A stretch of 64,000 nucleotides of DNA from positions 8,213 through 72,212 of the forward strand of contig JBFYQX010000005.1 of assembly GCA_041302525.1 (NCBI GenBank). The letters run 5' to 3'. A model generated the notes under the pieces. The model saw only the letters and a program-made list of their open reading frames with translations. It made no database searches and was not told the DNA's origin. Shown in pieces: positions 1-64,000 of this stretch. Made by a program: the position numbers and the translations under genes. This DNA comes from Candidatus Bipolaricaulota bacterium (GTDB lineage: Bacteria; Bipolaricaulota; Bipolaricaulia; UBA7950; UBA9294). The first letter of the stretch is position 1, and each line of letters begins with the position of its first letter.

Positions 1-137
1 GCCGATGGCCCGGCTCACGGTTTCGGAGCCGGGCGAGCAGCAGCCGCTGCCGCACCCTGGCGCGCACGATGTCACGCGTTTGGCGTAGTTCTCTCGGACC
101 GACCTTCGGATCTGGTCGTCGCGGCTTGGATTTCCGC

Positions 138-419
138 TCACGTTGCGATCTCCTCTCCTTGCGTTCGTTCAGCGGCGACGCGCATCATCACGCGGACGCT
201 GTCAGCCAGTTCGTTGGCTTTCACGAGCACGAGGCAGCAAACCCTTCCGCCGGACTCAACCGTTGTCAGCGCGAGTCGATCGCCGGCCACAAGGCCCATC
301 CGATCCCGGACGTCCTTTGGAAGAACCATCTGGCCTCGCTCGTCGACGCGAACGATCGCGGAGACTTGGCAGCACTCGCCACATCGCGTCTCTTCGCTCC
401 GCTTCCGCGTCTCACTCAT
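138..419 (-). CDS. AbrB/MazE/SpoVT-family (looped-hinge helix) DNA-binding domain protein, 93 aa
   Basis: ATG at 419 is preceded by AGGAGG with 5-6 nt spacing. The motif VRVDERGQMVLPKDVRDRMGL is typical of the SpoVT/AbrB swapped-hairpin domain. An unusual CGECC motif lies near the N-terminus. Confidence 0.6.
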   Translation of the reverse strand: MSETRKRSEETRCGECCQVSAIVRVDERGQMVLPKDVRDRMGLVAGDRLALTTVESGGRVCCLVLVKANELADSVRVMMRVAAERTQGEEIAT

Positions 420-634
420 CCATGCCTCCTGTGCTGATAAATCTGAGAAGTCAGATGACGAGGATATGGCGGGACCCGAGAGACGTCAAGTCGCCGGAGG
501 ATCGCAGCAAGCGGACGCGAGAAGAGACGCCGATCCCCTGCACGGCTTTCGAGGTAGGCGATGCCCGGCGCGCCTGCAGAGACGCAACGCGGACCACGAC
601 TGCGGATCGCGCACGGCTCCCTACGGACTGCGTA

Positions 635-994
635 CTACCGGCCCGTCTTCCCTTGCTCCACGAACACGTCCTTCATCACGTCCATCGCGAAGCGTGCGCG
701 AACAGTCGTCGCGCCGTTTCCCATCATGATCGCGACGTCGACGGCTTCCACGACCTCTTCGAGGGTTGCGCCGTGTTCGACCGCCTTCTCGATGTGCCAC
801 TGCATGCACGACTCACAGTCGATCACCACGGAGATTCCGGCGGCGATCAGCTCTTTGTGCCTTCGGCTGAGCGCGCCGTCCGACATAATCGGCGCCTCCA
901 TGTCGGCGACGGCCTTGTAGCCCTTTGACTGATGCGCCGTGAACCAGGCGAACGCTTCCTGGCGCTTCCGCTCGATCTCGCGCAGCTTGTCCAT
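635..994 (-). CDS. carboxymuconolactone decarboxylase / AhpD-like family protein, 119 aa
   Basis: ATG at 994 with an AAGGGAG RBS. The core motif (VVIDCESCMQWHIEKAVEHGAT) matches the AhpD/CMD-family CxxC-H pattern. Confidence 0.85.
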   Translation of the reverse strand: MDKLREIERKRQEAFAWFTAHQSKGYKAVADMEAPIMSDGALSRRHKELIAAGISVVIDCESCMQWHIEKAVEHGATLEEVVEAVDVAIMMGNGATTVRARFAMDVMKDVFVEQGKTGR

Positions 995-1089
995 GTTCAG
1001 ACTCCCTTCTTGCCCCGTTCCGGGGTGCTCCGGTCAGCCTCCGGCATGGTCGTTGGTCCGCGGCCTGCGGTCCGCGCGGGCGGTCGCGC

Positions 1090-2400
1090 CTACGTGGCGT
1101 GGTCGGCGACGCGCTCGTCGAGGTGGCGGACGGCGGGAACGAAGAAGAACACCAAGAGACAGAGGAGGCAGTAGCCGGCGCCGGCGACCACGTACTGCAG
1201 CCCAAGCCCGGAGCCGGGCGTCGTCCCGAGGACGGGGCCGAACGCGCGCGCGAGCCACGTGTCCGACGTCATGGCGGGTTCGGTCACGAAGTCGGCGAGC
1301 GCCCCGGCGACGACGGGCGTGATCGGCAAGAGCGAGAAGGCGATGAGACGCCGCGCCGAGAAGACGCGACCTTGGAGATCGGCGGGCACCTTGGCCTGCC
1401 AGATGGCCTGGGCGGCGCTGTTCGACATGCAGACGGCGAGGGATCCAAGGGCGGCGGTCGGCAGCCAGAACGCGAGGCTTCGCCCGAAGCCGAACAAGAA
1501 GAACCCCAGGAGCCCGAACAGGAACTCGCCGAGGAAGATGCTCGTCATCTTCCGCTTGAAGCCCCCCCACGTGCTCACCAAGAGGCCACCGGCAACGCCT
1601 CCGAGCGCGGCCGCCGACATCACGGCGCCGAGCACGGCGCTCTGGTTCCCGGTGCGCGAGAGGATGAACGGCGTGACGAGGCCCATCCCGGCGACGAAGT
1701 TGAGCGCGGCGAAGAACAGCGCCAGTCCGAGAAGGCCCTTCCGCGCGAAGATGTAACGGAACCCGTAGAAGGCTTCGCGCAAGAGGTGTCCGCGCGCCGC
1801 CGCGCCCTCGATCGAGGCTACCGGGGTCGGGATCTCCACGAGCAGAAGCGTCACGATGGCGAAGCCGAACGTCGCAAGGTCGAGGACGAGAATGCCTGTC
1901 AGCCCCACCAGGGGGTAGAGCGCGCCGGCCAGGACGGGGGCGAGGACTCCGGGTCCCGAGTCGACGAGCCCCATCATCCCGCTGGCTCGTTGGTACTGCG
2001 ACTTCGGCACCATCGTCGAAATCGCCGCAGAGTACGCGGGCCACTGGAACGTGTTCCCGAGCCCCACGAGGACGGTGGTCACGTACAGGTGCCACACCGC
2101 GAGGCCGCCGGTCGTGTGCAGGATGAGGACGGCGACGGTGGCAACGGCTGCAGCGATGTCGCTGACCATCATCATGACCTTGCGGTTGTAGCGGTCGACC
2201 ATCGCTCCGGCGATCGGCGACAGGACGAGGAAGGGGATGAGAAACGAGGTCGACAGCACGCCGAGCGCAGTGGCGCTGCCTGTTGTCTGGTACGCCCAGA
2301 TCGTGAGCGCGAAGCTCGATGCGTTCGAAGCGAGGACGGACACGAGCTGTCCGACCCAGACGAACGCGAAGCCGATCATGCCTCTTGGGCGGGTTGCCAT
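1090..2400 (-). CDS. MFS transporter (DHA3 / EntS-macrolide efflux-like), ~436 aa
   Basis: 12-TM hydrophobic profile with MFS signature (MVDRYNRK). I chose the ATG at 2400 (MATRPRG), which has an AAGGAGG RBS, over the track start at 2484. It is a paralog of the CDS at 25151-26509. Confidence 0.85.
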   Translation of the reverse strand: MATRPRGMIGFAFVWVGQLVSVLASNASSFALTIWAYQTTGSATALGVLSTSFLIPFLVLSPIAGAMVDRYNRKVMMMVSDIAAAVATVAVLILHTTGGLAVWHLYVTTVLVGLGNTFQWPAYSAAISTMVPKSQYQRASGMMGLVDSGPGVLAPVLAGALYPLVGLTGILVLDLATFGFAIVTLLLVEIPTPVASIEGAAARGHLLREAFYGFRYIFARKGLLGLALFFAALNFVAGMGLVTPFILSRTGNQSAVLGAVMSAAALGGVAGGLLVSTWGGFKRKMTSIFLGEFLFGLLGFFLFGFGRSLAFWLPTAALGSLAVCMSNSAAQAIWQAKVPADLQGRVFSARRLIAFSLLPITPVVAGALADFVTEPAMTSDTWLARAFGPVLGTTPGSGLGLQYVVAGAGYCLLCLLVFFFVPAVRHLDERVADHAT

Positions 2401-2428
2401 CGCGTGTCGCCCTCCTTGCGCCGCCCTC

Positions 2429-3343
2429 TTAGGGCTGGATGTACTTGTACCACGACATCGAACGAACCACGTCGGGCCCTCCAATGGCCGCGTAGAGCCT
2501 CTTCGGGATGAGGTCGTAGCCGCCGATGTGCATGACGAGCGCGCCCATGTCGGCGAGCCGGCGCACGGCTTCGGCCATCACGGCCTTCCCGAGCCCTCGG
2601 TGTTGATGCTCGGGCGCCGTGCCGACCGGAGCGAAGTAGCCGGATCGCGTCGCGTCGTCGTACCACATCGTGCAGAACGCGGCCACCTCCCCCGAGCGGG
2701 CGATCGCCACGATGTCGAGGTCCCGCCGGTAGAGGGGCGCCCGCTGCAGGTTGCGATACCAGTCCGGGCCTTGGTACGCGTCGCTAGAATCGTCAGGATG
2801 GAAGGCGCGCCACGAGGCCCAGCTTCGCGCGGGCACCTCCTCGGAACCGCCGAGCGAGCGCACGACGTATCCGGCGGGGACCGGCCCTTGCGGCAGCGGG
2901 CCGGTGAGCTCGAGTCGACGCTGGTCCTCCCAGTGCTCGTGGATCTTGTAGCCCCGCGCCGCGAGCATCCCCTCGCGCAGGCGGTCGCCCTCGCGAGTCG
3001 GGACGATCAATAGGCGCCCCCGCTCCGTTGGCGACGTCAGGTGCCTCTCGGCCGCGTCCACCATGGCGTCTTCCAGCTCCGCCGTCCGCACGTCCGGATG
3101 GACGCTCAAGAAGGCGTCGCCCCCGCCGCTCTCGGACACGGCCAACGCGACCAGCTCGCCGGACGCTGTCTCCCAGAACAGCGCGTCGCTCAAGCTCTGG
3201 TCGCACGTCGCGACCATGTGCCATCGCCAGTAGTCGAACCGCCCAAGCGGCCACGAGATCTCGCGGCGGTGGTTGGCGAGGTACGCCTGCCGAAGGAAGC
3301 CGCGAATACGCCACACGTCGTCTTCATGCTCCAAGTGCCTCAT
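2429..3343 (-). CDS. two-domain GNAT family N-acetyltransferase, ~304 aa
   Basis: Two tandem GNAT-like halves. The C-terminal half carries an acetyl-CoA-binding motif (QHRGLGKAVMAEAVRRLADMG). The start at 3343 (MRHLEHEDD) is tentative because the RBS is weak. Confidence 0.7.
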   Translation of the reverse strand: MRHLEHEDDVWRIRGFLRQAYLANHRREISWPLGRFDYWRWHMVATCDQSLSDALFWETASGELVALAVSESGGGDAFLSVHPDVRTAELEDAMVDAAERHLTSPTERGRLLIVPTREGDRLREGMLAARGYKIHEHWEDQRRLELTGPLPQGPVPAGYVVRSLGGSEEVPARSWASWRAFHPDDSSDAYQGPDWYRNLQRAPLYRRDLDIVAIARSGEVAAFCTMWYDDATRSGYFAPVGTAPEHQHRGLGKAVMAEAVRRLADMGALVMHIGGYDLIPKRLYAAIGGPDVVRSMSWYKYIQP

Positions 3344-3854
3344 CAGGAAGTTCACAACAGGTCCTTTCGTCAAATGGGCTCTGTGCATCCACGCGGGATG
3401 CGCTGTTCGCGCGGTCCGAGGACATCGAGGAACGCCGCACCAGATCGGCTGTGGGTTCGGTAGGCAAAGAGAAGACAACACCCAAGAGAGCGGGTCACGG
3501 TGCTTCGGTCCGTCCTACGAATCGGTCCGCAGTCCGCGAGCTATTCCACTGGGTTCATCTCCTCTTTCTGCACCGAGCGCTGTGTGCGAGCTTGTGTCAA
3601 GCCCTCGCTCGGGTGAGATGGGGCGTAGTATGAGCGATGGCTTGTTCTGCGACAACGTGAGCTGCTGCGCCGGGTCTCGCGCGGCGGGCTCGGGCGCTCG
3701 AGGGGGGGCGCCGGGCCAAGGTGGTTGCCGGTCAAGCGCGCGAGGCTCTGCCGATCGCGGGATCGGGAGTCCCGCGACGGAAGGGACCGCGTGCGGCGCG
3801 CGCCGTGGAGCACCGAGGCGACGTGGGTGGCAGCCGCCGCGCGCAGCTCCTACC

Positions 3855-4451
3855 ATGCCGGCGATGAACGCCGTGCGGAAGGCCGTCATCGTCGCGGGGC
3901 CGAATGGGGCGGGGAAGTCCACATTCGTGCACCAGTACCTGGAGACCCACCCTGGGTTCGTCTATCTGTGCGCCGACGACATCGCGCTCGAACTCTGCCC
4001 AAGCCGCCCGGAGACGGCGTACATCAGCGCGGGCAAAGTCTTCTTCCGCCGGCTGCGCGTCCTTGTCGCCGAGCAGCGGAGCTTCATCACCGAGGTCACG
4101 CTCTCGAGCTCCCGTCTCGCTCGGCACTTCGCCCGTTTCCGCGCCGCCGGCTACCAGGTCGAACTGGTGTTCATCCACCTGGAGTCGGCCGAGCTGTGCG
4201 TGGCCCGCGTCGCGGAGCGCGTTCGCAAGGGCGGCCATCGGGTGGCCCCGGCAGACGTCCGGCGAAGGTACCGGCGGAGCGTGGACAACTTCTGGCACCG
4301 TTACCGGCCGATTGCCGACGGGTGGTTCTTGATGCAGAACTCGTCCCAGTCGTTCAGCCTCGTTGCCTACGGCACAAACGCGTCCTTGATCGTCGAGGAC
4401 TCGCCGTTGTATGATGCCTTCTTAAGAGGTCTAGTGGATGCAACGTCCTAA
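3855..4451 (+). CDS. zeta-toxin-like / COG4185-type P-loop ATPase (AAA_33-like), ~198 aa
   Basis: Walker A motif GPNGAGKST sits directly after the start, in a ~190-aa single-domain P-loop fold. ATG at 3855 (MPAMNAV); the upstream frame is low-complexity R/G-rich with poorer GC3. Confidence 0.7.
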   Translation: MPAMNAVRKAVIVAGPNGAGKSTFVHQYLETHPGFVYLCADDIALELCPSRPETAYISAGKVFFRRLRVLVAEQRSFITEVTLSSSRLARHFARFRAAGYQVELVFIHLESAELCVARVAERVRKGGHRVAPADVRRRYRRSVDNFWHRYRPIADGWFLMQNSSQSFSLVAYGTNASLIVEDSPLYDAFLRGLVDATS

Positions 4452-4728
4452 GACGAATCGGGTGGGGCTGAGAGAGCAAGCGCGGCATCTTGAGCGCATC
4501 GGCGCCGAAGCGGCGCGACGAGCGCAACAGGAGAGCCGTCGCCGCGGCGTGCCGAATGTCTATTCGTGGCGCGGTCGGCTGGTCTTCGAACACCCGCACT
4601 CTGGTCGACTGCTGAACTTCGATCCCGCGGCGCCGCGCACGCTGCGGGCCGTGGGTGCCCTCTCGCGGGGCTTCCGCCAAGCTGGCCGCCATCTCCAGAT
4701 CTTCCTCCGCGCAACGCGGTTCGAGTAA
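4438..4728 (+). CDS. hypothetical small basic protein, 96 aa, overlapping the stop of the upstream ATPase gene
   Basis: ATG at 4438 follows an AAGAGG-like RBS and overlaps the upstream stop by 14 nt. Arg-rich, no recognisable domain. GC3 is somewhat below the window norm. Confidence 0.3.
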   Translation: MQRPKTNRVGLREQARHLERIGAEAARRAQQESRRRGVPNVYSWRGRLVFEHPHSGRLLNFDPAAPRTLRAVGALSRGFRQAGRHLQIFLRATRFE

Positions 4729-4767
4729 CGAAGTGCCCGGAGCCTTCCGGTACCTCATCTTGTGATC

Positions 4768-5337
4768 TCATCGCGACGCCGTGTTGTTGAAGAGTGCCCG
4801 GCTCTTGAACGGGATGAGCGCGAGGGAGACGGCCTGCTGATAGAGCGCCACGCGGTCGATGGCGTCACCCGTCAGGAGCCCCACGGCGCCGGTGTCCCGC
4901 TTGGAGTCCGTCTTGCCAAACACTCGGTCGTCGGCGACGCCAAGCTCGAGGCCTTGGCGCACGAGTCCAGCGACGGCTGCGGGGAGGAAGAATGTCGCCG
5001 TCCGCGCTTGCCCTATGTCGCTGTCTGACTGCACCGCGACCCACGCGTACGCGGTCATCTCGTCGCCGAGGTCGGTGACCCCGCCCTCGATGCCGACCCA
5101 GTAGTCGGCCTGCGGCGCCAGGCGCTGCGCGGCCATCGCGCGGCCGCACGCCCCGCGCCGGGTTTCGTCATCGCCGTGGGGCTGCGCTGCGGCGCATGCC
5201 GGGACGGGCTGGCTGCGCACCTCGACCACCGCCGCGGGGAACATGGCTGCGAAGCCGCGCGCCGTAGCGCGGAGCTTGACTGGATTCGTCGACGCAACGA
5301 CCACGACGACGCGCTCCTCGCTGTGCACGCGATTCAC
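4768..5337 (-). CDS. yjjX: inosine/xanthosine triphosphatase, YjjX (DUF84) non-canonical purine NTP phosphatase family
   Basis: Strong match from memory to E. coli YjjX (VVVVVASTNPVK..WVGIEGG..ATFFLP..YQQAVSLALIPF). Start is ambiguous: GTG at 5337 or 5328, or TTG at 5379. Confidence 0.75.
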   Translation of the reverse strand: MNRVHSEERVVVVVASTNPVKLRATARGFAAMFPAAVVEVRSQPVPACAAAQPHGDDETRRGACGRAMAAQRLAPQADYWVGIEGGVTDLGDEMTAYAWVAVQSDSDIGQARTATFFLPAAVAGLVRQGLELGVADDRVFGKTDSKRDTGAVGLLTGDAIDRVALYQQAVSLALIPFKSRALFNNTASR

Positions 5338-5353
5338 CGCCTCGTCCGCCGCC

Positions 5354-5635
5354 TTACCCGCTGCGGCTCGTGATCTCAATCAGGTGGTAGCCGAACTTCG
5401 TCTGCACGGGTCCGTGCACGACCCCAACGGCGTCGTGGAACACCACGTGGTCGAACTCAGCGACCATTTGGCCGGGGCCGAACTCGCCGAGATCGCCGCC
5501 CGATGCGCCCGATGGGCACTTCGAATGCTCTGCCGCCAGCGCGGCGAAGTCCGCACCGCTCTCGATCTCGCGGAGGAGGGTCTCCGCCTCTTCGTACGTG
5601 CTGACGAGGATGTGTCGCGCCTGTGCTTTCGCCAT
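5354..5635 (-). CDS. parvulin-type peptidyl-prolyl cis-trans isomerase (PpiC), 93 aa
   Basis: ATG at 5635. Single rotamase domain, ending FGYHLIEITS like parvulin/Par10. Confidence 0.8.
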   Translation of the reverse strand: MAKAQARHILVSTYEEAETLLREIESGADFAALAAEHSKCPSGASGGDLGEFGPGQMVAEFDHVVFHDAVGVVHGPVQTKFGYHLIEITSRSG

Positions 5636-5746
5636 GTCGTCTCCTTGATCGTGCGGCCAAGGATACCCGACGCGCGGGGCACACGACACGCGCCGGGTGT
5701 TGCAAACCTCCGTCTGGATGGTAGGATTCGGTCTGGTGAGGTGGCG

Positions 5747-6562
5747 ATGAGGGCACGAGAAGGGCTTCGATGCATGGCTGTAGCGCTCTTGGTGGTCTCG
5801 GCGCGCGCCTTCTGCGCTGTAGGTCAGGGTGCGTTGTCCGAAGTGCCGGACCTCTCGGGCTGTTGGGTGATGGTGCAGGTGATGCCGGCCTTGACCTCCC
5901 TCCCCCTCGTGGGCGCGGTCGAGCTGACGACGATCACTGGGACGGTCGTCGAGGTCGAACAAGACGGCACGGAGCTTATCTTGCGCGATACGGTGTGCTT
6001 CACCGACGTCGAGATGTCGCCGCCGGTCGCGACGAGCCAGGTGCCCGCAGGGTTCATCGCCTCGCTTGACCCGGCGCCACGCAGGGCGCGCCTTGAGGCG
6101 CGCGGTGCGGGCTGGACCTTGGTCCAGCCCTACCAGGTCGACGTCCGGGGCGCCATGCTGGCCGTTCCCGAGTCCGAGTCCCTGCCGACCGACGCGGACG
6201 ATCCGCGCGTCTGGGACCAAGACGGAGACGGCCATCCGGGCCTCACGGTCGCGGTGCAGGTTGCGGGGATCGTCACGGGGAAGACCTACGTGGTTGAGCG
6301 GCTCGGCTACGACCTCTGTGGCGAGTGGGTCGATCCGAACACGATTCTGGGAACCATGACCTGGACGAGCGAGCACGTCGTTCTTGCAGCGACCAACGTC
6401 CTGCTGTGCATGTCCTACAGCTACGCGCCGCATCCGGACCCAACGCGCAGCTCGTTCGTCATGCGCCGCATGGATCCGGCGTGGACCTGCGAGACCATCC
6501 GGGCGCTCCTGCCAGACCTCGTGCGCCTGGCGTCCCTGCCTCTTGCGACGGCCAGCGATTGA
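5747..6562 (+). CDS. hypothetical secreted protein with several Cys, 271 aa
   Basis: N-terminal signal-peptide-like segment (MRAREGLRCMAVALLVVSARAFCAVGQG). High GC3. No recognisable domain. Confidence 0.55.
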   Translation: MRAREGLRCMAVALLVVSARAFCAVGQGALSEVPDLSGCWVMVQVMPALTSLPLVGAVELTTITGTVVEVEQDGTELILRDTVCFTDVEMSPPVATSQVPAGFIASLDPAPRRARLEARGAGWTLVQPYQVDVRGAMLAVPESESLPTDADDPRVWDQDGDGHPGLTVAVQVAGIVTGKTYVVERLGYDLCGEWVDPNTILGTMTWTSEHVVLAATNVLLCMSYSYAPHPDPTRSSFVMRRMDPAWTCETIRALLPDLVRLASLPLATASD

Positions 6563-6618
6563 CCTGGCCGCCTCGGAGCGGCTAGGCTGCGTCGCGAACC
6601 GCGAAGGGAGGTGCAGGG

Positions 6619-7188
6619 ATGAAGCTGGCGCTCGGTATCCTCGCTGTCATCACGCTGGCCGCCGTGAGTTTTGTGAGTGTCCGCGACGGACAGCCGAGGA
6701 CCGTGGACAAGGTCGATCTGCAGAGGTACATGGGGTTGTGGTACGCGGTGGCGCACATTCCCACCTCGTTCGAGGCTCGCTGCGCCCAGGGCACGACGGC
6801 CTACTATGCGTTGCTTTCCAACGGCCAGGTCGAGGTGACCAACACCTGCTACGATGCGGCCGGCAAGCCGTCTAGCGTGGTGGGACGGGCGTGGATTCCC
6901 GAACCCTCCGCGCCCGGGAAGCTCAAGGTGAGCTTCGTTCGCCTGCTCGGCCTCTCGTTCTTCCCGGCGGACTACTGGATCCTCGACCTCGCTGCGGACT
7001 ACAGCTACGCCGTTGTCGGCAGCCCGTCGGCGTCCTTCGGCTGGATCTTGAGCCGCACGCCGACTCTGCCCGAAGCCGTGCAGAACGGCATCTACGCCCG
7101 ACTCGAGGCGAATGGCTACCGCCGTACGCAGTTCGTCGCCATCGACCAGACGATGAGCCTGTCCAAGCGGCTGGCCCCCGGGCGCTAG
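6619..7188 (+). CDS. blc: bacterial lipocalin (Blc family)
   Basis: RBS GGGAGG. Signal/lipobox-like N-terminus and the lipocalin signature YMGLWYAVAHIP. Confidence 0.85.
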   Translation: MKLALGILAVITLAAVSFVSVRDGQPRTVDKVDLQRYMGLWYAVAHIPTSFEARCAQGTTAYYALLSNGQVEVTNTCYDAAGKPSSVVGRAWIPEPSAPGKLKVSFVRLLGLSFFPADYWILDLAADYSYAVVGSPSASFGWILSRTPTLPEAVQNGIYARLEANGYRRTQFVAIDQTMSLSKRLAPGR

Positions 7189-7233
7189 GCGTTGCGGCAC
7201 GATCGGTCGAGGGATACCGTGACGCCGGAGGCG

Positions 7234-8019
7234 ATGTCGATGAAGCTCCTGACGGGCAAGACCGGGCTTGTGTTCGGCGTGGCCAACGAACGCAGCCTCG
7301 CCTGGCACATCGCGCGCTGCGCGCTGGCCGAGGGCGCGGCGTGCGGGTTCCCGTACTTCCCGGGCGAGAAGATGGAACGGCGCGTCCGCAAGGCGCTCGA
7401 TGACGGCGGCGCGACCGACGCGTGGATCTTCCCGTGTGACGTGGCCCGCGATGAGGATCTCGACCGTCTGTTTGGGGCCGTCGGCGAGCGGTTCGGACGC
7501 CTCGATTACGTCGTGCACTCGATCGCCTACGCTGACCGCGCGTACCTCCAGCCGGGGCGGTTCGCCGAGACGCCGCGGGCAAGTTTCGCCGAGGCGCTGG
7601 ACATCTCCGTGTACTCATTGCTGGCGATCGCGCGGCGCGCCCGGCCGCTGATGACATCGGGAGGGGCGATCCTGACGCTCACTTACTACGGCGCGGAGAA
7701 GGCCGCCTCGGGCTACAACGTGATGGGCGTAGCCAAGGCGGCGCTCGAGTCTGCGGTTCGGTACCTGGCGGCCGAACTGGGCCCGAACGGGATCCGCGTC
7801 AACAGCCTCTCCGCTGGTCCCTGCCGGACGCTCTCGGCGATGGCCGTCGGCGGAATCGACGAGATCCTGGCGAAGGTCGAGGTCGCGGCGCCGCTGCGCC
7901 GCAACATCGAGGCCGACGAGGTCGGGCGGGCGGCCGTCTACCTCCTGTCCGACCTGTCATCCGGCGTGACCGGGGAGACCCACCACGTCGACGCGGGATA
8001 CCACGCGATCGTGACCTAG
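7234..8019 (+). CDS. fabI: enoyl-[acyl-carrier-protein] reductase (NADH), FabI
   Basis: SDR fold with LLTGKTGLVFGVAN, Y-x6-K motifs and the FabI C-terminal GETHHVDAGYH. ATG at 7234 (MSMKLL). Confidence 0.9.
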   Translation: MSMKLLTGKTGLVFGVANERSLAWHIARCALAEGAACGFPYFPGEKMERRVRKALDDGGATDAWIFPCDVARDEDLDRLFGAVGERFGRLDYVVHSIAYADRAYLQPGRFAETPRASFAEALDISVYSLLAIARRARPLMTSGGAILTLTYYGAEKAASGYNVMGVAKAALESAVRYLAAELGPNGIRVNSLSAGPCRTLSAMAVGGIDEILAKVEVAAPLRRNIEADEVGRAAVYLLSDLSSGVTGETHHVDAGYHAIVT

Positions 8020-8134
8020 GCGGTGACGGCGCGGCCGGCCGATCTCGAGAGCACGGAGCCCCATCCGGCACGTGGCGTGCACGCCCGGACCCATGGTTGG
8101 GCCCTGCTCAGAGAGGGGGAGGCGGCTTTGTGGC

Positions 8135-9394
8135 CTATGCGCCGCGCGCGCTCGGCGCGGCACGGTGGCGGCTCACATAGAGCGCGCCGCCGCGCCGTGT
8201 GGCCGTCGGCTGACGGAACGACCGCGGAAGAGCCGGCGCCGTCCTGGTCGCGAACTGCGTCTCCGGAACAAACGCGCCGTAGTCGAATCCTTCGAGTCGT
8301 CGCCGTTCCATCGGTGCGCCGATGGCCCGCTCGATGCCGCGGATCATCAGGCTGTCTGCTGGCGATGCCAACGTGAACGCTTCGCCCACGGCCTCGGCGC
8401 GGCCGGTTCGCCCGATGCGATGCACGTACGCGTCCACCGTATTCGGGACGTCCAGGTTGATGACGTGCGTGATCGCCGAGACGTCGATCCCGCGCGCAGC
8501 GACGTCTGTCGCGACGAGGATGTCGTAGCGCTTGCCGCGGAACCCGTCGATGGCCGCCTGACGCTGGGCCTGCGACATGTTCCCCTGGAGAGCCGCCGCG
8601 CGGTGCCCGGCCTTCGCAAGAATGCGCGCCAGGTTGTGCGCCTTGTGTTTCGTGCGCGTGAACACCAGCACGCGGCCGGTCGCCGTTCGCTTGAGCAGCG
8701 CGAGCAGGAGGTTCGTCTTCTGGGTCTCGTGAACCGGGTAGAGCGCATGGGAAACCGTCTCTGCCGGGGCGATGGCGCCGATCTGCACGGTCGCCGGGTC
8801 CTGGAGGATGCTCTGCGCGAGTTGACGGATGTCGCTCGGCATCGTGGCGCAGAAGAAGAGCGTCTGACGTCGCGCCGGGACGCTGCGAAGGATCTGGCGG
8901 ATGTCCGGCAGGAATCCCATGTCGCACATACGGTCCGCCTCATCCAGCACGAGGACTTCGACGCGCGATAGGTCGATGTCGCCCTCGCGCAGGTGGTCGA
9001 GCAGTCGGCCGGGGCAGGCGATGACGATGTCGGCGCCTCGCCGCAGGGCGTCCAGCTGGGGTCGCTTGCTCACTCCGCCGTAGATGGCCACGCTGCGCAG
9101 CGGCGTGTGGCGGCCGAATCCGACCGTTGCCTGGTGGATCTGCTCGGCCAGTTCGCGCGTCGGGGCGAGGATGAGGGCGCGGACTCCGCCGCGGGGACCG
9201 CGAACGAGGCGGTCGAGGATGGGAAGCATGAACGCAGCGGTCTTGCCGGTGCCCGTTTGCGCCAGTCCGAGGACGTCACGCCGCGCCAGGACGACCGGAA
9301 TGGCCTGTTCCTGGATGGGCGTAGGGGTTTGATAGCCGACCGAGTTGACTCCGGAAACAATGTGCGGGTGAAGCGAGAACTGCTCGAAACTCAC
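8135..9394 (-). CDS. DEAD-box ATP-dependent RNA helicase, ~419 aa
   Basis: Q-motif, Walker A AQTGTGKT, DEAD, SAT and HRIGRTGR motifs. GTG at 9394 is preceded by CCAAGGAGGCC. The longer upstream track ORF is a non-coding extension. Confidence 0.9.
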   Translation of the reverse strand: MSFEQFSLHPHIVSGVNSVGYQTPTPIQEQAIPVVLARRDVLGLAQTGTGKTAAFMLPILDRLVRGPRGGVRALILAPTRELAEQIHQATVGFGRHTPLRSVAIYGGVSKRPQLDALRRGADIVIACPGRLLDHLREGDIDLSRVEVLVLDEADRMCDMGFLPDIRQILRSVPARRQTLFFCATMPSDIRQLAQSILQDPATVQIGAIAPAETVSHALYPVHETQKTNLLLALLKRTATGRVLVFTRTKHKAHNLARILAKAGHRAAALQGNMSQAQRQAAIDGFRGKRYDILVATDVAARGIDVSAITHVINLDVPNTVDAYVHRIGRTGRAEAVGEAFTLASPADSLMIRGIERAIGAPMERRRLEGFDYGAFVPETQFATRTAPALPRSFRQPTATRRGGALYVSRHRAAPSARGA

Positions 9395-9659
9395 AGAAAG
9401 GCCTCCTTGGGCCGGTGAGCCAAGTCGCACGCTGGGCTCATGACGCTTGGTTGTTGTCGACGGTTGTTGGCGTGTGCGATCCAGTTCGTTGTCTGATGAT
9501 GAACCGATTGTACCGCGCCGCGCGCGCGAATCCAGGCCAAAGCCGCGCGCTTCCGCGCCGCGCGACGCGCATCGATGGACGTTCCCGAGGAACCGCGATA
9601 GGATCAGAGTCCTGCGGACGGCTCTGCGCACGCCCGCAGCGAAGTAGAAGGGGGAGAAG

Positions 9660-10538
9660 ATGCAGACTTGGGTGTGGATTCTCATTGTGGCAGCGGTCGT
9701 CATCTTCCTCGGTGGCATCCGCATCGTTCGTCCGACCCATCGGTCCCTTGTCGAGCGGCTGGGCAAGTACCACCGGTTCGGCACGCCGGGCTTCCATTGG
9801 GTCATCCCGTTGATCGATCGGCTGATTCAGATCAACGTCACCGAACAGATGGTCGACGCGCAGCCGCAGGAGATCATCACCAACGACAACCTGAATGCGC
9901 GCGTCGACGCCCAGGTCTACTTCAAGGTGAAGGACGACGAAGACAACGTCAAGAGCTCGCAGTACAACGTGAACAACTACCAGATGCAGATCGTGAACCT
10001 GGCGCGCACGACGCTGCGCAACATCATCGGCACGATGACGCTCAAGTCGGCGAACAGCGAGCGCGACAAGATCAACCAAGAGCTACTCGCCACCCTGGCG
10101 TCCGAGACGAAGAACTGGGGCATGGAGATCGTGCGAACCGAGTTGAAGGAGATCGACCCGCCGAAGGACGTTCAGGAGACGATGAACAAGGTCGTCAAGG
10201 CGGAGAACGAGAAGATCGCCGCGCTTGACTACGCCAACGCCGTGGAGCGTCAAGCGGACGGAGAGAAGCGCTCCGAGATCAAGAAGGCGGAAGGCATCAA
10301 GCAGGCGAAGATCCTCGCCGCCGAAGGCGAGGCGGAGGCGATCCGGCTCGTCAACGAGGCGGCGAACACGTACTTCGTCGGGAACGCGCAACTGCTGCGC
10401 AAGCTCGAGGCACTGGAGAGGTCGTTGAAGGACAACGCGAAGATCGTCATCCCCGAGGGCACGGAACTGATCAACGTGATCGGCGACCTCGCGGGGACTC
10501 CCCTGCCGATCAAGCGCTCGAGCGCAGAGCCGAAATAG
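9660..10538 (+). CDS. SPFH/band-7 (stomatin/prohibitin-like) membrane protein
   Basis: N-terminal TM helix, SPFH core and C-terminal coiled coil. RBS AGGGGGAG. Confidence 0.85.
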   Translation: MQTWVWILIVAAVVIFLGGIRIVRPTHRSLVERLGKYHRFGTPGFHWVIPLIDRLIQINVTEQMVDAQPQEIITNDNLNARVDAQVYFKVKDDEDNVKSSQYNVNNYQMQIVNLARTTLRNIIGTMTLKSANSERDKINQELLATLASETKNWGMEIVRTELKEIDPPKDVQETMNKVVKAENEKIAALDYANAVERQADGEKRSEIKKAEGIKQAKILAAEGEAEAIRLVNEAANTYFVGNAQLLRKLEALERSLKDNAKIVIPEGTELINVIGDLAGTPLPIKRSSAEPK

Positions 10539-10609
10539 ATCTTGAGCGATGGTGACTGAGTGAGCGCGCCCCCGCGAGGGGGCGCCTCGCTTCGACGCTG
10601 GACGGGTCC

Positions 10610-11929
10610 ATGGGCGAGCGACAGGTGATCGAACGAACCCCGAACCTCCCGGCGACGGTCGAGTCTCTCACGCGCGATCTCTGTGCGCTGGGCGTCCGGC
10701 CGGGCGCAGTCGTCCTCGTGCACGCGTCGCTGCGCGCGTTGGGTTGGGTCTGCGGCGGCCCGGTTGCGGTGATAGGCGCGCTTGAGGCGGTCGTAGGCCC
10801 TTCAGGCACCCTCGTCATGCCGGCGCACAGCGGCCAGTTGACCGATCCGCGAGACTGGCGACTCCCGCCGGTGCCGGAAGCGTGGAAGTCGCTCATCCGT
10901 GCGGCGATGCCGGCCTACGACCCGCGCTCGACGCCGACGCGCGGCGTGGGTGCCATCGCGGAGGCGTTTCGCGCGTGGCCAGGGACCGTGCGCAGCGTGC
11001 ACCCGCACGTCTCGTTCGCTGCGCTCGGACCGGAGGCGCGCGCCGTGTGCGGCGGTCATGCCCTCGAGTTCGGCCTCGGCGAGCGCTCGCCCGTGGCGCG
11101 GATCTACGACCTCGATGGGCTCGTGCTCCTTCTTGGGGTGGGCTTCGCGTCGAATACGTCGCTCCACCTTGCCGAGTATCGCGCTGACTACCCTGGCAAG
11201 CGGACCATCGCGCAGGGAGCGCCCGTGCTCCGGGACGGTAGGCGTGAGTGGGTCACGTTCTCCGACCTCGCTATCTCGAGCGACGACTTCGAGGAGCTGG
11301 GCGTGGCCTTCGGGTCTGTTCCGGGCCGGGTGACGACGGGCCGCGTCGGCGCGGGCGCTGCCATGCTCATGCGCCAGCGAGACCTCGTTGACTTCGGCGT
11401 TCGCTGGATGGAGGCGCACCGCGGCACGCCGCGCACGGGTGACGGCATCACCGTCCGCGCGGCGCAAGCCGCAGACCGAGCGGAGTGGGCCGACCTCCGA
11501 CAGGCTCTCTGGCCTGGGACCACGGCAGCCGAACTCGGTGCGGAACTCGACGCGCTTCTCGTCGACCCGCGGGCGGCCACGTTCGTCGCCGCGGCATCTC
11601 CCGGGCGGCTCCGTGGCTTCGCCGAGGTCGCGCTGCGCGACGAGGCGGAAGGCTGCGCGACGCACCCCGTGGGCTATCTTGAAGGCTGGTACGTCAGCCC
11701 CGAGTTTCGGGGTCGCGGGGTCGGTCGCCGTCTCGCCGCGGCGGGAGAGGCTTGGGCGCGTGAGCGCGGCTGCACTGAGATGGCGTCGGACACGACGCCC
11801 GAGTACCCGGACAGCCCGGCCGCGCACGCCGCCGCTGGATACGAGCGGGTCCAAGTCACCGTGCACTTCCGCAAGGACCTCGTACCTCAGCAGAAAAGCC
11901 ATGGGAAGCTTCCGGCCAATGAAGACTGA
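10610..11929 (+). CDS. fused aminoglycoside N-acetyltransferase: N-terminal AAC(3) domain + C-terminal AAC(6')-I-type GNAT domain, 439 aa
   Basis: Residues ~20-280 match the AAC(3) family (VLVHASLRALG..TLVMPAHSG..LLLGVGFASNTSLHLAEY). Residues ~290-439 match AAC(6')-Iy-like sequences (LRQALWPG..YLEGWYVSPEFRGRGVGRRL..GCTEMASDTTPEY..VHFRK). Confidence 0.85.
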   Translation: MGERQVIERTPNLPATVESLTRDLCALGVRPGAVVLVHASLRALGWVCGGPVAVIGALEAVVGPSGTLVMPAHSGQLTDPRDWRLPPVPEAWKSLIRAAMPAYDPRSTPTRGVGAIAEAFRAWPGTVRSVHPHVSFAALGPEARAVCGGHALEFGLGERSPVARIYDLDGLVLLLGVGFASNTSLHLAEYRADYPGKRTIAQGAPVLRDGRREWVTFSDLAISSDDFEELGVAFGSVPGRVTTGRVGAGAAMLMRQRDLVDFGVRWMEAHRGTPRTGDGITVRAAQAADRAEWADLRQALWPGTTAAELGAELDALLVDPRAATFVAAASPGRLRGFAEVALRDEAEGCATHPVGYLEGWYVSPEFRGRGVGRRLAAAGEAWARERGCTEMASDTTPEYPDSPAAHAAAGYERVQVTVHFRKDLVPQQKSHGKLPANED

Positions 11930-12017
11930 AGATTTGACCCCGCGCGAGCGCCGGCTCGCGGGGATGCGTTTGGATCGGGAGCCATGTAGATGTAGACCCG
12001 GCGAGAGGAGCTTGCCG

Positions 12018-13847
12018 ATGTGGATCCGAGCGGGTGGCCTTGTGTGTTTGCTGGTGGCATCGGGTCTAGCGGGCGTTGCCATCGACGCGACGTCCCCGGC
12101 CGCTGCATGGACGCCGCCGGGCCTGCCGGAGGTCCGGGCGGGACTCGATGGGCTTCCGTGGGGTCAGTTCGTCGAGACGTCCTATGTCCTGTACATCCTC
12201 CGGTTTCCCGAAGCGGTCACGCGAATGGGGATGGCGACTGCCTTGGGCGTGCGGAATGACCGACTGAACGACTACTCGGACGCCTACGTGCGCGAGACGA
12301 TGGAGATTGAGTCGGAGATCCTTGGCCGGCTGCGCGCGTTCGATCGAGCGAGTCTCTCGCCGGCCGAGCAGGCGGTCTACGACGCCAGCGCGTGGTACTG
12401 GGACGATCTGGTACGCGCTCACCGGTTTGCCTACTGCGACTACCCGGTGAGCCATCTCTTCGTCACCAGTCTCGATCAGCTGGTGTTCGAGCTCCTCACG
12501 GAGATTCACCCGCTCGCGACCGCGGGCGACGCCGAGGACTACGTTCTGCGGCTCGAGCAGGTCGGGACGCAGTTCGACGGGATCCTCGACGCGCTCGATC
12601 GTCGGGCCGACGCGGGTGTGATTGTCCCGCAGCGGGTGATCGACTGGGCGACATACGGCATGCGTTCCCTGGCCTACGGATCGGCGCCGTCTAGCCCGTA
12701 CTTCGTCCGGCTGCGTGATGCGCTGCCGGCGATGGCCGGCCTCTCCCCAGACCGCGCCGACGCGCTCCGCGGCAGAGCCGAAACCGCGGTGAGCGACGTC
12801 GTCATTCCCGCCTACCGCCGTCTGCTGTCGAAGCTTTCGGGCCTGCGCAGCCAGGCGCCCGAGGTCGGGGTCTGGCGCGTCCCGGATGGTCGGGCGTACT
12901 ACGAGCACTTGCTGAGGCACTTCACGGGCCTCGACCAGAGCGCCGCGGACGTCCACGACCTGGGTCTGCGTGAGGTCGCCAGGATCCACGACGAAGTCCG
13001 CTCCTGCGCCAACGCTCTTGGATACCCCGCGGAATCGTTGACGATCGCCGCGCTCTTTGCGGCCGTCGAGCGGGACGGCGGAGCCTTGGTCGGCGAGGAG
13101 ATCCTCCGCGAGTACGAGCGGCTGATCGATCGAGCCGCGGTGGATGCGCTCGCTTTCCTGCCTGCGTTGCCGTCGACCGCTGTGGTCGTCCGGCCGGATC
13201 CGGTGGGTGGTTTCTACCGATCGGCGCCGCGCGACGGGTCAGCGCCCGCAACGTTTGGCGCGCAGACAACGGGGACGCAACCTCGGTTCACGATGCCAAC
13301 GCTCGCGTACCACGAGACGATTCCCGGTCATCACGTCCAGATCGCGCTGGCTCAGGAAATGGACCTGCCGCTTCTCCTCCGGGAGACCGCCTTCCTCGGA
13401 TTCACCGAAGGGTGGGCGCTCTACGCCGAGCGGCTGGCGGCCGAAGCGGGTTGGTACGCGGACGATCCGTATGGGAACCTCGGTCGGTTGCAGTTCGAGC
13501 TCATGCGCGCGGCGCGGCTTGCCGTTGACACCGGAATCCACGCCGTCGGCTGGGGCTACGACGAGGCTTTGGTCTGGTATCAAGAGGCGACGGGACGGTC
13601 GCCGCAGCTTGCGCAGCAAGACGTGTACCGCTACGCCGCCTGGCCCGGCCAGGCGGTGTCGTACGCCGTTGGCTACCTTGAGTTGCTCGCACTGCGCGAC
13701 GCCACGCGGTCCGCGCTCGGCGACAGGTTCGACCTCACTGCGTTCCATCGGGCCGTCCTCGCGCAGGGGAACGTCCCGCTCGCTGTTCTTGCGGGCGCCA
13801 TGGCGGGATGGATCGCGGCGTCTGCGGCGGAAACGGCGTTGCCGTAG
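12018..13847 (+). CDS. DUF885 family protein (putative secreted metallopeptidase-like), 609 aa
   Basis: Signal peptide (MWIRAGGLVCLLVASGLAGVA) and an HExxH-like YHETIPGHH motif. Overall it matches the DUF885 architecture and is a paralog of 31413-33224. Confidence 0.8.
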   Translation: MWIRAGGLVCLLVASGLAGVAIDATSPAAAWTPPGLPEVRAGLDGLPWGQFVETSYVLYILRFPEAVTRMGMATALGVRNDRLNDYSDAYVRETMEIESEILGRLRAFDRASLSPAEQAVYDASAWYWDDLVRAHRFAYCDYPVSHLFVTSLDQLVFELLTEIHPLATAGDAEDYVLRLEQVGTQFDGILDALDRRADAGVIVPQRVIDWATYGMRSLAYGSAPSSPYFVRLRDALPAMAGLSPDRADALRGRAETAVSDVVIPAYRRLLSKLSGLRSQAPEVGVWRVPDGRAYYEHLLRHFTGLDQSAADVHDLGLREVARIHDEVRSCANALGYPAESLTIAALFAAVERDGGALVGEEILREYERLIDRAAVDALAFLPALPSTAVVVRPDPVGGFYRSAPRDGSAPATFGAQTTGTQPRFTMPTLAYHETIPGHHVQIALAQEMDLPLLLRETAFLGFTEGWALYAERLAAEAGWYADDPYGNLGRLQFELMRAARLAVDTGIHAVGWGYDEALVWYQEATGRSPQLAQQDVYRYAAWPGQAVSYAVGYLELLALRDATRSALGDRFDLTAFHRAVLAQGNVPLAVLAGAMAGWIAASAAETALP

Positions 13848-13856
13848 GGGCCGGAT

Positions 13857-14831
13857 CTACCGCAGCGGGTCGACGTGCTTGCGCCACAGGGCCAGCGCGT
13901 GGTCGCGCGGGTCCACAACGTCGATGCCTTGGTTGGCGAAGAAAACGTTCGTGTTCTCGAGGTCGCGCACGAGGAGTTCCAGCGCGTCGTCGTTGTAGCG
14001 GGGATCGACGGCCTGCGGGAAGTCGATGATCGTCACGCGGCCGTTCCAGTAGAGCATGTTGTACGGCGAGAGATCGGCGTGGACGCGGTGGTGCGTGAGG
14101 AACAGGGCGACGTTCTCGAGGAGTCGCTTGTAGATCCGCTCGGCATCCGCGGCGTCGAGCGACACGCCGACGAGCACCGGAGCGGGATGCTCGGCGTCGC
14201 CGACGTAGTCCATGAGGATCACGGGGCCTGTGCGCTCGATGGGGCATGGCACGTCGCAACCGGCGGCGTGGAGGTTCTCGAGGGTTCTCATCTCGTGGGC
14301 GATCCAGGCGCTGAACTTGTGCGTGCGGCCGTGCTGTGTCTTCTTTCCGAGAGCACGGAGGACGCGCGCATCCGGTCGCGCGCCGCGAGCGCGGCCCTGC
14401 TGGTAGACTTCGTCGCGCCGGAAGCTGCGCGTTTCGAGCGGCCGGTAGACCTTGGCCGCCACAAGATCATGGCCGAGCGATGGGTGCGCCCGGCAGCAGT
14501 AGACGACCGCCTCCTTGCCGCTCTTGATCGGGCGGACGACCTCGAGCAGGAGGTGCTCGTCGATCAGGGGAGCAAGATGCTGGAGGAGCTCCTCTTCCAC
14601 CGTCTTTTCGTCGGGTGCAGGGACCTTCGCCGGCGCGTTCTTGCGCGGCGGCCGACGATGCGACTCGTCGAGCTCTTCGTAGTGGCGGATGACGTTTCCT
14701 CCCCGGGTCTGCGCGCGGGCAGCCTCTGCTACGCAGTATACCCGGCCAGGCGCCGCAACCGGGCGGGAACCTTGGGGCTTCCAGCGCGGTATGATACGGC
14801 GACGTTCCCGCAGGAAGGAGAAACATGACAA
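13857..14831 (-). CDS. RIO-type (RIO1 family) serine protein kinase
   Basis: Gly-loop IKSGKEAVVY, catalytic HADLSPYNML and metal-binding IIDFPQAV. The start is uncertain: TTG at 14831 would clash with the divergent neighbour's ATG, and GTG at 14601 (VEEELLQ) gives a ~248-aa protein. Confidence 0.7.
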   Translation of the reverse strand: MSCFSFLRERRRIIPRWKPQGSRPVAAPGRVYCVAEAARAQTRGGNVIRHYEELDESHRRPPRKNAPAKVPAPDEKTVEEELLQHLAPLIDEHLLLEVVRPIKSGKEAVVYCCRAHPSLGHDLVAAKVYRPLETRSFRRDEVYQQGRARGARPDARVLRALGKKTQHGRTHKFSAWIAHEMRTLENLHAAGCDVPCPIERTGPVILMDYVGDAEHPAPVLVGVSLDAADAERIYKRLLENVALFLTHHRVHADLSPYNMLYWNGRVTIIDFPQAVDPRYNDDALELLVRDLENTNVFFANQGIDVVDPRDHALALWRKHVDPLR

Positions 14832-15892
14832 GGAAGCTCGCTCTCTGTGTCTTTTGGGTGATGGGTGCCGCCGCGGCCGCGGTCGCTGGACCTCAGCTTG
14901 CCGTGGACCTCGCGAACTACGCGTTTCCCGACACGGTCGAAGGGATTGCCGTCGCCCACACCTTCACCCTCACCAACAGCGGGAATCAGGAACTGGTCAT
15001 CGAGAGCGCGAGACCGGGGTGCGAGTGTGTGAGCGTTCAACTCGCCAAGAGCCGCCTTCAGCCGGGCGAGTCGATCGGGCTGTACGCCCTGCTCGACACG
15101 CAGAACCTGTCTGGCAAGACCACGCGCTCGATCACCGTGACGTCCAACGACCCGGGCCCGTATGGCGACTACAAGCGCAACCTGTCCCTTGTCGGGGTCA
15201 TTCTGGCCCGGCAGCCGTATCAGCGATCGGTGGGCGAGGCGTTCGGCAGCCGGCTCCTCCTGCTCGATGTCCGTAGTCCCGGGGACTACGCGGCGGGACA
15301 CCTCGTGGGCGCGCTCAACGTTCCCGAAAACCAGGTGGCGAGCCTGGCCGCGACGCTACCGGCCGGTACGCGCGTCGTCTTCTACGATCAGCAAGGAGCA
15401 AGCGCGACGCAACGCGCGGTGGCCCAGTCGCTGCACGGCGGCGGCCTGGACGACGTGTGGGCTGTGCGCGGCGGTTTTGCCACTTGGCAGAAGGAGTACG
15501 GAGCCCAGCGGCTGATGGCCGGCTCGCAGGCGACGTGGCAGTTCCTCGACCTGTCGGGCGCGCGTGCCTACACCTCGTCCTCGTCCTACGGCGTCTACGA
15601 CGTCAACCAGCTCGCATCCGACGCCGTGTGGATCGACATGCGGTCCGCGGCGGCGTTTGCTGCCGGCCACCTCGTCGGCGCGCTGAACCTCGCGGAGTCG
15701 TCGATCCAGGCGTTCATCGAGACGCTGCCGCGGTCGACGCCCGTCGTCGTCTACAGCGACGATGGTCGCGACAGCGATCGGGTCGTCGAGAACCTCTGGC
15801 GAAGGGGAAGTCGGGCGAAGAGCCTACTCGGCGGGCTGGCCGAGTGGCGGAAGCAGCACGGGGACGAGCTTATCATTCAGTCCTCAAGCTAG
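14825..15892 (+). CDS. secreted DUF1573-like CxC beta-sandwich domain + two rhodanese-homology domains, all lacking the catalytic Cys
   Basis: Signal peptide. The DUF1573-like region has the motif SARPGCECVSV. Two rhodanese folds carry Asp or Ser at the active-site position (VVFYDQQGAS and VVVYSDDGRDS). Confidence 0.75.
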   Translation: MTRKLALCVFWVMGAAAAAVAGPQLAVDLANYAFPDTVEGIAVAHTFTLTNSGNQELVIESARPGCECVSVQLAKSRLQPGESIGLYALLDTQNLSGKTTRSITVTSNDPGPYGDYKRNLSLVGVILARQPYQRSVGEAFGSRLLLLDVRSPGDYAAGHLVGALNVPENQVASLAATLPAGTRVVFYDQQGASATQRAVAQSLHGGGLDDVWAVRGGFATWQKEYGAQRLMAGSQATWQFLDLSGARAYTSSSSYGVYDVNQLASDAVWIDMRSAAAFAAGHLVGALNLAESSIQAFIETLPRSTPVVVYSDDGRDSDRVVENLWRRGSRAKSLLGGLAEWRKQHGDELIIQSSS

Positions 15893-17076
15893 CGCGACGA
15901 GCGCGCCGAGCGGCTGCCTGCGTCAGCTTCGCCGCCTTGCGGCGATGTGAGGCCGTCGTGGGCCTTTGCGAGCCACGCCGCGATCTCGATTCCCTGCGGG
16001 CACTTCGTCTCGCACGCGCGGCAGCCGATGCACCGATCGGCTCGCGCCTCGGGCTTCATGAACCGCTCGTAGCTCGCCCGCGCGCGGTCGAGGTCGCCGT
16101 AGGCTGTCCCGTTGTTGTAGATCTCGAAGACTCGCGGGATGGCGACTCCTTGCGGGCACGGCTCGCAGTAGCGGCATCCGGTGCAAGGGATGGGGGCGAG
16201 CGCCCGGTACGCATCGCGGACGCGCCCGACGAGCGCAAGGTCTGCGGCACGGAGCAGGCCGACGCCGGAGTGCTCGGCGCTCGCGAGGTTCTCCTCGACG
16301 TGGCGCATCGTGGACATGCCGGACAGCAGAAACGAGACGTCGGGATCGTTCCACACCCACTGGAGTGCCCAATCGGCCGGCGATCGCTTCGTCGTCGCCT
16401 CGTCCCAGATCTCGGCCACCGTTCGAGGTGCTGGGAGGGTGAGCGAACCTCCGCGGAGAGGTTCCATCACGACGACGGCAAGGCCGCGCTCGGCCGCGTA
16501 GCGGAGCCCGGCTGTGCCCGCCTGGTACTCGACGTCCATGTAGTTGTATTGGATCTGACAGAAGGTCCAGTCGTACGTGTCGACGATCTTGCGGAACGTG
16601 TCGAGGTCGTCGTGAAACGAGAAGCCGAGGTGGCCGATCCGCCCTTCGGCGAGCGCACGCTCCGCCCAGTCGAGCACGCCGAGATCGTAGAGCTTCGGCC
16701 ACTGCACGCGATTGAGTCCGTGCAGGAGGTAGAAGTCAACGCTCTCGGTCGCAAGGCGCGCGCGCTGCTCGTCGAGAAAACGATCGAAGTCGTCGGTCCT
16801 CTCAACGAGCCAAGAGGGCATCTTGGTGGCGACGCGAACGCGCGCGCGGTATCCATCGCTCAGGCATCGTCCGAGAAACCGCTCCGACTGCTCGCCGTGG
16901 TAGGACCACGCGGTGTCGACGTAGTTCACGCCGCGGTCGATGGCGGTGCGCACCATCTGCGTCGCAAGCGGCTCGTCGATCCTTGCATGGTCGCCCCCGA
17001 GAGTCGGCAGCCGCATGGCGCCGAATCCGAGCGCGGAGGGCCTCCAGCCGAGTCGGCCGAATCGTCGGGTCTTCAT
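15889..17076 (-). CDS. aldo/keto reductase with C-terminal 4Fe-4S ferredoxin-type domain (COG1453-like)
   Basis: AKR core (GVNYVDTAWSYHGEQSE...) followed by two CxxCxxC(P) clusters (CTGCRYCEPCP and CIGCRACETKCP). ATG at 17076 with a GGGAGG RBS. Confidence 0.85.
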   Translation of the reverse strand: MKTRRFGRLGWRPSALGFGAMRLPTLGGDHARIDEPLATQMVRTAIDRGVNYVDTAWSYHGEQSERFLGRCLSDGYRARVRVATKMPSWLVERTDDFDRFLDEQRARLATESVDFYLLHGLNRVQWPKLYDLGVLDWAERALAEGRIGHLGFSFHDDLDTFRKIVDTYDWTFCQIQYNYMDVEYQAGTAGLRYAAERGLAVVVMEPLRGGSLTLPAPRTVAEIWDEATTKRSPADWALQWVWNDPDVSFLLSGMSTMRHVEENLASAEHSGVGLLRAADLALVGRVRDAYRALAPIPCTGCRYCEPCPQGVAIPRVFEIYNNGTAYGDLDRARASYERFMKPEARADRCIGCRACETKCPQGIEIAAWLAKAHDGLTSPQGGEADAGSRSARSSR

Positions 17077-17169
17077 GGTCGCCTCCCGTTCGATCCTCAC
17101 GCATCGCGCGATGCCGATCAAGAGAAACGCCCCGGCCGTGCCGGGGCGGAGGCGATGAGATCTGCCAAG

Positions 17170-18120
17170 CTAGAGCGGCCGCACCGGTTCGCAGATGTCG
17201 ACGAGCCACTTCTTCTCCGGATGCGTGTCCGGGTCGTTGAGGTATACCTCGTAGCACATCCGATGGTCGGGCTGGTAGCCGCTTGTCGGCATCCACTCCA
17301 TCAGCTTGTCCCACGCCTCGCCGAACTGGGTCACGTCCATCTCGACGTGGGCGACGGCGAACAGCCCTCCAGGGATCTTCATCGTGCCGATGTCCCCGTC
17401 GACCTTCGTCCCCGGCGGAACGGTGAGGCACGCGTCGGAGCGCAGCTTCGACGCGTCGGTCACCTCGGGGCTGTCGTGGTAGACGGCGAGCGACTTCGTC
17501 TCCGGGAAACGGATGAGGCTGCGCGGGCCGGCCCATTTGAACACGCGATCGAACGCCTCGCCGATCTTGTTGTACGCACCGATGTGTCGCGCGTAGACGA
17601 CGTTCCACTCCGGCATCTGCTTCACTTCCACACTGAACTTCATCGGGATCCTCCTCGTGTCTTCGATGGCCGCAGTGTAGGGCGATGAGGGCGAGGAGTC
17701 TCTCTCTGTCTTGCTTTTCGCTTGCCCGTCCTTGCTCTTGACTTGGCGGATCTTGCGCACGGCGTCGCGCCCGCCCTTTCGGAACTCGGACGCGCTCATC
17801 GCGAAGGCGTTGCGAAACTCGCGCGCGAAAGCGGAGGGAGAGGAGTACCCGCATGCCACCGCGATCTCGGTGATCGATGCGCGCGGATTGTTCAGGAGGC
17901 GGGCGGCTGCCGCGCCGACCCGCATGCGGCGGACGAAGTCGTTGAGCGTCTCGCCGACCACCGACTTGAACACGCGGTGGAAGTGAAACGGCGAGAAGCT
18001 GGCGACCTGGGCGAGCGTCTCCAGCCGCAGATCGCCCGCGAGGTTCGCCTGGATGTAGTCCATGACGCGGTTGATCCGCCCCACGTACTCCCGTCTTCGC
18101 AGCTCCTCCTGCTCGATCAT
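17170..18120 (-). CDS. AraC-family transcriptional regulator with C-terminal GyrI-like effector-binding domain
   Basis: N-terminal AraC HTH (FSPFHFHRVFKSVVGETLNDFVRRMR) and a C-terminal GyrI-like domain. ATG at 18120 (MIEQEEL). Confidence 0.85.
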   Translation of the reverse strand: MIEQEELRRREYVGRINRVMDYIQANLAGDLRLETLAQVASFSPFHFHRVFKSVVGETLNDFVRRMRVGAAAARLLNNPRASITEIAVACGYSSPSAFAREFRNAFAMSASEFRKGGRDAVRKIRQVKSKDGQAKSKTERDSSPSSPYTAAIEDTRRIPMKFSVEVKQMPEWNVVYARHIGAYNKIGEAFDRVFKWAGPRSLIRFPETKSLAVYHDSPEVTDASKLRSDACLTVPPGTKVDGDIGTMKIPGGLFAVAHVEMDVTQFGEAWDKLMEWMPTSGYQPDHRMCYEVYLNDPDTHPEKKWLVDICEPVRPL

Positions 18121-18130
18121 GGTCGTCTTC

Positions 18131-18496
18131 CTATCGCGCGCTGCACAGCCTGAGCCGGTTGCCGACGTTGTCGAGCAACAGGGCGAAAGAGCCGAACACG
18201 TCGGAGATCCCTGTCTTCGGCACGAGTGTCTCTCCTCCGTCGGCCACGGTCGCGGCGAGCGCGGCGTCGATGTCGTCGGCCGCGAAGTGCAGGATCGGGC
18301 CCGTTGCAGACGGGCTCTCAGCCTGTGGCCCCGACATGAGTCTGCCGCCCCGGCCGTCGGGTGTCCTGAGCAACGCGTCCTCATGCATGCCCGGGACCGC
18401 CTCGAAGCGCCAGCCGACGATCGACGCGAAGAAGCGCTGCAAGGCCGCGAGGTCGAGGGTGGGCAGTTCGATGTGAGCGAGCCCGTCGTGTGACAT
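18131..18496 (-). CDS. VOC family protein (glyoxalase/bleomycin-resistance fold)
   Basis: ATG at 18496 with a CAGGAGGA RBS. Small VOC fold, lying immediately downstream of the AraC/GyrI regulator. Confidence 0.8.
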   Translation of the reverse strand: MSHDGLAHIELPTLDLAALQRFFASIVGWRFEAVPGMHEDALLRTPDGRGGRLMSGPQAESPSATGPILHFAADDIDAALAATVADGGETLVPKTGISDVFGSFALLLDNVGNRLRLCSAR

Positions 18497-18565
18497 GGCA
18501 TCCTCCTGTTCTCCGGATCCCGGCGTCATCATACGGATCGTCGGAGGTTGCCAGCCGAAGCTGCC

Positions 18566-19276
18566 CTACGGAGCACGGAGAATCCCCTCGCCGAATGTAG
18601 CGTCCCAACCGGTGAGCCCCCCGTCAAGGTAGAGCACGTTCGGGAGTCCCGCGGCAAGCAAGAGCGCGCCCGCCGCGCGCCCGCCGTCGCTGTCGGCGCC
18701 GTAGAGGATGATCGGGACGTCGTGCGGAAGGCGAGATGCCGACGAGGCGGGCGCCTCGCGGATCGTCGCGAGGGGAACGTTCACCGCGCCGAACAGGTGC
18801 GCGACGGCGTACTCCTCCGGACTCCGAACGTCGATCAGCAGGTAGAACACGAGCTTGAGGTCGCTCGCTGAGATGGCCGGCACGGTCGGCGCGACGTCGG
18901 CGATGGTCACGTCGATGCGCAGGACGAACGCTGGATGGCTCGGGTCATTGGAGTGTAGGGTGATCGTTCGCGTCACGGTCCCCGTGAACCCGGCCGTGTT
19001 CACGGTGGCATCCACGTTCACCGACTCGCCCGGCGCGAGGTCGCGCTGAGTCAATGCCGCGGTCGTGCAGCCGCACGACGTGCGCACGCTCGAAATCGCC
19101 AGGGTCTCGTCGCCGGCGTTGGCGACGACGAACGTGTGGGTGACGAGCGAGCCCGACTGCACGGTCACGGCGTACGTGGCGTTGTCAGCCTGCAGGACCG
19201 GGACGGCGGACGCGGCGATGCAGAACGTCCCGATTCCCAGCAAAATGATGATCGATGCTCTCATCGCGGCCTCCAT
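18566..19276 (-). CDS. secreted DUF1573-like CxC domain + one rhodanese-homology domain lacking the catalytic Cys; paralog of 14825-15892
   Basis: Signal peptide, a DUF1573-like region (VRTSCGCTTA) and a rhodanese fold with ILYGADSDGGRA at the active-site loop. Homologous to the other copy along its full length. Confidence 0.75.
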   Translation of the reverse strand: MEAAMRASIIILLGIGTFCIAASAVPVLQADNATYAVTVQSGSLVTHTFVVANAGDETLAISSVRTSCGCTTAALTQRDLAPGESVNVDATVNTAGFTGTVTRTITLHSNDPSHPAFVLRIDVTIADVAPTVPAISASDLKLVFYLLIDVRSPEEYAVAHLFGAVNVPLATIREAPASSASRLPHDVPIILYGADSDGGRAAGALLLAAGLPNVLYLDGGLTGWDATFGEGILRAP

Positions 19277-19414
19277 CCCCGGCTCCTAGCGTCGGGTCGC
19301 GCCTGATTGGCCTCTGCCGACGAATGTAGCACGTCCGCGTCGGCAAAGCAGGAGGTACGCGGCGGGGCGTGGGTGTGGGCGGACACCGTGCTGTCGGTTG
19401 CGGGAAACGCAGAA

Positions 19415-19452
19415 GAGGGGAGACCGATGGTGCGGGATCGGCAACTCCCCTC
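19415..19452 (+). promoter_or_regulatory. compound stem-loop in the 430-nt divergent intergenic region upstream of the ABC-F gene
   Basis: GAGGGGAG (19415-19422) pairs with CTCCCCTC (19445-19452), and an inner CCGAT/ATCGG pair sits inside. A second hairpin lies at 19315-19345 (TGCCGACG ... CGTCGGCA). Confidence 0.4.
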
Positions 19453-19708
19453 CCTGCAAGCTGCGCCCGGTCCTGTGTGAGCGCTCCCGCTTGTGCGGGA
19501 TGGCGCAGTCTCCCGTCAGCTCGTCTCGACCGCGTCCCGCGGTTGTGTGGACCGTGTGAAGACGCCTGACGGTCGGAAGAACCAAAAGGCCGTAGAGAAA
19601 CGGCGTTGCCTTCCTGCAGGACCGCCCGGTGCCGTCGCCGCGCCGCGGAAACGAACCGGCGACGACGCGTTACCATGCTCCGACGGCGTTCAGGGAGGCA
19701 GGCACGAC

Positions 19709-21514
19709 GTGGCGATCCTCGCGGTTCGAGATCTAGAGAAGACCTATGCCTCTCACACGCTGTTCGAGGGGCTGTCGATCGCGTTTCATGCCGGCGAGCG
19801 GGTCGGCTTGATTGGCCCGAACGGCGCGGGGAAGTCGACCCTGTTGCGCATCCTGGCGGGCGAGGAGTCCGCGGACGCAGGCACCGTCGAGCGGTCCAAG
19901 GGCGCCCGGATCGGTTACCTGCCTCAGGCTGACGACGTGGGGCAGGGCACCGTCGAGGACGCGCTCCAGCGCGCGCTCGCCGACGTCCCGATGGAGGACT
20001 ACGAGCGCCCGGCGAGGGTTCGCCAGATGCTCCGGCGCTTAGGTTTCGACCATGGCGACGCGCGGGTCGCCACCCTGTCGGGCGGATGGCAGAAACGCCT
20101 GGCCATCGGGTGTCAGCTCGCCCGAGAACCGCACCTGCTTCTGATGGATGAGCCGACGAACCACCTCGACATCGCGGGCATCCGCTGGCTCGAGACGTTC
20201 CTCGAGCGAGAAGAACTGGCGCTGGTTGTCACGAGCCACGACCGCACGTTTCTCGAGCGTGTGGCCAACCGCATCGTCGAGATCAACGCGCGCTACGCGG
20301 GAGGGTTCTTCTCAAGCGCCGGCAAGTACAGCGACTTTCTCGAGCGGCGCGAGGCGTTCCTCGCGGCCGAGGACACGGAACGAAGAGCGCTGGCCGGCGC
20401 GGTCCGCCGCGAGATTGACTGGCTGCGCCGCGGACCCTCCGCGCGAGCGACCAAGGCGGCATCGCGCATCGAGGAAGCACACGACCAGATCGCCCGGCTG
20501 GCGGACGCAGAGCGGCGCGCCGCGTCCGCATCGGGACTCGAGATCGACTTCGCCGCGAGCGGCCGCCGGACGAACGACTTGATCGTTGCCCGTGGCATCG
20601 GAAAGTCGTTCGGCGCGCGGCGCCTGTTTGATGGCCTCAACGTGCACGTGCGGCGTGGCGACCGACTTGGGATCGCGGGGAACAACGCGAGCGGCAAGAC
20701 GACGCTCCTCAAGACGCTTGCCGGGCTCGTCGCGCCGGATGAGGGCCACGTGAAGCATGCGTGGGAGCTTCGGTTCGCGTTGTTCGACCAGCAGCGCGAG
20801 CAGCTGAATCCGCACGAGCGGCTGCGCCGCGCTCTCTGCCCGAGCGGCGACACGGTCTCCTACCTCGGGCGGGCCACGCACATCGTCCCGTGGGCGCGCC
20901 GGTTCGGCTTCCGCGCCGACCAGCTCGACATCCCGGTTGGCGAACTCTCGGGCGGTGAGAAGGCACGCGTGTTGATGGCGCTCCTGATTCGCGAGCCCGT
21001 CGACGTCCTGCTGCTGGACGAACCGACCAACGACCTCGACCTCTCGTCGGTCGAGCTGCTCGAGGAGGCGCTTGACGAGTTCCCAGGTGCCGTCGTGTTG
21101 ATCACGCACGATCGTCACATGCTCGACCGGCTGTCCAGCCAGCTCATCGGGCTGCATGGCGACGGGGCGTGGGGCAGCTACGGGAGCGTCGAGCAGTGGC
21201 TGCTTGCCGACGCCGAGCGTCAGGCGGCGCGCCGGGTGCCAGACGCCGAGACCCCGCGTGCCGCGGCGCCTGCTCGTCCTACGAAGCGGGGCTTGACGTA
21301 CCTCGAGAAGAAGGAGTGGGACGAGATGGAGGCGCGGATTCTCGCTGCCGAGGAGAAGGCGGCGGCTCTCCAGTCGCAGCTCGACGATCCTGCCGTGGCC
21401 AGCGACCACGAGAAGCTGCACACGGCGTACGAGGCCCATCGCGCCGCGCAGGCCGACATCGACGCCCTCTACGGACGTTGGCAGGAGCTCGACGCCAAGC
21501 GCAACGCCGGCTAG
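19709..21514 (+). CDS. ABC-F family ATPase (Uup/YheS-like, with C-terminal coiled-coil domain), 601 aa
   Basis: Two ABC NBDs, each with Walker A/B and the LSGG signature, plus a C-terminal coiled coil. GTG at 19709 has a strong AGGGAGG RBS; the in-frame upstream extension has poor GC3. Confidence 0.9.
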   Translation: MAILAVRDLEKTYASHTLFEGLSIAFHAGERVGLIGPNGAGKSTLLRILAGEESADAGTVERSKGARIGYLPQADDVGQGTVEDALQRALADVPMEDYERPARVRQMLRRLGFDHGDARVATLSGGWQKRLAIGCQLAREPHLLLMDEPTNHLDIAGIRWLETFLEREELALVVTSHDRTFLERVANRIVEINARYAGGFFSSAGKYSDFLERREAFLAAEDTERRALAGAVRREIDWLRRGPSARATKAASRIEEAHDQIARLADAERRAASASGLEIDFAASGRRTNDLIVARGIGKSFGARRLFDGLNVHVRRGDRLGIAGNNASGKTTLLKTLAGLVAPDEGHVKHAWELRFALFDQQREQLNPHERLRRALCPSGDTVSYLGRATHIVPWARRFGFRADQLDIPVGELSGGEKARVLMALLIREPVDVLLLDEPTNDLDLSSVELLEEALDEFPGAVVLITHDRHMLDRLSSQLIGLHGDGAWGSYGSVEQWLLADAERQAARRVPDAETPRAAAPARPTKRGLTYLEKKEWDEMEARILAAEEKAAALQSQLDDPAVASDHEKLHTAYEAHRAAQADIDALYGRWQELDAKRNAG

Positions 21515-22176
21515 GGTCGGCCGCCAATCTCGCGGCGGAGCGCCGCGGCGTCCTCGAACACCCTGGCGGTGACCGCGCGCAGTCGCTCACCGTCCTGATG
21601 CCCACGCGCGACCAGCGCCACGCTCATGCCGAGGGCCGCCGCGACCTCCGCATCGTGGTCCATGTCGCCGACGAGAAGCGTCCTCGCTCCGCAGAGCCGG
21701 TGCCGGGTCACCATCTCGCGCCCGCGGTCGAGCTTCGAGTCCCCGAGCCGGTGATGGAGCCCGTAGATGCCGGCAAAGCTGCCCGCGATGCCGAGGCGTC
21801 CGAGCGCCTCGCGCAGCAGGCCTTCTTCGAGTGCGGAGAGCACGTACTGGGCGATGCGCAGCTGCGCGGCGAGGTCGAGGATCGATCGGACCCCTTTCTG
21901 CAGACGGCAGTGTGGGAGGCCAGGTAGGTAGGCCGCGTGAAACTCCTCCGAGAGACCCTCGGGCGTCTCCCGCCCGATGTCGATGCCTAACCGCCCGTAG
22001 TAGTCGAGCAGAGGAAACCCGAAGACGCTCCGGTAGAGCGGCCGCGACACCGCCGCAAGGCCACGGCGAACGAGCATACCGTTGATCGATCGAAGTGCGA
22101 GATCGACATCGTCGACGATCGTACCGTTGAAGTCCCACACGAGAGCATCCCACCGCGCGGCCATCTCACCCAGCAT
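21511..22176 (-). CDS. HAD-superfamily hydrolase (phosphoglycolate phosphatase-like)
   Basis: DxDGT-type motif I (LVWDFNGTIVDD) and motif IV (GDMDHD). Start is 22176 or 22164. Confidence 0.8.
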   Translation of the reverse strand: MLGEMAARWDALVWDFNGTIVDDVDLALRSINGMLVRRGLAAVSRPLYRSVFGFPLLDYYGRLGIDIGRETPEGLSEEFHAAYLPGLPHCRLQKGVRSILDLAAQLRIAQYVLSALEEGLLREALGRLGIAGSFAGIYGLHHRLGDSKLDRGREMVTRHRLCGARTLLVGDMDHDAEVAAALGMSVALVARGHQDGERLRAVTARVFEDAAALRREIGGRP

Positions 22177-22398
22177 GGTGCCCGACAGGGCGTTGCGGCG
22201 CACAGAGCGCCGGACCCCACGGCCTGCTCAATGCGTGCGCGGCGGGGGGATGCCACATGCTGCTGGGTATTGTGCCCAAGAGGGATTGCGTGTCGAACGG
22301 TCAGGCCGGGGGCGGCCGCGCGCCATGAACCGCCGGTCGTCGGAGGCGCACTCATGTCCGGCCGTCGACGAGACGGACTTGCCAGGCTGGGGAGATCC

Positions 22399-22896
22399 AT
22401 GAGCGTTCATCTTCGCGCGATCGACGCGGACAACTTCATCGAGGCGATGCGGCTTCGCGTCTCTCCGGAGCAGGAGACGTTTGTGGCGACGAACGCCGCG
22501 AGCATCGCGCAGTCGAAGTTCCACGCGCACCTTGAGTGCTACGGAGTCTTCGACGGCGACACGATGGTTGGATTCTCGGTGTGTGGGGTCAATCCGGACG
22601 ACGGGACCGTCTGGATCGCCCGCCACATGGTCGGGGCGCAGTTCCAGAGGCAGGGATACGGGCGCGCCGGCCTGCACTGCCTCATCGCGCACCTACGCAG
22701 CGGACACGGCATGGTGCCGATCTACCTTGACGTTGCGCCGTCCAACGCAGCGGCGATCTCGCTCTACGAGAGCGCTGGGTTCCGCGACGCCGGTCTCGAC
22801 CAAGGCAAGAGCCGCGTGTACTGCCTGGAGGCCGAGAAGGGGGCAGCCGGCCCGAAGGCCGGCCGCGACGGACTCGAGACGGCTGACGAAGACTAG
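22399..22896 (+). CDS. GNAT family N-acetyltransferase (diamine/spermidine acetyltransferase-like), 165 aa
   Basis: RBS GGGGAG, ATG at 22399. Acetyl-CoA motif [10 protein letters not shown]. Confidence 0.8.
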
Positions 22897-24242
22897 CAGT
22901 ACAGGCGCGAGGCAGGAGCCCCTCCCCCGGCGCAGCGTGCTTCCTCGCCCTCCAGCTCGCCCGACAGGTACGCCGTATAGGCGCCCATGTCGAAGTGGCC
23001 GTGTCCGGAGAACCCGATCAGGAGCGTCTTCTTCGTTCCCGTCCGCGCGCACTCCTTGGCCGTCTCGATCGCCGCGTGCACGGCGTGGGCCGTCTCGGGC
23101 GCGGGAACGATGCCCTCGGCACGGGCGAACCGGACCGCGCTCTCGAACACGTCGAGCTGGCCGTAGGCCTTGGCCTCGACGACCCCGTCGGCCACCAGCC
23201 GGCTCACGATCGGGGCCATGCCGTGGTAGCGCAGTCCGCCGGCGTGAATCGGCGGCGGCATGTAGTCGTGGCCGAGGGTGTGCATGCGCAGGAGGGGCGT
23301 CGTCTCTGCCATGTCGCCGAAGTCGTAGCGGTACTCGCCGCGCGTCAGGCTCGGACACACGGTCGGCTCGACGGCCACGAAGCGTGTTGCCCGGCGGTTC
23401 TCTCTGGCCGCACGGTAGAAGGGAAGGACGAGCCCGCCGAAGTTCGATCCGCCGCCGACGCAGGCAATGACCTCGTCGGGAAACTCGCCCGCCTGCTGCA
23501 TCTGCAGCTCGGCCTCGAGCCCGATCACGGTCTGGTGAAGCAGGACGTGATTCAAGACGCTCCCGAGCGAGTACTTCGTCCCCTGCCCGGCCATGGCAGC
23601 CTCGACGGCCTCCGAGATGGCGAGCCCCAGGGAGCCGGATGTGAGCGGGTCGCGCGCCAAGGCATCGCGTCCGGCCTGGGTCTCGGTCGAGGGCGACGCG
23701 TGCACGCGAGCGCCAAACAGGGTCATCATGGCCTTCCGGTATGGCTTCTGGTCGTAGGAGCTGCGCACCATGAACACCGTGCAGTCCATCCCGAACAGCT
23801 GGCAGGCGAAGGCGAGCGCACTGCCCCACTGCCCGGCGCCGGTCTCTGTGGCGAGGGCCTTCGTGCCTTCCATCTTGTTGTAGTAAGCCTGGGGCACCGC
23901 GGTGTTCGTCTTGTGTGAGCCTGTGGGACTCGCACCCTCGTACTTGAAGTAGATGTGGGCCGGGGTCCCGAGCGCCCGCTCGAGGTGGACGGCGCGCATG
24001 AGCGGCGTCGGGCGCCACCGCCGATAGGCCTCGAGCACGGGCTCAGGGATGTCGATGAACCGGTCGATGGCCATCTCCTGCTCGACGCAGGTGCGGGCAA
24101 AGAGACCGAGAAGCGCGTCGGGCTCGATCGGCTCGCGAGTTCCGGGATGCAGCGGCGGGTCGAGCGGGGTTGGCAGGTCGGGAAGAACGTTGTACCAACG
24201 CTTCGGGAGATCGGACTGACTCAGGGCGAACATTGTCTGCAT
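22893..24242 (-). CDS. trpB: TrpB-like PLP-dependent enzyme (tryptophan synthase beta, type 2 / TrpB2)
   Basis: 449 aa with the TrpB2-type N-terminal extension and a PLP-lysine region (GSHKTNTA). RBS AAAGGAGAC. No trpA is adjacent. Confidence 0.9.
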
Positions 24243-24349
24243 GGGGTCTCCTTTCTCTTAGGTCTAGGTAGCCAGGGCACGGACGCAAGAGAAGGGTTGC
24301 CACCATCGCCCGAAGGGGGGGACACGTAGGAGCGGGGACGAGAGACGAG

Positions 24350-24369
24350 CAACGGCCGGCCGGCCGTTG
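24350..24369. repeat. perfect 20-bp palindrome CAACGGCCGGCCGGCCGTTG in the 295-nt gap between the cupin and trpB2 genes
   Basis: Direct reading: caacggccgg is followed by its exact reverse complement ccggccgttg. No flanking U-tract on either strand. Confidence 0.6.
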
Positions 24370-24537
24370 GAGACTACAACGCGTGACGAGAAGCGGGCTC
24401 TAACCGAGCCAAAGACACCTCCGTCGTTGCATGAGCTTCCTCCTTAGGAACGTCGGCCACTCTAGCGGCCGGCGCGCCGGACGTCAAGCATGCGTCGGGG
24501 AAAGCTCCTGCAGGACAGAGACGCCGAGCGCTGAGGC

Positions 24538-24864
24538 CTAGGCCTTGTAGTCCTCGCGCGGCGGGTTCCAGGCGTCGATGGCCTCGGTCGACTCGTCGAG
24601 CACGACGGCTCCGTGCGGTCTGTTGGGCGGGATGCAGACTCCATCTCCGGCGCGCAGCACGCGCGCCTCGCCGTCGAGCGTGAAACGCATCGCGCCACGC
24701 GTGACGAGCGTGATCTGCTCGTGCGGGTGGCGGTGCTCGGGCACCACCGCGTGCGGCGCGAAGCTGAAGAACGTGAGCATCACGCCGTCGAGCCAGACCG
24801 CTCGGCGGGCGATGCCCGGGAGCATGGCCGTTGCCGTGAGCTCGCGGGTCGAGAAGTAGTCCAT
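24538..24864 (-). CDS. cupin domain protein, 108 aa
   Basis: ATG at 24864 with an AAGGAG RBS. Cupin motifs (HRHPHEQITLVTRG...GDGVCIPPNRPH). Confidence 0.7.
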   Translation of the reverse strand: MDYFSTRELTATAMLPGIARRAVWLDGVMLTFFSFAPHAVVPEHRHPHEQITLVTRGAMRFTLDGEARVLRAGDGVCIPPNRPHGAVVLDESTEAIDAWNPPREDYKA

Positions 24865-25150
24865 GGCGGCTCCTTTCGTGGCCGAACATCCTCGCTCGCG
24901 AAGCGCCGTGTTTCCACACGGCGCGAGATCCCGACAGAGCACGCCGGCGCCGCCGAGAGCCGCGCGAGGCTGCCCCCGCTCGGGGTTCCGCGAGAGGGCA
25001 AGAGAAGGCGCGGGACCCCGCAGGGTCCCGCTATCTCGACTGCCTCAGCCTTGGAGGTAGGTAGTGTTCTCTCGTACGCCGACAATGTGACCCGGCGCTG
25101 TGAAGAAACCGTGTGCACCACCTGGAGTTCCCGTGTCCTGCGCGGCAGGA

Positions 25151-26509
25151 CTACCCCGATCCCTCTGCCGGCGCGACCTCGCGTGCGATCTCGTCGTGGT
25201 CAGGAATCAGCAACTCCGCGTCGCGCACGGCGCGGAATCCGTAGCCTCCGAACCCGATAGCCGCCTCGAGAAGTCCCGCGAGAACGAACATCAGCCCCAT
25301 GCCGGCTCCGGCGCCGCTTCCGACAAGGTGCGAGAAGGCCCGGGCCGTCGCACTCCCCGACCGCATCAGCGGCTCAAACACCCGGTCTGCGAGAGGTCCG
25401 GCGGCGAGCATGGCGATCGGCGTCGAGATCTGGGCGATCAATCGGCGCGTGGCAAACACCCGTCCCTGCTTTGACGGCGGAACCTTGACCTGCCAGATCG
25501 CCTGGTTCGACCCGTTGAGGATGGGGATGCCAAACGAGACAGCAAAGGCGCCGATCCACCAGACCATGACCGCCTGGCCGATCCCGAGCGTGACGAGGCC
25601 GAACAGACCGACGAACGCCATCCCCAGGAGGACGCCATGCACTCGCTTCTTGAACCCGCCCCAGGCGGCCATGATCGCCCCGCCGGCGATGCCGCCCACG
25701 CCGAACGCCATCTGGACTGCGCCGAGCGCGATGCTGTCATTGCCTGTGCGGGCGAGGATCATCGGGGCCAGCACCGTGAACCCAAAGGCGGCCACGAAGT
25801 TGACCGCGAAGAAGACAAGCTGGAGGCCGAGAAGGCTCTTGCTCGCAAAGATGTACTTGAAGCCGAACAGGCAGTCCTGCCAGAGACTCGACGCGGCCTT
25901 GGCCTGCGGTTCCCGCGGCGGTTCGGGGATGTAGACGATCAGAAGGGCGCCGATCGCAACCGCCAGCGCCGCGAGGTCGATCAAGAAGATCCCGCGCAGC
26001 CCGATCCAGACGAAGAGCCCGCCGGCGAGCATCGGGGCCATGACGCCGGATGCCGCCTCCGCGAGGCCGAGCATTCCGTTGGCGCGCGCGTAGTGCTTCT
26101 TGTCCATCAGGGTTGATATCGCGGCCGAGTACGCCGGGAACTGGAACGATCCCAGCGCCCCGGACAGGAACCCGGTGACAAACAGGTGCCACAGCTGGAG
26201 CTGTCCGGTCAGATGGAGGACGAGCAAGGCCAGCGTGGACAACCCTGCTGCGAGGTCGCTCGCCGCCATCACGAGCTTGCGCGACACGCGGTCGACGATC
26301 GCGCCGGCCAGCGGGCTGAAGAGGACGACCGGCGCAAAGGCGAAGAAACCGACGAGGGCCAACGCGGTCGCCTTCCCCGTCAGCTCGTAGGCCCAGAGGG
26401 TGATCGCAAACTGCGTCATCCCGGTGCCGAGAAGCGAGAAGAACTGGCCGAACCAGATGATCGTGAACCCCTTGAATCCAGTGGGGCCTCGTCGTTGTCT
26501 CTGTGTCAT
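25151..26509 (-). CDS. MFS transporter (DHA3 / EntS-like), paralog of 1090-2400
   Basis: 452 aa with 12 TM segments, alignable along its full length to the first MFS (AIVDRVSRK vs AMVDRYNRK). Confidence 0.85.
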   Translation of the reverse strand: MTQRQRRGPTGFKGFTIIWFGQFFSLLGTGMTQFAITLWAYELTGKATALALVGFFAFAPVVLFSPLAGAIVDRVSRKLVMAASDLAAGLSTLALLVLHLTGQLQLWHLFVTGFLSGALGSFQFPAYSAAISTLMDKKHYARANGMLGLAEAASGVMAPMLAGGLFVWIGLRGIFLIDLAALAVAIGALLIVYIPEPPREPQAKAASSLWQDCLFGFKYIFASKSLLGLQLVFFAVNFVAAFGFTVLAPMILARTGNDSIALGAVQMAFGVGGIAGGAIMAAWGGFKKRVHGVLLGMAFVGLFGLVTLGIGQAVMVWWIGAFAVSFGIPILNGSNQAIWQVKVPPSKQGRVFATRRLIAQISTPIAMLAAGPLADRVFEPLMRSGSATARAFSHLVGSGAGAGMGLMFVLAGLLEAAIGFGGYGFRAVRDAELLIPDHDEIAREVAPAEGSG

Positions 26510-26700
26510 AGGATTGCCTTTCGACTCGCCTCGAGGCCGCCTGGAGACTCTCCCCCACGCGTCTCCGCGGCGTCGCGGTGTCGCGGCGCGGCGGCCGTAG
26601 TGATACCCGATCCTGCGTCGGGCGGCGAGGCGGCCCGACCGACGCTCGCGCGCGGGACAGGGACGCGGTTACGATCGGCGCGAACGGCTGGGAGGACGGC

Positions 26701-27513
26701 ATGGCAGGCGAGAGGAGGAGGCGCTCAGAGTCGCGTCGAGCGGAACGCCCACGTCGCTGGGCCGCGGGGGCGCCCCTCGCCGTTCTGTCGGACATTCACG
26801 GCAACCTGCGCGCCCTCGATGCGGTCCTCGGCGACATGGAACGCCGTGGGGTTCAGCGGGCCGTTCATCTTGGCGATGCCGTCTACGGGCCGCTGGACCC
26901 GCGCGGCACGGCCGCACGGCTGATCGAGCGCGACATTCCCTCCGTGCGGGGCAACGAGGACCGCCTCGTCGTCTGCCCTGAAGGCTCCGATGCAGCCGTC
27001 GACTTTGCGCGCGCCGAGCTCGGGTCGAGAGAGCTGGAATGGTTGGGCGCGCTTCCTCCCACTCTGGCCCTCGGCGAGCTATTGCTCTGCCACGGGACGC
27101 CGTGCGACGACGCGGCGTACCTCTTGCTCGACGTCGCCTCCGGAGGAGTGCGGCTGCGCCCAGACGGGGACATCCTCTCGCGCCTGGCGGGTGTGGAGCA
27201 ACCGGTCGTTCTCTGCGGTCACGACCACACGCCGAACCTGGTGCGTCTCCGCGCAGGCACGCTGATTGTCGATCCGGGGAGCGTCGGTTGCCCCGCGTAC
27301 CGCGACGATCGCCCGTTCCCGCATCGGATCGAGTGTGGATCGCCGCACGCACGCTACGCGATTCTCACGCGCTTGACCGAAGGTTGGCTGTGCGAGCACG
27401 TCGCCGTCACGTACGACTGGGATGCCGCGGCGGTCGCAGCACTTCGGAACGGAAGGCCCGATTGGGCCTTCGCGCTTGAGACCGGGCGCGCCGCTGGTCC
27501 GCCCGCGGCCTAG
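26701..27513 (+). CDS. metallophosphoesterase (calcineurin-like phosphodiesterase, YfcE-like)
   Basis: LSDIHGN, GD..D and GNED motifs. ATG at 26701 with a GGGAGGACGGC RBS. Confidence 0.8.
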   Translation: MAGERRRRSESRRAERPRRWAAGAPLAVLSDIHGNLRALDAVLGDMERRGVQRAVHLGDAVYGPLDPRGTAARLIERDIPSVRGNEDRLVVCPEGSDAAVDFARAELGSRELEWLGALPPTLALGELLLCHGTPCDDAAYLLLDVASGGVRLRPDGDILSRLAGVEQPVVLCGHDHTPNLVRLRAGTLIVDPGSVGCPAYRDDRPFPHRIECGSPHARYAILTRLTEGWLCEHVAVTYDWDAAAVAALRNGRPDWAFALETGRAAGPPAA

Positions 27514-27830
27514 CTTTCGATGCGCTCGACGAGGAACGACACTGGGCGAACGCCGTCGCTGCAACAAGGCAACGACATCCCGGGACCCACCATCCACGGC
27601 GGGTTGGCGCCATACAAGAGCATGGTGACGTCGCGTTGGATGTCCGTCCAAGCCCAATCGCATGGGAAGTCGGCCGGCTTCGCCGGGAATCCCTCGACCT
27701 CGAACGTCTGGCCCTCTCTCCACAACGGACAGACCTCCATCATGACAGGGAAGCCCTCCTTGTTCACGTACCGGTCCACGAGATCCATGTGGACCACGCG
27801 CTTGACGACCGTGATTCGCACTCTCGCCAT
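27510..27830 (-). CDS. TIGR04076-like small Cys-containing protein, 106 aa
   Basis: ATG at 27830 with an AAGGAG RBS. Pattern RVRITVVK...CP...EGQTF...CSDGVRPV recalls the TIGR04076 family. Four Cys residues. Confidence 0.6.
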   Translation of the reverse strand: MARVRITVVKRVVHMDLVDRYVNKEGFPVMMEVCPLWREGQTFEVEGFPAKPADFPCDWAWTDIQRDVTMLLYGANPPWMVGPGMSLPCCSDGVRPVSFLVERIES

Positions 27831-27955
27831 CCAGATCTCCTTGTCGGGTGGGCGGACGGCCACCCGGCGCGAGTGTAGCGTGTGCGCGGACGCAAGCGAT
27901 TCGTTTGCCCTCGCGGGCGTCTCCTATGCTAGGATGAGCCCAGGAGGTGAGCCGC

Positions 27956-28330
27956 GTGAGAGAGTTCTCCTTCATCATCGGCAACTGCCCCGGCGCGTTG
28001 GTCGAGATCGCGGAAGCGCTGGGGGAAGAGCACGTCAACATCGATGGAATCTCCGGCCAAACCGTCCTCGAGGAGGGTGTCGTCGGCATCGTGCCCGACG
28101 ATCCTGGGAAGGCGCGTAAGATTCTCCGCGACAAGGGCATCGACTTCGAGGAGCGCGAGGCCCTCGTGTTGGATCTGCCGCACCATCCGGGTGAGCTGGC
28201 CACGATCCTCGGGAGGCTCTCGGGGGAAGGGATCAACGTCTTGTCGCTCTACGCCTCGTTCGGCAAGCACCAGATCATCTTCACCGTCGACGACGTCGCC
28301 CGCGCGAAGAGCATATTCCGCATTCCCTGA
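27956..28330 (+). CDS. ACT domain-containing protein (two tandem ACT-like halves), 124 aa
   Basis: GTG at 27956, 8 nt after AGGAGG. The motif G(x)L..I...L...GINI occurs twice. Confidence 0.65.
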   Translation: MREFSFIIGNCPGALVEIAEALGEEHVNIDGISGQTVLEEGVVGIVPDDPGKARKILRDKGIDFEEREALVLDLPHHPGELATILGRLSGEGINVLSLYASFGKHQIIFTVDDVARAKSIFRIP

Positions 28331-28359
28331 GACGCCTCAGGGCGGAAGGAGAGAGGCTC

Positions 28360-28797
28360 ATGCTGTGGGTCACGCGTTCGCACGTTCACGTGGACCGGGT
28401 CGCTTGTCCGTGGCTGATTCGCCGTTTCGTCGACAGCGACGCCGAGTTCTTCTTTGTTGCCCCGAGCGAAGTGGCAGCGACGGCCGAACGCGCCGGCGCG
28501 ATCCCGTTCGACGTCCCGGGCGCCGAGCTCGGGCACCGCGACGGCGCGTGTTCGTTCGACGCCGTCATCGCTCGGTACGGGCTGAAGGACAAGGCGCTCG
28601 TGCGCATGGCGGCGATCGTCCGCGCCGCGGACACCGACCGGCTGGCGGATGAGCCCTTGGCTGCGGGGCTCGAGGCGCTCGCGACCGGATACAGCATGCG
28701 CTACCCCGACGATCTGGAGAACCTCGAGCGGCAGTTCGAGCTCTACGACGCGCTCTACGCCTGGTGCCGGCTCGACGTCGCGCGGCATGACCGGTAG
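28360..28797 (+). CDS. ChrB C-terminal-domain-like protein (chromate resistance ChrB family), 145 aa
   Basis: RBS AAGGAGAG. The N-terminal WVTRSHVHVDRVACPWLIRRFVDSDAEFFFV resembles the ChrB domain signature (recalled, not verified). Confidence 0.5.
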   Translation: MLWVTRSHVHVDRVACPWLIRRFVDSDAEFFFVAPSEVAATAERAGAIPFDVPGAELGHRDGACSFDAVIARYGLKDKALVRMAAIVRAADTDRLADEPLAAGLEALATGYSMRYPDDLENLERQFELYDALYAWCRLDVARHDR

Positions 28798-30040
28798 CCG
28801 CGGGCGCCGTGGCCTGGCCCGCGTGGCCCGGTTCTTTGGACTGCGGCGCAGCATGGTCGGCCTTCTCGGCATGGCCGTGCTCGTCGGCCTCGGCGAACAC
28901 ATGGCCGAGCAGTTCTTGCCGCTCTACCTGATCGCGCTCGGCGGCGGCTTCGTCTCGGTCGGCGCACTCAACGCAATGGACAACCTGCTCGGCGCCCTCT
29001 ACGCGTTCCCCGGCGGGTACCTGGCCGACCGGATCGGCACCAAGCGGGCGCTGTTCGTGTTCAACCTGCTGTCGATGGCCGGTTTCGCGCTGGTCATCGC
29101 CATCCCGTCGTGGATCGCGGTCGTGGCTGGGGCCGTGCTCTTCCTGTCGTGGACTGCGATCTCGTTGCCGGCCACGATGGGGCTCGTCGCGCGCGTGTTG
29201 CCGAAGGACAAGCGGACGATGGGCGTGTCGATGCACTCGCTGGTGCGTCGCGTTCCGATGGCCCTCGGGCCGGTGGTCGGCGGCGCGCTCATCGGCGCGT
29301 TCGGCGTGACCACCGGCGTGCGCGCTGCCTTTGGCGCAGCGCTGTTCTTTGCCCTGATTGCCCTCGTGCTGCAGCAGGCGCTGATCGAGCCCGACCCGCC
29401 GCGCGACGGGCGCCGCGCCCGGACGGCGGAGGGCCGGCCCTGGCGGCTGTGGCGCGCGATGCGGCCCGAGCTCAGACAACTCCTCGTTGCGGACACCCTG
29501 GTGCGGTTCTGCGAGCAGATCCCGTACGCGTTCGTCGTCGTGTGGGCCGTCGGCACGGCGACGTCGCCCGGCCCGGTGACGGCGCTGCAGTTTGGCGTCC
29601 TACGGACGATCGAGATGGTGACGGCGGTGCTGATCTACATCCCAGTCGCCTACTTCGCCGACCGCAGCCACAAGAAGCCGTTCGTCGTGCTGACGTTCGC
29701 GTTCTTCACGGCGTTCCCGCTCGTCCTCTATGTCTCGCGGTCGTTTGTCGCGCTCGCCCTGGCGTTCGTCCTCCGCGGGTTGAAGGAGTTCGGCGAGCCG
29801 ACGCGCAAGGCGCTGATCATGGACCTCGCGCCCGAAGACCGGAAGGCCGGGATGTTCGGCCTTTACTACCTCGTGCGCGACACGATCGTGTCGGTCGCCG
29901 CGTTCGGCGGCGCGCTTCTGTGGTCGGTGCGCCCGGAGGTCAACCTGTTTGTCGCCTTCGCTTTTGGGCTGGTCGGGACGGTCTGGTTCGCCTGGCGCGG
30001 CCGCGATCTTGGACCCGCGCCCGGCGCCGACGCGGCCTAA
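28787..30040 (+). CDS. MFS transporter, 417 aa, start overlapping the upstream ChrB-like stop by 11 nt
   Basis: 12 predicted TM segments. ATG at 28787 is in frame with the track ORF. An alternative start lies at 28853. Confidence 0.8.
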   Translation: MTGSRGRRGLARVARFFGLRRSMVGLLGMAVLVGLGEHMAEQFLPLYLIALGGGFVSVGALNAMDNLLGALYAFPGGYLADRIGTKRALFVFNLLSMAGFALVIAIPSWIAVVAGAVLFLSWTAISLPATMGLVARVLPKDKRTMGVSMHSLVRRVPMALGPVVGGALIGAFGVTTGVRAAFGAALFFALIALVLQQALIEPDPPRDGRRARTAEGRPWRLWRAMRPELRQLLVADTLVRFCEQIPYAFVVVWAVGTATSPGPVTALQFGVLRTIEMVTAVLIYIPVAYFADRSHKKPFVVLTFAFFTAFPLVLYVSRSFVALALAFVLRGLKEFGEPTRKALIMDLAPEDRKAGMFGLYYLVRDTIVSVAAFGGALLWSVRPEVNLFVAFAFGLVGTVWFAWRGRDLGPAPGADAA

Positions 30041-31416
30041 GGCGCCGAGGCCGCCGCGGGCTCCGCCGACCAGGCGACGCGCCCGCCGACGATGGTCATC
30101 GCGACCTCAATCTCCGCAAGGGCCGGGAGGGGCGCCGAGAGAGGGTTTGCGGACAGGACGACGAGATCGGCGAGCTTGCCGGGCTCGAGCGTGCCGAGAT
30201 CGGCTTCCGCGTGCAGGGCCGCCGCGGCGTCAGCGGTCATCATTCGCAGTCCCCGCCATACTGAGACGATCTGCCCTTCCGACAGCGGCGCGCATGGCTC
30301 CCACGACGTGTAGGCCGGGCTCGCGTTCGCGCGCGAGACGAGGTTCGAGAGTCGAAACAGGGGCGATAGGCTGCCCGGGTCGCCCCACGGCCAGTCGCTG
30401 CCGGCGGCGATTCTCGGCACGGCGATGGCCAGGTCGCCCCAGCGGCGCACGATCGGCGCCAGGTCCGGTGGCAGCATGTCGTCGTAGGCGTCGACGAAAC
30501 AGGCGTTCACTGGCTCGACGACGGCCGCCGCGCCGGCAGCCGCGAAGAGCGGGAGAAGGTCATCGCGGACGAAGAGGTCGTGCAGGAGGAGGGGGCGGAG
30601 CGATGGGGCCGGCTCTCCGGCCGCGATCAGCGCACGGAGTGCCGTCTCGATCGCCGCGTCGCCGATCGCGTGCATCGCGACGGGGAATCCGGCGCTTGCC
30701 GCGTCGGCGATGATCGCGGCGAGATCGTCGACCGAGAAGAGCGGTCGGTCTTCGCCGTACCAGAACGTGCCGGCCGGAGAGAGGCGGGCGCGGACCTCAT
30801 CGCTGAACGAGATCGCTGGGCGTCGCGTGCCGCACGACGAGCGCTCGACAAACACCTTCACGCCGCAGGCTGTTAGCCGCGGCGCGACCTCGGCGAATGG
30901 CACGTAGGCGTTGAACCAGTCGCCATGAACGTCGCCGCAGAGGCCGTTGTACGCCAGGAACAGGCGCGCCCGAACACGGATCGCGCCATCTAGGGCGAGC
31001 GCCGCATAGCGCTCAACGTCGCCGGGCTCGACGACCATCTCGGCCGCCGTCGTGACGCCGTATGACAGGGCGAGCTCCTGCGCCTCGACGATGCTCAGGC
31101 CTGCATCTCCGCAGTCACGGAGGAGGTGCGCGTGGGCATCGATGAACCCAGGAAGAGCCGCCTTGCCGGCAAGATCGACGATCTCGGTCTCCGGCGCGGC
31201 GAGCGCCAGGATCTCCTCGTCTGTGCCGAGTGCCAGGATGCGGTCGCTTAGGATGGCGATGGCCGAGACGGCCGCGGTCTCAGACGTCATCGGCAGGATG
31301 TGACCGTGGGCGAGGATGAGCGATGGGACTGGCGGACCCGCCTCGACGCTGACGGCCGCGGCGAGAAGGACAACCAGGACGAGCACGAAGCAGGAGCCGC
31401 ACGGCCGATGGGTCAT
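30037..31416 (-). CDS. secreted amidohydrolase-family metal-dependent hydrolase, 459 aa
   Basis: Signal peptide, HxH (FIDAHAHL) and distal His/Asp motifs. Its start ATG overlaps the stop of the upstream DUF885 gene (ATGA). Confidence 0.8.
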   Translation of the reverse strand: MTHRPCGSCFVLVLVVLLAAAVSVEAGPPVPSLILAHGHILPMTSETAAVSAIAILSDRILALGTDEEILALAAPETEIVDLAGKAALPGFIDAHAHLLRDCGDAGLSIVEAQELALSYGVTTAAEMVVEPGDVERYAALALDGAIRVRARLFLAYNGLCGDVHGDWFNAYVPFAEVAPRLTACGVKVFVERSSCGTRRPAISFSDEVRARLSPAGTFWYGEDRPLFSVDDLAAIIADAASAGFPVAMHAIGDAAIETALRALIAAGEPAPSLRPLLLHDLFVRDDLLPLFAAAGAAAVVEPVNACFVDAYDDMLPPDLAPIVRRWGDLAIAVPRIAAGSDWPWGDPGSLSPLFRLSNLVSRANASPAYTSWEPCAPLSEGQIVSVWRGLRMMTADAAAALHAEADLGTLEPGKLADLVVLSANPLSAPLPALAEIEVAMTIVGGRVAWSAEPAAASAP

Positions 31417-33224
31417 GGGGCCTCAGAATACGCGGCGCCCGGCGGGGGAGGCGAACTCTGGGCGGTACGGGTGGCGACGAACCGATCGACCACACGCTTG
31501 AGCACGGGCAACGGCACGTTGCCGCAGGACAGGACTGCCTCGTGGAACTGGGCGAGGTCAAAGGCGGGCCCCAGGGCCTCGCGCGCGCGCTCGCGGAGCG
31601 CCAGGATCTCGGCCAGGCCGATGCCGTATGAGACGGCCTGTCCGGGGTTGACGATGTACCGATCGACCTCGTCGCGGACGGTGGCCTCGTCGAGCCCGGT
31701 TGCCTCGGTCATGTACGCGATGGCCTGCTCGTACGTCCAGCGCATGACGTGGATCCCAGGATCCACGACCAGCCGAGCGGCACGGAAGAGCTCCTCCTGC
31801 AGTCGGCCGAGGTTGCCGTGCGGATCGTTCTCGTACGCGCCGAGCTCCCAGGCCAGCCGCTCGGCGTAGGTTGCCCAGCCTTCGGCGTAGCCGGAGAAGA
31901 AGACGCTGTCCCGAAAGCGCGGGAGATTCGACTCCTGGGCCATCGCCGACTGGAGGAAGTGGCCGGGCACGGTCTCGTGGCAGACGAGCGAACGCAACGA
32001 GCAGGCCGGGCGCACCTGGTCGACCGGCACGTAGAACGCCCCGGGCCGCGCCCCGTCGCGCGTGCCTTCAGCGAAGTAGGCGATGTTCTGTCCGGACAGG
32101 ACGACCAAGCGCGCCTGGGGCCAACGCGCAAACGCGGGCCGTGCTCGCTCCGTCATCTCGGCCACGAGGGCCTGGCAGGCTTCGACGGCCGCTGATCCCG
32201 AGACGGTCCCGCAGTCTGCGCGCAGCTGCGCGAAGAGATCCGGGATCGGCAGGGCCACGTCGTACCCCAAGACGGCGGCTGCGGCGCGGACCTCGGCCTG
32301 CACGCGCGCCACCTCGCGTTGGCCGAACGCGTAGATCTCGTCCGGCGTCTTGTCGGTCGTCGTGTAGGCGCGGGCGAGGTAGGCGTAGTACTCGGCGCCC
32401 CCCTCGAGGCGCCACACCCCGATCTCGTCGGAGACGCGGGCGGCGAGGTCTCGAACCTGGCCCGCGAGCTTGATGTAGGCCGGAGCGACCGTGTCGGTCA
32501 CGACCGCCACGGCGCGATCGGCCAGGGACTGTCGATCGTCGGGCTCCATGTCCGCGAGGCCGGCGAGCCCCTCGAGGAAGTGGGCCAGGAGATTCGGCTG
32601 CCCCGGCCGACCGCGGCCGATCGCCTCGATCTCGTCGGCGGTGCGGTGAAGTAGGAACGCGGGAGCCAGGGCTCCCCTGCGTTCGCTTGCCTCCAGGCGC
32701 GTGGCGAGTTCGTCGAAGCGGAGCGGGAAGAGCGCGAGGCGGGTCAGGTAGTCCTCGGCATCCGCAGCGCACGCCAAGGGGTGAACGTGAACCATGAACC
32801 AGGCGAGCGACTGCGGGACACTCGTTAGGTAGGGACTGACCAGACACGTGTAATCCAGGTATGGTCTCGCGTCGAGTGCGCTCTGAAGCCACGCGGCGAA
32901 TGCCGTGGCGGCCACATCGACGCTCCAGGTTTCTCGCGACAAGTCCGCCGTCCGGATGCGCTCCACGGCTTCCGCGAGCGGCGCGTACGACGCGCCGGTT
33001 GCATCGAGAGCCAACCCGTCCAGTCCATCGTTGCGCAAGCCCAGCTCGGCCGCGGCGCCGCGGGTCGTGATCGTCTGCGGCGATTGACGTAGGAGATCAA
33101 GAGCGAGCCGCTCAAGGTAGACAGAGAGAGGCTCCTCAGGCGGCGCGCTGGGCGGGCCTACGTCTGCGGAGAGCCCAAACAAGACCGCGAGGACGAGCAG
33201 GAGGGTCTCGATCAGCCTCCACAT
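31413..33224 (-). CDS. DUF885 family protein (putative metallopeptidase-like), paralog of 12018-13847
   Basis: ATG at 33224 with an AAGGAG RBS. Signal-peptide-like N-terminus, and HETVPGHF aligns to HETIPGHH in the other copy. Confidence 0.8.
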   Translation of the reverse strand: MWRLIETLLLVLAVLFGLSADVGPPSAPPEEPLSVYLERLALDLLRQSPQTITTRGAAAELGLRNDGLDGLALDATGASYAPLAEAVERIRTADLSRETWSVDVAATAFAAWLQSALDARPYLDYTCLVSPYLTSVPQSLAWFMVHVHPLACAADAEDYLTRLALFPLRFDELATRLEASERRGALAPAFLLHRTADEIEAIGRGRPGQPNLLAHFLEGLAGLADMEPDDRQSLADRAVAVVTDTVAPAYIKLAGQVRDLAARVSDEIGVWRLEGGAEYYAYLARAYTTTDKTPDEIYAFGQREVARVQAEVRAAAAVLGYDVALPIPDLFAQLRADCGTVSGSAAVEACQALVAEMTERARPAFARWPQARLVVLSGQNIAYFAEGTRDGARPGAFYVPVDQVRPACSLRSLVCHETVPGHFLQSAMAQESNLPRFRDSVFFSGYAEGWATYAERLAWELGAYENDPHGNLGRLQEELFRAARLVVDPGIHVMRWTYEQAIAYMTEATGLDEATVRDEVDRYIVNPGQAVSYGIGLAEILALRERAREALGPAFDLAQFHEAVLSCGNVPLPVLKRVVDRFVATRTAQSSPPPPGAAYSEAP

Positions 33225-33296
33225 GCCTTCGCTCCTTTCCGCCACCTTGAGGCCATGGGCCCAGAGTGTCGCGCGGGCGCGAGCTTCACGCCGGCC

Positions 33297-34226
33297 TTAT
33301 TTGGGCAACGGGACCGGCGTGCACCAACCCCCGCGCGTGGCGGATCGCCCGTGCGACGCGTCGTCGAAGGCGCAGGCCAACGCCTTCGTGATCTGGCCTG
33401 GCGCTCCGTTCCCGACGGGGCGGCGGTCGACTTCGATCACTGGCGCGAGCTCCATGGCCGTCCCGCAGAGGAAGATCTCGTCGGCCACGTAGAGCTCCGA
33501 GCGGGACACGGTCCGCTCCTCTACGCGCAGTCCCAGATCGCCGGCCAGCGCGAGGAGGCTGTCGCGCGTGATCCCTTCCAAGATGCCGGCGGCGACGTGC
33601 GGGGTCACGAGCCGTCCGTTGCGGACCAGGAAGAGGTTTGACACCGTGGCCTCGGAGACGTTGTTGTCGTCGCCCAGGAGAATCGCGTCATCCAGGCCGG
33701 CGAGGGCGGCCTCGGACTTGGCCAAGGCGGCGTTCACGTAGCCGCCTGTGATCTTGCCACGCGGCGGGATCGCCGCGTCGGAGCATCGCCGCCACGACGA
33801 GACCATGACGCGGAGTCCATCCGCCGTGTTCGCGTAGCGCTCAAGGGGCGTGACGAACATCGACAGCGCGCACGGGCTGTTGTGCAGCCGCGGACCGATC
33901 TCGTGCGCCGCCTTGTACAGGAGAGGTCGGATGTAGGCGTCGCCGCGAATGCGCTCTTGCACGAGGAGCGCGGCGACCGTCGAACTGGCTTCGTCGACCG
34001 AGAGGGGCAGGTCCATGAGCAGCATGCGGCCGTTCCGGCGAAGGCGCTCGAGGTGATCGCGCAGACGAAAGACGAGCAGCGCGTCTTGATCCGGCGCCCA
34101 GTACGCGCGGATCCCCTCGAAGACGGCGAGCCCATAGTTGACGACGGCCGCGAGGATGCTGACCCGCGCCTCTTCCATCGGCCGGATCTCGCCGTCGAAG
34201 TACGCGTAGCGGCTCTCGATGAGCAT
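33297..34226 (-). CDS. ilvE: branched-chain amino acid aminotransferase (class IV aminotransferase)
   Basis: Class IV PLP fold motifs (EGIRAY, ...GGYVNAALA, ...CGTAMEL). RBS GAGAGGAG. Confidence 0.85.
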   Translation of the reverse strand: MLIESRYAYFDGEIRPMEEARVSILAAVVNYGLAVFEGIRAYWAPDQDALLVFRLRDHLERLRRNGRMLLMDLPLSVDEASSTVAALLVQERIRGDAYIRPLLYKAAHEIGPRLHNSPCALSMFVTPLERYANTADGLRVMVSSWRRCSDAAIPPRGKITGGYVNAALAKSEAALAGLDDAILLGDDNNVSEATVSNLFLVRNGRLVTPHVAAGILEGITRDSLLALAGDLGLRVEERTVSRSELYVADEIFLCGTAMELAPVIEVDRRPVGNGAPGQITKALACAFDDASHGRSATRGGWCTPVPLPK

Positions 34227-34238
34227 GGCTTCTCCTCT

Positions 34239-35714
34239 CTAGACGACGACGCTCTCCGCGCCGGTCTTGTGCCAGGACCTAACGTCGGGACGGACCTGCT
34301 TGAGGGCCAGGCCCAGCTTGCGAATGCCGGTCGCGATCGTCTCCAGATCGTGGCAGGCGAAGCACAAGCGGATGCGGTCCTGGCCGCCCGGGTCGGCGTA
34401 GAAGAGCGACCCGACCATGAACCCCAGGCCGAGCTGGATGGCCTCTTCGAGCAGCCGGCGGCTGTCGATGCCTGGGGGCAGCTGAGCCCAGATGAACAGG
34501 CCGCCGTGCGGCACGCTGAACTCGATCGCGCCGCAGTAGCGGCGCAGGGCGGCGGCCATAGCGTCGCGGCGCTCCGCGTAGACCGGGCGGATCCGCTGGA
34601 GGTGCGCGTCCAGGAGCCCGCGTTTGCAGAACTCGTACAGCGCGCCTTGCGCGAGGCTGTTGGTGAACAGGTCGATCACGTTGCGCAGCGCGCTGAGCCG
34701 GCGGACCAGGTCCTCGGGCGCCACGAGCCAGCCCACGCGCAGTCCCGGGAAGACGGACTTCGAGAACGTCGACACGTAGATCACGAGACCGTGGTCGTCG
34801 AGCGAACGCAAGGTGGGGACGTGCGGGCCGTCGTAGCGCAAGGCAGCGTACGCGTCGTCCTCGACGACCGGCAGGCTGTGCTCGGCGCAGATCGCGAGGA
34901 GCCGCCGCCGCTTCTCGATCGAGAGGAGACTACCCGTCGGGTTGTGGTACGTTGGCACGACGTATAGGAACTTCGCCCGCACCCGCTCGAGCGTCGACTC
35001 GAGGCTGTCGAGGTCGATGCCGTCGTCGCGGCACGGCACAGACACCAGACGCGCGCCCGCCGTGCGGAAGGCGCGCAGCGCTCCGGAGTAGGTCGGCGCC
35101 TCCAGAAGCACCGTGTCCCCGGGCTCGATGAACGCCTGGGCGATGAGGTGGAGTCCCTGGGTGGAGCCCGCCGACACGAGGACAGACTCCGGTGTTGAGC
35201 CGATGTGCTCTGCGATCCAGGTCCGCAGCGGCGGGTAGCCGTCGACCGGGCACCACTGGAGCAGCTTCGCCCCCTGCTGGTGCAGGACCTCGCTGGTGAT
35301 CTGCTGGAACGCGGCGTCAGGGTAGAACTCCGGGGAGGGCAGCCCGCCGGCGAACGAGAGGAGGTCTCTCTGGGAGAGCATGCGCAGGACGTCGGCGTAC
35401 TCAGGCTTCTGGGCCCGCACGCGCTCGGTCAGGAGGAGGTCCCAATTCGGATGTCCCCGGGATCCGCTTGCCGTCCGGTCGCTGATCCGCGTGCCTCGAC
35501 CGGCGCGGCCCTCGATCCAGCCTTCGCGGGTGAGCTGCTCGTACGCGCGGACGACGGTGCTGCGGCTCACTCCGAGCGTCTGCGCGAGGTCGCGCGTCGT
35601 CGGCAGGTGCTCGCCGGACGAGAACGCACCTCGCTCAAACTGGCTGCGGAGGGAGTTGGCGATCTGAACGTGGAGCGGCTCCTCACCGCCCGGCATCAGG
35701 TCGACGGAGATCAT
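34239..35714 (-). CDS. MocR/GabR-family transcriptional regulator (GntR HTH + aminotransferase class I/II domain)
   Basis: N-terminal GntR-type HTH (TTRDLAQTLGVSRSTVVRAYEQL) plus a PLP-dependent aminotransferase-like domain. ATG at 35714 with a GAGGAGG RBS. Confidence 0.85.
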   Translation of the reverse strand: MISVDLMPGGEEPLHVQIANSLRSQFERGAFSSGEHLPTTRDLAQTLGVSRSTVVRAYEQLTREGWIEGRAGRGTRISDRTASGSRGHPNWDLLLTERVRAQKPEYADVLRMLSQRDLLSFAGGLPSPEFYPDAAFQQITSEVLHQQGAKLLQWCPVDGYPPLRTWIAEHIGSTPESVLVSAGSTQGLHLIAQAFIEPGDTVLLEAPTYSGALRAFRTAGARLVSVPCRDDGIDLDSLESTLERVRAKFLYVVPTYHNPTGSLLSIEKRRRLLAICAEHSLPVVEDDAYAALRYDGPHVPTLRSLDDHGLVIYVSTFSKSVFPGLRVGWLVAPEDLVRRLSALRNVIDLFTNSLAQGALYEFCKRGLLDAHLQRIRPVYAERRDAMAAALRRYCGAIEFSVPHGGLFIWAQLPPGIDSRRLLEEAIQLGLGFMVGSLFYADPGGQDRIRLCFACHDLETIATGIRKLGLALKQVRPDVRSWHKTGAESVVV

Positions 35715-35832
35715 ACCAACCTCCTCTTGGTCGTGACCAAATAGAGCGTAAGCCGACCCATGGTGGCCCGCAAGGCGACTTGGTTCGGTCAAATGCGTCG
35801 GCCCCCGACGCGGAGGAGCGCCGACCGTGGGG

Positions 35833-36327
35833 TCACGCGGGCGAAGGCGGAGCGTCAACTGCTCGCACGGAGGCCCGCGCGACGGTCTCGTTGTCCGCGG
35901 CGAACGTGAACTCCGCCTCGAGGATCTCGCCGGCCAGGGCGCGAGGGAGCCAGATGCGGTCGTCTTGCCACATCGCGGCGAAGGGGAGGGCCGCAGCGGC
36001 GAACCAGCGCGGGGCCATCTCTTCGGTCTCGTGCGGCTCGCCTTCCCAACGGTGGGCCACGAAGAGCGTCACGTCGTGGTCGAAGCGGGTCTCGGCAGGG
36101 AAGAAGAACGTGATCCGGCCGGCGGGGACAAGGTCGGCCGGCGCGACGCGCACGCCCGCTTCTTCGGCGACCTCGCGCGTCGCCGCGGCGCGCGCATCCT
36201 CGCCGGGCTCGATCTTGCCCCCGAAGCCGTTGTATTTCCCCTGGCCGAACCCGCGCTTCTTGCGGCCGAGGAGCACCGCGTTGGGCGACCCGCGACGGAT
36301 GAGAAAGACGAGCGTGGCACGTTTCAT
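35833..36327 (-). CDS. NUDIX hydrolase (MutT-like), 164 aa
   Basis: Nudix box GKIEPGEDARAAATREVAEEAGV. Confidence 0.8.
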   Translation of the reverse strand: MKRATLVFLIRRGSPNAVLLGRKKRGFGQGKYNGFGGKIEPGEDARAAATREVAEEAGVRVAPADLVPAGRITFFFPAETRFDHDVTLFVAHRWEGEPHETEEMAPRWFAAAALPFAAMWQDDRIWLPRALAGEILEAEFTFAADNETVARASVRAVDAPPSPA

Positions 36328-36425
36328 GAGGCTCGCGGAGAGGATACCCGTTCGCCCCACGGCGGACCCGGGCATCGCTGTGCGGGCGCGGATACACTCT
36401 CCCCGTCTGGCGTTAGGGAGGCGCG

Positions 36426-37781
36426 ATGGGCACAACACTCGTCTGCGGGGGGACGTTGGTCGATCAGGGCAGGCAGCGCGAGGTGGACCTCCTCGTGCGC
36501 GACGGGCGGGTGGCCGAAGTCGCGGCCGGCCTGCGCGCGCGGGCCGATCGGACGATCGACGCGAGCGGCCTGTACGTACTTCCGGGCGTCATTGACGTCC
36601 ACACCCACCCGGTCTACGTTGACGACCTCGAGGGTCTTCCGGTCACCGCCGCGCACGGTGGGATCACGACCGTGGTCCACTACGCCTACGCCAAGCCCGG
36701 GACGACGCTGCGCGATGCGATCCGCAGCTTCCGCGAGGAGGCAGAACGGGTCTCGGTCCTCGACTTTGCCCTTCACGGCGGACTCTTTGATCCCAAGCGG
36801 CAGTCGGGCGAGATTCCGGAAGCGATTGCCGCGGGCGTCACGTCGTTCAAGATGTTCATGACGTACGCCAAGCTCGGCTGGATGACCGACGACTACCAGC
36901 TGATGCGCACGCTCGACATCCTGGGCAAGGCAGGCGGGTTGGGCATCGTCCACGCCGAGAACGGGCTCGCCACCGACTACCTCGAGGACGCGGCGAACGC
37001 AGCGGGCCGAGATCCGGTCGAGGCGTTCATCTGGACGCGACCGGCGGCGCTCGAGGCCGAGGCGGTGGGACGGGCGATCGCGATGGCCGAGGTGGCGCGG
37101 TGCCCGCTCTACATTGCGCACGTCAGCGCGGCGCGGGCGCTCGACGTGGTCGCCCAGGCGCGGCGCATCGGCCACCGCGTGTACGCCGAGACGTGCCCGC
37201 AGTACCTGACCCTGACGAACCGCGACCTTCTGGACAAGAAGGCGCTGCTCAAGATTGGCCCACCGTTGCGCGACGCGTTGGACCGGGACGCGCTGTGGCG
37301 CGGGCTTGCTGACGGCGTGCTCGACGTGGTGGCGAGCGACCACGCGGCGAAGGACAAACGGGCCGAGGACGACTTCTTCACCGCGCCGTTCGGCACGCCG
37401 CAGGCGGAGACCATGCTTCGTCTCGTCTATGACGGCGTGGCGCGGGGCGTTCTCTCCCTCGAGCGCATGGTCCGCGCGGTGGCCGAGAACCCGGCCCGCA
37501 TCTTCGGCCTGTACCCGCGCAAGGGGACCCTCGCGCCGGGAAGCGACGCCGACCTGGTCCTCTACGATCCGAGGGTTCGGGAGCCGATCGCGTGGCGGAC
37601 GCAGCACTCCCGCGCGTCGTACACACCGTACGAGGGGCGTGAGGTCGTGGGAATGCCGACCCTCACCATGCAACGCGGCGAGGTGTTGGTGGAGAAGGGC
37701 GAGCTTGTGGCGCGGCCCGGGCGGGCCCAGTTTCTTCCGACCCGAGCCGGCCGCGTCGACGTGCGCGAACTCGTTGCGTGA
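36426..37781 (+). CDS. pyrC: dihydroorotase-like cyclic amidohydrolase (pyrC-like)
   Basis: DVHTHP HxH motif and amidohydrolase fold. It sits immediately upstream of pyrB. Dihydropyrimidinase or allantoinase cannot be excluded. Confidence 0.75.
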   Translation: MGTTLVCGGTLVDQGRQREVDLLVRDGRVAEVAAGLRARADRTIDASGLYVLPGVIDVHTHPVYVDDLEGLPVTAAHGGITTVVHYAYAKPGTTLRDAIRSFREEAERVSVLDFALHGGLFDPKRQSGEIPEAIAAGVTSFKMFMTYAKLGWMTDDYQLMRTLDILGKAGGLGIVHAENGLATDYLEDAANAAGRDPVEAFIWTRPAALEAEAVGRAIAMAEVARCPLYIAHVSAARALDVVAQARRIGHRVYAETCPQYLTLTNRDLLDKKALLKIGPPLRDALDRDALWRGLADGVLDVVASDHAAKDKRAEDDFFTAPFGTPQAETMLRLVYDGVARGVLSLERMVRAVAENPARIFGLYPRKGTLAPGSDADLVLYDPRVREPIAWRTQHSRASYTPYEGREVVGMPTLTMQRGEVLVEKGELVARPGRAQFLPTRAGRVDVRELVA

Positions 37782-37794
37782 AGGGAGAGCTACG

Positions 37795-38718
37795 ATGACC
37801 AAGCTGTCAAGGAAGGACGTGTTGCGCGCCGACCAGTTCACGCCCGGCGACCTCGACCTCATCCTCGCTCGCGCCACCGAGTACGAGGCGGCACTCGCGG
37901 CCGAAAGAGAGATCAACCTCCTGCGGGGCAAGATCCTCGCGACCCTGTTCTTCGAGCCGAGCACGCGGACGCGCCTCTCGTTTGAGGCCGCCATGCAGCG
38001 CCTCGGCGGGCGCGTCGTGTCCGTGTCCGAGGCCAAGTCCACGTCGGCGGCGAAGGGCGAATCGCTCCACGACACGATCCGCACCGTGGACGGGTATGCC
38101 GATGCCATCGTCATTCGGCACCCGGAGATCGGATCGGCCGAGGCGGCGGCGAAGGCTACGCCCAAGCCCGTGCTGAACGCCGGGGATGGGGCGGGCGAGC
38201 ATCCCACCCAGTCGCTCCTCGACCTCTACACGATCGGCAAGGAGCAGAAGAAGGTCGACGGGCTGACCATCGCGCTCGTCGGCGACCTCAAGCACGGGCG
38301 CACCGTCCACTCCCTCGCGACGCTCCTCTCCCAGTTCAAGGTCTCCTTCCTGTTCGTCTCGCCGCAGGTCTTGCGCATGCCGAGCGAGATCACGGAGCGA
38401 GTCCAGAAGAGGGGCATTACGTTCCACGAAACCGAGAGCCTCGGCCGCGCGCTCGGCGAGGCTGACGTGATCTACATGACGCGCATTCAGCGCGAGCGGT
38501 TTGCCGATCCGGCCGAGTACGACCGGCTGAAGGATGCCTACGTCCTGACGCGCGCAGCGCTTGCCAAGGCCAAGCCGTCAGTCACCGTGATGCACCCGCT
38601 GCCGCGCGTGCATGAGATCGCGACCGACGTGGACGATCTGCCCGGCGCGGCCTACTTCCGGCAGTCGGCGAACGGCGTGCCGGTGCGCATGGCGCTGCTA
38701 GCGCTCCTGCTCGGCTAG
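37795..38718 (+). CDS. pyrB: aspartate carbamoyltransferase catalytic subunit
   Basis: STRTR carbamoyl-phosphate motif, HPTQ and HPLP motifs. RBS AAGGGAGAG. Confidence 0.9.
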   Translation: MTKLSRKDVLRADQFTPGDLDLILARATEYEAALAAEREINLLRGKILATLFFEPSTRTRLSFEAAMQRLGGRVVSVSEAKSTSAAKGESLHDTIRTVDGYADAIVIRHPEIGSAEAAAKATPKPVLNAGDGAGEHPTQSLLDLYTIGKEQKKVDGLTIALVGDLKHGRTVHSLATLLSQFKVSFLFVSPQVLRMPSEITERVQKRGITFHETESLGRALGEADVIYMTRIQRERFADPAEYDRLKDAYVLTRAALAKAKPSVTVMHPLPRVHEIATDVDDLPGAAYFRQSANGVPVRMALLALLLG

Positions 38719-40943
38719 GCGCTGGGCTTCTGGGGGCGCAAGACGAGCGCGTTCGACATCGCCGCCGCGTCGACGACCACCGTCGTGCCCGGGCTGACCT
38801 CGCCCGCGACGATCTTCGACGCGAGCGGGTTCTCCACCAGCCGTTTGAGGGCCCTCGCGAGCGGACGGGCGCCGTAGTGTGGGTCGAAGCCCTCCTTCGT
38901 CAGGATCTTGCGTGCCTCCGCGGTCAGGGACAGACGGATGTCCTGCTCGGCCAGGCGACGGTTCAGCTCGGCGACCTTGAGCTCGACGATCTGCTCGATC
39001 GCGTCCTCGGACAAGGGGTGGAAGATGATCGTCTCGTCGATGCGGTTCAGGAACTCCGGCCGGAACCGTCGCTTGAGCTCGGCCTCGATCTCCTGGCGAG
39101 TCTGCATCTCGCTGACGTCGGCCTGGAAGAACTCGCTCCCGACGTTCGACGTCATGATGAGGATCGTGTGTCGGAAGTCGACCGTGCGCCCGTGCCCGTC
39201 GGTGAGACGCCCCTCGTCAAGCAGCTGCAGGAGGAGATTCATCACCTGGGGGTGGGCCTTCTCCAATTCGTCGAACAGGATGACCTGGTACGGCCGGCGG
39301 CGGATGGCCTCGGTGAGCTGGCCGCCTTCCTCGTACCCGATGTACCCCGGCGGCGAGCCGATCAGGCGGGCCACGGCGTGCTGCTCCATGTACTCCGACA
39401 TGTCGATCCGCAGGAGGGCCTGGTCGCTCCCGAACAGGAACGCGGCGAGCGCCTTGGCGAGCTCGGTTTTGCCAACGCCCGTGGGTCCGAGAAAGAGGAA
39501 CGTTCCGATGGGGCGACGCGGGTCGGAGAGCCCGGCGCGCGAGTGGCGGACCGCCTCAGCGACGGCGCGCACGCCCTCTTCCTGATCGACGAGCCGGGCA
39601 TGCAGCGCGTCCTCCATCGAGGTTAAGCGTGCGCGCTCCTCCTCGAGCATGCGCTCGGCCGGGATGCCCGTCCACTGCGACACGAGGGCGGCGATGTCGT
39701 GTTCGCGGACCGTGTCGCCGCTCGCGTTGACGCGCAGGCGGCTCGCTGCCTCGTCGACGAGATCGATGGCCTTGTCCGGCAGAAACCGTTCGGCGATGTA
39801 GCGCTCGGAGAGGCGCACCGCGGCGCGGATCGCGTCGTCCGTGATCTTGATCTGATGGTGCTCCTCGAGCGTCTTGCGGAGGCCTTCGAGGATCCGGATC
39901 GTCTCGTCGAGGCTCGGCTCTGGCACGAATACCTTCTGAAACCGTCGCTCGAAGGCGGAGTCCTTCTCGATGTGCTCGCGGTACTCGTCGAGTGTCGTCG
40001 CGCCGATCAGTTGGAACTTGCCACGCGACAGAGGCTCCTTGAGCATGTTGGAGGCGTCGATGGCTCCCTCGGCCGCCCCGGCGCCGACGAGCGTGTGGAG
40101 CTCGTCGACGAACAGGATGGTCTCGCCCGCGTGGGCCTCGATCTCGCGGACCACGGCCTTCATGCGATCCTCGAACTCGCCGCGGAACTTCGATCCGGCG
40201 ACCATCGAGGCGATGTCCAGGGCGACGATCTCCTTGTTCTTGAGGGTGTCGGGAACCTCGCCGGCGGCCATGCGCTGCGCCAAGCCCTCGACAACGGCCG
40301 TCTTGCCAACGCCCGGTTCGCCGATCAGGACGGGGTTGTTCTTCCGTCGCCGCGACAGAATCTGCTCCATGCGCAGGATCTCCTGATCGCGGCCGATGAC
40401 CGGGTCGAGCTCGCCGCGCTTGGCCATCTCGGTCAGGTTCTGCGAGTACTTCTTGAGGATCTGGTAGCGTTCCTCGGACGCCGGGTCCGTGATCCGCTGC
40501 TCGCCGCGCACGTCGCGCAGGGACGTGTAGATCGACTCCGGCGTGATCTGATGCCGACCCAGGACGCGCCGAAGCTGCGGGTCGGTCGTGCGGCTGATGG
40601 CGAGCAACAGGTGGTCCGTGCCGATGAAGTCGTCGTGCAGGCGGTCGGCCTCCATCTGGGCGTCACTGACGACCGAGTCGAGGCGCGGCGTAATGTACAC
40701 CTGCCCGCCCACCGGGCCGGAGACCGACGGCTTGCTCTTGAGCAAGAGGTCCAAGTCCTTGGCGAGAGCGTCGGGCTTGACGCCCATCGCCTGCAGCAAC
40801 TCTCGGCCCACGCCCTCCTTGCTCACGAGCACGTAGGCGATGTGCTCGACGTCGAGCTGATTGTGCTTGTAGCGCGAGAGGAGATCCTGCGCCTCGCGGA
40901 ACAGCTCCTGCGCTCCCTCGGTCATCTTGTCAAACCGGATCAT
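38715..40943 (-). CDS. Clp-family AAA+ chaperone ATPase (ClpA/ClpC-like; two AAA modules, no long ClpB-type middle coiled coil), 742 aa
   Basis: Clp N-domain repeat, two Walker A sites (GEPGVGKT and GPTGVGKT) and a short inter-module linker. RBS GAGGTGA. Confidence 0.9.
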
Positions 40944-41033
40944 CGCTCACCTCGCCCTTAGCAGTCTCATGTAGCGATTGCTAACGAGTGTAGGAGGCTG
41001 CGCCGACGAAGTCAAGTCGCGCCGGAAGAAGAC

Positions 41034-41816
41034 CTACTGAAGCGCCTTGAACACCATGTTTGCAGCGGCGTAGAGGAGCAGCACGCCGAACAGCTGCCGC
41101 AGTCGGCGGCGGGGGATGCGCTCGCCCAGGAACGGCCCCAACTGCGCGCCGATCACGGTCCCGACGATGAGCGGAAGGGCCAGTTCGACGTGCACGTGCC
41201 CTTGCGAGAAGTGGGTGACCGCAGCGAACGCCGACGACGGGACCATCACGAACAGGCTGGTGGCGATGGCCGACACGATATCGAGGCCGAGGAAGAGGGC
41301 GAGCGACGGGACCATGATCGTTCCGCTGCCGATACCGAGGAGCCCGGAGCCGAGGCCGGCCACGAGGCCGATGGCCGCGCCAATCGCGAGGGCACGGCCG
41401 CCGGTCGCGCGGCCGGCGGCGCTCTTCCGCACGTCGCTCGTTGTCTTTCCCAAGAGCATCATGACCGTCGGGTAGAGGAGCAGTGCCGCGAAGCTGATGG
41501 CAAGCCAGCGCGAATCGATGATCGACGTCAAGCGGGCGCCGGCCCACGCCCCGAGGAGGCTCGCGGGAACGAGTGAGAGCCCGGCACGAACGTCGACGGC
41601 CTTGCGACGCGAATAGGCAAACGTGGCCGAGAGGCTGGTGAAGGTGATCGAGGCCAGGCTCGTGCCTGCGGCTTCCTGGACTGTCCCCACGAGGCCGGTC
41701 AGCGTGAGGAGGGGGACGATGAAGATCCCGCCGCCCACGCCGAGGAGGCTGGACAGCGTGCCGATGGCCAGGCCGGCTGCGCCGAGCAGTGACGAGATGG
41801 CCGGGTCGAAGGTCAT
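41034..41816 (-). CDS. sulfite exporter TauE/SafE family membrane protein (DUF81)
   Basis: Eight or more TM helices with the internally repeated GxGGG motifs typical of TauE/SafE. ATG at 41816. Confidence 0.8.
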   Translation of the reverse strand: MTFDPAISSLLGAAGLAIGTLSSLLGVGGGIFIVPLLTLTGLVGTVQEAAGTSLASITFTSLSATFAYSRRKAVDVRAGLSLVPASLLGAWAGARLTSIIDSRWLAISFAALLLYPTVMMLLGKTTSDVRKSAAGRATGGRALAIGAAIGLVAGLGSGLLGIGSGTIMVPSLALFLGLDIVSAIATSLFVMVPSSAFAAVTHFSQGHVHVELALPLIVGTVIGAQLGPFLGERIPRRRLRQLFGVLLLYAAANMVFKALQ

Positions 41817-41902
41817 GGGCCTGACTATACGTCTGCGGGTGGCTGGACGCCCGGCCGGGTGCAAGCTAGAGTCGAAGACGGATTCCGAGGGAGGAACAGA
41901 CG

Positions 41903-42484
41903 ATGCCCACGCGCGAAGAAGCGCTGGCGCTGTTGCGTCAGTGGAACGCGAACGAGAGCCTGGTCAAGCACGCGCTCGCGGTCGAGGCAACGATGCGGGC
42001 CATGGCCCGCGCACGCGGGGAAGACGTCGAGTTCTGGGGCGCGGTCGGTCTGGTGCATGACCTCGACTACGAGCGATGTCCCGAGAGCCACCCGCACGAG
42101 GGGGCGCGGATCCTGCGGGAGCAGGGCTGGCCGGAGGACGCGGTGCACGCCGTCCTGTCCCACGCCTGGGGATTGGGGAGCGACGTGGAGCCTGCGCACA
42201 CCATGGAGAAAGTCCTCTACGCGATTGACGAGCTCACGGGCCTGGTGACGGCCGCTGTGCTGGTGCGGCCTTCGAAGAGCCTCGCCGATCTCACGGTGTC
42301 CTCGCTCAAGAAGAAGTGGAAGGACAAGGGGTTCGCCGCGGGAGCGAACCGCGACGTCATTGCCAAGGGCGCCGAGATGCTCGGCGTGCCCTTGGACGAC
42401 CTGATGGCAGAAGTCATCGCCGGAATGCGAGAGCAAGCGGCGGCGCTGGGCCTGGATGGGTCGCTGGCTGGGCAAGGAGGCTGA
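41903..42484 (+). CDS. HD-domain metal-dependent phosphohydrolase, 193 aa
   Basis: H...HD motif (LVHDLDYE) and downstream His residues. RBS GAGGGAGG. Confidence 0.75.
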   Translation: MPTREEALALLRQWNANESLVKHALAVEATMRAMARARGEDVEFWGAVGLVHDLDYERCPESHPHEGARILREQGWPEDAVHAVLSHAWGLGSDVEPAHTMEKVLYAIDELTGLVTAAVLVRPSKSLADLTVSSLKKKWKDKGFAAGANRDVIAKGAEMLGVPLDDLMAEVIAGMREQAAALGLDGSLAGQGG

Positions 42485-42485
42485 C

Positions 42486-44264
42486 GTGGCAGAGAGGGTT
42501 GCCGGTGTGGGCCGGTGGTCGCTGCGCGACCTGATCGCGAATCCCGTTGGGCCGGACATGGAGGCGGCGTTCGCGCGTCTGGAGGACGGCGTGCGCGCGG
42601 TCGAGGCGTGGCGGGGCAAGCTCGACCCGGCGATGTCGCCGGAATCGTTCGGCACGCTGGTTCGCGACGTCGAACGGGGGGCGAATGCCGCGGCGACGCT
42701 GCGCGGCTACGCGACCCTCTGGTTCTCTGAGCAGAACCATGACCCCGCGGCGCTTGCGTTCCAGCAGCGCGTCGACGCGTCACTCGCCGACGCCCAGAAC
42801 CGGACGCTGTTCGTGGAGCTGTGGTGGAAGGCACTCGACGAGCCGAGCGCCCGCCGGCTGCTCGGCTCGGCAGGCGACGCCGGCTACTACTTCGAGAGCC
42901 TGCGCCGCTTCGCGCCGTACACGCTCTCAGAGCCGGTCGAGCAGGTCATCAACATCAAAGACGTGAACGGGATTCGCGGGATCACGACGGTCTACGACAT
43001 GATCTCCAACGGCTTCACCTACGAGCTCACCGTCGACGGGGAGACGAGGACGCTGACGCGCACGGAAGTCATGGTCCACGCCCGGGACCCCGATCCCAAC
43101 GTGCGCGCCGCGGCCTACGATGCCCTGCTCAAGGTGTTTGTCGCGCATCGCGATGTGCTTGCGCAACTGTACAAGTACACGGCCGGGGACTGGCACAACG
43201 AGAACGTCAAGCTGCGCGGGATGGCATCGCCGCTCGCGGCCCGCAACTTGGCCAACGACGTGCCCGACGCCGTCGTGGACGCGCTGCTCGCGACGTGCCG
43301 CGCGAACGCGAAGCTCTACCAACGCTTCTTCCGCCTGAAGGCGAAGTGGATCGGCATGCCGCGCCTTCGCCGTTGCGACCTCTACGCGCCCCTCGCGCCG
43401 GTGAACAGAACGTACAGCTATGAGGAAGCCGTCGGTTTGGTGCGGGCGTCGTTCGATCGGCTCGACCCCGCGCTCACCCGGCTTGCTGACCGCGTGTTCG
43501 AGCACAACCACGTGGACTGGCAGCCGCGCCCGGGCAAAGACACGGGCGCGTTCTGCTACGGCGTCGTGCCAGAGAAGACGCCCTGGGTCCTGGTGAACTA
43601 CAACGGGCGCGTGGAGAACGTCAGCACGCTCGTGCACGAGCTGGGGCACGCGGTGCACGCGCTCCTAGCCTCCGGCCACTCTGTGCTAACCGCGCACGCA
43701 TGCCTTCCGCTGGCGGAGACAGCGTCGAACTTCGCCCAGATGCTACTCCTGCACGTGCTGCTCGACGCCGATCCCGACCCGGCGCTCCGCCGTTACCTGC
43801 TTGCGAAGTTCGTCGATGACAGCTACGCATCGATCCTGCGCCAGGCGTACTTCGTGCTGTTTGAGCGCGAGGCGCACCGGCGGGTGGGCACAGGCTCGCC
43901 CACGGGCGACGAGCTGGCTGCCGCCTACCTCGAGTCGCTGCACGAGCAGTTTGGCTCGAGCCTCGATGTTGCCGATGACTTCCGTTGGGAGTGGCTGTCG
44001 GTGCCCCATCTCTACGAGGTCCCGTTCTACTGCTACGCCTACACGTTCGGGCAGCTGCTTGTCTTGTCGCTGTACCAGGCGTTCGAGCAGGAGGGTGCGG
44101 CGTTTGTTCCGCGCTACCGGCGGATCTTGGCGGCCGGCGGCTCCCAAGCGCCGCTCGCGATCCTCGACGAGGCCGGTTTCGACGTGCGAACGACGTCGTT
44201 CTGGCAAGGCGGGTTCGACCTCATCGCGGCGATGGTCGACGAGCTGGAGGCGTTGAGCCGCTAG
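42486..44264 (+). CDS. pepF: M3-family oligoendopeptidase F
   Basis: HELGHAVH zinc motif and PepF-like length and pattern. GTG at 42486 lies 5 nt after AAGGAGG, which overlaps the end of the HD gene. Confidence 0.85.
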   Translation: MAERVAGVGRWSLRDLIANPVGPDMEAAFARLEDGVRAVEAWRGKLDPAMSPESFGTLVRDVERGANAAATLRGYATLWFSEQNHDPAALAFQQRVDASLADAQNRTLFVELWWKALDEPSARRLLGSAGDAGYYFESLRRFAPYTLSEPVEQVINIKDVNGIRGITTVYDMISNGFTYELTVDGETRTLTRTEVMVHARDPDPNVRAAAYDALLKVFVAHRDVLAQLYKYTAGDWHNENVKLRGMASPLAARNLANDVPDAVVDALLATCRANAKLYQRFFRLKAKWIGMPRLRRCDLYAPLAPVNRTYSYEEAVGLVRASFDRLDPALTRLADRVFEHNHVDWQPRPGKDTGAFCYGVVPEKTPWVLVNYNGRVENVSTLVHELGHAVHALLASGHSVLTAHACLPLAETASNFAQMLLLHVLLDADPDPALRRYLLAKFVDDSYASILRQAYFVLFEREAHRRVGTGSPTGDELAAAYLESLHEQFGSSLDVADDFRWEWLSVPHLYEVPFYCYAYTFGQLLVLSLYQAFEQEGAAFVPRYRRILAAGGSQAPLAILDEAGFDVRTTSFWQGGFDLIAAMVDELEALSR

Positions 44265-44270
44265 CGGCGT

Positions 44271-44735
44271 CTACGCGACGCGAATGTCGGCCACGGTGGC
44301 TCCGGTGGCGGCGACTAGGTCCGCGGTCGAGAGGCGAACGAGCGTGCCGCGCGCGCCAGCGTTGATGACGAGGGTCGGGTGCCGCGCGGCCGCCGCGTCG
44401 AGGACGACCGGGAGGGAGTGGCGGGCGCCGAAGGGGCTGATGCCGCCCGTCAAGTAGCCGGTGACTCGCTCCGCGTCGTGCGGCGCGGCGGGCTCGACGT
44501 GCTTGCGACCGATGACGCGCCCCAGCTTGCGCTCGCTGACGCTGCCGTCTCCGGCGATGAGCGCGAACCAGAAGGCGCCGTCGTCGGCACGGAAGACGAG
44601 GCTCTTGAGCACGAGGCCGGAATCGAGCCCCAGGGCATCGGCGGCCAGCCGTGCGCCCTTGCGGTCGTAGCGATAGACGAGGACATCGTGCGCGATGCCC
44701 GCCGCTCGCAGGGCTTGCACGCCGCGCGTCGCCAC
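44271..44735 (-). CDS. ybaK: YbaK/EbsC family Cys-tRNA(Pro) deacylase
   Basis: YbaK fold motifs (KSLVF...GGISPFG). GTG at 44735. The upstream track ORF extension is low-complexity. Confidence 0.75.
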   Translation of the reverse strand: MATRGVQALRAAGIAHDVLVYRYDRKGARLAADALGLDSGLVLKSLVFRADDGAFWFALIAGDGSVSERKLGRVIGRKHVEPAAPHDAERVTGYLTGGISPFGARHSLPVVLDAAAARHPTLVINAGARGTLVRLSTADLVAATGATVADIRVA

Positions 44736-44736
44736 C

Positions 44737-46356
44737 TTAGGTCTCCATGCCCAGGGCGAGCCCGTCCTTGCGGGACTCTGAGCCCCCGACGAGCCTGCCC
44801 GCGGGCCAGTCGATCCAGATGCCCTGGTAGCCCCCGTAGCCGCCGGACGAGATCTCAACCTTGTGGCCCCGGCGGCGCAGCCCATCGGCCACTTCGCTCT
44901 CCATCTCAGGTTCGAGGCGCACGATGCCGCCGTCGGTCATGTGCGAACCCGTCGGCGACGAGTCGCCGTCGTGCCGGATGCGCGGCGCGTCCCCGGCCGC
45001 CTGGGGATCCATGTCGCGCACAAGGAGGTTGACCAGGATTTGCACATGCCCCTGCGGCTGCATATCGCCGCCCATGACGCCGAACGAGAACAGCGGGCGC
45101 CCTCCGCGGCTGACCAAGCCCGGGATGATCGTGTGAAACGGCCGCTTGCCGGGCCGAAGAGCGTTGGGGTGATCGGGGCAGAGCGCAAACAGGGCGCCAC
45201 GGTTCTGCATCGCGAACCCGAGACCCGGCGGCGTGAGGCCGGACCCGAACCCGTAGTAGATGCTCTGGATCAGCGACGCGGCGTTGCGCTCGCGGTCGAT
45301 GGCGGTCACGTACACGGTGTCGCTGGCGAACAGGCCGGTCCCGGCCACGGACAGCGCGGCGCGATCCGGGTCGATGCGCGCCGCCTGCGCTCGTCCGTGC
45401 GCAGGGTCGAGCAGACGCTCGACGGGCAGGCTCGCGACGTCGGGGTCGCCGTACAGGCGGGCCCGGTTCTCGTAGGCGAGCTTCTTCGCCTCGACAAAGG
45501 CGTGCGCGAACGCCGATGGGGACTCGACGAGCGTCGGGAGACCGAACCAAGACAGGATGTTGAGCATCTCCAGCGCCACGACGCCCTGGGTGTTGGGCGG
45601 GAGCTCCCACACGTCGACGTCGCCGAACGGGAGAGAGAGCGGCGCAACCCACGTCGACGTGTGACGTGCGAGATCCTCGCGTGAGAGGGGAGACCCGAGC
45701 GTGTGGGCCGCGGCGGCGATCTGCGCGGCAAGCTCGCCGTGGTAGAACGTGCGCGCGCCCTCGCGGGCGATCGTCGCGAGGCTCTCGCCCAGCTCGGGGT
45801 TGCGTGCGACCTCGCCGGCTCGTGGGGCGCGGCCGGACGCGAGGAAGGTTGCCGCGGAGCCGGGGTCTTGCGCCAGGAGCGCCGTCTCGTCGGCCCACGC
45901 GCGGGCGATGACGGGCGTGACGGCGAACCCGCGTCGGGCGGCCTCGATCGTCGGGCCGAAGAGCTCCGGCCACGGCAGCCGGCCGAACCGCGCGTGGAGG
46001 GCGGCCCACCCGTCGACACAGCCGGGGACCGTCCAGGTCAGCGGGCCGCGGATCGGCATGCGGTCCAGGCCGCGTGCGCGGGCCGCCTCGAGGGTCAGGC
46101 CGCCGGGAGCCCGGCCGCTCGCGTTGAGGCCGACCGGACGATCGGCGCCCGCCGGCCAGACGAGCGCGAACAGGTCGCCGCCCAATCCGCAACTCATCGG
46201 CTCGACGAGCCCGAGCGCCACGTTTGCCGCCAGCGCGGCCTCGACGGCGTGACCCCCGCGGCGCAGGATGTCGGCGCCGACCTCGACGGCCAGCGGTTGG
46301 CTCGTGGCAACCATCCCGCCGCGCGCCACGGCCGGGGACCGCCTCTCGCGCGTCAT
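44737..46356 (-). CDS. ggt: gamma-glutamyltransferase
   Basis: GGT family motifs (MSCGLGGD near the N-terminus; the region around the autoprocessing Thr). ATG at 46356; an alternative GTG lies at 46395. Confidence 0.9.
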   Translation of the reverse strand: MTRERRSPAVARGGMVATSQPLAVEVGADILRRGGHAVEAALAANVALGLVEPMSCGLGGDLFALVWPAGADRPVGLNASGRAPGGLTLEAARARGLDRMPIRGPLTWTVPGCVDGWAALHARFGRLPWPELFGPTIEAARRGFAVTPVIARAWADETALLAQDPGSAATFLASGRAPRAGEVARNPELGESLATIAREGARTFYHGELAAQIAAAAHTLGSPLSREDLARHTSTWVAPLSLPFGDVDVWELPPNTQGVVALEMLNILSWFGLPTLVESPSAFAHAFVEAKKLAYENRARLYGDPDVASLPVERLLDPAHGRAQAARIDPDRAALSVAGTGLFASDTVYVTAIDRERNAASLIQSIYYGFGSGLTPPGLGFAMQNRGALFALCPDHPNALRPGKRPFHTIIPGLVSRGGRPLFSFGVMGGDMQPQGHVQILVNLLVRDMDPQAAGDAPRIRHDGDSSPTGSHMTDGGIVRLEPEMESEVADGLRRRGHKVEISSGGYGGYQGIWIDWPAGRLVGGSESRKDGLALGMET

Positions 46357-46442
46357 GATTCGAGCATAGGCGATGTGCGGCGGCACGGCCAGCACAGAGG
46401 GGTGCGAGCCGGTCGCGCCGTATAATGGCCTGCGGAGGGGAG

Positions 46443-47747
46443 ATGGACGACGAGCGAACGGCCTTGCGTGAGCTCCTGTCTCGGGACCCCGCTGACGTTG
46501 CGGAGACGCTCGGCAAGCTGTCGGAGGAGCAAGCGGCCGAGCTGTTGCACCGCCTGTACCTTGGTGGGGCTGCGGCCAGGACCCTCGCTATGATGGATCC
46601 CGAGGAGTCGGCGGGACTCGTGCGCAAACTGGATCGACAGGTCGCGAGCGCGATCCTGTCGCGCATGGATCCGGATGACGCCGTCGACCTTCTCGTCGAG
46701 CTTCCCGATAACGTGCGCGCCGAGCTGTTGTCGCGCCTCAGCCGCAAGGACGCGGAGCGTCTCACGAAACTGATGGCCTACCCGCCGGACACGGCCGGAG
46801 GCTTGATGACGCCCGAGGTTGTGGCGCTCTCCCTCGCGATGACCGCGCAGGGCGCGATCGACGTGCTGCGAGCGCGGCAGGAGAGCGCGGGCACCGTGTA
46901 CTACGCCTACGCCGTCGACGACACCCATCGGCTGCAAGGCGTGTTGTCGCTGCGGGACATCGCCCTTGCGCGGCCGGATCGGAGTCTCGGCGAGCTCGTG
47001 ATCCGCGACGCCATCTCGGTGCGGGTCGACCAGGACGCCGAGGAGGTGGCGAAGCTCTTCGACAAGTACGACTTCTTCGCGCTTCCCGTCGTCGACGCGG
47101 AGAATCGCCTGCTCGGCGTCATCACGGTCGACGATGTCATCGACGTGATCCGCGAGGAAGCCACCGAGGACATCTACCACCTGGCGAGTGTGCCGAGCGC
47201 CGAGGGCATCGGCACCAGCTGGTGGGACTCGCTGCGGCTGCGCATGCCGTGGCTCCTGGCAAGGCTGTTCACCGGGCTCCTGGCGGCGCTCGTCGTCGGG
47301 ATCTTCGAGCAGACGATCGCGAAGGTGGCCGCGCTGGCGGTTGTCATGGGGGTCATCGTCGCCCAGGGCGGCGCGTCGGGCATGCAGACGGCGACGATCA
47401 TCACGCGCGGCATGGCGCTGGGCGAGATCGGCCGTTCGGCGGGGTGGCGGCTGCTCGGCAAAGAGGTGCTGCTCGGCCTGACAAACGGCGTCCTGCTCGG
47501 CGGGGCTGTCGGACTGCTCATGTACGCGTGGAAGGGCGAGGCGCTGCTCGGCGTAGTGGTGAGCATTGCCCTCTTGCTCAACGTGGTGATCGCGGGCGCG
47601 ATGGGCGTGCTGATGCCCCTTCTGCTGCGAGCCACCGGACGCGATCCGGCGCTCGCGTCGGGGATCTTCATGACGGCGATCACGGACGTGTTGGGATTCG
47701 CGCTGCTCTTCTTGCTCGCCGGTCTCCTGCTTCCGGCCCTGCGATGA
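46443..47747 (+). CDS. mgtE: magnesium transporter MgtE
   Basis: MgtE N-domain, tandem CBS domains and a C-terminal 5-TM MgtE domain. RBS GGAGGGG. Confidence 0.9.
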   Translation: MDDERTALRELLSRDPADVAETLGKLSEEQAAELLHRLYLGGAAARTLAMMDPEESAGLVRKLDRQVASAILSRMDPDDAVDLLVELPDNVRAELLSRLSRKDAERLTKLMAYPPDTAGGLMTPEVVALSLAMTAQGAIDVLRARQESAGTVYYAYAVDDTHRLQGVLSLRDIALARPDRSLGELVIRDAISVRVDQDAEEVAKLFDKYDFFALPVVDAENRLLGVITVDDVIDVIREEATEDIYHLASVPSAEGIGTSWWDSLRLRMPWLLARLFTGLLAALVVGIFEQTIAKVAALAVVMGVIVAQGGASGMQTATIITRGMALGEIGRSAGWRLLGKEVLLGLTNGVLLGGAVGLLMYAWKGEALLGVVVSIALLLNVVIAGAMGVLMPLLLRATGRDPALASGIFMTAITDVLGFALLFLLAGLLLPALR

Positions 47748-48265
47748 CGGTCGCTCTTCCTGTCTGGACCCTGCCGTTCGTCTTGGCGTTGCTGGGCCTC
47801 GCGCTGGCCGTGGGCCGTTTCACGGCCGTGGCCGCGGCCGTCGCGGCGGCGTCGACCGTCGCAGCGGTGGTGTACGCCGGGGTCGTGTCACTGCGGCCCC
47901 CGACCGGGCCGGTTCCGGCGGCGAATCTGCTCGCGCTTCTGCCAGGTCACCTCTTGCTCTTGCTCGGGCTTGGTGGCCTGGCCCGACCCGACGCCCTCGC
48001 TCTTCTGTGGAGCGTCTTGCCGCTCGGCTCGGCCGTCTACGACTGGGCGAGCCGCCGTCGGCCGTTCACCGGACGAACATCGATCTTGGCTGGGCTGTAC
48101 GCTATACTCTGGCTCACCGTGTTCTTCCTTCTGGAGCGATTCATCGCAGAGCGGAAGGGTCTCTCAGGGCACGCAGAAGCCGTGATGGCGGTCGCGTTCT
48201 GCGCGATCGGTGTTGTGTTTGTGGTGACGGGAATCCTGCGCCATCGGCGCGCCGTCAAGGAGTGA
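47744..48265 (+). CDS. hypothetical membrane protein, 173 aa
   Basis: ATG overlaps the mgtE stop (ATGA). Five hydrophobic segments. No recognisable domain. Confidence 0.5.
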   Translation: MTVALPVWTLPFVLALLGLALAVGRFTAVAAAVAAASTVAAVVYAGVVSLRPPTGPVPAANLLALLPGHLLLLLGLGGLARPDALALLWSVLPLGSAVYDWASRRRPFTGRTSILAGLYAILWLTVFFLLERFIAERKGLSGHAEAVMAVAFCAIGVVFVVTGILRHRRAVKE

Positions 48266-48269
48266 TCAC

Positions 48270-48647
48270 ATGGTTCGCTGTTGGGTGCTGTGCAGTCTAG
48301 CGGTGCTGTTGCTCGGCGCGACGGCCCTGGGGCAAGAAGTCACAGGCACGTCGTCGGACGCCGGCACGGGAGGGCAATCGCTGTTTGAGCAGTACGGCAT
48401 GCTCGTGATCATGCTGGTCGCGTTTGGTCTGATCTTCTATTTCATGCTGATCCGGCCGCAGCGCAAGCGGCAACAGGATATGAACAGCCTTCTCGCGGGC
48501 CTGAAGCGCGGTGACAAGGTAATGACGGCCGGCGGCATCATCGGGGAGATTGACTCGATCGGCGATACGTCGGCCGTCCTGACCCTCGAAGAGGGCGCGA
48601 AGCTCCGCATCGCGAAGATGAGCATCGTGCGGAAGATCGAGAAGTAG
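48270..48647 (+). CDS. yajC: preprotein translocase subunit YajC
   Basis: Single TM helix plus the YajC motif (FMLIRPQRKRQ). RBS AAGGAG. Confidence 0.85.
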   Translation: MVRCWVLCSLAVLLLGATALGQEVTGTSSDAGTGGQSLFEQYGMLVIMLVAFGLIFYFMLIRPQRKRQQDMNSLLAGLKRGDKVMTAGGIIGEIDSIGDTSAVLTLEEGAKLRIAKMSIVRKIEK

Positions 48648-48660
48648 CAAGGGAGATCGT

Positions 48661-50046
48661 ATGGCACAGCAGCACCACGGCATGACGAGAGGGGACTGGC
48701 TCCGGCTCGGCTCCATGCTGGCCATCGTTGTCGCAGCGGCCGTGCTGATCACCGTGCCGCAGCGGCCGGTGAAGGACATCGTCAAGCTCGGCCTCGACTT
48801 GCAGGGTGGCGTGCGGCTCGTCCTCGAGGGCGAAGGCGTGGCTGCGATGTCCGGCGAGCAGCAGACCGAGACGATGAACCGGGCGATCGAGATTCTGAAG
48901 AACCGCGTGGACTCGTACGGGTTGGCCAATGCCGAGATCCGTCGCTACGGCGTGGATCGGATCCTCGTCAACGTGCCCGGCGCGACGGACCCCGAAGAAG
49001 CCCGGCGGTTGATTGGCCAGACGGCCGTTCTTGAGTTCCATCGCGTCGTTCAGGTTGGGACAAGCGCCGCCGACGACCTCGTGCCATCGTCCAGCACTCA
49101 GGAGGTCCTGTATACCAAGGCTGGCGTGCCGGTCATCGTCGACCGCGAGGTGTTGCTGACCGGCGCGGCTCTGTCGAACGCGGTTGCCCGCACGTCGACG
49201 GAGTCCACGTCCCTCGGCAAGTCGATCGTCTCCCTCACCTTCAATCGCGAGGGCGCCGAGCAGTTCGCTCGCGTCGTGCGCGATCTCGGATCCGGCCAGC
49301 TTCTGGCCATCGTGCTCGACGACGTCGTGCAGAGCCACCCGGTGCTCGAGGAGAGCGTTGTGGCGGCCGCGCGCGAGGGCTGGCAGCGCGTGCAGGAGAC
49401 GACCACCATTTCTGGCGCGAACATGACGACGAAGGAGGCCAGAACGCTGGCGGCCGTGCTGCGCGCCGGCGCGCTCCCGGTCTCCGTTCGCGTCGTTGAA
49501 GAGACCAGCATCGGCCCGTCGCTGGGAAGCGACTCGATCCGCCGCGGGATGATGTCGATGGCGATCGGCTTCTGTCTGATCCTTATCTACATGCTCATTC
49601 TGTACCGCCGACTGGGTCTCGTCGCGGTGGTCGCGCTCCTCATCAACATGCTGATCGTCGTGGGCAGTCTCATCGCCTTGGGCGCAGTCCTCACGATGGC
49701 TGGCATCGCCGGCGTGGTGCTGACGATCGGAATGGCCATCGACTCGAACATCATCATCTTCGAGCGCATCAAGGAGGAGAAGCGAGCCGGCAAGCCGTCG
49801 CTCGCCGCGGTGCGCGCGGGCTACGAGCGGTCGCTGCCCGTGATCGCCGACACGAACGCCGTGACGTTCGTGACCGCGCTGATCCTGCTGCTTGTCGGGT
49901 CCGGCCCGTTCATCGGATTCGCCATCACGCTCGCACTGGGCATTGCCGCCACGGTCTACTGCGCGCTCATCCCGAGCCGACTCCTCCTGGAGAGGGCGGG
50001 GTTCTGGCGGTACGTCCCGGGGCCGAGGGCCGCGGCGAAGACGTAA
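48661..50046 (+). CDS. secD: protein translocase subunit SecD
   Basis: LGLDLQGGVRL SecD periplasmic-domain motif and a C-terminal 6-TM SecDF domain. No secF follows it. Confidence 0.85.
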   Translation: MAQQHHGMTRGDWLRLGSMLAIVVAAAVLITVPQRPVKDIVKLGLDLQGGVRLVLEGEGVAAMSGEQQTETMNRAIEILKNRVDSYGLANAEIRRYGVDRILVNVPGATDPEEARRLIGQTAVLEFHRVVQVGTSAADDLVPSSSTQEVLYTKAGVPVIVDREVLLTGAALSNAVARTSTESTSLGKSIVSLTFNREGAEQFARVVRDLGSGQLLAIVLDDVVQSHPVLEESVVAAAREGWQRVQETTTISGANMTTKEARTLAAVLRAGALPVSVRVVEETSIGPSLGSDSIRRGMMSMAIGFCLILIYMLILYRRLGLVAVVALLINMLIVVGSLIALGAVLTMAGIAGVVLTIGMAIDSNIIIFERIKEEKRAGKPSLAAVRAGYERSLPVIADTNAVTFVTALILLLVGSGPFIGFAITLALGIAATVYCALIPSRLLLERAGFWRYVPGPRAAAKT

Positions 50047-50974
50047 GCGAGAAGACCAACTCAAGCAGGGCATCGCCTGCGGACCGGCCGCCGCCCTTGG
50101 TCGAGGCGTCTAGGTGGACGCCGAGGCTCAGGGCGGCGGCCGCTTCCTCGAGCGTGAACCGCTTGGCCTGGGCCATGACGCGACGCAGGAGCCAACTGGG
50201 CATCGACACCAGGTTCTCCATCGCTCCTGCGGACACCCCTCGCTCTAGCAACGCGCGGACGACGGCGACGCGGACGAGATGTCGAACCGCGCCGGACAGG
50301 ATCCGTCCAGCGTCTTCGCGCACGTCTGCAAGACTCCGGAGGGCCCCCGCGAGGTCGCGTTCGCCCAGCCGGTCGTAGAACGGGTAGACGGTGGCCTCCG
50401 TGCCGGGGAAAGCGAGCGAAGCCACCGCGTCGGGCGTGAGGGGCGCGCCGCGGCTGAACGCGCGCAGCTTCTGCGCTTCCGAGGCCAGGGCGAGGAGATC
50501 CCCGCCCACCCGGGTGACAAGGTCCTCGACGGCGGCGCCCGACGGTCGCAGTCCGTGCTCGCCCAGGATGGCGCGAGCCGACTGCGCGGCGGACCGGGCC
50601 GGCGGCGCGGGGAGCGAGACTGTGTTGCCGCGCGCGGCGCAGGCCGCGACCAACGGGTGCGTCGACTTCAAGTCCGCGCCACCGAGCAACGTCAGGTAGG
50701 TCCCCTGGGGCAGCGTCTTCGATGCGAGGTCCACCCATGGCTTGGGCTTGCGCGCCCGCTCAACGCCGCGCACGACGAAGTGGCGCCCGAGGGCGAACAG
50801 AGGCGCCGATTGGAGTTCCATGTCGAAGCTTGCGACGTCCACCTCGTCGGCGAAGCGCGCCTCGCGCTCGAGATCCTTCTCCTGGTCGCGCAGCGCTCGC
50901 TCGCGCTCGACGAGCGCCCGGTCGCATCGGTAGGGATCTCCGTAGAAGAGCATGATCGGCGCTGCGTTGTCCAT
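49967..50974 (-). CDS. holA: DNA polymerase III delta subunit
   Basis: HolA-like N-terminal pattern (IMLFYGDPY...). ATG at 50974. Its 3' end overlaps the secD 3' end by 80 nt. Confidence 0.7.
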
Positions 50975-51057
50975 GGCGCGATGGTAGTGATGCGCCCCCG
51001 GCGGGGCAACGCGGAGGCCGGTCGACGCGGCGTGCGGAATCGAGTACACCTGTCGCC

Positions 51058-51510
51058 ATGGCGAAGGTCACGATCCACACGGACGGCGCGTGCAGCGGGA
51101 ACCCGGGTCCCGGCGGGTGGGCGGCCGTCCTCACCGCCGGGGAACGCCGCAAAGAGATCTCGGGCGGCGAGCCGGCCACGACGAACAACCGCATGGAGCT
51201 CCTGGCGGCGATCCGCGCCCTTGAGGCGCTGCGCGAGCCGGCCGACGTGGACCTCTACACCGACTCGACCTATCTTCGTTCGGGGATCACCGAGTGGATC
51301 GTCGCCTGGAAAGCGAACGGCTGGCGGCGTCGGGTGGGCAAGCGCTGGGCGCCGGTGAAGAACGAGGACCTGTGGCGCGAGCTCGACCAGCTGGTGTCGC
51401 GACATAAGGTGCGCTTCCACTGGACCGAGGGGCACGCGGGGAACCCCGACAACGAGCGAGCCGATGCCTTGGCACGGGCCGCGATCCCTGCGCCTGGGAC
51501 TCCATCCTGA
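51058..51510 (+). CDS. rnhA: ribonuclease HI
   Basis: [16 protein letters not shown], ...TNNRMEL and ...[11 protein letters not shown] catalytic motifs. Confidence 0.9.
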
Positions 51511-51671
51511 GACTGCGCTTCTCCGGCCCACTCGGGCGCCGCGCAGAGCGGCGGCCGAGCTCTCCTCGCCCTCATGCCGCAGGCGAGAGTCCGCCCTGAC
51601 GTTGCCTCTCGCGGCCTGGGTCCGTACGCTCGCGCGGCTGCGTTGGTGTCGGCCGCGGGAAGGTGGTCGCC

Positions 51672-52922
51672 GTGAGTCTGGACAGCGTTCGGGCGTTCCT
51701 GGAGAGCGAACTGGGCTACATCGTCCTCCTCTTCGTCTTGTTCGTCATTCCGCGCATCCTGCAGCGATGGCGCATCCCGTCAGCGATCACGGCCTTTGCA
51801 GTTGGCGTGATCTGCTCAATGGGACTCGGGGCGTTCTCCAACGACGCGACCGTCCACCTCTTGGCGACATTCGGGATCGTCGGCCTCTTCTTGTTTGCCG
51901 GCCTGGACGTCGATGTGTCGCTCCTGCGGCGCGAGGCCCGCGTCGTGTCCCAGCACCTCGCCCTGCGGCTCGTGCTTCTCGCCGGCGCCACGCTGGCCGT
52001 GATGCACGGGCTGGGACTCGACGTGCGGGCGTCGGTCATCGTGGCCCTCGCCCTGCTGACGCCCTCCACCGGGTTCATCCTCGATTCTCTCGACCGGTTC
52101 GGTTTGACCGGAGACGAGCGACGCGCCGTGAAGAGCAAGGCGATTGCCACCGAAGTGCTGGCTCTTGCAGTGCTTTTTCTCGTGCTGCAATCGATGAGCC
52201 CGCTTCGGCTCCTCGCGGCGACCGCGGCGCTTGCGGCCATGATCCTTCTGCTGCCGGTGGTGTTCCGCCTGTTTGCCGAGAAGATCGCGCCGCACGCTCC
52301 GAAGTCCGAGTTTGCCTTTCTCCTGATGATGGCGGTTCTGGCGGCCTACGCGACACGCCAGCTCGGCGTCTACTACCTTGTGGGCGCCTTCCTGGTCGGG
52401 ATCCTGGCTCGCCGCTTTCGCGAGTCGCTTCCTGCCCTGGCCTCGGAGCGCATGTTGCACGCTGTCGAGGTCTTCGCTTCCTTCTTCGCCCCGTTCTACT
52501 TCTTCTCCGCCGGCGCTGCGCTTCGTCCCACCGACTTCTCGCTGGGCGGTCTTGGTCTCGGTCTCCTGTTTCTTGTTGCGGCAGTTCCCATAGCGGCCGT
52601 TGTCGTCATCCTGCACCGGCGTCGCGCGTTGGGAGAGCCTTTCTCGCAGAGTCTGCGCGTGGCCGCGCCGATGGTGCCGACGCTCGTCTTCACACTGGTT
52701 CTCGCCAGCATCCTGCGCGAGACGTTCAGTGTGCCGAGCTACGTCGTGGGTGGTCTTGTCGTGTACACGGTGCTCAACTCGCTTGTGCCGAGTCTCGCCT
52801 TCGGCGCGTTCGCCTTTGCTCTGGATGCCCCCGGGCTCTCAACGGAGGGCTCTCCGACCCCGGCCCCAGCCGGCAAGATTCCGCCCGCGTCGGCTTCGGA
52901 CGGGACGGACCCACTGTCCTGA
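51672..52922 (+). CDS. cation:proton antiporter (CPA/Na+-H+ exchanger family) membrane protein
   Basis: About 12 TM helices with a CPA-type pattern. I chose GTG at 51672 on RBS spacing; the track start at 51663 lies directly on the GGGAAGG. Confidence 0.75.
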   Translation: MSLDSVRAFLESELGYIVLLFVLFVIPRILQRWRIPSAITAFAVGVICSMGLGAFSNDATVHLLATFGIVGLFLFAGLDVDVSLLRREARVVSQHLALRLVLLAGATLAVMHGLGLDVRASVIVALALLTPSTGFILDSLDRFGLTGDERRAVKSKAIATEVLALAVLFLVLQSMSPLRLLAATAALAAMILLLPVVFRLFAEKIAPHAPKSEFAFLLMMAVLAAYATRQLGVYYLVGAFLVGILARRFRESLPALASERMLHAVEVFASFFAPFYFFSAGAALRPTDFSLGGLGLGLLFLVAAVPIAAVVVILHRRRALGEPFSQSLRVAAPMVPTLVFTLVLASILRETFSVPSYVVGGLVVYTVLNSLVPSLAFGAFAFALDAPGLSTEGSPTPAPAGKIPPASASDGTDPLS

Positions 52923-52944
52923 GCTGCTCGGCTTCGCCGAGCGG

Positions 52945-54462
52945 CTAACGCCGCCGGGCAATGAACGAACGGAGGAAGATGAGGACAGGAATGATCTCCA
53001 GGCGCCCAGCCCACATGTTGAACGCAAGGGCGAGCTTGCCTGCGAGAGGAAGGTCGGGACTTGAGATGCCCGCAGACAGGCCGGCATTGCTCTGAGCGCT
53101 TGTCACCTCAAGGATGACGTCGGCCAGCGTGTAGGGCGGCGGGACCGTGTGCAGCAGGACGAGGATGCCGACCCCGAGAAGGGTCGCCCAGAGGAAGAAG
53201 ATGAGCGCCGCGTCCTCGAGGCGAGTGCCCGCCTCCCGTTCGTCGAGGGCTGTCTTGCCGACCCGGAAGGGCACGATGGCTTGGCGAGGAGCCAGGATCT
53301 GGCGGAATCGCCACTGGACTCCCTTGAGGAGAACGACCAGGCGCAAGATCTTGACTCCGCCGGCCGTTGATCCTGCGGCGCCTCCGACGAACATGCCGAG
53401 CGCAAGAATGAGTTTCGCTGTGTCTGTCCATTGCCGAAGGTCTGCGGTTTGGAACCCTGTCGTCGTGGCCGCGGAGAGGAAGTGAAACGAGGACTCACGC
53501 AGCGCGGCGAGGCCTCCGACCGATGCGAGGTTCTCGAGCGTGAGCAGGGCGGCGCCGGCGGCCACGAAGACAAGGAACGCGCGAGTCTGGTAGTCCGCGA
53601 AGAAGCGGCGCCAACCCTTGCCGAGCGTTTCGTAGTGGACCGAGAAGCTGATCGCGCCCGCGAGCATCGTCCCCATCAAGACAACCATGGCTCCCACGTT
53701 CGGGTACAAGGGAGCTCCCGGCGCGGTGATCGAGAACCCGCCTGTTGCCATGGCGGTCATTGCGTGGTTCGCCGCCTCCCAGATCGGCGTACCGAGCCGC
53801 CACTGCAGGGCCATGCTCACGGCCGTGAACAAGAAGAAGATCCACCACATCGTCCGAACGGTTGCGCGGATCGTCGGTCGGATCCTCTCCGCTCGGGCCT
53901 CGGCGTAGTACATGCTGTAGAGCGTGGCACCGGGCCTCGGGCCGGAGAGGACGGACAGCATAACGACAAGGACGCCCAGTCCCCCGATCCACTCGGACAG
54001 GCTTCGCCACCACTGCAGGGTGTGAGGCAAGAGGTCCGGGCGCGACACGACGCTCAGGCCCGTGGACGTGAACCCGGAGACGGATTCGAAGAACGCGTTG
54101 GCCGGATCACTGAACACCCACACGGCCATTGGAGCACTCTGCGCAGCGCCGGCGAACGCTTGGGTGAGCACGAAGGGAAGAGCCCCAAACGTAGGGACGA
54201 GGATCCAGCCGATAGCCGCCGTGACCATCGCGTGGCGCAGCTCGGGCTCGGGGGCGCGGCGCAGCGGGAAGTACAGGCCTGCGCCTGCCAGGGCGGAGAC
54301 TGCCGCGGTGATCACGAGTGGCGCGATGGCGTACGTCTCTCCGAACGTCAGCGGGACAAAGAGGGACACGATGGCCATGGCGGAGACGACCGGAAGGAGC
54401 CTTCCTACGTCGCGCAGGATGATCGCGAAGTCCCCCTGAAACCCAGACGGACGCGGTCTCAT
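52945..54462 (-). CDS. trkH: TrkH/KtrB-family potassium uptake membrane subunit
   Basis: Four selectivity-filter-like Gly motifs (STGLS, ATGGFS, TTGFQT, SNAGLS). Confidence 0.9.
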   Translation of the reverse strand: MRPRPSGFQGDFAIILRDVGRLLPVVSAMAIVSLFVPLTFGETYAIAPLVITAAVSALAGAGLYFPLRRAPEPELRHAMVTAAIGWILVPTFGALPFVLTQAFAGAAQSAPMAVWVFSDPANAFFESVSGFTSTGLSVVSRPDLLPHTLQWWRSLSEWIGGLGVLVVMLSVLSGPRPGATLYSMYYAEARAERIRPTIRATVRTMWWIFFLFTAVSMALQWRLGTPIWEAANHAMTAMATGGFSITAPGAPLYPNVGAMVVLMGTMLAGAISFSVHYETLGKGWRRFFADYQTRAFLVFVAAGAALLTLENLASVGGLAALRESSFHFLSAATTTGFQTADLRQWTDTAKLILALGMFVGGAAGSTAGGVKILRLVVLLKGVQWRFRQILAPRQAIVPFRVGKTALDEREAGTRLEDAALIFFLWATLLGVGILVLLHTVPPPYTLADVILEVTSAQSNAGLSAGISSPDLPLAGKLALAFNMWAGRLEIIPVLIFLRSFIARRR

Positions 54463-55121
54463 CCGATCAGCTTCGCCATGAGCGCGTCCTGGACTCGCTC
54501 GAGCGAGAAGAACGTGACGACGTCGCCGGCGCGCAGCGTCGTGTCCTCCTCCACCAGCGACTGTGTGCCCCCGCGCAGGAAGGCGACGATCCGTAGGGTC
54601 TCGGGAAATCTCTCGTCTCGCATCGCTTGGCCAACGGCGCGGCCGGCGAGCGGGGAGCGGGTCCGAAGCTCGAGTCGAAAGATCTGCGCCCCACCCGGCA
54701 GATCGTACAGGTCATGAACCTGCGGCCGTCGCGCGGCGTTGTACAGGTGCGCCGCCACGACCTCTTCAGGATTCTGGAGAACGTTCGCCTTCAGGCGGCG
54801 GAAGAACTCGGCGTGGCCCTTCTCGTTGACGACGGACACCACGGACGGCACGCCCAGCTCCACGGCGATGGAGACCACCATGAGGTTCACGGCATCGTCG
54901 CTCGTCGTCACGACAATGGCGTCTGCCGTCTCCGCGCCGGCCTCGACCAAGGTGTCGCCGACGGTGGCGTCCGCCTCGAGCACTGTGACGTCGTACTCGC
55001 GGCTGACCTCTCTCGCGCGCTCCGGATCGGACTCGATGACGATGACCTCGTCTCGCTCCGCCACGGCGACGGCAATGACGCAAGAGCCTATCGTTCCGGC
55101 ACCGACAATGATCGTGCGCAT
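54459..55121 (-). CDS. trkA: TrkA/KtrA-type K+ uptake regulatory subunit (RCK N+C domains)
   Basis: Rossmann motif GAGTIGS and a TrkA-C domain. Its stop overlaps the trkH start. RBS GGGGGAG. Confidence 0.85.
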   Translation of the reverse strand: MRTIIVGAGTIGSCVIAVAVAERDEVIVIESDPERAREVSREYDVTVLEADATVGDTLVEAGAETADAIVVTTSDDAVNLMVVSIAVELGVPSVVSVVNEKGHAEFFRRLKANVLQNPEEVVAAHLYNAARRPQVHDLYDLPGGAQIFRLELRTRSPLAGRAVGQAMRDERFPETLRIVAFLRGGTQSLVEEDTTLRAGDVVTFFSLERVQDALMAKLIG

Positions 55122-55228
55122 CCGGGTCTCCCCCTTGACTGCGGCGCATCCTAGCGCGCGTCAGGGGTGCGGTCAACCGCGATCAGTTCTTGATCGTGAC
55201 GCTCGGTGCCTGGCGATCCGCAGCCGGA

Positions 55229-56230
55229 TCAGGAGTCCTCGACCATGTACAGCTCGTTGGCGCAGACAAACCGGCTGAGGAACGAGCCGCAGGTCCACCA
55301 CTGCGACGCGTGCGCGCGCAGGGCGCGGTACTTGGCCTCGACCAGTTCTGCAGTGAGCGGCATGGAGTACCACGTTCCCAAGCTGACGAAAGCCTCCAGC
55401 GGCTCCATGGGCAAGACATCGCGGACCCTCGACGGCGTTGGCCACACGCCGGCGTACGAGTGCACGAGGTAGGAGCGCAGGGAGGGAGACTCAGGCGCGT
55501 CGGGGGACGAGGACCACGCGCGCACGGCCTGGCGAACGAACGTGTGCGCAGCGCGGTGATCCTCGTGGGCGTCGAGCGGATGAGGCAAGTAGACAATGGT
55601 CGGACGGAACCCCTCGAGGATGGTGACAAGGTCTTCGAGCACGGCGTCACCGCAGTACGGCGCTCCCGGACGAAACGCGACGCTCGAGTACTTGGCCGAC
55701 CGCCCGGTATACGGGCTGCGATACGGTGCGTCCGCGGACCGGTGCGCGTTGAGGAGCGCGGCGAGCCCGCGGTCGGGGTAGTTGAGGAACACGGTGCTCG
55801 CGGGCGGCACGCCGAGACGGCCGAGCGCGACCGTCGCCTCTTTCTGGCGGCGCGCGCCGATGGCCCGGAACTCCGCCGCGAAGAGGAACGGATTCATCGT
55901 GACGAGCCACTGGCCGGCAACGTTGGCGTCGCCGCTCGTCATGAAGACGACGAGCACGGGCACACCTCGCTCGCGGAAGGCGGCGATCGAACTGCCGACG
56001 CCGAGGATGTCATCGTCGGGATGAGGAGCCACGACCAGGACGCGGTCCCCGTCCTGTCTCTCCTCCGGGATCGTGCTGGGCAGGAGCTCGATGAACCAGA
56101 GCGGTGGGCTCTGCAAGAACAGGTAGACGGCGGCGACAAACATCAAGGCAGCCAGGGTCCAGGGGCGACAGGCGATGCGCCCGGCCTGGGTCCCGATCGA
56201 TCGCACGACGGCGAACCCTTGTCGGATCAT
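55229..56230 (-). CDS. PIG-L/LmbE-family N-acetylglucosaminyl deacetylase with N-terminal TM segment
   Basis: Motifs VVAPHPDDDILGVGSS, HPLDAHEDH. ATG at 56230. Confidence 0.8.
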   Translation of the reverse strand: MIRQGFAVVRSIGTQAGRIACRPWTLAALMFVAAVYLFLQSPPLWFIELLPSTIPEERQDGDRVLVVAPHPDDDILGVGSSIAAFRERGVPVLVVFMTSGDANVAGQWLVTMNPFLFAAEFRAIGARRQKEATVALGRLGVPPASTVFLNYPDRGLAALLNAHRSADAPYRSPYTGRSAKYSSVAFRPGAPYCGDAVLEDLVTILEGFRPTIVYLPHPLDAHEDHRAAHTFVRQAVRAWSSSPDAPESPSLRSYLVHSYAGVWPTPSRVRDVLPMEPLEAFVSLGTWYSMPLTAELVEAKYRALRAHASQWWTCGSFLSRFVCANELYMVEDS

Positions 56231-56345
56231 CGTGAGCCGATGGTAGCGTGAGACTTGGGTCTCGTTGTGGGGCGTTTGTGAAGAGCGCACGGCGATGGGT
56301 GCCCGGCACGCGGATCCTTCCCCGGTCCTGCGTCGGCTGCCGCAC

Positions 56346-56732
56346 CTAGCGGAAGCAGCCGAGCTGACAGCGCGAGACCTTGAGGCCAAGCGCCTCTGCA
56401 ACCGAGCCGACGACGAGCCGAGGCAGACCGCGCGCGTCGGCGATCTGCCACGCTGCGGCGCACGGCAGGCCGTCGTCGTCGACGGCGTCGCGCACGGCGG
56501 CCGCGAGATCAGGAGGCACGCTCGCCACACGGTGCGAGAGCCGCTTGGCTCCGAACGGCTCGTAGCCGAAGAGCCCCAGCTGGCAGGCCGATACCCGAAT
56601 CCCCAGAGCGTCCGCGAGTTCCCGCACGGTCTGTGGTCCCACCTTGCACTCGGTGGCGATCCCCATCGCGCGGGCGCAGGGCAGGGTGCCGGCCGGTGTC
56701 GCGTCGCGCAGGGCTCGCTCGATCTCGTGCAT
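56346..56732 (-). CDS. hypothetical protein with an internal tandem duplication of a ~40-aa Cys-containing module
   Basis: Module A (LPCARAMGIATECKVGPQTVRELADALGIRVSACQLGLF) aligns to module B (LPCAAAWQIADARGLPRLVVGSVAEALGLKVSRCQLGCF). I preferred the ATG at 56732 because of a GAGGTG RBS; alternative starts lie at 56762 and 56753. Confidence 0.5.
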   Translation of the reverse strand: MHEIERALRDATPAGTLPCARAMGIATECKVGPQTVRELADALGIRVSACQLGLFGYEPFGAKRLSHRVASVPPDLAAAVRDAVDDDGLPCAAAWQIADARGLPRLVVGSVAEALGLKVSRCQLGCFR

Positions 56733-56839
56733 TCCTGTCACCTCAACGAGCATTGTCCCCATCGCCTGCGCGGTCGCCAAGCCGCGCGGGACCGGCCGCC
56801 GGGCGTGGCGTACCCTTGGCCGCAACGGGGAGGGGACAC

Positions 56840-58033
56840 ATGCTGTGGATCGGGTTCGCGTTGGCCGTCCTGCTTCTCTTGGTGCTGTCGCGCCGCGGGC
56901 TCGCGCTTGCGCTTGCGTCCGCGGCGGCTGCGCTTGCCGCCTTCACACTCGCTCCCGCCGAGATCGGCGCGGCGTTATGGCACACGGTCGCGGACCCCTC
57001 GGTCCTGCTCCTGGCCCTCGTCGTCTCTCTGATCCCGGTGCTCGGGGCGGCGATGGAGATCTCTGGCCAGATGGGCCGACTCGTGGACAATCTGCGCGTT
57101 GGCGTTCGCTCGTTTCTGGTCTTGGCGCCAGGTCTTCTCGGCATGTTGCCGATGCCCGGGGGCGCGCTGTTGTCGGCGCCGCTTGTGGAACGGCGTGCCG
57201 GCCACGTCCCTGCCGACATGAAGGCCGCGGCCAACGTCTGGTTCCGCCACGTTCTCTTGCTTGTCTACCCCCTGGGGTCGTCGTTACTGGCCTCGGCGAA
57301 GGTCGCCGGACTTGACGTGTATGCGGCGATCCCCTTCTTGAGCCTGCCGTTTGTCGTCGCGCTCGCCCTCGGTGTGGCCTTTCTCTTGCGCCACGTTGGC
57401 CCGACGCCGCGCGGGGACCTCGCTACGCGTCAGCCTTTCTCGCTCCGAGGCCTGCTGGGCCCGCTCGCCCTCTTGCTTGTCGCTCCGGCGGTCGACCTCA
57501 TGTTGACAGTCGTCCTACGGCCCACGCCGCGCGAGATCGCCACGGTGGCCGGCGTGGCCACGAGCCTTGGTCTGTCGATGGTCTGCGGCCACGTGCGCCC
57601 GCGGCGTCTCGTCGCCGCCGCGAGCAAGGCGCGGCCGTGGGCGTACGCCGCGATCATCCTGGCGATGTTCGTCTTCCTCAACGTCTTCGCGGTGTCTGGT
57701 GTTCCCCAGGCGCTGGCGGGTCTTCGGCTCTCGCCGCTCGCCTTGTGCGTCGGCGCCGGCGCGGCGCTCGGGTTTGTGACCGGCCGCATCGAAGCGCCGC
57801 TTGCCATCGTCCTGCCGATCTACGCGTCGTCCTACGGACAGATCTCGCTTCCCGGCTTTGCCGTCGCCTACTGTGCGGCGTTCCTCGGGTACATCGCGAC
57901 GCCCGTTCACCCGTGCGTCAGCGTCTCGGTCGCGTACTTCCACACGTCGATCGGCGCGCTGGGACGCCGGCTCGCCTGGCCGGCGGCCGTCGGCGTCGCC
58001 CTGACGCTAATCGCTGGCGCTGTCTTGCTGTGA
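56840..58033 (+). CDS. DUF401-family integral membrane protein, 397 aa
   Basis: About 10-11 TM helices matching the DUF401/TIGR00529-like profile (recalled). RBS GGGAGGGG. Confidence 0.7.
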   Translation: MLWIGFALAVLLLLVLSRRGLALALASAAAALAAFTLAPAEIGAALWHTVADPSVLLLALVVSLIPVLGAAMEISGQMGRLVDNLRVGVRSFLVLAPGLLGMLPMPGGALLSAPLVERRAGHVPADMKAAANVWFRHVLLLVYPLGSSLLASAKVAGLDVYAAIPFLSLPFVVALALGVAFLLRHVGPTPRGDLATRQPFSLRGLLGPLALLLVAPAVDLMLTVVLRPTPREIATVAGVATSLGLSMVCGHVRPRRLVAAASKARPWAYAAIILAMFVFLNVFAVSGVPQALAGLRLSPLALCVGAGAALGFVTGRIEAPLAIVLPIYASSYGQISLPGFAVAYCAAFLGYIATPVHPCVSVSVAYFHTSIGALGRRLAWPAAVGVALTLIAGAVLL

Positions 58034-59086
58034 GGAGTCCGCGTTGCGCACGTAGATGGTGCGCGTCGGGTAGGCGAAGCGGATGCTACGCGCCTCGAAA
58101 GCCCGCAGGATGCCGAGGTTGATCGCCTGCTGGTCGTTCATGTACTCCGCGTAGCCCGCCGTCAGCACGAAGTAGACGGTCTCGTACAGGAGCCCCGAGT
58201 CGCCGAATGACTTGAGGTGGCAGCGGTCGAAGCGAACGCCCGGCACGCTCTCGATCAGCGCCTTCACCAGCGCGGGCACTTCCTCGAGCAAGGCCGTCGG
58301 CGTGTTGTAGGCCAACGCGAAGGTGAAGGCGATCCGGCGCTCGGTCATCCGCTGGTAGTTGCGCAGCCGGCTGTCGAGAAGGTCGCCGTTCGAGAAGATC
58401 AGTTGCTCGCCGGAGAGGCTGCGCACGCGCGTTGTCTTCAGGCCGATGCGTTCCACCGTGCCCCACATATCGGCCACGGCGATGAAGTCACCGATGACAA
58501 ACGGCTTGTCGACGATGATCGACAGCGAGGCGAAGACGTCCTTGAACACGCTTTGTACGCCGAGGGCGACCGCGATGCCCGCGATGCCCAATCCCGCGAC
58601 GAGGCCCGTGATGTCGACGGCCATGTTGTCGAGCGCGACGAGCAGGATGAGCAGCCACAGGACCAGTTTGGCGAGGAAGCCCAACGCGGCGAGGGACGTC
58701 GCTGTGGCGGCACTCTCGCCGAGGCGACGCTTCAGGATGCGCGTGAGCCAGAACCCCACGAGGCCGTTGCTCCAGAACCCGGCCTGGATGAGGAGGGCGA
58801 TCACAAACGCCGTGTGCAGACCCTCGGACGCGCCTGCCGGCAGTGCCAGGAAGCGGGACCCAGCGTAGGCCGAGATGATGAACACGAGGAAGAAACGCGT
58901 CTTGTGGAGGAGCGCGACGAGCAGGTCGTCCAGTTGTCCAGTCGTCCGCTCGGCGATCTTGCGCAGGTGCCGGATGGTGACGCGGATCGCGATCTGGAGC
59001 GCGGCCCAGGTGAACAGAATGACTCCGACGGCAGCGAGCCAGCGCCAGACGGGGTTCCCATAGAAGGGGGTCTGCAGAAACTCCAC
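58007..59086 (-). CDS. mechanosensitive ion channel (MscS family)
   Basis: TM3 pore-helix motif (LAGLGIAGIAVALGVQS) and an MscS beta-domain (GDFIAV...GTVERIGLKTTRVR). GTG at 59086 follows AAGGAG. Confidence 0.85.
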   Translation of the reverse strand: MEFLQTPFYGNPVWRWLAAVGVILFTWAALQIAIRVTIRHLRKIAERTTGQLDDLLVALLHKTRFFLVFIISAYAGSRFLALPAGASEGLHTAFVIALLIQAGFWSNGLVGFWLTRILKRRLGESAATATSLAALGFLAKLVLWLLILLVALDNMAVDITGLVAGLGIAGIAVALGVQSVFKDVFASLSIIVDKPFVIGDFIAVADMWGTVERIGLKTTRVRSLSGEQLIFSNGDLLDSRLRNYQRMTERRIAFTFALAYNTPTALLEEVPALVKALIESVPGVRFDRCHLKSFGDSGLLYETVYFVLTAGYAEYMNDQQAINLGILRAFEARSIRFAYPTRTIYVRNADSSQQDSASD

Positions 59087-59444
59087 AAGGTCTCCTTTCC
59101 TCGCCCCACGCCCTCGGGCGGCGCACGAGCGTACCGCACGGCGGTTCCTCCGCTCAACTCCCCGCAGCGCGGAGGTCCCCGGCCGGCGGCCCTCTTCGGA
59201 TGACGTCTGAACCTGCGCACGACGAGAGAGGTGCCGGTTCTTGGCTGCCGGCCCTTCTAGGACAAGGCCTGGAGCTGCGCAGTGCAGACGAAGCGTAGCT
59301 CCCTGGCTGCGCGCCTCACGGGCGCCGCCGTGATACACATCACGCGGCCGTTGAGCCTGGCGGCCCGACGTGGGGTGACTCGTGTCTGCCCAGGGCAAGC
59401 AGCCGGGAACGGCCGCGACCGAGTGTCAGGACTACGATCGGGTC

Positions 59445-60659
59445 ATGAACAAGGTTGGGATCATCTCCCGGGCGAGCGCGTTGCACGACCGGGAGAGCGT
59501 ACGCAAGCTTCGCGACCAGTTGCTGGGCCAGGTGCGCGCGGCGAGCGGGCTCTCCATTGAGGAGGCCAGCCAGCCGTCGTCCGATCATCTGACGGCCATC
59601 CTCGTCCTCACCGGTGGCGTCGAACGCGAGGTGCTGAAGATCGTTGCCCAGCTGCCCTCTCCCACCTTGCTCATCGCGCACCCAGGTCACAACTCGCTGC
59701 CTGCCTCGCTCGAGGTGCTGGCGCGAATCCGCCAGGACGGCGGCGAGGGGCGGATCCTCTTCGGCACTCCAGCGGTGATCGCCGACGGTCTGAAACAGGA
59801 GCTGCGCCTTGCGAATGCCTGGAATTCGTTCCGCTTCAGCCGCATCGGCGTCATCGGCGAGCCTTCCGACTGGCTGGTGGCGAGTGACGTGGACCGCGCC
59901 TTTCTCAAAGGCCGCCTGTCGATCGAGGTTGTCCACGTGGCCGTCGACGAGCTGCTGGATCGCGTTGAGAAGGCGGAGGCGCCGCGCAAAGACGTGACCG
60001 CCTTCGTCAAGGGTGCGGCGGCTGTGGTCGAGGCGACGGGCGACGACGTCCGCGCCGCGGTGAAGATCTACTACGGCCTGCGTAGCCTGATCGACGAGCA
60101 TCGCCTCTCGGCCTGCACCGTGCGCTGCTTCGACATCGTCAAGCGTCTCAAGAACAGCGGCTGCTACGCGCTGGCGCGACTCAACGACGAGGGCATCCCG
60201 GCCGGATGCGAGGGCGACCTGCAGAGCCTCTTCTCGCTCTACCTCGCGTTCCTCCTGTCTGGGCAGACAGCGTTCATGGCCAACATCGCCGACGTCGATC
60301 CCCGCGAGCGTTCGATCGGCGTGGCGCACTGCATGTGTCCCCTGTCGATGGCCCCGAGCTACACGGTGCGCAGCCACTTCGAGTCCGGGCTCGGTGTCGG
60401 GATCGCCGGGACGATCCCTGCCGGTCCGTGCACGCTCTTCCGCCTGGGTGGCGAGCGGCTCGGCGAGCTGTTCATCCGCGAGGGGGCGATCGTGGACTCC
60501 TCGATCCGCGAGGACCTGTGCCGGACGCAGGTGCGCGTCCGCGTCGACGAAGCCGTCGACGAGCTCTTGACGGCGCCGCTCGGCAACCACCACATCCTCG
60601 TCGCCGGGCACCATCGCGAGACGATCGAGCGTTTCACCGCGCGGTACCTCGCCACGTAG
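59445..60659 (+). CDS. L-fucose/L-arabinose isomerase-like family protein (COG2407-like), ~404 aa
   Basis: Weak family-level resemblance (CEGDLQS ... MANIADVD ... HCMCP). Start is an ATG with a weak RBS. Confidence 0.55.
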   Translation: MNKVGIISRASALHDRESVRKLRDQLLGQVRAASGLSIEEASQPSSDHLTAILVLTGGVEREVLKIVAQLPSPTLLIAHPGHNSLPASLEVLARIRQDGGEGRILFGTPAVIADGLKQELRLANAWNSFRFSRIGVIGEPSDWLVASDVDRAFLKGRLSIEVVHVAVDELLDRVEKAEAPRKDVTAFVKGAAAVVEATGDDVRAAVKIYYGLRSLIDEHRLSACTVRCFDIVKRLKNSGCYALARLNDEGIPAGCEGDLQSLFSLYLAFLLSGQTAFMANIADVDPRERSIGVAHCMCPLSMAPSYTVRSHFESGLGVGIAGTIPAGPCTLFRLGGERLGELFIREGAIVDSSIREDLCRTQVRVRVDEAVDELLTAPLGNHHILVAGHHRETIERFTARYLAT

Positions 60660-60850
60660 CGCGGGGTCGTCGGCGAGCGGGACGCGGCGACGCCGCGCGC
60701 CCGGTGCTCGGCGGCCGCGCGATCGGGCGCGCTTCGCGACACGCTGCGGTGGGCGGACGCCGCGTCGCGTCCTGCCGCGTGCCAGGGCCGTGTCTGTTGT
60801 GACCTCTCAGGCAAGTCGCTACGATCGAGGCGTTGTGGAGGTGAGCGTTC

Positions 60851-61129
60851 ATGGTGGAACGCAAGATGCAGATCACGGCGGACAACGAGACGCGGCGCGG
60901 GCACTACTCGAATCTCGCGCTCATTTCGCACCGAAAAGAGGAGTTCGTCCTCGACTTCCTCTTCCTCGATCCGCAAACGCAGCCGAACCAAGACGGGCAA
61001 GCGCTGTTGACATCACGGGTCGTCCTCAACCCGGGGCACATGAAGCGGCTGTACCAGGCGATCGGCGACAACATCCAGCGCTACGAGAAGAACTTCGGGA
61101 CGATCGTCCTGCCAGCCAACCTCACCTGA
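60851..61129 (+). CDS. DUF3467-like small protein, 92 aa
   Basis: RBS GGAGGTGA. The HYSNLALISHRKEEFVLDFLF motif matches the DUF3467 pattern (recalled). It ends 12 nt before the GGPP synthase start. Confidence 0.6.
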   Translation: MVERKMQITADNETRRGHYSNLALISHRKEEFVLDFLFLDPQTQPNQDGQALLTSRVVLNPGHMKRLYQAIGDNIQRYEKNFGTIVLPANLT

Positions 61130-61140
61130 GGGGTGCGGAC

Positions 61141-62157
61141 ATGGACGGCGCATCGGTCGGTCGGGGCGCGTCGGCAACTGCACTGCTTGCACGGCACCGG
61201 CCGATGCTGCTTGACGCGATCCGCGCGGCGCTCGCCGGTCCGTCTGCGCTTGCCGGTCTCGTGCGTCGGCACGTCGGCGTCGAAGGGGAAGACGGTAGGC
61301 CGGCGGACGCGGCCGGCAAGTTGCTCCGTCCGTCCTTGGTCGTCATCACCGCCACGGAGCTTGGTGCCCGCGTTGCCACCGCCGTGTCGGCGGCCGTCGC
61401 GCTCGAACTTGTGCACAACTTCTCGCTCGTCCACGACGACATTCAGGACCGCGATCGGGTGCGGCGCGGTCGTCCCACGCTGTGGACGCTGTGTGGAGAG
61501 GCGGAAGCGATCAATGCGGGCGACCTCCTCCACGCGATGGCCTTCCGCGAGGCCGCGCGCTGCGGACCCGAGGTGGTTGCTGCGTTGTCCGAGGCGACGA
61601 TCGAGATGGTGGAGGGCCAGTCTCTTGACCTGAGCTACGAGGTGTGCTTCGTCGACCAGGCGCTGTACCGGGCGATGATCGATCGCAAGACGGGCGCCCT
61701 CCTCGGTTGTGCGTTCGAGCTGGGCGGCGTCGTCGCTGGGGCGCCGATGCCGGTTCGTGCAGAGCTGCAGTTGCTGGGGCGCGCGCTTGGGCGCGCGTTT
61801 CAGGTGCGCGACGACGCGCTGGGCATCTGGGGCGATGCCGCAACGCTCGGCAAGCCGAAGGGCTCCGACGTGCGCCGCCGCAAGAAGGGCTTTCCCGCCG
61901 TGTGGGCACGCGAGCGAGCCGGCGGCGAGGACCGCGCACGGCTGGACGCGATCTACGCGTCGGACCCGGTGTCTGATGCCAACGCCGCGTGGGTCGTCCG
62001 ACTCCTCGAAGAGCTGGGCGCGCGCGAGGCGGCCGACGCGGCGGTGGCCGAGCACACGGCAGAGGCGCTGGGTGCCGTGGCGGACCTCCCCTTCTCCCCG
62101 CGCGGCAGGGCCGATCTTCGCGATCTCGTGTCATCCCTCGCCGGGAGAACACGATGA
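61141..62157 (+). CDS. polyprenyl diphosphate synthase (geranylgeranyl diphosphate synthase-like)
   Basis: First and second Asp-rich motifs (LVHDDIQD and FQVRDDALG). Confidence 0.85.
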   Translation: MDGASVGRGASATALLARHRPMLLDAIRAALAGPSALAGLVRRHVGVEGEDGRPADAAGKLLRPSLVVITATELGARVATAVSAAVALELVHNFSLVHDDIQDRDRVRRGRPTLWTLCGEAEAINAGDLLHAMAFREAARCGPEVVAALSEATIEMVEGQSLDLSYEVCFVDQALYRAMIDRKTGALLGCAFELGGVVAGAPMPVRAELQLLGRALGRAFQVRDDALGIWGDAATLGKPKGSDVRRRKKGFPAVWARERAGGEDRARLDAIYASDPVSDANAAWVVRLLEELGAREAADAAVAEHTAEALGAVADLPFSPRGRADLRDLVSSLAGRTR

Positions 62158-63230
62158 CCCGCCGCATCCAGGTCGGAGCTGTCGCAATCGGCGGCGGCGC
62201 GCCGGTCTCCGTCCAGTCGATGACAACCACCCGGACAACCGACGTCGTGGCGACTGTCGCTCAGATCGAGCGGCTTGTGGCCGCCGGCTGCGAAATCGTG
62301 CGCGTCGCGGTGCCCGATGCGGCGGCCGCTGCGGCCTTGCCTGGAATCCGCAACGCCATCTCGATCCCGCTCGTTGCCGACATCCACCTTGACCATCGGC
62401 TCGCGTTGGCGGCGATTGAGGCCGGCGTCGACAAGCTGCGCCTCAACCCAGGGAACATCACCGATCCCGGCCGAATCGCCGTGGTGGCCGACGCGGCGGC
62501 GCGAGGAGGAATACCGATCCGCGTCGGCGCGAACTCGGGCTCGCTCGCCAAGGCGTACCTGGATCGGCACGGTCGGGCCACTGCGGCAGGCATGGTGGAG
62601 AGCGCGTTGGCGGAGATCCGTCTGCTCGAACAACACGGGTTTGAGGACATCGTCGTCTCGCTCAAGGCCACCGACGTGCGGATGACGATCGACGCGTACC
62701 GCGCGATCGCGCGCGAGGTCGTCTACCCGCTCCACGTCGGGATCACCGAGGCGGGGACGGTCTGGGAAGGCGCGATCCGCTCTGCGGTCGGGCTTGGCGT
62801 TCTCTTTGCAGAGGGCATCGGCGACACCGTGCGCGTCTCGCTGGCCGGCGATCCGGTCGACGAGGTGCGCGCGGCGTACGAGATTCTTCGCGCGTTGGGC
62901 CTACGCGATCGCGGCATCGACCTGCACGTCTGTCCAACGTGCGGACGAACGGGGATCGATCTCGCGGCGATCGCTGCGGACGTGCGCGTCTCGCTCGCCG
63001 GCGTTGCCGACCCGATCAAGCTTGCGCTCATGGGCTGCGTGGTCAACGGGCCGGGGGAGGCGCGGGCGGCCGACGTCGGGTTGGTGGGCGCGCAGGGCGA
63101 AGGCTCGATCTACGTGGCGGGCGTCGTCGTTCGCGCAGGCGTTCCAGAGCGGGAGCTTGCCGGCGCGGTCGTCCAGGCTGTGCGAGACGTCATCGCGCAG
63201 CGGCAGCGCTGGGGCGAGGAGTCGGCTTGA
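62154..63230 (+). CDS. ispG: 4-hydroxy-3-methylbut-2-en-1-yl diphosphate synthase
   Basis: GcpE motifs including VSLAGDPV and CPTCGRT. ATG overlaps the upstream stop (ATGA). Confidence 0.9.
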   Translation: MTRRIQVGAVAIGGGAPVSVQSMTTTRTTDVVATVAQIERLVAAGCEIVRVAVPDAAAAAALPGIRNAISIPLVADIHLDHRLALAAIEAGVDKLRLNPGNITDPGRIAVVADAAARGGIPIRVGANSGSLAKAYLDRHGRATAAGMVESALAEIRLLEQHGFEDIVVSLKATDVRMTIDAYRAIAREVVYPLHVGITEAGTVWEGAIRSAVGLGVLFAEGIGDTVRVSLAGDPVDEVRAAYEILRALGLRDRGIDLHVCPTCGRTGIDLAAIAADVRVSLAGVADPIKLALMGCVVNGPGEARAADVGLVGAQGEGSIYVAGVVVRAGVPERELAGAVVQAVRDVIAQRQRWGEESA

Positions 63231-64000
63231 TCGAGGTCGTGAAGGCGGACGTTCTCGGGTTCTGCGGCGGCGTGCGTCGCGCCGTCGGTCAGATCGAGAC
63301 GGAACTCGATGCCCGGGGCCCGCTCGCGACGCTCGGCGCGATCGTGCACAACGCGCGCGTCGTCGACGCGCTGGCTCGGAGGGGCGCGCGGATGACGGAG
63401 AGCCTCGATGAGATCCTCGCGGGCGGTGCTGTGGCGATCACGGCCCACGGCGCGGGCCTCGATGTCGTGGCCGAGATCGAGCGGCGCGGCCTGCGCCTCG
63501 TCGACACGACGTGTCCGATCGTCCGCCATGCTCAAGAGACGGCGGCCTCTCTGGCGGCCGAGGGGTTCGGTGTGGTCGTCTACGGCGAAGCCACTCATCC
63601 CGAGGTGCGCGCCATCCTGTCCTGGGCGCGCGGGCGTGGGGTCGCGACTGGATCGCCCGACGTCGACGTACCGACCGGCCCGCGTGGGGTGGCCGTGATC
63701 TCGCAGACGACGAAGCGGCCGCAGAGGTTCGCCCAGTTCGCCCAGTCGGTCGCGCAGCGGCTCGCCGGTCGCGTGCCCGAGGTTCGCGTGGTCGACACGA
63801 CCTGCCCGGAGACCGAGCGGCGTTACCAGGCGGCCGAAGACCTGGCGCGCGGCGTCGACGTTCTGTACGTGGTCGGCAGCCGTGCCTCGGCGAACACGCG
63901 GAAACTCGCGGAGACGTGCGAGGCCACCGGGGTGCGCACGCACTGGATCGAGACCGCGGACGAGATTGCCGCGTCGTGGTCCACGGAGGGCAGGCGCCTC
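63227..64000 (+). CDS. ispH: 4-hydroxy-3-methylbut-2-enyl diphosphate reductase, partial (runs off the window end)
   Basis: LytB motifs (FCGGVRRAV, DTTCPIV, VDTTCP). Start is TTG at 63227 or GTG at 63236, overlapping the ispG stop. There is no stop within the window. Confidence 0.8.
   Translation, partial: MIEVVKADVLGFCGGVRRAVGQIETELDARGPLATLGAIVHNARVVDALARRGARMTESLDEILAGGAVAITAHGAGLDVVAEIERRGLRLVDTTCPIVRHAQETAASLAAEGFGVVVYGEATHPEVRAILSWARGRGVATGSPDVDVPTGPRGVAVISQTTKRPQRFAQFAQSVAQRLAGRVPEVRVVDTTCPETERRYQAAEDLARGVDVLYVVGSRASANTRKLAETCEATGVRTHWIETADEIAASWSTEGRRL

What the first reader, a model, noticed from the sequence alone, without database searches (positions are those of the whole stretch)
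3344..4767. Zeta-toxin-like P-loop ATPase with an overlapping downstream small basic ORF and a 510-nt non-coding upstream gap
The 3855-4451 product is a compact P-loop protein (GPNGAGKST at its N-terminus) of the zeta-toxin/COG4185 type; zeta toxins are UDP-GlcNAc kinases. It has no upstream epsilon-like antitoxin ORF. Instead a 96-aa Arg-rich ORF with no domain overlaps its stop by 14 nt. A 510-nt gap precedes it, containing hairpins such as CGCGGGA-N7-TCCCGCG near 3760 and no convincing ORF. This could be a reversed-order or novel-partner toxin-antitoxin or defence pair.
Basis: partly seen in the sequence, partly recalled or inferred. Interest (0 to 1): 0.5.

Follow-up and report, generated by a model that had tools for sequence, protein, structure and literature searches.

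The report
Zeta-like kinase with downstream small partner
A short zeta-toxin-like kinase gene is followed by an overlapping small gene, and this pair recurs across many bacterial phyla and on plasmids, so it is probably a toxin-antitoxin-type module whose partner protein family has never been named.

Summary
Window 3855-4451 (+) encodes a 198-aa P-loop protein that passes the Pfam AAA_33 and Zeta_toxin thresholds. Its AlphaFold model is closest to zeta toxin, PezT, AvrRxo1 and polynucleotide kinases.

The 96-aa ORF at 4438-4728 overlaps the ATPase stop by 14 nt and is a real gene. Its dN/dS is 0.10, the same as the ATPase.

In 70 of 80 distant loci (33-47% ATPase identity, many phyla) the ATPase is followed directly by a small ORF of one family, mostly with a 4-nt ATGA overlap. 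This family has a long helix plus a beta-hairpin, about 3,100 clusters at 50% identity, no Pfam or NCBIfam model, and only 'hypothetical' names. Natural ATPase-partner fusions exist.

The same ATPase family in Actinobacteria pairs with an upstream ParD-like antitoxin instead. That is the architecture of the experimentally toxic Rv0366c/Rv0367c pair.

The best reading is a toxin-first, type II TA-like module with an undescribed antitoxin family. In this lineage it is chromosomally fixed. Toxicity and neutralisation are inferred, not shown.

The roughly 500-nt upstream gap is unrelated. Relatives carry an ada-like gene there, the hairpin is not conserved, and the only conserved block belongs to the divergent GNAT operon.

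The parts
3855..4451 (+). Short zeta-toxin-like P-loop kinase (198 aa). It has Walker A GPNGAGKS at 15-22, D41/D42, E80, R118/R122, G126-G127-H128 and R137-R138, all intact. An alternative start is possible at M4 (3864).
4438..4728 (+). Small basic partner protein (96 aa, pI 12), the putative antitoxin. The conserved core is residues 1-62: helix 6-36 and beta-hairpin 40-51, with motif RIGxxAxxxAQxExRRxGxPNxYSxxGxxxFExP. Residues 63-96 form a clade-specific C-terminal helix.
   Evidence: dN/dS is 0.105 overall, 0.100 for the core and 0.109 for the extension. Homologues are listed. A 75-aa version in L005 keeps only the core. tblastn hits the ORF downstream of the ATPase in L006 (1.7e-10) and L007 (1e-8). 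hhalign to the main partner family gives 91-94% probability, E 1e-6 to 9e-8. AF2 pLDDT is 80, and above 90 over residues 11-50.
4424..4451 (+). Translation-initiation region of the small ORF, embedded in the ATPase 3' end. It comprises SD-like AAGAGG (4424-4429), an 8-nt spacer, ATG 4438, and the 14-nt overlap up to the ATPase TAA (4449-4451).
   Evidence: Read from the sequence. It is conserved in L003, L086, L088-L090, with GGGGGG in L005. The last 19 ATPase codons hold 9 A/T-ending codons, including TTA, AGA and CTA, compared with 1-4 per 20 elsewhere.
4386..4415 (+). Sigma-70-like promoter candidate inside the ATPase gene (TTGATC, 18 nt, TATGAT). It could give the small ORF its own transcript. 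This is inferred only.
   Evidence: It is the only promoter-like hit in 3300-4900, where shuffles give a mean of 0.1. Both hexamers are kept in all relatives, including the rare TAT and GAT codons, but they lie in conserved codons, so this is not independent proof.
3356..3854 (.). Divergent intergenic region between the GNAT gene (-) and the ATPase (+). It is not part of the module. It contains a non-conserved hairpin (3755-3777) and a conserved GNAT-linked block (3489-3571) with a 5-codon mini-ORF on the minus strand (3558..3541).
   Evidence: Relatives L003, L086 and L088-L090 carry an ada-like gene here. There is no Ada remnant in the window. The only conserved block is present just where GNAT is present. 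Rfam gives nothing.

Best explanation
This is a two-gene, toxin-first, type II toxin-antitoxin-like module.

The first gene encodes a short (about 190-200 aa) zeta/PezT-superfamily P-loop kinase of the COG4185 / Rv0366c type. By analogy with tested relatives, it phosphorylates an essential metabolite or nucleic acid and arrests growth. The substrate is probably not UDP-GlcNAc.

The second gene is translationally coupled through a 14-nt overlap and an embedded ribosome-binding site. It may also have its own internal promoter. It encodes a small basic protein consisting of a long helix with an Ala-rich face followed by a beta-hairpin. This protein is proposed to bind the kinase and block its active-site cleft, as epsilon does for zeta and Arc1 does for AvrRxo1.

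Shown here: both genes are real, intact, co-conserved, co-oriented, overlapping and under equal purifying selection. The pairing recurs across phyla and on plasmids, and the two are sometimes fused.

Inferred: physical binding, toxicity, neutralisation and substrate.

In this lineage the module is a single, vertically inherited chromosomal copy in conserved synteny, not a recently mobile element.

2. Link to tested toxins. Motif positions match Rv0366c (9-GPNGAGKS-16, D36, E75, R116, H122), which is bacteriostatic and rescued by Rv0367c (PMC6362051). A 195-aa AAA_33 toxin of Mycobacterium sp. MHSD3 behaves likewise (PMC5728571). The window ATPase is 39% identical to a Rhodococcus plasmid ATPase with that same ParD_like-upstream architecture.

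3. Partner conservation. Of 80 distant loci, 70 have a downstream small ORF matching one HMM. Of 67 such pairs, 40 overlap by ATGA. The window ORF joins that family by profile-profile comparison. The family has 3,107 representative clusters.

4. Rosetta-stone fusions. P0096 and P0097 (255 aa) have the partner motif at residues 219-250.

5. Mix-and-match partners on one toxin family, which is a TA hallmark. They include ParD_like upstream, the small partner downstream, and DUF6884 downstream in Cupriavidus.

6. TA and defence contexts elsewhere. Examples are a conjugative Legionella plasmid next to Tn3, a Synechocystis pSYSG island with RM, PIN and DarTG, and neighbours HicAB, SMODS, PglZ and type I RM. 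In all, 364 plasmid records hold homologues.

7. Equal selection. dN/dS is 0.105 for the small ORF and 0.115 for the ATPase.
Against: No experiment exists on any ATPase with this downstream partner type. Toxicity is extrapolated from relatives with a different antitoxin.

In this lineage the pair sits in stable synteny among ordinary genes, with no mobile-element marks. It is as conserved as its neighbours or more so, which would also fit a housekeeping role.

Both proteins are strongly basic (pI 9.75 and 12.0; family medians 9.3 and 9.7). There is therefore no simple charge complementarity, and nucleic-acid binding by either protein is possible.

The partner has no recognisable DNA-binding domain for autoregulation.

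The window partner matches the main partner HMM only at profile-profile level. Direct hmmsearch gives E 0.33-0.8.

PADLOC has no model for the pair.
Confidence: 0.6

Rival explanations
1. The ATPase is a non-toxic kinase with a regulatory or adaptor subunit. It would be a nucleic-acid or nucleotide kinase, for example a PNK-like RNA or DNA 5'-OH kinase. The small basic protein would target or activate it, in repair or as the sensor or regulator arm of a defence system, rather than neutralise it.
Against: Close family members with the ParD-like partner are experimentally toxic (PMC6362051, PMC5728571). The interchangeable partner types and the plasmid and TA-island contexts are typical of TA modules. 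The aligned length is longer to zeta, PezT and AvrRxo1 (168-186 residues) than to PNKs (136-152).
Confidence: 0.27
2. The small protein is chiefly a nucleic-acid-binding autoregulator or a phosphorylation substrate of the kinase, not a steric inhibitor.
For: It has extreme basicity (pI 12, 21% Arg) and a long basic helix. In the main subfamily a Thr in the G-T-P motif is common.
Confidence: 0.1
3. The 96-aa ORF is a spurious high-GC open frame, and the ATPase is an orphan zeta-like gene.
For: GC3 of the ORF is only 0.72, compared with 0.85 for the ATPase. An antisense ORF (4354-4758) has similar composition. No domain hit was found.
Against: dN/dS is 0.105 in frame. It is above 1 in four other frames and 0.17 in the wobble-sharing antisense frame. 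There are protein-level homologues at 36-45% identity in other phyla at the same position. The ribosome-binding site and overlap are conserved.
Confidence: 0.02

Closest known systems
PezAT-Mtb (Rv0367c-Rv0366c) and the Mycobacterium sp. MHSD3 zeta-like TA (PMC6362051, PMC5728571)
   Same: The toxin belongs to the same short (about 195 aa) zeta-like AAA_33/Zeta_toxin family. It has GPNGAGK[ST], the catalytic Asp, Glu, Arg and a GGH lid. It lacks both the N-terminal helix and the UNAG-binding GTxR motif of classical zeta. The window ATPase is 39% identical to a Rhodococcus ATPase with that architecture.
   Different: In those systems the antitoxin is a 119-129-aa ParD-like/RHH protein encoded upstream. 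Here nothing lies upstream, and an unrelated 96-aa helix-plus-hairpin protein is encoded downstream and overlaps the toxin stop.
Epsilon/zeta and PezA/PezT (PDB 1gvn, 2p5t)
   Different: The classical toxins are 240-290 aa and phosphorylate UDP-GlcNAc through a GTxR motif that is absent here. Their antitoxin is encoded upstream and is a three-helix bundle. There is no sequence similarity between the partners.
AvrRxo1-Arc1 (PDB 4z8q; PMC4938570)
   Different: AvrRxo1 is about 420 aa, is a type III effector, and is a NAD kinase. Arc1 is all-helical with a KExFD...YExxYY motif, which is absent from this partner. The partner here is predicted to be helix plus beta-hairpin.
EzeT (fused epsilon-zeta of E. 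coli)
   Same: A toxin and its neutralising domain can be fused in one chain, as in P0096 and P0097 of this family.
   Different: In EzeT the antitoxin domain is N-terminal and epsilon-like. In this family the fused partner is C-terminal and unrelated.

Membership tests
Zeta_toxin superfamily (Pfam PF06414; zeta/PezT) | Profile HMM score above the curated threshold | tested here: met
   Zeta_toxin scores 38.2 bits against a cut-off of 22.3. AAA_33 scores 51.8 against 27.
Zeta_toxin superfamily (Pfam PF06414; zeta/PezT) | Walker A GxxGxGK[ST], plus the catalytic Asp, the Glu, and the Arg and Arg/His of the lid | tested here: met
   G15-S22, D41/D42, E80, R122 and H128 are invariant in A1. Their positions map onto Rv0366c D36, E75, R116 and H122, which the paper aligns to zeta D67, E116, R158 and R171.
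Zeta_toxin superfamily (Pfam PF06414; zeta/PezT) | Zeta-like three-dimensional fold | tested here: met
Zeta_toxin superfamily (Pfam PF06414; zeta/PezT) | GTxR UDP-GlcNAc-binding motif directly after the conserved Glu | tested here: not met
   The window has E80-V-T-L-S and the family consensus is E-T-T-L-S-G-R. The mapping is positional through Rv0366c rather than a direct structural superposition.
Zeta_toxin superfamily (Pfam PF06414; zeta/PezT) | Cognate epsilon or PezA antitoxin encoded upstream | tested here: not met
   The 499-nt upstream region has no conserved or Pfam-matching ORF. Relatives have only 110-140 nt before the ATPase.
Zeta_toxin superfamily (Pfam PF06414; zeta/PezT) | Growth arrest on expression, relieved by the partner | not testable with these tools
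   This needs an expression and rescue assay.
Short zeta-like toxins of PezT-Mtb (Rv0366c) / COG4185 type | About 195 aa, no N-terminal helix, GPNGAGK[ST] near the N-terminus, and an RVxxGGH lid | tested here: met
   The protein is 198 aa and its motif positions match the description of Rv0366c. It is 39% identical (E 1e-23) to a Rhodococcus ATPase preceded by ParD_like. JGI names for homologues read 'predicted ABC-type ATPase'. Rv0366c itself was not available for direct alignment.
Short zeta-like toxins of PezT-Mtb (Rv0366c) / COG4185 type | Upstream ParD-like/RHH antitoxin | tested here: not met
   None is found upstream. The partner is downstream and has no ParD_like match.
AvrRxo1-Arc1 module | Antitoxin gene immediately downstream of the zeta-like kinase gene | tested here: met
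   The 14-nt overlap places the small ORF downstream. The AvrRxo1-Arc1 gene order is described in PMC4938570.
AvrRxo1-Arc1 module | Arc1 signature KExFD(x25-27)(Y/L)ExxYY in an all-helical protein | tested here: not met
   The motif is absent from the 96-aa sequence. The model shows a helix plus a beta-hairpin.
Housekeeping small-molecule kinases (gluconate, shikimate, adenylate, guanylate) | Match to an NCBIfam equivalog at its cut-off | tested here: not met
Polynucleotide kinase (PNK) family | PNK-type fold and sequence match; 5'-OH polynucleotide substrate | tested here: inconclusive
Known anti-phage defence systems (PADLOC-DB v2) | Match of either protein to a system model | tested here: not met
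   The ATPase gives only P-loop-level hits (E 1e-3 or worse, about 20 residues). The small ORF gives none.

The most novel reading that the evidence does not exclude
The small protein's N-terminal Ala-faced helix may be a portable docking module for COG4185 kinases, not merely an antitoxin. In most loci it stands alone. In others it appears fused to HEPN, DUF3644, Eco57I-type methylase, HATPase_c_4 or DUF6988 domains, or to the kinase itself. On this reading the family would be a widespread, unrecognised kinase-centred defence or regulatory system in which the kinase is tethered to different effectors. It would also account for many of the 'orphan' zeta toxins reported in surveys that inspected only upstream genes.
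Probability: 0.17. Interest if true: 0.65.

Novelty: new variant of a known kind. Interest (0 to 1): 0.45.

Why it matters
Zeta/PezT toxins are a well-studied TA class. A 2023 survey still reported 'orphan' zeta toxins after searching only upstream genes for antitoxins (PMC10532202).

This locus is one member of a very large pairing: about 3,100 partner clusters at 50% identity, found in many phyla and on plasmids. In this pairing the missing partner sits downstream and belongs to a family with no Pfam or NCBIfam model and no name.

Recognising it would improve TA and defence annotation. Today these pairs are labelled 'zeta toxin family protein' plus 'hypothetical protein'. It would also define a third, unrelated antitoxin solution for one kinase fold, and give a tractable 50-aa inhibitor to probe what these short zeta-like kinases phosphorylate.

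For this particular genome it is an ordinary, stably inherited copy.

Tried and rejected
1. Ada pseudogene remnant in the gap. tblastn of the L003 Ada-like protein against the window gap gave only a 26-aa hit on the wrong strand, E 0.56. Rejected.

2. RNA element in the gap or module. Rfam at E <= 1 on 3200-4900, and at gathering threshold on the whole window, found nothing. The hairpin at 3756-3776 is moderately stable (z -2.55), but that stretch of the gap has no counterpart in relatives.

3. Known defence system. PADLOC gave no meaningful hit. PHROGs gave only weak PNK and thymidylate-kinase similarity.

5. A first regex-seeded HMM of partners failed because the seed was poor. It was replaced by an iterative phmmer/hmmsearch.

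6. Alignment A3 (fusion plus ATPases plus partners) misplaced the small proteins onto the ATPase lid. It was not used for structure prediction. The fusion was therefore not modelled, and no complex prediction was possible with the tools.

7. Direct alignment to PezT or zeta for the GTxR test. PDB sequence searches did not print that alignment, so the test rests on positional mapping through the Rv0366c paper.

8. Literature. There are no papers with COG4185 plus toxin. No description of a downstream partner for short zeta-like toxins was found.
Full report
OBSERVATION

The window is about 68% GC.

The ORF at 3855-4451 (+) encodes 198 aa with GPNGAGKST at residues 15-23. Its codon-position GC is 0.63/0.47/0.85, the signature of a real gene in this genome.

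The 96-aa ORF at 4438-4728 (+) starts 14 nt inside the ATPase gene. It has 20 Arg and pI 12.0.

The divergent GNAT gene ends at 3344 (ATG) or 3355 (GTG, the gene callers' choice). That leaves a gap of 510 or 499 nt.

The hairpin CGCGGGA-N7-TCCCGCG is at 3756-3776.

IS THE SMALL ORF REAL?

Its composition is ambiguous. GC3 is 0.72, and an antisense ORF has similar composition. I therefore tested selection.

Against the 77%-identical copy in L003, dN/dS is 0.105 in the annotated frame. The conserved core gives 0.100 and the C-terminal extension gives 0.109. The ATPase gives 0.115. Four of the five other frames give 1.6-3.6. The antisense frame that shares wobble positions gives 0.17.

Close homologues are all 96 aa. 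In L005 (ATPase 68% identical) a 75-aa version keeps only the first 62 or so residues.

The ORF start is preceded by AAGAGG at an 8-nt spacing. The last 19 ATPase codons carry 9 A/T-ending codons, including TTA, AGA and CTA, compared with 1-4 per 20 elsewhere. The ATPase 3' end is therefore shaped by signals for the downstream gene.

A sigma-70-like TTGATC-18-TATGAT lies at 4386-4415. It is the only such hit in the region, and both hexamers are kept in all relatives. Because it lies in conserved codons, it is only a candidate internal promoter.

WHAT THE ATPASE IS

Pfam gives AAA_33 at 51.8 bits and Zeta_toxin at 38.2 bits, both above threshold.

No NCBIfam equivalog for a housekeeping kinase comes near its cut-off. 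PADLOC has nothing beyond P-loop matches.

There are 1,397 homologues at E <= 1e-3, all about 170-210 aa. JGI names them 'predicted ABC-type ATPase'.

The family alignment has these invariant residues: GPNGAGK, A40-D41, E80, T82-L83, R118, R122, G126-G127-H128, R137-R138 and Y150.

Adenylate, gluconate and shikimate kinases score only 9.7-12.1.

The literature describes Rv0366c (197 aa; 9-GPNGAGKS-16, D36, E75, R116, H122). It lacks the UNAG-binding GTxR motif. It is bacteriostatic and is rescued by the upstream RHH/ParD-like Rv0367c (PMC6362051). A 195-aa AAA_33-type toxin of Mycobacterium sp. MHSD3 also has an upstream 119-aa ParD-like antitoxin (PMC5728571).

The window protein's motif positions match these. 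It is also 39% identical (E 1e-23) to a Rhodococcus plasmid ATPase that is directly preceded by a 119-aa ParD_like gene.

The ATPase therefore belongs to the short zeta-like family whose tested members are toxins. After E80 it reads V-T-L-S rather than G-T-x-R, so UDP-GlcNAc is an unlikely substrate. This last point is a positional inference.

THE PARTNER IS A FAMILY, AND TOXIN-FIRST IS THE RULE

A scan of one genome per species returned 80 loci with ATPases 33-47% identical to the window's. They come from Bacteroidota, Planctomycetota, Pseudomonadota, Acidobacteriota, Verrucomicrobiota, Chloroflexota, Nitrospirota and others.

In 70 of the 80, the ORF immediately downstream on the same strand matches one HMM built iteratively from these ORFs. 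In 40 of 67 pairs the overlap is the 4-nt ATGA.

The consensus is a helix '...AL+RAA..AR..A...' followed by 'G-T/x-P-l-v-V-w-r-D-G-K-v-V...P'.

The window ORF belongs to a divergent subfamily, RIGnRAvkKAQEENRRxGIPNvYSxnGkxxFELPDG, at 36-45% identity. Three results support this:

- tblastn places it on the downstream ORFs of L006 (1.7e-10) and L007 (1e-8).
- Profile-profile comparison joins the subfamily to the main family at 91-94% probability, E 1e-6 to 9e-8.
- Direct hmmsearch does not reach significance (E 0.33-0.8).

A profile search of 1.84 billion representatives finds 3,107 clusters at E <= 1e-3. Nearly all are 55-100 aa.

None of these proteins carries a Pfam or NCBIfam domain, and every source name that says anything is 'hypothetical protein'.

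EVIDENCE THAT THE TWO PROTEINS WORK TOGETHER

The evidence goes beyond adjacency, overlap and equal selection.

Two protein clusters (P0096 and P0097, 255 aa, 6 and 3 member sequences) are natural fusions. The partner motif is at residues 219-250, with E about 1e-9 against the partner HMM.

Partner homologues looked up independently again sit downstream of AAA_33/Zeta_toxin genes (L093, L095-L098). There is one exception inside a type I RM operon, next to a different zeta-like gene (L094).

On plasmids, 364 records hold ATPase homologues, annotated 'zeta toxin family protein'. Two were inspected:

- The Legionella pneumophila conjugative-plasmid copy lies beside a Tn3 transposase. It shows the same ATPase followed by an overlapping small hypothetical protein.
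- Synechocystis pSYSG sll8004/ssl8003 lies within an RM, PIN and DarTG island and shows the same arrangement. A TA survey of that organism listed those genes as TA-related but not meeting its criteria (PMC4963859).

In single loci the partner motif appears fused to DUF6988, HEPN_Swt1, HATPase_c_4, an Eco57I-type methylase or DUF3644. A PglZ gene follows in L035.

One ATPase family thus uses at least three partner arrangements: ParD_like upstream, the small partner downstream, and DUF6884 downstream in Cupriavidus.

THIS LINEAGE

In eight related loci the order is GNAT or MFS, then (ada-like), then ATPase plus small ORF, then (a small ORF), then the NTPase_I-T gene, rotamase, lipocalin, SDR and a DEAD helicase. 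The relatives' ATPases are 68-100% identical to the window's, and one is annotated Candidatus Bipolaricaulota.

Identity to the window across the five relatives compared is:

| Protein | Identity |
|---|---|
| ATPase | 68-85% |
| Small ORF | 70-93% |
| GNAT | 72-76% |
| NTPase | 59-67% |
| MFS | 80-89% |

The pair is single-copy in the window. It is vertically inherited and well maintained, and nothing marks it as recently mobile.

THE GAP

Five relatives (L003, L086, L088, L089, L090) carry an Ada_Zn_binding/HTH_18/DNA_binding_1 gene on the minus strand between GNAT or MFS and the ATPase. That leaves only 110-140 nt before the ATPase. The window, L001/L002 and L005 lack this gene.

No Ada remnant is detectable in the window. 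The hairpin region has no counterpart in relatives. Rfam finds nothing.

The only conserved block is 3489-3571, at 76-81% identity to L003, L086 and L005. It occurs only where the GNAT gene is present, and in L003 and L086 it lies on the GNAT side of ada.

Read on the GNAT strand, the block begins with a Shine-Dalgarno sequence and a 5-codon mini-ORF, M-N-P-V-E-stop (3558..3541). The mini-ORF is preserved through a synonymous change (CCA to CCC) and through start and stop substitutions (ATG to TTG, TAG to TAA).

The gap is therefore the 5' region of the divergent GNAT-MFS operon plus lineage-specific spacer. It is not a regulatory region peculiar to the ATPase.

MECHANISM AND RIVALS

I judge a toxin-first, type II TA-like module most likely (0.6). 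The kinase would be the growth-arresting component. The small protein would be translationally coupled, possibly also separately transcribed, and would bind and occlude the kinase.

Shown: gene reality, intact catalytic residues, co-conservation, overlap, fusions, alternative partners, and plasmid and defence-island contexts.

Inferred: binding, toxicity, neutralisation and substrate.

The main rival (0.27) is a non-toxic, PNK-like nucleic-acid kinase with an adaptor or activator subunit. It is favoured by the PNK fold tie, the basic pI of both proteins, the adaptor-like fusions and the stable chromosomal residence here.

A substrate or autoregulator role for the small protein is less likely (0.1). 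A spurious ORF is excluded.

COMPARISON AND NOVELTY

The module works like epsilon/zeta, PezAT-Mtb and AvrRxo1-Arc1, and its ATPase is a member of the Zeta_toxin/AAA_33 family.

It is not a member of the epsilon/zeta, PezAT or PezAT-Mtb systems, because the upstream-antitoxin feature was tested and not met. It is not an AvrRxo1-Arc1 system, because the Arc1 motif and fold were tested and not met.

The downstream order already has precedent in the superfamily (PMC4938570).

What appears undescribed is the partner family itself and the scale of the pairing. The 2023 PezAT review looked only upstream of 'orphan' zeta toxins (PMC10532202). My literature searches found no description of the downstream partner, though the searchable library is incomplete.

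I rate it a new variant of a known kind with moderate interest (0.45). It is informative for TA and defence annotation and readily testable, but it would not surprise a TA specialist used to mix-and-match partners.

Noticed in passing
window 3489-3571 (mini-ORF on minus strand 3558..3541): A conserved block of about 85 nt lies upstream of the GNAT-MFS-CMD operon on the minus strand. It begins with AGGAG plus a 5-codon mini-ORF, M-N-P-V-E-stop. The mini-ORF is kept in L005 through a synonymous CCA-to-CCC change, and in L086 through ATG-to-TTG and TAG-to-TAA changes. A CGGACCG direct repeat follows. The block is present only in relatives that have the GNAT gene. It may be a leader-peptide attenuator of an acetyltransferase and efflux operon. 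There is no Rfam hit, and only one compensatory pair in RNAalifold.
   Followed up: partly
window 3356-3854 vs L003 4178-5278, L086 2646-3881, L088 2794-3876, L089 2668-3876, L090 2763-3839: There is a presence/absence polymorphism of an Ada-like gene (Ada_Zn_binding + AraC HTH + O6-alkylguanine methyltransferase domain) divergently upstream of the ATPase. It is present in five relatives and absent from the window, L001/L002 and L005, with no detectable remnant.
   Followed up: partly
P0096, P0097 (255 aa; metagenomic contigs): These are natural single-chain fusions of the short zeta-like ATPase with the small-partner motif at the C-terminus (residues 219-250). They form a C-terminal counterpart to the N-terminal antitoxin domain of EzeT.
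   Followed up: partly
L038 3522-4343, L050 3525-4757, L068 3528-4541, L077 3447-5300, L085 3526-4632; L035 3679-6483: Downstream of the ATPase in these loci, the partner-like N-terminal helix continues in frame into larger proteins. These carry DUF6988, HEPN_Swt1, HATPase_c_4, an Eco57I-type methylase or DUF3644. In L035 a PglZ protein follows the small partner. There is one locus of each kind, and the start codons were not verified.
   Followed up: partly
L094 2501-3732: A small-partner homologue (P0143) lies without an adjacent short ATPase inside a type I RM operon (hsdM, hsdS, partner, a 78-aa ORF, a 249-aa Zeta_toxin protein, hsdR). It may partner a different zeta-like kinase, or it may be an orphan.
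   Followed up: no
L003 and L086 (both from assembly GCA_040961015.1): The same MAG holds two diverged copies of the whole syntenic locus on two contigs, with ATPases 78% and 83% identical to the window's. This suggests a mixed-strain bin or a large duplication.
   Followed up: no
window 138-419 (-), and upstream beyond the window start (L001 841-1982): A 93-aa AbrB/MazE-fold (PF04014) gene is directly followed by a SAM-dependent methyltransferase gene. The pairing is conserved in L001, L005 and L088-L090. This is an unusual partner for a MazE-like protein.
   Followed up: no
L003 6369-6659, L086 4872-5177, L088 4944-5240, L089 4943-5239 (minus strand): An extra 96-101-aa ORF with no Pfam hit lies between the small partner and the NTPase_I-T gene in four relatives. 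It is absent from the window, where only 39 nt separate the two genes.
   Followed up: no

What the first reader, a model, noticed from the sequence alone, without database searches (positions are those of the whole stretch)
10610..11929. Single ORF fusing an AAC(3)-family domain to an AAC(6')-I-type GNAT domain
The N-terminal ~280 aa carry the hallmark AAC(3) blocks (LVHASLRALG, TLVMPAHSG, LLLGVGFASNTSLHLAEY). The C-terminal ~150 aa align very closely to AAC(6')-Iy-type enzymes (LRQALWPG; YLEGWYVSPEFRGRGVGRRL; GCTEMASDTTPEY; VHFRK). Fusions in this AAC(3)-to-AAC(6') order are, as far as I recall, known mainly from integron cassettes in Pseudomonas. A chromosomal environmental version in a high-GC organism would suggest a native two-site aminoglycoside or aminosugar acetyltransferase, and possibly a resistance-gene reservoir. 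No mobile element is nearby, so it looks intrinsic.
Basis: partly seen in the sequence, partly recalled or inferred. Interest (0 to 1): 0.6.

Follow-up and report, generated by a model that had tools for sequence, protein, structure and literature searches.

The report
Two-domain acetyltransferase fusion, YokD-type plus AAC(6')-like
The gene really does join two different acetyl-transferring enzymes in one protein, and it is inherited on the chromosome of an uncultured bacterial lineage, but the front half belongs to a branch whose tested members do not modify aminoglycosides, so a two-site aminoglycoside resistance enzyme is not shown.

Summary
The ORF (10610-11929, +, 439 aa) is real and uninterrupted. 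The identical protein is called in other independent assemblies.

**What the two halves are**
- Residues 36-268 are a full-length Antibiotic_NAT domain. Residues 283-424 are a GNAT domain most like AAC(6')-I "group E".
- All 34 family members tested fall below NCBIfam's curated AAC(3) and AAC(6') cut-offs.
- The N-half is closest to FrbF, BA2930 and YokD (240-272 bits, 44-53% identity). The literature reports all three as inactive on aminoglycosides. Validated AAC(3) enzymes score 155 bits or less.
- The C-half is 40% identical to AAC(6')-Iy.
- Catalytic and cofactor-binding residues are conserved in both halves.

**Distribution**
- About 64 clusters share the fusion, in MAGs labelled Bipolaricaulota or Thermotogae. 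The locus is syntenic, with no mobile element and no plasmid copy.

**Comparison with the known fusion**
- The Pseudomonas AAC(3)-Ib/AAC(6')-Ib' fusion is not homologous in its N-half, because AAC(3)-I is a GNAT.
- YokD/FrbF-type domains are fused repeatedly to different GNATs, in both orders.

**Verdict**
- This is a dual-site small-molecule N-acetyltransferase. Only the C-domain is a plausible aminoglycoside modifier.
- It is a new variant of a known kind, of modest interest.

The parts
10610..11929 (+). Whole ORF, 439 aa plus stop: two-domain acetyltransferase
   Evidence: Searches give the ORF. One search shows that the start codon aligns with the starts of 33 fused homologues. One search finds the identical protein in independent assemblies.
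10715..11413 (+). N-terminal Antibiotic_NAT-fold domain (aa 36-268) of the FrbF/BA2930/YokD subgroup
   Evidence: Pfam PF02522 scores 300.7 bits over the full profile. In the PDB sequence search FrbF scores 272, BA2930 264 and YokD 240 bits, against 155 or less for true AAC(3)s. Foldseek gives target TM-scores of 0.93-0.96 to BA2930, YokD and FrbF. Identity is 52.7% to FrbF and 47% to BA2930.
11153..11179 (+). Catalytic helix motif N-T-S-L-H-L-A-E-Y (aa 182-190). T183, H186 and E189 correspond to T186, H189 and E192 of AAC(3)-VIa and to H183 of BA2930.
   Evidence: H186 and E189 are invariant in 34 of 34 fused homologues. T183 is T in 28, S in 5 and A in 1. The role of the triad is taken from PMC5884680. 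The BA2930 H183A and H183G mutant structures align at this position.
11420..11455 (+). Inter-domain linker (aa 271-282), poorly conserved and variable in length
   Evidence: Columns for aa 273-281 are variable, and P0027 carries an 18-residue insertion here. Model pLDDT is about 64 for aa 271-280, and overall pTM is 0.65.
11456..11881 (+). C-terminal GNAT domain (aa 283-424), AAC(6')-I 'group E'-like
   Evidence: NCBIfam AAC_6p_group_E scores 125-129 bits against a cut-off of 140, covering profile positions 3-140 of 140. The PDB search gives AAC(6')-Iy 94.7 bits, Ig 74 and Ih 64. Identity is 40% to Iy and 35% to Ig. W301, E358 and D394 are invariant or nearly so.
11708..11725 (+). GNAT motif A, the acetyl-CoA pyrophosphate-binding loop R-G-R-G-V-G (aa 367-372)
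   Evidence: The sequence is read directly. R367 is conserved in 33 of 34, G370 in 33 of 34 and G372 in 34 of 34 homologues. That R/Q-x-x-G-x-G/A is the GNAT CoA-binding signature is established knowledge.
11882..11926 (+). Lineage-specific C-terminal tail (aa 425-439), probably disordered
   Evidence: The tail is absent from most homologues, which are 422-428 aa long. pLDDT is below 50 for aa 427-439.
10566..10585 (+). Conserved G+C-rich hairpin (GCGCCCCC / GCGA loop / GGGGGCGC) between the Band_7 stop codon and the start of the fusion gene. It may be a terminator or another processing or regulatory stem.
   Evidence: The intergenic RNA folds at -36.8 kcal/mol with z = -2.5. The stem and a GNRA loop are conserved in L085, L086 and L002 while the flanking sequence diverges, and L086 carries a C-to-T change that keeps a G-U pair. 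There is no U-tract, so the consensus scan does not call it a terminator.

Best explanation
The gene encodes a vertically inherited, chromosomal enzyme with two active sites. Both use acetyl-CoA to N-acetylate small-molecule amines.

**N-terminal domain.** It is an Antibiotic_NAT-fold enzyme of the FrbF/BA2930/YokD subgroup and uses a Thr/His/Glu catalytic set. Its physiological amine substrate is unknown and is probably not an aminoglycoside.

**C-terminal domain.** It is an AAC(6')-I-like GNAT with an intact CoA loop. It also keeps the Trp/Glu/Asp positions that line the aminoglycoside pocket of AAC(6')-Iy. This domain could plausibly acetylate a primary amine on an aminoglycoside-like polycation.

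**How the domains relate.** A short, variable linker joins them, and they most likely act as independent catalysts. The likely role is broadened detoxification or modification of amine-bearing xenobiotics, as in other bifunctional modifying enzymes.

**Shown:** the domain identities, conservation of the catalytic residues, conservation of the fusion, and its chromosomal, syntenic setting.

**Inferred:** that both domains are active, that they act independently, and the class of substrate.
For: - **Domain calls and scores:**
- **N-half subgroup:** it belongs with FrbF, BA2930 and YokD by sequence (272, 264 and 240 bits against 155 or less). By fold, target TM-scores are 0.93-0.96. It aligns with them almost without gaps.
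- **Catalytic residues:** H186, E189, W301, D394 and G372 are invariant in 34 homologues. T183, E358, R367 and G370 are nearly so.
- **Co-inheritance of the halves:** pairwise distances of the two halves correlate among 67 fused proteins (Pearson r = 0.88).
- **Structure model:** two well-folded domains (pLDDT 84.8), a weak linker and pTM 0.65.
- **Synteny:** the block rotamase, lipocalin, adh_short, DEAD helicase, Band_7, fusion gene, DUF885 or PCMT-like gene, RIO1 is conserved.
- **Some neighbourhoods are rich in detoxification-type genes:** other GNATs, SAM methyltransferases, glyoxalase and nitroreductase.
- **Recurrent fusions:** YokD/FrbF-type domains are fused independently to several other GNAT types, in both orders. 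The partners resemble AAC(6'), ArsN1/phosphinothricin acetyltransferase, RimI and PRK03624.
- **Literature:** three members of the N-half's subgroup lack aminoglycoside activity.
Against: - No biochemical data exist for any member of the fused family.
- The N-half scores slightly higher on the AAC_3 model (213-215 bits) than FrbF or BA2930 (186-196 bits), and it is 39% identical to AAC(3)-Xa. Aminoglycoside activity therefore cannot be excluded.
- Both halves have been kept together across about 64 clusters, and Antibiotic_NAT plus GNAT pairings recur. That could mean the two sites cooperate on one substrate instead of acting independently.
- The gene neighbourhood does not point to any pathway or substrate.
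- The neighbour-joining tree has no support values, and 14 unfused sequences nest among the fused ones.
Confidence: 0.55

Rival explanations
1. The protein is a genuine bifunctional AAC(3)/AAC(6') enzyme that acetylates aminoglycosides at both N3 and N6'. It would give intrinsic resistance and act as a reservoir of resistance genes.
For: - Both halves hit only aminoglycoside-acetyltransferase models at the top of the NCBIfam list.
- The catalytic triad of AAC(3)-VIa is conserved.
- The AAC(6')-Iy pocket positions are conserved.
- The N-half is 39% identical to AAC(3)-Xa and 35% to AAC(3)-IIIa.
- Bifunctional aminoglycoside-modifying enzymes are a known theme.
Against: - Both halves are below the curated cut-offs in all 34 members.
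- Aminoglycoside-inactive FrbF and BA2930 score about the same on AAC_3.
- The nearest relatives of the N-half are exactly the three Antibiotic_NAT proteins reported as inactive on aminoglycosides.
- No copy lies on a plasmid or near a mobile element.
- The hosts are MAGs labelled Bipolaricaulota. From my own knowledge, that lineage is described as mostly anaerobic, and anaerobes take up aminoglycosides poorly, so selection for resistance would be weak. This last point is inference, not a test.
Confidence: 0.12
2. The enzyme has an endogenous metabolic role. The two sites acetylate two amines of one native metabolite, or two consecutive intermediates. Candidates are a polyamine, a diamino sugar or nucleotide sugar of the envelope, or an aminophosphonate. 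The fusion would then channel a pathway.
For: - The fusion is retained for a long time and the halves co-evolve (r = 0.88).
- Inheritance is vertical, in a housekeeping-type syntenic block.
- The closest characterised relative, FrbF, is a biosynthetic enzyme.
- Antibiotic_NAT plus GNAT fusions recur, which is Rosetta-stone logic.
- One such fusion (P0263) carries a phosphinothricin/arsinothricin-acetyltransferase-like GNAT. That recalls FrbF's aminophosphonate chemistry.
Against: - No biosynthetic genes are conserved next to the fusion. The neighbours are Band_7, a DEAD helicase, DUF885 and RIO1.
- No frb-like phosphonate genes are present.
- A sister lineage in the same locus has only the N-domain, so the second site is dispensable.
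- The partner GNATs in other fusions are of many different kinds. That fits a toolkit of independent enzymes better than one shared pathway.
- The model gives no confident inter-domain interface (pTM 0.65).
Confidence: 0.2
3. It is a protein or peptide acetyltransferase. One or both domains would acetylate lysines or N-termini of cellular proteins instead of small molecules.
For: From my own knowledge, AAC(6')-Iy acetylates histones and peptides in vitro (Vetting et al. 2004). In other Antibiotic_NAT plus GNAT fusions the GNAT is RimI-like.
Against: - The C-half's best matches are AAC(6')-I models and not RimI or Pat.
- No target gene is conserved nearby.
Confidence: 0.06
4. It is an artefact. 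Two adjacent genes would have been merged by a sequencing or assembly error, or the gene would be a decaying pseudogene.
For: None was found., which tested this directly, all point the other way. The possibility was considered only because high-G+C DNA produces long spurious ORFs, for example the antisense ORF at 10802-12082.
Against: - The identical protein is found in four contigs from different assemblies.
- About 64 diverged clusters have the same architecture and a continuous frame.
- Catalytic residues are invariant in both halves.
Confidence: 0.01

Closest known systems
FrbF (Streptomyces rubellomurinus, PDB 3SMA), the N-acetyltransferase of FR-900098 phosphonate biosynthesis
   Same: It is the best sequence match of the N-half in the PDB (272 bits). 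Identity is 52.7% over 256 aligned residues, and the alignment is almost gap-free. It has the same fold, with a target TM-score of 0.93-0.95, and the same NTSxHLAEY catalytic helix.
   Different: FrbF is a single-domain protein encoded in a phosphonate biosynthetic cluster. The window gene has no phosphonate genes nearby and carries an extra GNAT domain. That FrbF's substrate is a CMP-linked aminopropylphosphonate is from my own knowledge. Nothing here shows that the window protein uses that substrate.
BA2930 (Bacillus anthracis, PDB 3E4F/3IJW) and YokD (Bacillus subtilis SPbeta, PDB 2NYG), orphan Antibiotic_NAT-fold acetyltransferases
   Same: They score 264 and 240 bits, are 44-47% identical and reach target TM-scores up to 0.96. 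The catalytic His is conserved (BA2930 H183 corresponds to H186 here). They also fall below the cut-off on NCBIfam AAC_3.
   Different: Both are single-domain proteins of Firmicutes. They bind acetyl-CoA but gave no kanamycin inactivation or resistance. Their true substrates are unknown, so they do not reveal the substrate here.
AAC(6')-Iy/Iaa of Salmonella and the AAC(6')-I 'group E' enzymes (Iz and Iak of Stenotrophomonas, among others)
   Same: The C-half covers the whole group-E profile, positions 3-140 of 140. It is 40% identical to AAC(6')-Iy. It keeps the positions aligned with W22, E79 and D115 of Iy (the roles of these residues are from my own knowledge). These enzymes are also chromosomal and 'cryptic'.
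   Different: It scores 125-129 bits, below the curated 140, and far below every allele-specific cut-off. Here the domain is the C-terminal module of a 439-aa protein and not a stand-alone enzyme of about 145 aa. Closer stand-alone relatives (50-61% identity) are uncharacterised environmental GNATs.
AAC(3)-Ib/AAC(6')-Ib' fusion of Pseudomonas aeruginosa class 1 integrons (Dubois et al. 2002) and the other bifunctional aminoglycoside-modifying enzymes
   Same: It has two acetyltransferase modules in one polypeptide, with the module named '3' ahead of the module named '6''. Fusion as a way to broaden substrate range is a known theme.
   Different: AAC(3)-I is a GNAT of about 145 residues (NCBIfam NF033083, seen). 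The N-half here is the unrelated Antibiotic_NAT fold and does not hit that model. AAC(6')-Ib models do not appear among the C-half's hits. There is no integron, cassette or plasmid context. The two fusions are analogous, not homologous.
Validated Antibiotic_NAT resistance enzymes: AAC(3)-IIIa, -Xa, -VIa, -IIIb, -IVa and meta-AAC0038
   Same: They share the fold and the His/Glu catalytic dyad plus Thr.
   Different: They are much more distant, at 101-155 bits and 32-39% identity. The variable 'minor subdomain' that forms the aminoglycoside cleft aligns here with FrbF and BA2930 and not with these enzymes.

Membership tests
Antibiotic_NAT fold family (Pfam PF02522) | Full-length match above Pfam's gathering score | tested here: met
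   300.7 bits against a cut-off of 25, covering profile positions 1-232 of 232 at aa 36-268.
AAC(3) aminoglycoside 3-N-acetyltransferases (NCBIfam NF033082; Stogios groups 1-4) | Score at or above the curated equivalog cut-off of 270 bits | tested here: not met
   213-215 bits. None of the 34 fused homologues does better than E 1.2e-65. Aminoglycoside-inactive FrbF scores 196 bits and BA2930 186 bits on the same model.
AAC(3) aminoglycoside 3-N-acetyltransferases (NCBIfam NF033082; Stogios groups 1-4) | Catalytic His/Glu dyad with a Thr oxyanion residue (T186, H189 and E192 of AAC(3)-VIa) | tested here: met
   T183, H186 and E189 lie in NTSLHLAEY. His and Glu are invariant in 34 of 34. FrbF, BA2930 and YokD share this feature, so it does not discriminate.
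AAC(3) aminoglycoside 3-N-acetyltransferases (NCBIfam NF033082; Stogios groups 1-4) | Groups with aminoglycoside-active members and not with the inactive outgroup | tested here: not met
   FrbF scores 272, BA2930 264 and YokD 240 bits, against AAC(3)-IIIa 155, Xa 154, VIa 135, IIIb 117 and IVa 106. Foldseek gives the same order. Outgroup status is taken from PMC8956665. No bootstrapped tree was built with that paper's data set.
AAC(3) aminoglycoside 3-N-acetyltransferases (NCBIfam NF033082; Stogios groups 1-4) | Acetylates the 3-amino group of 2-deoxystreptamine aminoglycosides or confers resistance | not testable with these tools
   This needs MIC and enzyme assays.
FrbF/BA2930/YokD subgroup of the Antibiotic_NAT fold | Closest characterised relatives by both sequence and fold, with a near gap-free alignment | tested here: met
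   Identity is 52.7% to FrbF and 47% to BA2930. Target TM-scores are 0.93-0.96.
FrbF/BA2930/YokD subgroup of the Antibiotic_NAT fold | FrbF-like function specifically: located in a phosphonate (frb-type) biosynthetic cluster | tested here: not met
   Within +/-10 kb the neighbours are MFS, GNAT, NTPase_I-T, rotamase, lipocalin, adh_short, DEAD helicase, Band_7, DUF885, RIO1 and similar genes. No phosphonate genes are present.
AAC(6')-I aminoglycoside 6'-N-acetyltransferases (NCBIfam NF043067 'group E') | Score at or above the curated equivalog cut-off of 140 bits | tested here: not met
   125.2 bits for the whole protein and 128.6 bits for the C-half alone, which is close to the cut-off but below it. 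The best E-value among the 34 members is 6.6e-38, also below it.
AAC(6')-I aminoglycoside 6'-N-acetyltransferases (NCBIfam NF043067 'group E') | GNAT fold with the acetyl-CoA motif A (R/Q-x-x-G-x-G/A) | tested here: met
   Acetyltransf_1 scores 61.2 bits. The motif R367-G-R-G370-V-G372 is conserved in 33-34 of 34.
AAC(6')-I aminoglycoside 6'-N-acetyltransferases (NCBIfam NF043067 'group E') | Aminoglycoside-pocket residues of AAC(6')-Iy (W22, E79, D115) | tested here: met
   They align with W301, E358 and D394. Conservation is 34 of 34, 33 of 34 and 34 of 34. The roles of these residues are recalled from Vetting et al. 2004 and were not re-read here.
AAC(6')-I aminoglycoside 6'-N-acetyltransferases (NCBIfam NF043067 'group E') | Acetylates the 6'-amine of aminoglycosides | not testable with these tools
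   This needs enzyme assays with product regiochemistry.
AAC(3)-Ib/AAC(6')-Ib'-type integron fusion | N-terminal module is a GNAT-type AAC(3)-I | tested here: not met
   The N-half has no hit to NF033083 AAC_3_I at E <= 0.01. That model is a 145-position GNAT-size profile. The N-half has the Antibiotic_NAT fold.
AAC(3)-Ib/AAC(6')-Ib'-type integron fusion | Carried as an integron cassette, or on a plasmid or other mobile element | tested here: not met
   No PLSDB record covers 80% or more of the protein. No integrase or transposase is found among the genes of the window that were examined. The chromosomal locus is syntenic.
AAC(3)-Ib/AAC(6')-Ib'-type integron fusion | Two acetyltransferase domains in one polypeptide | tested here: met

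The most novel reading that the evidence does not exclude
The orphan YokD/BA2930/FrbF branch of the Antibiotic_NAT fold may have a real, previously unrecognised functional partnership with GNAT acetyltransferases. It has fused with GNATs many times, independently, in both orders and with different GNAT subtypes. This Bipolaricaulota family would be the largest and oldest example. Its two sites would cooperate on one substrate carrying two amines, such as a polyamine, an aminoglycoside-like polycation or an aminophosphonate toxin. If so, the family would offer a way to find the native substrate of a structurally solved enzyme clade whose function is unknown.
Probability: 0.15. Interest if true: 0.6.

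Novelty: new variant of a known kind. Interest (0 to 1): 0.35.

Why it matters
- **Annotation caution.** This case shows how a resistance-gene call can go wrong. Pfam's 'Aminoglycoside 3-N-acetyltransferase' label, and JGI's automatic name for several family members, would count this gene as an AAC(3). Its nearest characterised relatives do not touch aminoglycosides. Resistome surveys of environmental metagenomes would over-count it.
- **A route to an orphan clade's function.** The fusion is conserved, and Antibiotic_NAT domains are fused to GNATs repeatedly. That gives an experimental route to a clade (YokD, BA2930) whose structures were solved more than a decade ago without a known function.
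- **If the C-domain is active.** If it does turn out to be an active AAC(6'), the protein would be a new, non-mobile combination of two unrelated acetyltransferase folds. That is of moderate interest for enzyme evolution and has no immediate clinical relevance.

Tried and rejected
1. **Pre-existing gene pair.** I looked for an AAC(6')-like GNAT near unfused homologues with tblastn of the C-half against about 75 loci with +/-8 kb flanks. Nothing was found outside the fused loci. The fusion therefore does not derive from a widespread operon.
2. **Apparent longer matches in L010 and L031.** These are plain single-domain genes, and the tblastn extensions were spurious.
3. **NTPase_I-T (YjjX-type) gene overlapping the unfused gene.** The overlap is real, but it occurs in only 5 of about 80 unfused loci, all in one Anaerolineae-type sublineage. 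I rejected it as a general functional clue.
4. **SAM methyltransferase next to the fusion in L087 and L088.** The two are orthologous to each other (56% identity). They are only weakly similar to the methyltransferase module of the P0088 fusion, and the window has no copy. The lead is weak.
5. **Rfam scan of the window.** No RNA family reached its threshold.
6. **Consensus promoter and terminator scan around the gene.** It gave nothing useful.
7. **Plasmid search.** No fused copy was found.
8. **Primary papers.** The FrbF paper, the BA2930 paper and the Dubois fusion paper are not in the held library. The roles of the AAC(6')-Iy residues could not be re-read either. Those points rest on secondary citations or on my own knowledge, and they are marked as such.
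9. **Monophyly of the fused proteins.** A neighbour-joining tree of the N-domains puts all 67 fused sequences in one clade of 81, with 14 unfused sequences nested inside. There are no support values, so a single origin is likely but not proven.
10. **Inter-domain geometry.** The tool returns only pLDDT and pTM, so the distance between the two active sites could not be measured.
Full report
**Observation**

- The window holds an uninterrupted ORF at 10610-11929 on the + strand, encoding 439 aa.
- Pfam places a complete Antibiotic_NAT domain at aa 36-268 (300.7 bits, profile 1-232 of 232). It places a GNAT domain at aa 293-406 (61.2 bits).
- The reading frame is not an artefact. The identical protein is called on contigs of GCA_041302495.1 and of two independent read-set assemblies. 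A 99%-identical copy occurs in GCA_041302545.1.
- About 64 clusters at 52-70% identity have the same length and cover 97% of the query. In an alignment of 34 of them, both halves are conserved throughout (mean column identity 65%).

**What the N-terminal half is**

- Against NCBIfam it hits only AAC(3) models. It reaches 213-215 bits on the general AAC_3 equivalog, whose curated cut-off is 270. None of the 34 family members passes that cut-off.
- In the PDB sequence search the order of hits is clear:

| Protein | Bits |
|---|---|
| FrbF | 272 |
| BA2930 | 264 |
| YokD | 240 |
| AAC(3)-IIIa | 155 |
| AAC(3)-Xa | 154 |
| AAC(3)-VIa | 135 |
| AAC(3)-IIIb | 117 |
| AAC(3)-IVa | 106 |

- Identity is 52.7% to FrbF and 47% to BA2930. 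The alignments to both are almost gap-free.
- An AlphaFold2 model built on the family alignment gives the same ranking by fold. Target TM-scores are 0.93-0.96 for BA2930, YokD and FrbF, ahead of AAC(3)-Xa (39% identity) and AAC(3)-IIIa (about 35%).
- Stogios et al. 2022 state that FrbF, YokD and BA2930 have the Antibiotic_NAT fold but that none of them possesses activity against aminoglycosides. They use the three as the outgroup of the resistance family (PMC8956665).
- A separate study expressed YokD in E. coli and found no kanamycin resistance or degradation. It cites the same negative result for BA2930 (bioRxiv 10.1101/053025).
- As a calibration I scored FrbF and BA2930 on the same AAC_3 model. 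They reach 196 and 186 bits, the same sub-threshold zone as the window protein. A score of about 200 bits on this model therefore says 'Antibiotic_NAT fold' and not 'AAC(3)'.
- The Thr/His/Glu set that forms the catalytic triad with the substrate in AAC(3)-VIa (T186, H189, E192; PMC5884680) is present as T183, H186 and E189 in NTSLHLAEY. His and Glu are invariant in the family. The domain is therefore very probably an active acetyltransferase. The inactive-on-aminoglycoside relatives share this set, so it does not indicate the substrate.
- The same paper locates the aminoglycoside cleft mainly in the variable 'minor subdomain'. In that part the window protein follows FrbF and BA2930.

**What the C-terminal half is**

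- Alone, it covers the whole AAC(6') 'group E' profile (positions 3-140 of 140) at 128.6 bits. That is close to the curated cut-off of 140 but below it. Next come the Stenotrophomonas models Iz and Iak, and then Iy/Iaa at 93 bits.
- In the PDB it matches only AAC(6')-Iy (94.7 bits), AAC(6')-Ig (74) and AAC(6')-Ih (64). Identity is 40% to Iy and 35% to Ig.
- The GNAT CoA loop R-G-R-G-V-G is conserved. So are the positions aligned with W22, E79 and D115 of AAC(6')-Iy, which are W301, E358 and D394 here. That these residues line the aminoglycoside pocket is from my memory of Vetting et al. 2004. I could not re-read that paper here.
- Closer relatives exist as stand-alone environmental GNATs of 145-160 aa at 50-61% identity, none of them characterised.
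- The C-half is therefore a credible but unproven AAC(6')-I-like enzyme.

**The fusion and its history**

- *Linker and model.* The linker (about aa 271-282) is short, poorly conserved and variable in length. The model has two confident domains, a weak linker and pTM 0.65. No fixed inter-domain arrangement is predicted.
- *Co-inheritance.* Among 67 fused proteins the pairwise distances of the two halves correlate (Pearson r = 0.88). This indicates they have been inherited together.
- *Taxonomic range.* In one genome per species (GTDB set), full-length matches occur only in MAGs labelled Candidatus Bipolaricaulota, 'uncultured Thermotogae' or unclassified. All other hits cover only the N-half. 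Those come from Chloroflexota, Poribacteria, Latescibacterota, Spirochaetes, some archaea and others.
- *Rarity.* In an exhaustive search of 1.84 billion 50%-identity representatives, the family collapses to one representative (P0024). Among the other hits checked, only one more distant protein (P0247, 43% identity) shows the same pairing of domain types.
- *Synteny.* The locus is syntenic. The order is rotamase, lipocalin, adh_short, DEAD helicase, Band_7, the fusion gene, a PCMT-like methyltransferase and/or DUF885, then RIO1.
- *Host lineage.* Neighbouring proteins are 83-90% identical to those of a Bipolaricaulota-labelled MAG. That ties the window to this lineage.
- *Rate of change.* The fusion protein itself is only 65-70% identical in the same comparisons, so it evolves faster than its neighbours.
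- *Gain or loss in place.* A sister lineage has a single-domain gene in the same syntenic locus. It ends exactly at the domain boundary (…WMNAHRS, stop) and leaves no GNAT remnant. The GNAT module was therefore gained, or cleanly lost, in place.
- *No ancestral gene pair.* None of about 75 unfused loci has an AAC(6')-like gene within 8 kb.

**Context**

- G+C at the gene is 0.685, within the window's range of 0.65-0.71.
- The genes within +/-10 kb, and 20 further ORFs across the window, are metabolic or housekeeping. They include a ClpB-type ATPase, SecD, GcpE, MgtE, gamma-glutamyltranspeptidase and aminotransferases. No integrase or transposase was seen.
- No plasmid in PLSDB carries a fused copy.

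**A wider pattern**

- The representative search listed many longer proteins that contain this YokD/FrbF-type domain. I picked 20 of them by length, so the sample is not random. Ten or eleven have a GNAT as the partner domain.
- Eight have the GNAT after the Antibiotic_NAT domain and three have it before.
- The partner GNATs are of different kinds. They include AAC(6')-like (P0247), arsinothricin/phosphinothricin-acetyltransferase-like (P0263), RimI-like (P0254, P0304) and PRK03624-type (P0270). Others have no close named relative.
- Other partner domains are SAM methyltransferase, FmdE, flavin reductase and a zinc ribbon.
- This recurrent pairing of two unrelated acetyltransferase folds suggests either a general 'toolkit' logic or a real functional coupling. 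I could not decide between these two possibilities.

**Mechanism proposed**

- Each domain binds acetyl-CoA and transfers the acetyl group to a primary amine of a small molecule. The N-domain would use the His/Glu/Thr mechanism of its fold. The C-domain would use the usual GNAT mechanism.
- The flexible linker, the dispensability of the C-domain in a sister lineage and the variety of GNAT partners favour two independent activities in one polypeptide. The likely role is modification or detoxification of amine-bearing compounds.
- My estimates:

| Claim | Probability |
|---|---|
| Both domains are active acetyltransferases | about 0.85 |
| The C-domain acetylates some aminoglycoside in vitro | about 0.5 |
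| The N-domain is a 3-N-acetyltransferase of aminoglycosides | about 0.15 |
| The protein is a true two-site aminoglycoside resistance enzyme | about 0.12 |

**Comparison with what is known**

- Bifunctional aminoglycoside-modifying enzymes are established. Examples are AAC(6')-Ie-APH(2'')-Ia, ANT(3'')-Ii/AAC(6')-IId, AAC(3)-Ib/AAC(6')-Ib' and AAC(6')-30/AAC(6')-Ib'.
AAC(3)-I is a small GNAT (NF033083, a 145-position model), and the N-half here does not match it. It also lies in an integron.
- I found no paper in the held library that describes an Antibiotic_NAT plus AAC(6') fusion. The library does not cover most subscription journals.
- Databases already hold these proteins under automatic names: 'GNAT family N-acetyltransferase' at NCBI and 'aminoglycoside 3-N-acetyltransferase' at JGI.

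**Verdict**

- This is a new domain combination of known enzyme families, conserved in an uncultured lineage. It is probably not a two-site aminoglycoside acetyltransferase.
- Interest is modest (0.35). Its main value is as a caution for resistome annotation and as a possible route to the function of the orphan YokD/BA2930 clade.

Noticed in passing
window 10566-10585 (intergenic, between the Band_7 stop at 10538 and the start of the fusion gene at 10610): An 8-bp all-G/C stem with a GNRA tetraloop (GCGCCCCC-GCGA-GGGGGCGC). It is conserved in three other lineages (L085, L086, L002) while the flanking sequence diverges, and L086 has a C-to-T change that keeps a G-U pair. There is no U-tract, so it is not a classical intrinsic terminator. 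It may be a terminator in this lineage or some other RNA stem.
   Followed up: partly
P0088 (526 aa) and P0252 (532 aa), from the protein searches: A YokD/FrbF-type Antibiotic_NAT domain is fused to a class I SAM methyltransferase domain. In L087 and L091 a small methyltransferase gene also lies close upstream of the acetyltransferase gene, and in L088 one lies about 2 kb upstream. Those neighbouring genes are only weakly similar to the fused methyltransferase module.
   Followed up: partly
P0263 (444 aa), from the representative search: An Antibiotic_NAT domain is fused to a GNAT that resembles arsinothricin/phosphinothricin N-acetyltransferases (ArsN1b 83 bits, PPT acetyltransferase 69 bits, both below their cut-offs). 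This is suggestive, because FrbF, the closest characterised relative of the Antibiotic_NAT half, acts on an aminophosphonate.
   Followed up: no
L010 7450-8004, L013, L016, L090 2959-3504, L092 2950-3504: In one Anaerolineae-type sublineage the unfused acetyltransferase gene starts 4 bp before the end of an upstream NTPase_I-T (YjjX-type ITPase/XTPase) gene, which suggests translational coupling. An NTPase_I-T gene also lies about 5.3 kb upstream of the fusion gene, on the opposite strand, in the window's own syntenic block (L001 4159-4719). The association was seen in only 5 of about 80 unfused loci.
   Followed up: yes
L089 5331-9220: Next to an unfused homologue (P0065) lie genes with QueC-like (faint), QatB and KAP_NTPase hits. 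This looks like a Qat-type anti-phage defence cluster and appears unrelated to the acetyltransferase.
   Followed up: no
window 12018-13847 (+) and 31413-33293 (-): The window has two DUF885 paralogues. The first lies directly downstream of the fusion gene. The second is flanked by amidohydrolase and aminotransferase genes and a GntR-aminotransferase regulator. DUF885 and a PCMT-like methyltransferase alternate or co-occur downstream of the fusion gene in related genomes.
   Followed up: partly
window 13857-14600 (-): A RIO1-type atypical protein kinase gene is conserved in the syntenic block of all related MAGs (70-84% identity). RIO kinases are uncommon in bacteria.
   Followed up: no
window 10802-12082 (-) and other long antisense ORFs: A 426-aa ORF runs antisense to the fusion gene. 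Several other long overlapping ORFs in this 68% G+C DNA also look like compositional artefacts and not genes. The sense frame has the high GC3 (0.82) expected of a real gene.
   Followed up: partly
window 10610-11929 compared with its neighbours (L002, L003, L085, L086): Between the same pairs of genomes the fusion protein is 65-70% identical, while the flanking Band_7, DEAD helicase and RIO1 proteins are 83-90% identical. The acetyltransferase therefore evolves markedly faster than its neighbours.
   Followed up: partly

Follow-up and report, generated by a model that had tools for sequence, protein, structure and literature searches.

The window analysed here is a stretch of DNA of 64,000 nucleotides. 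It holds two related genes, A and B, on opposite strands, with a three-gene cassette between them and a kinase gene beside A. The features are as follows.

13857-14831, minus strand: RIO1-type kinase gene, divergent from A (Pfam RIO1)
14825-15892, plus strand: gene A, 355 aa (ORF call and Pfam)
14825-14887, plus strand: predicted Sec signal peptide of A, cleavage MTRKLALCVFWVMGAAAAAVA / GP (heuristic test)
14915-15151, plus strand: DUF1573 / HYDIN-VesB-like Ig domain of A, residues 31-109 (Pfam)
15020-15028, plus strand: C66-E67-C68 of A (cysteine content, family alignment)
15227-15523, plus strand: rhodanese-homology domain 1 of A, loop YDQQGAS (HMM column test, GlpE control)
15599-15883, plus strand: rhodanese-homology domain 2 of A, loop YSDDGRDS (HMM column test, GlpE control)
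15889-17076, minus strand: aldo/keto reductase (AKR) with a C-terminal 2x[4Fe-4S] ferredoxin domain, 395 aa (Pfam Aldo_ket_red, Fer4_9)
17128-17148, minus strand: terminator-like GC-rich 9-bp hairpin, then TTTCTCTT, in the AraC-AKR gap
17170-18120, minus strand: AraC-type HTH regulator with a GyrI-like effector-binding domain, 316 aa (Pfam HTH_18, GyrI-like)
18131-18496, minus strand: VOC / glyoxalase-like gene, 121 aa (Pfam Glyoxalase_6, 25 bits, barely over the cut-off)
18566-19276, minus strand: gene B, 236 aa (ORF call and Pfam)
18569-18874, minus strand: rhodanese-homology domain of B, loop YGADSDGGR (HMM column test, GlpE control)
18914-19165, minus strand: DUF1573 Ig-like beta-sandwich of B, residues 38-121 (Pfam, Foldseek)
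19067-19075, minus strand: C68-G69-C70 of B, inside the family motif TSCGCTT (alignment of homologues)
19205-19276, minus strand: predicted signal peptide of B, cleavage ASA / VP after residue 24 (heuristic test)

A and B share one architecture, in which a signal peptide is followed by a DUF1573 Ig-like domain bearing CEC (A) or CGC (B), and then by two (A) or a single (B) Cys-less rhodanese-homology domain. In Pfam, DUF1573 scores 56 bits in A and 73 bits in B (cut-off 26.1), and Rhodanese scores 93 bits over two stretches in A and 62 bits over one stretch in B. Both ORFs lie where the earlier note placed them, and the peptides it quoted (SARPGCECVSV, VRTSCGCTTA, YDQQGAS, YSDDGRDS, and YGADSDGGR) are all found. 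An identical 355-aa call for A is present on near-identical MAG contigs, and a GGAG ribosome-binding site lies 7 nt ahead of the ATG of B. The two proteins are 36% identical across 221 residues (E = 1e-28), and the tree places A as the sister of the B clade with a bootstrap value of 46%; A may thus have arisen by duplication of a B-like gene.

Signal peptides were judged by a heuristic that requires K or R in the n-region, a hydrophobic core of 12 residues reaching a KD of 2.0 or more, and a cleavage site of the small-x-small type. A, B, and 73 of 76 full-length homologues pass. An AxA/AP-type cleavage site is retained among A orthologues, and residues 2-19 of B form an N-terminal helix in the AF2 model. 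Judging from these sequence features, both proteins are probably exported. The signal peptide, the CxC beta-sandwich, and the two or one rhodanese domains described in the earlier note agree with Pfam and the heuristic. In the AF2 model of B (mean pLDDT 89.7), the beta-sandwich and the rhodanese domain are both confident, while a pTM of 0.57 makes the domain arrangement uncertain. A Foldseek search with this model gives 2qsv as the best match, and VesB and HYDIN PapD-like domains are also matched.

The residues at the rhodanese catalytic position should be noted. All rhodanese domains were aligned to a single HMM, with E. coli GlpE as the control. The column of GlpE Cys65 is occupied by Asp188 in domain 1 of A (15386-15388), Ser311 in domain 2 of A (15755-15757), and Gly193 in B (18698-18700). 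The PDB-search alignment of GlpE (1gmx) to A also sets Ser311 opposite Cys65. The replacement of the catalytic Cys by Asp or Ser, as first claimed, therefore holds for A but not for B. Catalytic-loop Cys is absent from all three domains in the HMM alignment, and no alignment could supply one, since the only cysteines of the mature proteins are the CxC pair. Without a cysteine no persulfide intermediate can form, so the domains are predicted to be non-catalytic, as had been proposed; on sequence grounds, none of the three can be a Cys-dependent sulfurtransferase. The closest outgroups of B retain a canonical CxxGxRS loop, and the Gly subclade of B is nested among such relatives, so that an active site still present in relatives may have been lost from B. 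Loop conservation is 0.50 in this subclade; the Cys type reaches 0.68 and the Asp type 0.77, and the remainder of the rhodanese domain in the subclade itself scores 0.60. By this measure, the loop in the subclade of B is now freer to evolve than the remaining protein.

The CxC motif shows the opposite tendency. C66 and C68 are the sole cysteines of mature A, as C68 and C70 are of mature B, with one further Cys inside each signal peptide. C68 and C70 of B are invariant in an alignment of 60 homologues; in A, the residues of the motif have drifted to PGCECVS. A census gave about 160 non-redundant DUF1573-rhodanese proteins spread across Bipolaricaulota. CxC is present in every surveyed member, whereas the majority of the rhodanese domains have no Cys. 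The catalytic column is D in 54, C in 34, G in 15, and S in 3 of the one-domain members, and chiefly DD, DC, or DS in the two-domain members. Conservation within two residues of CxC is 0.94-1.0 in all subgroups. The NCBIfam OS_HP2 model matches A (49) and B (72) under its cut-off of 100; OS_HP2 is the name under which a DUF1573 selenoprotein was first described (PMC1976440), and such selenoproteins bear UGC at the CxC motif (PMC9312934, PMC13188914). The sole mature cysteines, their invariance in the family, and the UGC of the selenoproteins suggest that CxC, not the rhodanese loop, is the likely reactive centre. Redox activity of the motif is inferred from its conservation, from the pairing of Sec with Cys, and from neighbouring genes. 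The family is phylum-wide and uncharacterised.

Of the cassette genes, VOC starts at 18496, AraC at 18120, and AKR at 17076; the products are then 121, 316, and 395 aa long, as in the gene calls on near-identical MAG contigs. AGGAGG precedes the ATG of VOC, which lies 69 nt downstream of B; the AraC/GyrI protein begins MIEQEEL and is 100% identical to protein P0241; and eight Cys of AKR lie at 298-359. A is convergent with AKR, and their stop codons overlap at 15889-15892. The earlier description of A and B as flanking a cassette on the opposite strand applies to A, but B is on the same (minus) strand, upstream of VOC-AraC-AKR.

This arrangement raises the possibility that A and B are binding or sensing modules forming one xenobiotic/electrophile response unit with AraC/GyrI, VOC, and AKR-ferredoxin. 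B is co-directional with VOC across the short gap, and B-VOC-AraC-AKR with convergent A occurs in every informative clade locus (L001, L003, L005, L009, L010, L011/L088, L087, L089, and L090). The five-gene block also outlasts local rearrangements of its flanks, namely insertion or absence of DJ-1, an ars island, and swaps of DUF885 or PCMT, which is mild evidence of selection on the arrangement. However, the block is confined to loci where B identity is at least 53%, a broadly syntenic clade that also shares ABC-F, HAD, RIO1, DUF885, and PALP, so that common ancestry accounts for its conservation. In the 73 more distant family loci, VOC, AraC, or AKR within 10 kb was found in none; the conserved partner there is a Trx-like/DsbD_TM gene, and the survey gave no wider evidence for the five genes working together. 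In L087, an MscS gene parts B from VOC. A third, B-like paralogue is followed by a gene for cation efflux (CDF), and a heavy-metal P-type ATPase is encoded about 6 kb from it. The acidic Cys-less loops show no sign of a small-molecule site. A functional unit of A and B with the cassette, as the earlier note had suggested for the AraC/GyrI sensor, is therefore unlikely; the co-occurrence it looked to in relatives extends to one clade but not to the distant loci.

The cassette also exists by itself. Two more distant Bipolaricaulota loci (L091 and L092) carry VOC-AraC/GyrI-AKR-RIO1 without any DUF1573-rhodanese gene, and RIO1 directly follows AKR in distant relatives lacking A. This suggests that the cassette predates A and B, which are the additions. 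Neither GC nor GC3 varies across the region, and the proposal of a duplication followed by a later insertion of the cassette is not supported. The position of A and B around the cassette is local, lineage-specific gene order.

The neighbours in distant relatives differ from the cassette. In 30 of 56 distant loci with downstream room, an exported Grx/Trx(CPHC)+DsbD_TM gene follows on the same strand at a distance under 400 nt; it is within 6 kb in 36 and absent within 6 kb in 20. The partner protein, named 'CcdA/glutaredoxin' in the sources, joins an exported thioredoxin-fold domain with a CPHC motif to a DsbD_TM domain that contains two PC motifs. Pfam detects DsbD_TM and Glutaredoxin each in 21 of 22 partners, and the Trx-fold domain weakly matches ScsC-type PDB proteins (E = 7e-4). 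An ArsR gene lies at most 4 kb away in 17 of 66 distant loci. Thioredoxin_3, ACR3, LMW-PTP ArsC, and ArsP_1 are also recurrent near family loci. Genes for Trx/DsbD_TM, ArsR, or Thioredoxin_3 are not found within the 64-kb window.

SoxY is Ig-like, SoxL is a rhodanese, and SoxR belongs to the ArsR family. In the Sox system, the CcdA-like SoxV reduces SoxW, and SoxS rescues SoxYZ (PMC10451225 and references therein). An Ig-like Cys carrier, a rhodanese-like domain, a periplasmic thioredoxin, and a CcdA-type protein thus make up a set with precedent in Sox, and the family could handle sulfane sulfur in a SoxY/SoxL-like manner: CxC would carry a persulfide or trisulfide, rhodanese would load and unload it, and thioredoxin/CcdA would rescue the wrongly oxidised carrier. 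The 34 one-domain relatives with a well-conserved canonical YC-x-x-G-x-R-S loop fit this scheme, in which only the carrier function would survive in A and B, as degenerate members. Against it, most members, including all three domains of A and B, have no rhodanese Cys and so no domain-mediated sulfur transfer, and sox, psr, or dsr genes were not seen in the surveyed loci. An alpha-3 CxC[DE] site is typical of As(III)/metal sensors, while persulfide sensors have a two-Cys pattern; 16 of 24 ArsR-family neighbours (one of the 24 from a close-clade locus) have the former. We regard sulfane-sulfur handling of this kind as improbable for the family.

A disulfide with the two-residue spacing of CxC is strained and a poor structural element. 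That CxC is a structural disulfide, and that A and B are inert proteins of the cell surface or of a structure (adhesin-like Ig domains with decayed enzyme domains, for instance) devoid of redox or binding chemistry, is very unlikely even though DUF1573 falls in the mostly structural HYDIN/VesB/PapD-like Ig group and the rhodanese domain and loop are relaxed in the subclade of B, because Sec takes the place of the first Cys in homologues, a substitution characteristic of catalytic redox sites (PMC9312934), and the tight, repeated adjacency to the Trx/DsbD_TM module would be hard to account for.

The best explanation overall, to which we give a probability of roughly 0.55, is that A and B are exported proteins whose rhodanese domains are dead and whose CxC is reactive, and that the bracketing of the cassette is lineage-specific gene order. 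After export by Sec, the Ig-like beta-sandwich would hold C-x-C in the turn joining two strands as an extracytoplasmic dithiol/disulfide site, and the rhodanese domains would serve for docking or specificity. The site would act as a redox relay or as a holder of a thiophilic ligand, for instance sulfane sulfur or a soft metal(loid). Across most of the phylum the genes are directly upstream of Grx/Trx-like+DsbD_TM, often with ArsR, suggesting that a DsbD/CcdA-type pathway would keep CxC reduced. A and B would have joined the edges of the older cassette-RIO1 block later, and read-through from B into VOC-AraC may occur.

Among known systems, the closest in the rhodanese part are inactive domains, for example Anabaena Alr3790 RHOD (2kl3/3hix) and the first domain of 1yt8. 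These best PDB relatives share the fold and rhodanese motifs with A and B and also have non-Cys residues at the catalytic position (YGAGDEQ and YDDGEGL), but those of A and B are probably exported, and an Ig-like domain bearing the CxC precedes them in the same chain. GlpE and PspE are homologous over about 100 residues, and PspE is exported to the periplasm, as predicted for A and B. In A and B, however, Asp, Ser, or Gly replaces the catalytic Cys and an acidic loop replaces CxxGxR[ST]; the NCBIfam scores (GlpE, A 65 and B 23 bits; PspE, A 33 and B 21) are far below the equivalog cut-offs of 102. The N-terminal domains belong over the Pfam cut-off to DUF1573 (PF07610) / OS_HP2, a family of no known function, with its TSCGCT-type motif and UGC in selenoprotein forms; the rhodanese fusion is specific to a mostly Bipolaricaulota group.

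The likeness to DsbD/CcdA/ScsB-ScsC and SoxV-SoxW/SoxS-SoxYZ lies in the CPHC Trx-fold + DsbD_TM neighbour of distant relatives, a partner absent from the window. The usual CcdA clients are c-type cytochromes. The idea of an Ig-like domain whose reactive cysteines accept electrons recalls nDsbD or SoxY, though the Ig-like domain of A and B has no detectable relation to either. The middle three genes match the common xenobiotic/electrophile-response layout of an AraC-HTH + GyrI-like (Rob/SbmC-type) regulator with VOC and AKR, and they form a module separate from A and B, accompanied by RIO1 in other Bipolaricaulota.

Genes A and B, each encoding a predicted signal peptide, a DUF1573 domain with a CxC motif, and one or two rhodanese domains, are located on either side of a three-gene cassette, and the five genes are arranged with their borders as follows.

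Genes of the region, in window coordinates
13857-14831, minus strand: RIO1-type kinase gene, left border of the five-gene region
14825-15892, plus strand: gene A, 355 aa, Pfam DUF1573 and two rhodanese domains
17076 to 15889, minus strand: aldo/keto reductase (AKR) with a C-terminal two-cluster ferredoxin domain, 395 aa
18120 to 17170, minus strand: AraC-HTH and GyrI-like regulator, 316 aa (HTH_18 76.7 bits, GyrI-like 116.6 bits, Cass2 78.3 bits)
18496 to 18131, minus strand: small VOC/glyoxalase-like gene, 121 aa
19276 to 18566, minus strand: gene B, 236 aa, Pfam DUF1573 and one rhodanese domain
19493-21514, plus strand: ABC-F gene (ORF), right border of the five-gene region

B, VOC, AraC/GyrI, AKR, and A have been called at these lengths (236, 121, 316, 395, and 355 aa) in public MAG contigs that are near-identical to the window. 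Judged by its relatives, the source organism belongs to Candidatus Bipolaricaulota (Acetothermia/OP1) and is a high-GC representative of the group. The regulator has a two-part build, an AraC HTH followed by a C-terminal GyrI-like domain (Pfam). B shares the minus strand with VOC, AraC/GyrI, and AKR and is located upstream of the cassette. The earlier note described A and B as paralogs flanking an opposite-strand cassette; this description fits A, which is convergent on AKR, but not B, which is co-directional with the cassette. The stop codons of A and AKR overlap at 15889-15892, leaving no space for terminators between the genes; among relatives, the two genes overlap by up to 17 nt or are up to 76 nt apart. 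In the gap that separates the end of AraC/GyrI from the AKR start codon, a strong minus-strand hairpin with nine GC pairs (17128-17148) is followed by a T-rich tail, TTTCTCTT, which suggests that AKR may have its own transcription or be attenuated. A sigma-70 promoter scan of 13500-20000 gave no sites. The 743-aa ORF at 15457-17688 (plus strand), which runs opposite AKR and AraC, results from the 68% GC content and is not a gene, and the same applies to the other long antisense ORFs in the window; the real genes of the region have GC3 values of about 0.83-0.90.

The 432-nt gap between ABC-F and B includes some 150 nt of non-coding sequence (19405-19562, minus strand), the 3' part of which forms a GC-rich hairpin, GGGGAGTTGCCGAT...ATCGGTCTCCCC, followed by TCTTCT. 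This sequence is about 85% conserved in a related locus (L001) where the identity of B is just 67%. It can also be recognised in L005, L011/L088, L012, and L003; those of these loci that have a gene call carry a DJ-1/PfpI gene upstream of it. Its predicted fold has an energy of -87.3 kcal/mol (z = -4.96), with covariation support for the 3' hairpin only, and Rfam gave no match for it up to E = 1. Candidate roles are those of a small RNA, a leader, and a conserved terminator. A promoter-like motif, CTGCAGAAATCGGnCCTTnGnGTACACTAATG and then GGGTACATACC, is found about 80 nt upstream of B orthologues in L003, L005, L008, L009, L010, L012, and L087, and is diverged in the window (about 19330-19400) and in L001. 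Neither Rfam searches, run on the whole window at the gathering threshold and on 14400-19800 with E values up to 1, nor a tRNA scan gave any match.

The residues at the catalytic position of the rhodanese domains should be noted. A and B match PF00581 with 93 bits (two domains) and 62 bits, respectively, against a Pfam cut-off of 22.2. We aligned every rhodanese domain of the family and the Escherichia coli GlpE control to a single profile, in which the column of GlpE Cys65 is occupied by Asp188 and Ser311 in A and by Gly193 in B; Ser311 is also opposite Cys65 in a direct alignment of A with GlpE. The Cys of the CxxGxR[ST]-type loop is thus missing from all three domains, as proposed from the sequence before, and its replacement by Asp or Ser holds for A, whereas B has Gly. 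The rhodanese domains of A and B contain no Cys at any position, so that thiosulfate:cyanide sulfurtransferase activity is not expected. The only cysteines are C66 and C68 in A and C68 and C70 in B, plus one inside each signal peptide.

A missing catalytic Cys is the norm in this family, judging from the residue counts in about 160 non-redundant proteins. In the one-domain forms, the residue at this position is Asp in 54, Cys in 34, Gly in 15, and Ser in 3. Three combinations predominate among the two-domain forms: Asp-Asp in 27, Asp-Cys in 12 (with a non-canonical WCVDEDG loop), and Asp-Ser, as in A, in 6. The Gly-type subclade of B has as its nearest outgroups the Cys-type relatives, whose loop is the canonical YC-x-x-G-x-R-S. 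In this subclade, conservation of the loop (0.50) and of the rhodanese domain (0.60) is below that of the DUF1573 domain (0.75), while the acidic loop YDQDGxLSD of the Asp type (0.77) is conserved above its own domain (0.69). Conservation of the CxC motif with two residues on either side is 0.94-1.0 in all subgroups, and every surveyed protein has the motif. Many members (P0002, P0010-P0014, and others), including the Cys-less P0002 and P0010, bear the source name "rhodanese-related sulfurtransferase", which is likely to be over-annotation for the Cys-less ones. A public protein search found 242 relatives, mostly DUF1573 plus rhodanese, with lengths of 232 or 350 aa. Scanning a single genome for each species gave 289 loci; of the best 80, almost all carry the label Bipolaricaulota or Acetothermia or come from bins named "uncultured Thermotogae". 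A and B are 36% identical across DUF1573 and the first rhodanese domain (E = 1e-28). Identities between single domains, all 0.32-0.36, do not discriminate between A as an orthologue of the distant two-rhodanese proteins and A as a duplicate of B; neighbour-joining bootstrap values are 46% for an A+B clade and 1% for A with the distant two-domain forms.

The DUF1573 domain (PF07610) is detected with 56.0 bits in A and 73.1 bits in B (gathering score 26.1). Its CxC motif is CGC in B (VRTSCGCTTA) and CEC in A, where the flanks have drifted from the TSCGCT type. The motif is invariant among 60 orthologues and present in all 47 of the weakest listed homologues, most of them DUF1573-only, though this last count is biased because the homologue search favours shared words. 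A residue that is Sec in some proteins and Cys in others is usually redox-active. The scores against NCBIfam NF041425 (OS_HP2) are 49.3 bits for A and 72.5 bits for B, under the curated cut-off of 100; by these scores A and B are related to OS_HP2 yet lie outside the curated subfamily, and both are Cys forms, not Sec forms. DUF1573 is listed as a selenoprotein family with UGC at the CxC motif (PMC9312934, PMC13188914), and the selenoprotein was originally reported as OS_HP2 (PMC1976440).

In the AF2 model of B (mean pLDDT 89.7), the strands at 28-125 form a beta-sandwich with pLDDT of about 90, and C68-G-C70 sits between strands 59-66 and 71-75; the pTM of 0.57 leaves the domain packing uncertain. 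Foldseek searches with the Ig-like part gave 2qsv, an uncharacterised P. gingivalis protein, as the top match (E 2.4e-8), followed by VesB and the PapD-like/Ig-like domains of HYDIN, and those with the rhodanese part gave Alr3790, BH2092, and similar small domains. By sequence, the DUF1573 domain has no match in the PDB even at E = 10, and the sole match is by fold, to 2qsv. A simple signal-peptide heuristic is positive for A, B, and 73 of 76 full-length homologues, which have an AxA|AP-type cleavage site in common, suggesting that A and B are exported.

We clustered all ORFs of 85 loci for neighbour analysis. In the distant relatives, the product of the recurrent neighbour is some 380 aa long and combines a signal anchor and a Grx/Trx-like domain, in which CPHC is invariant, with a membrane domain that has two PC motifs, likewise invariant. 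Pfam detects DsbD_TM and Glutaredoxin each in 21 of 22 members of this partner family, whose source name is "cytochrome c biogenesis protein CcdA/glutaredoxin". The partner gene lies <400 nt downstream on the same strand in 30 of the 56 distant loci with room for it (within 6 kb in 36/56), next to one-rhodanese and two-rhodanese forms alike. An ArsR-family gene is found within 4 kb in 17/66 distant loci, and 16 of the 24 ArsR-family neighbours in all loci taken together have the alpha-3 CxC[DE] motif, which belongs to As(III)/metal-sensing ArsR/SmtB proteins. Thioredoxin_3, ACR3-type, LMW-PTP ArsC, and ArsP_1 genes also recur. These ArsR, Thioredoxin_3, and ars-type neighbours point the same way as the Trx/DsbD_TM partner. 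In one assembly, a cation-efflux (CDF) gene comes directly after a third B-like paralogue, and a gene for a heavy-metal P-type ATPase lies about 6 kb off.

The linkage to DsbD_TM and the thioredoxin fold holds for the distant family members but not for A and B within the 64-kb window, where tblastn and profile searches detected no Trx/DsbD_TM, ArsR, or Thioredoxin_3 gene; none of the neighbours named above is present there. The 120 listed matches of the partner-family profile search are all of distant-clade types and do not bear on a copy in close-clade genomes. In one close-clade relative (L009, 14855-20686), an arsenic-type island directly adjoins gene A and comprises ACR3, ArsR (LCVCEL site), a CcdA-like membrane gene, a Thioredoxin_3-like gene, and a permease, all labels except ArsR being read from the sequence. 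Also in the island is an exported Trx-like gene that stands alone and is related to the N-terminal domain of the partner.

Taken together, these comparisons allow a tentative reading, to which we give a probability of roughly one in five. The pseudo-rhodanese/CxC proteins and the adjoining Trx-fold/DsbD_TM protein of most Bipolaricaulota would form an envelope thiol system not recognised before, in which the CxC motif carries electrons, sulfane sulfur, or As(III)-type ligands in an nDsbD- or SoxY-like manner and the Cys-less rhodanese domains give specificity. The two members in the clade of the window would have been uncoupled from the partner and now lie by an AraC/GyrI-controlled detoxification cassette. 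A narrower and likelier interpretation places the reactive centre at CxC, because its cysteines are the only ones of the mature proteins and are invariant, and because the motif reads UGC in selenoprotein relatives. The motif would serve as a reactive dithiol/disulfide or a thiophilic-ligand site, the exported Trx-fold domain would link it to the DsbD/CcdA-type conduit, and the rhodanese domains would act as docking or specificity modules.

The earlier note proposed instead that A, B, and the cassette form one functional unit with the AraC/GyrI sensor, which we regard as unlikely. The VOC, AraC, AKR, RIO1, and ABC-F proteins of the window were searched against all loci by tblastn, and the five-gene block was found only in the close clade (identity of B 53% or more) and in none of 73 more distant loci. 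The close clade is broadly syntenic, with ABC-F, HAD, RIO1, DUF885, and PALP in common, and in one member an MscS gene separates B from VOC. Moreover, a block of VOC-AraC/GyrI-GyrI-AKR-AKR-RIO1-PCMT exists without any DUF1573-rhodanese gene in other Bipolaricaulota with AraC 60-64% identical, indicating that the cassette with RIO1 is the older unit, to which B (upstream) and A (between AKR and RIO1) are additions. The other proposal, duplication of A and B with later insertion of the cassette, is not supported in view of this older unit, and a recent duplication or foreign insertion is also disfavoured by GC, GC skew, and GC1/2/3, which are uniform over 13 to 22 kb (GC3 is 0.83-0.87 in every gene there), so that nothing in the region looks recently foreign.

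In distant Bipolaricaulota (L091 8996-10968, L092 6703-8675), the second AKR-ferredoxin gene overlaps by 4 nt with a RIO1-type kinase gene downstream of it, which suggests an AKR-RIO1 operon; in the clade of the window, gene A lies between AKR and RIO1 (13857-14831) in the opposite orientation. GCA_040960625.1 has three B-like genes on three contigs (L005, L086, L087). Around two of them the entire syntenic block is present in near-identical form, and the assembly is therefore probably a mixture of two related genomes.

The bracketing of the AraC/VOC/AKR cassette is of little significance, whereas the DUF1573-rhodanese family and its likely link, judged from gene neighbourhoods, to a DsbD-type pathway are modestly interesting. 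DUF1573 is widespread with no assigned function, and our literature search turned up no functional study of it or of its rhodanese fusion. The invariant CxC, the Sec forms, the export signals, and the adjacency to Trx/DsbD_TM and ArsR genes suggest a redox-active or ligand-binding role outside the cell. Public labels call many members sulfurtransferases, yet most of them, A and B included, lack the catalytic Cys. The cargo at CxC could be electrons, sulfane sulfur, or a soft metal(loid); for sulfane sulfur, the scheme would be like that of SoxY/SoxV/SoxS (PMC10451225). The sequences themselves are already public, often under that mistaken label. For the uncultured phylum Bipolaricaulota, the family together with its partner gene represents a conserved envelope feature.
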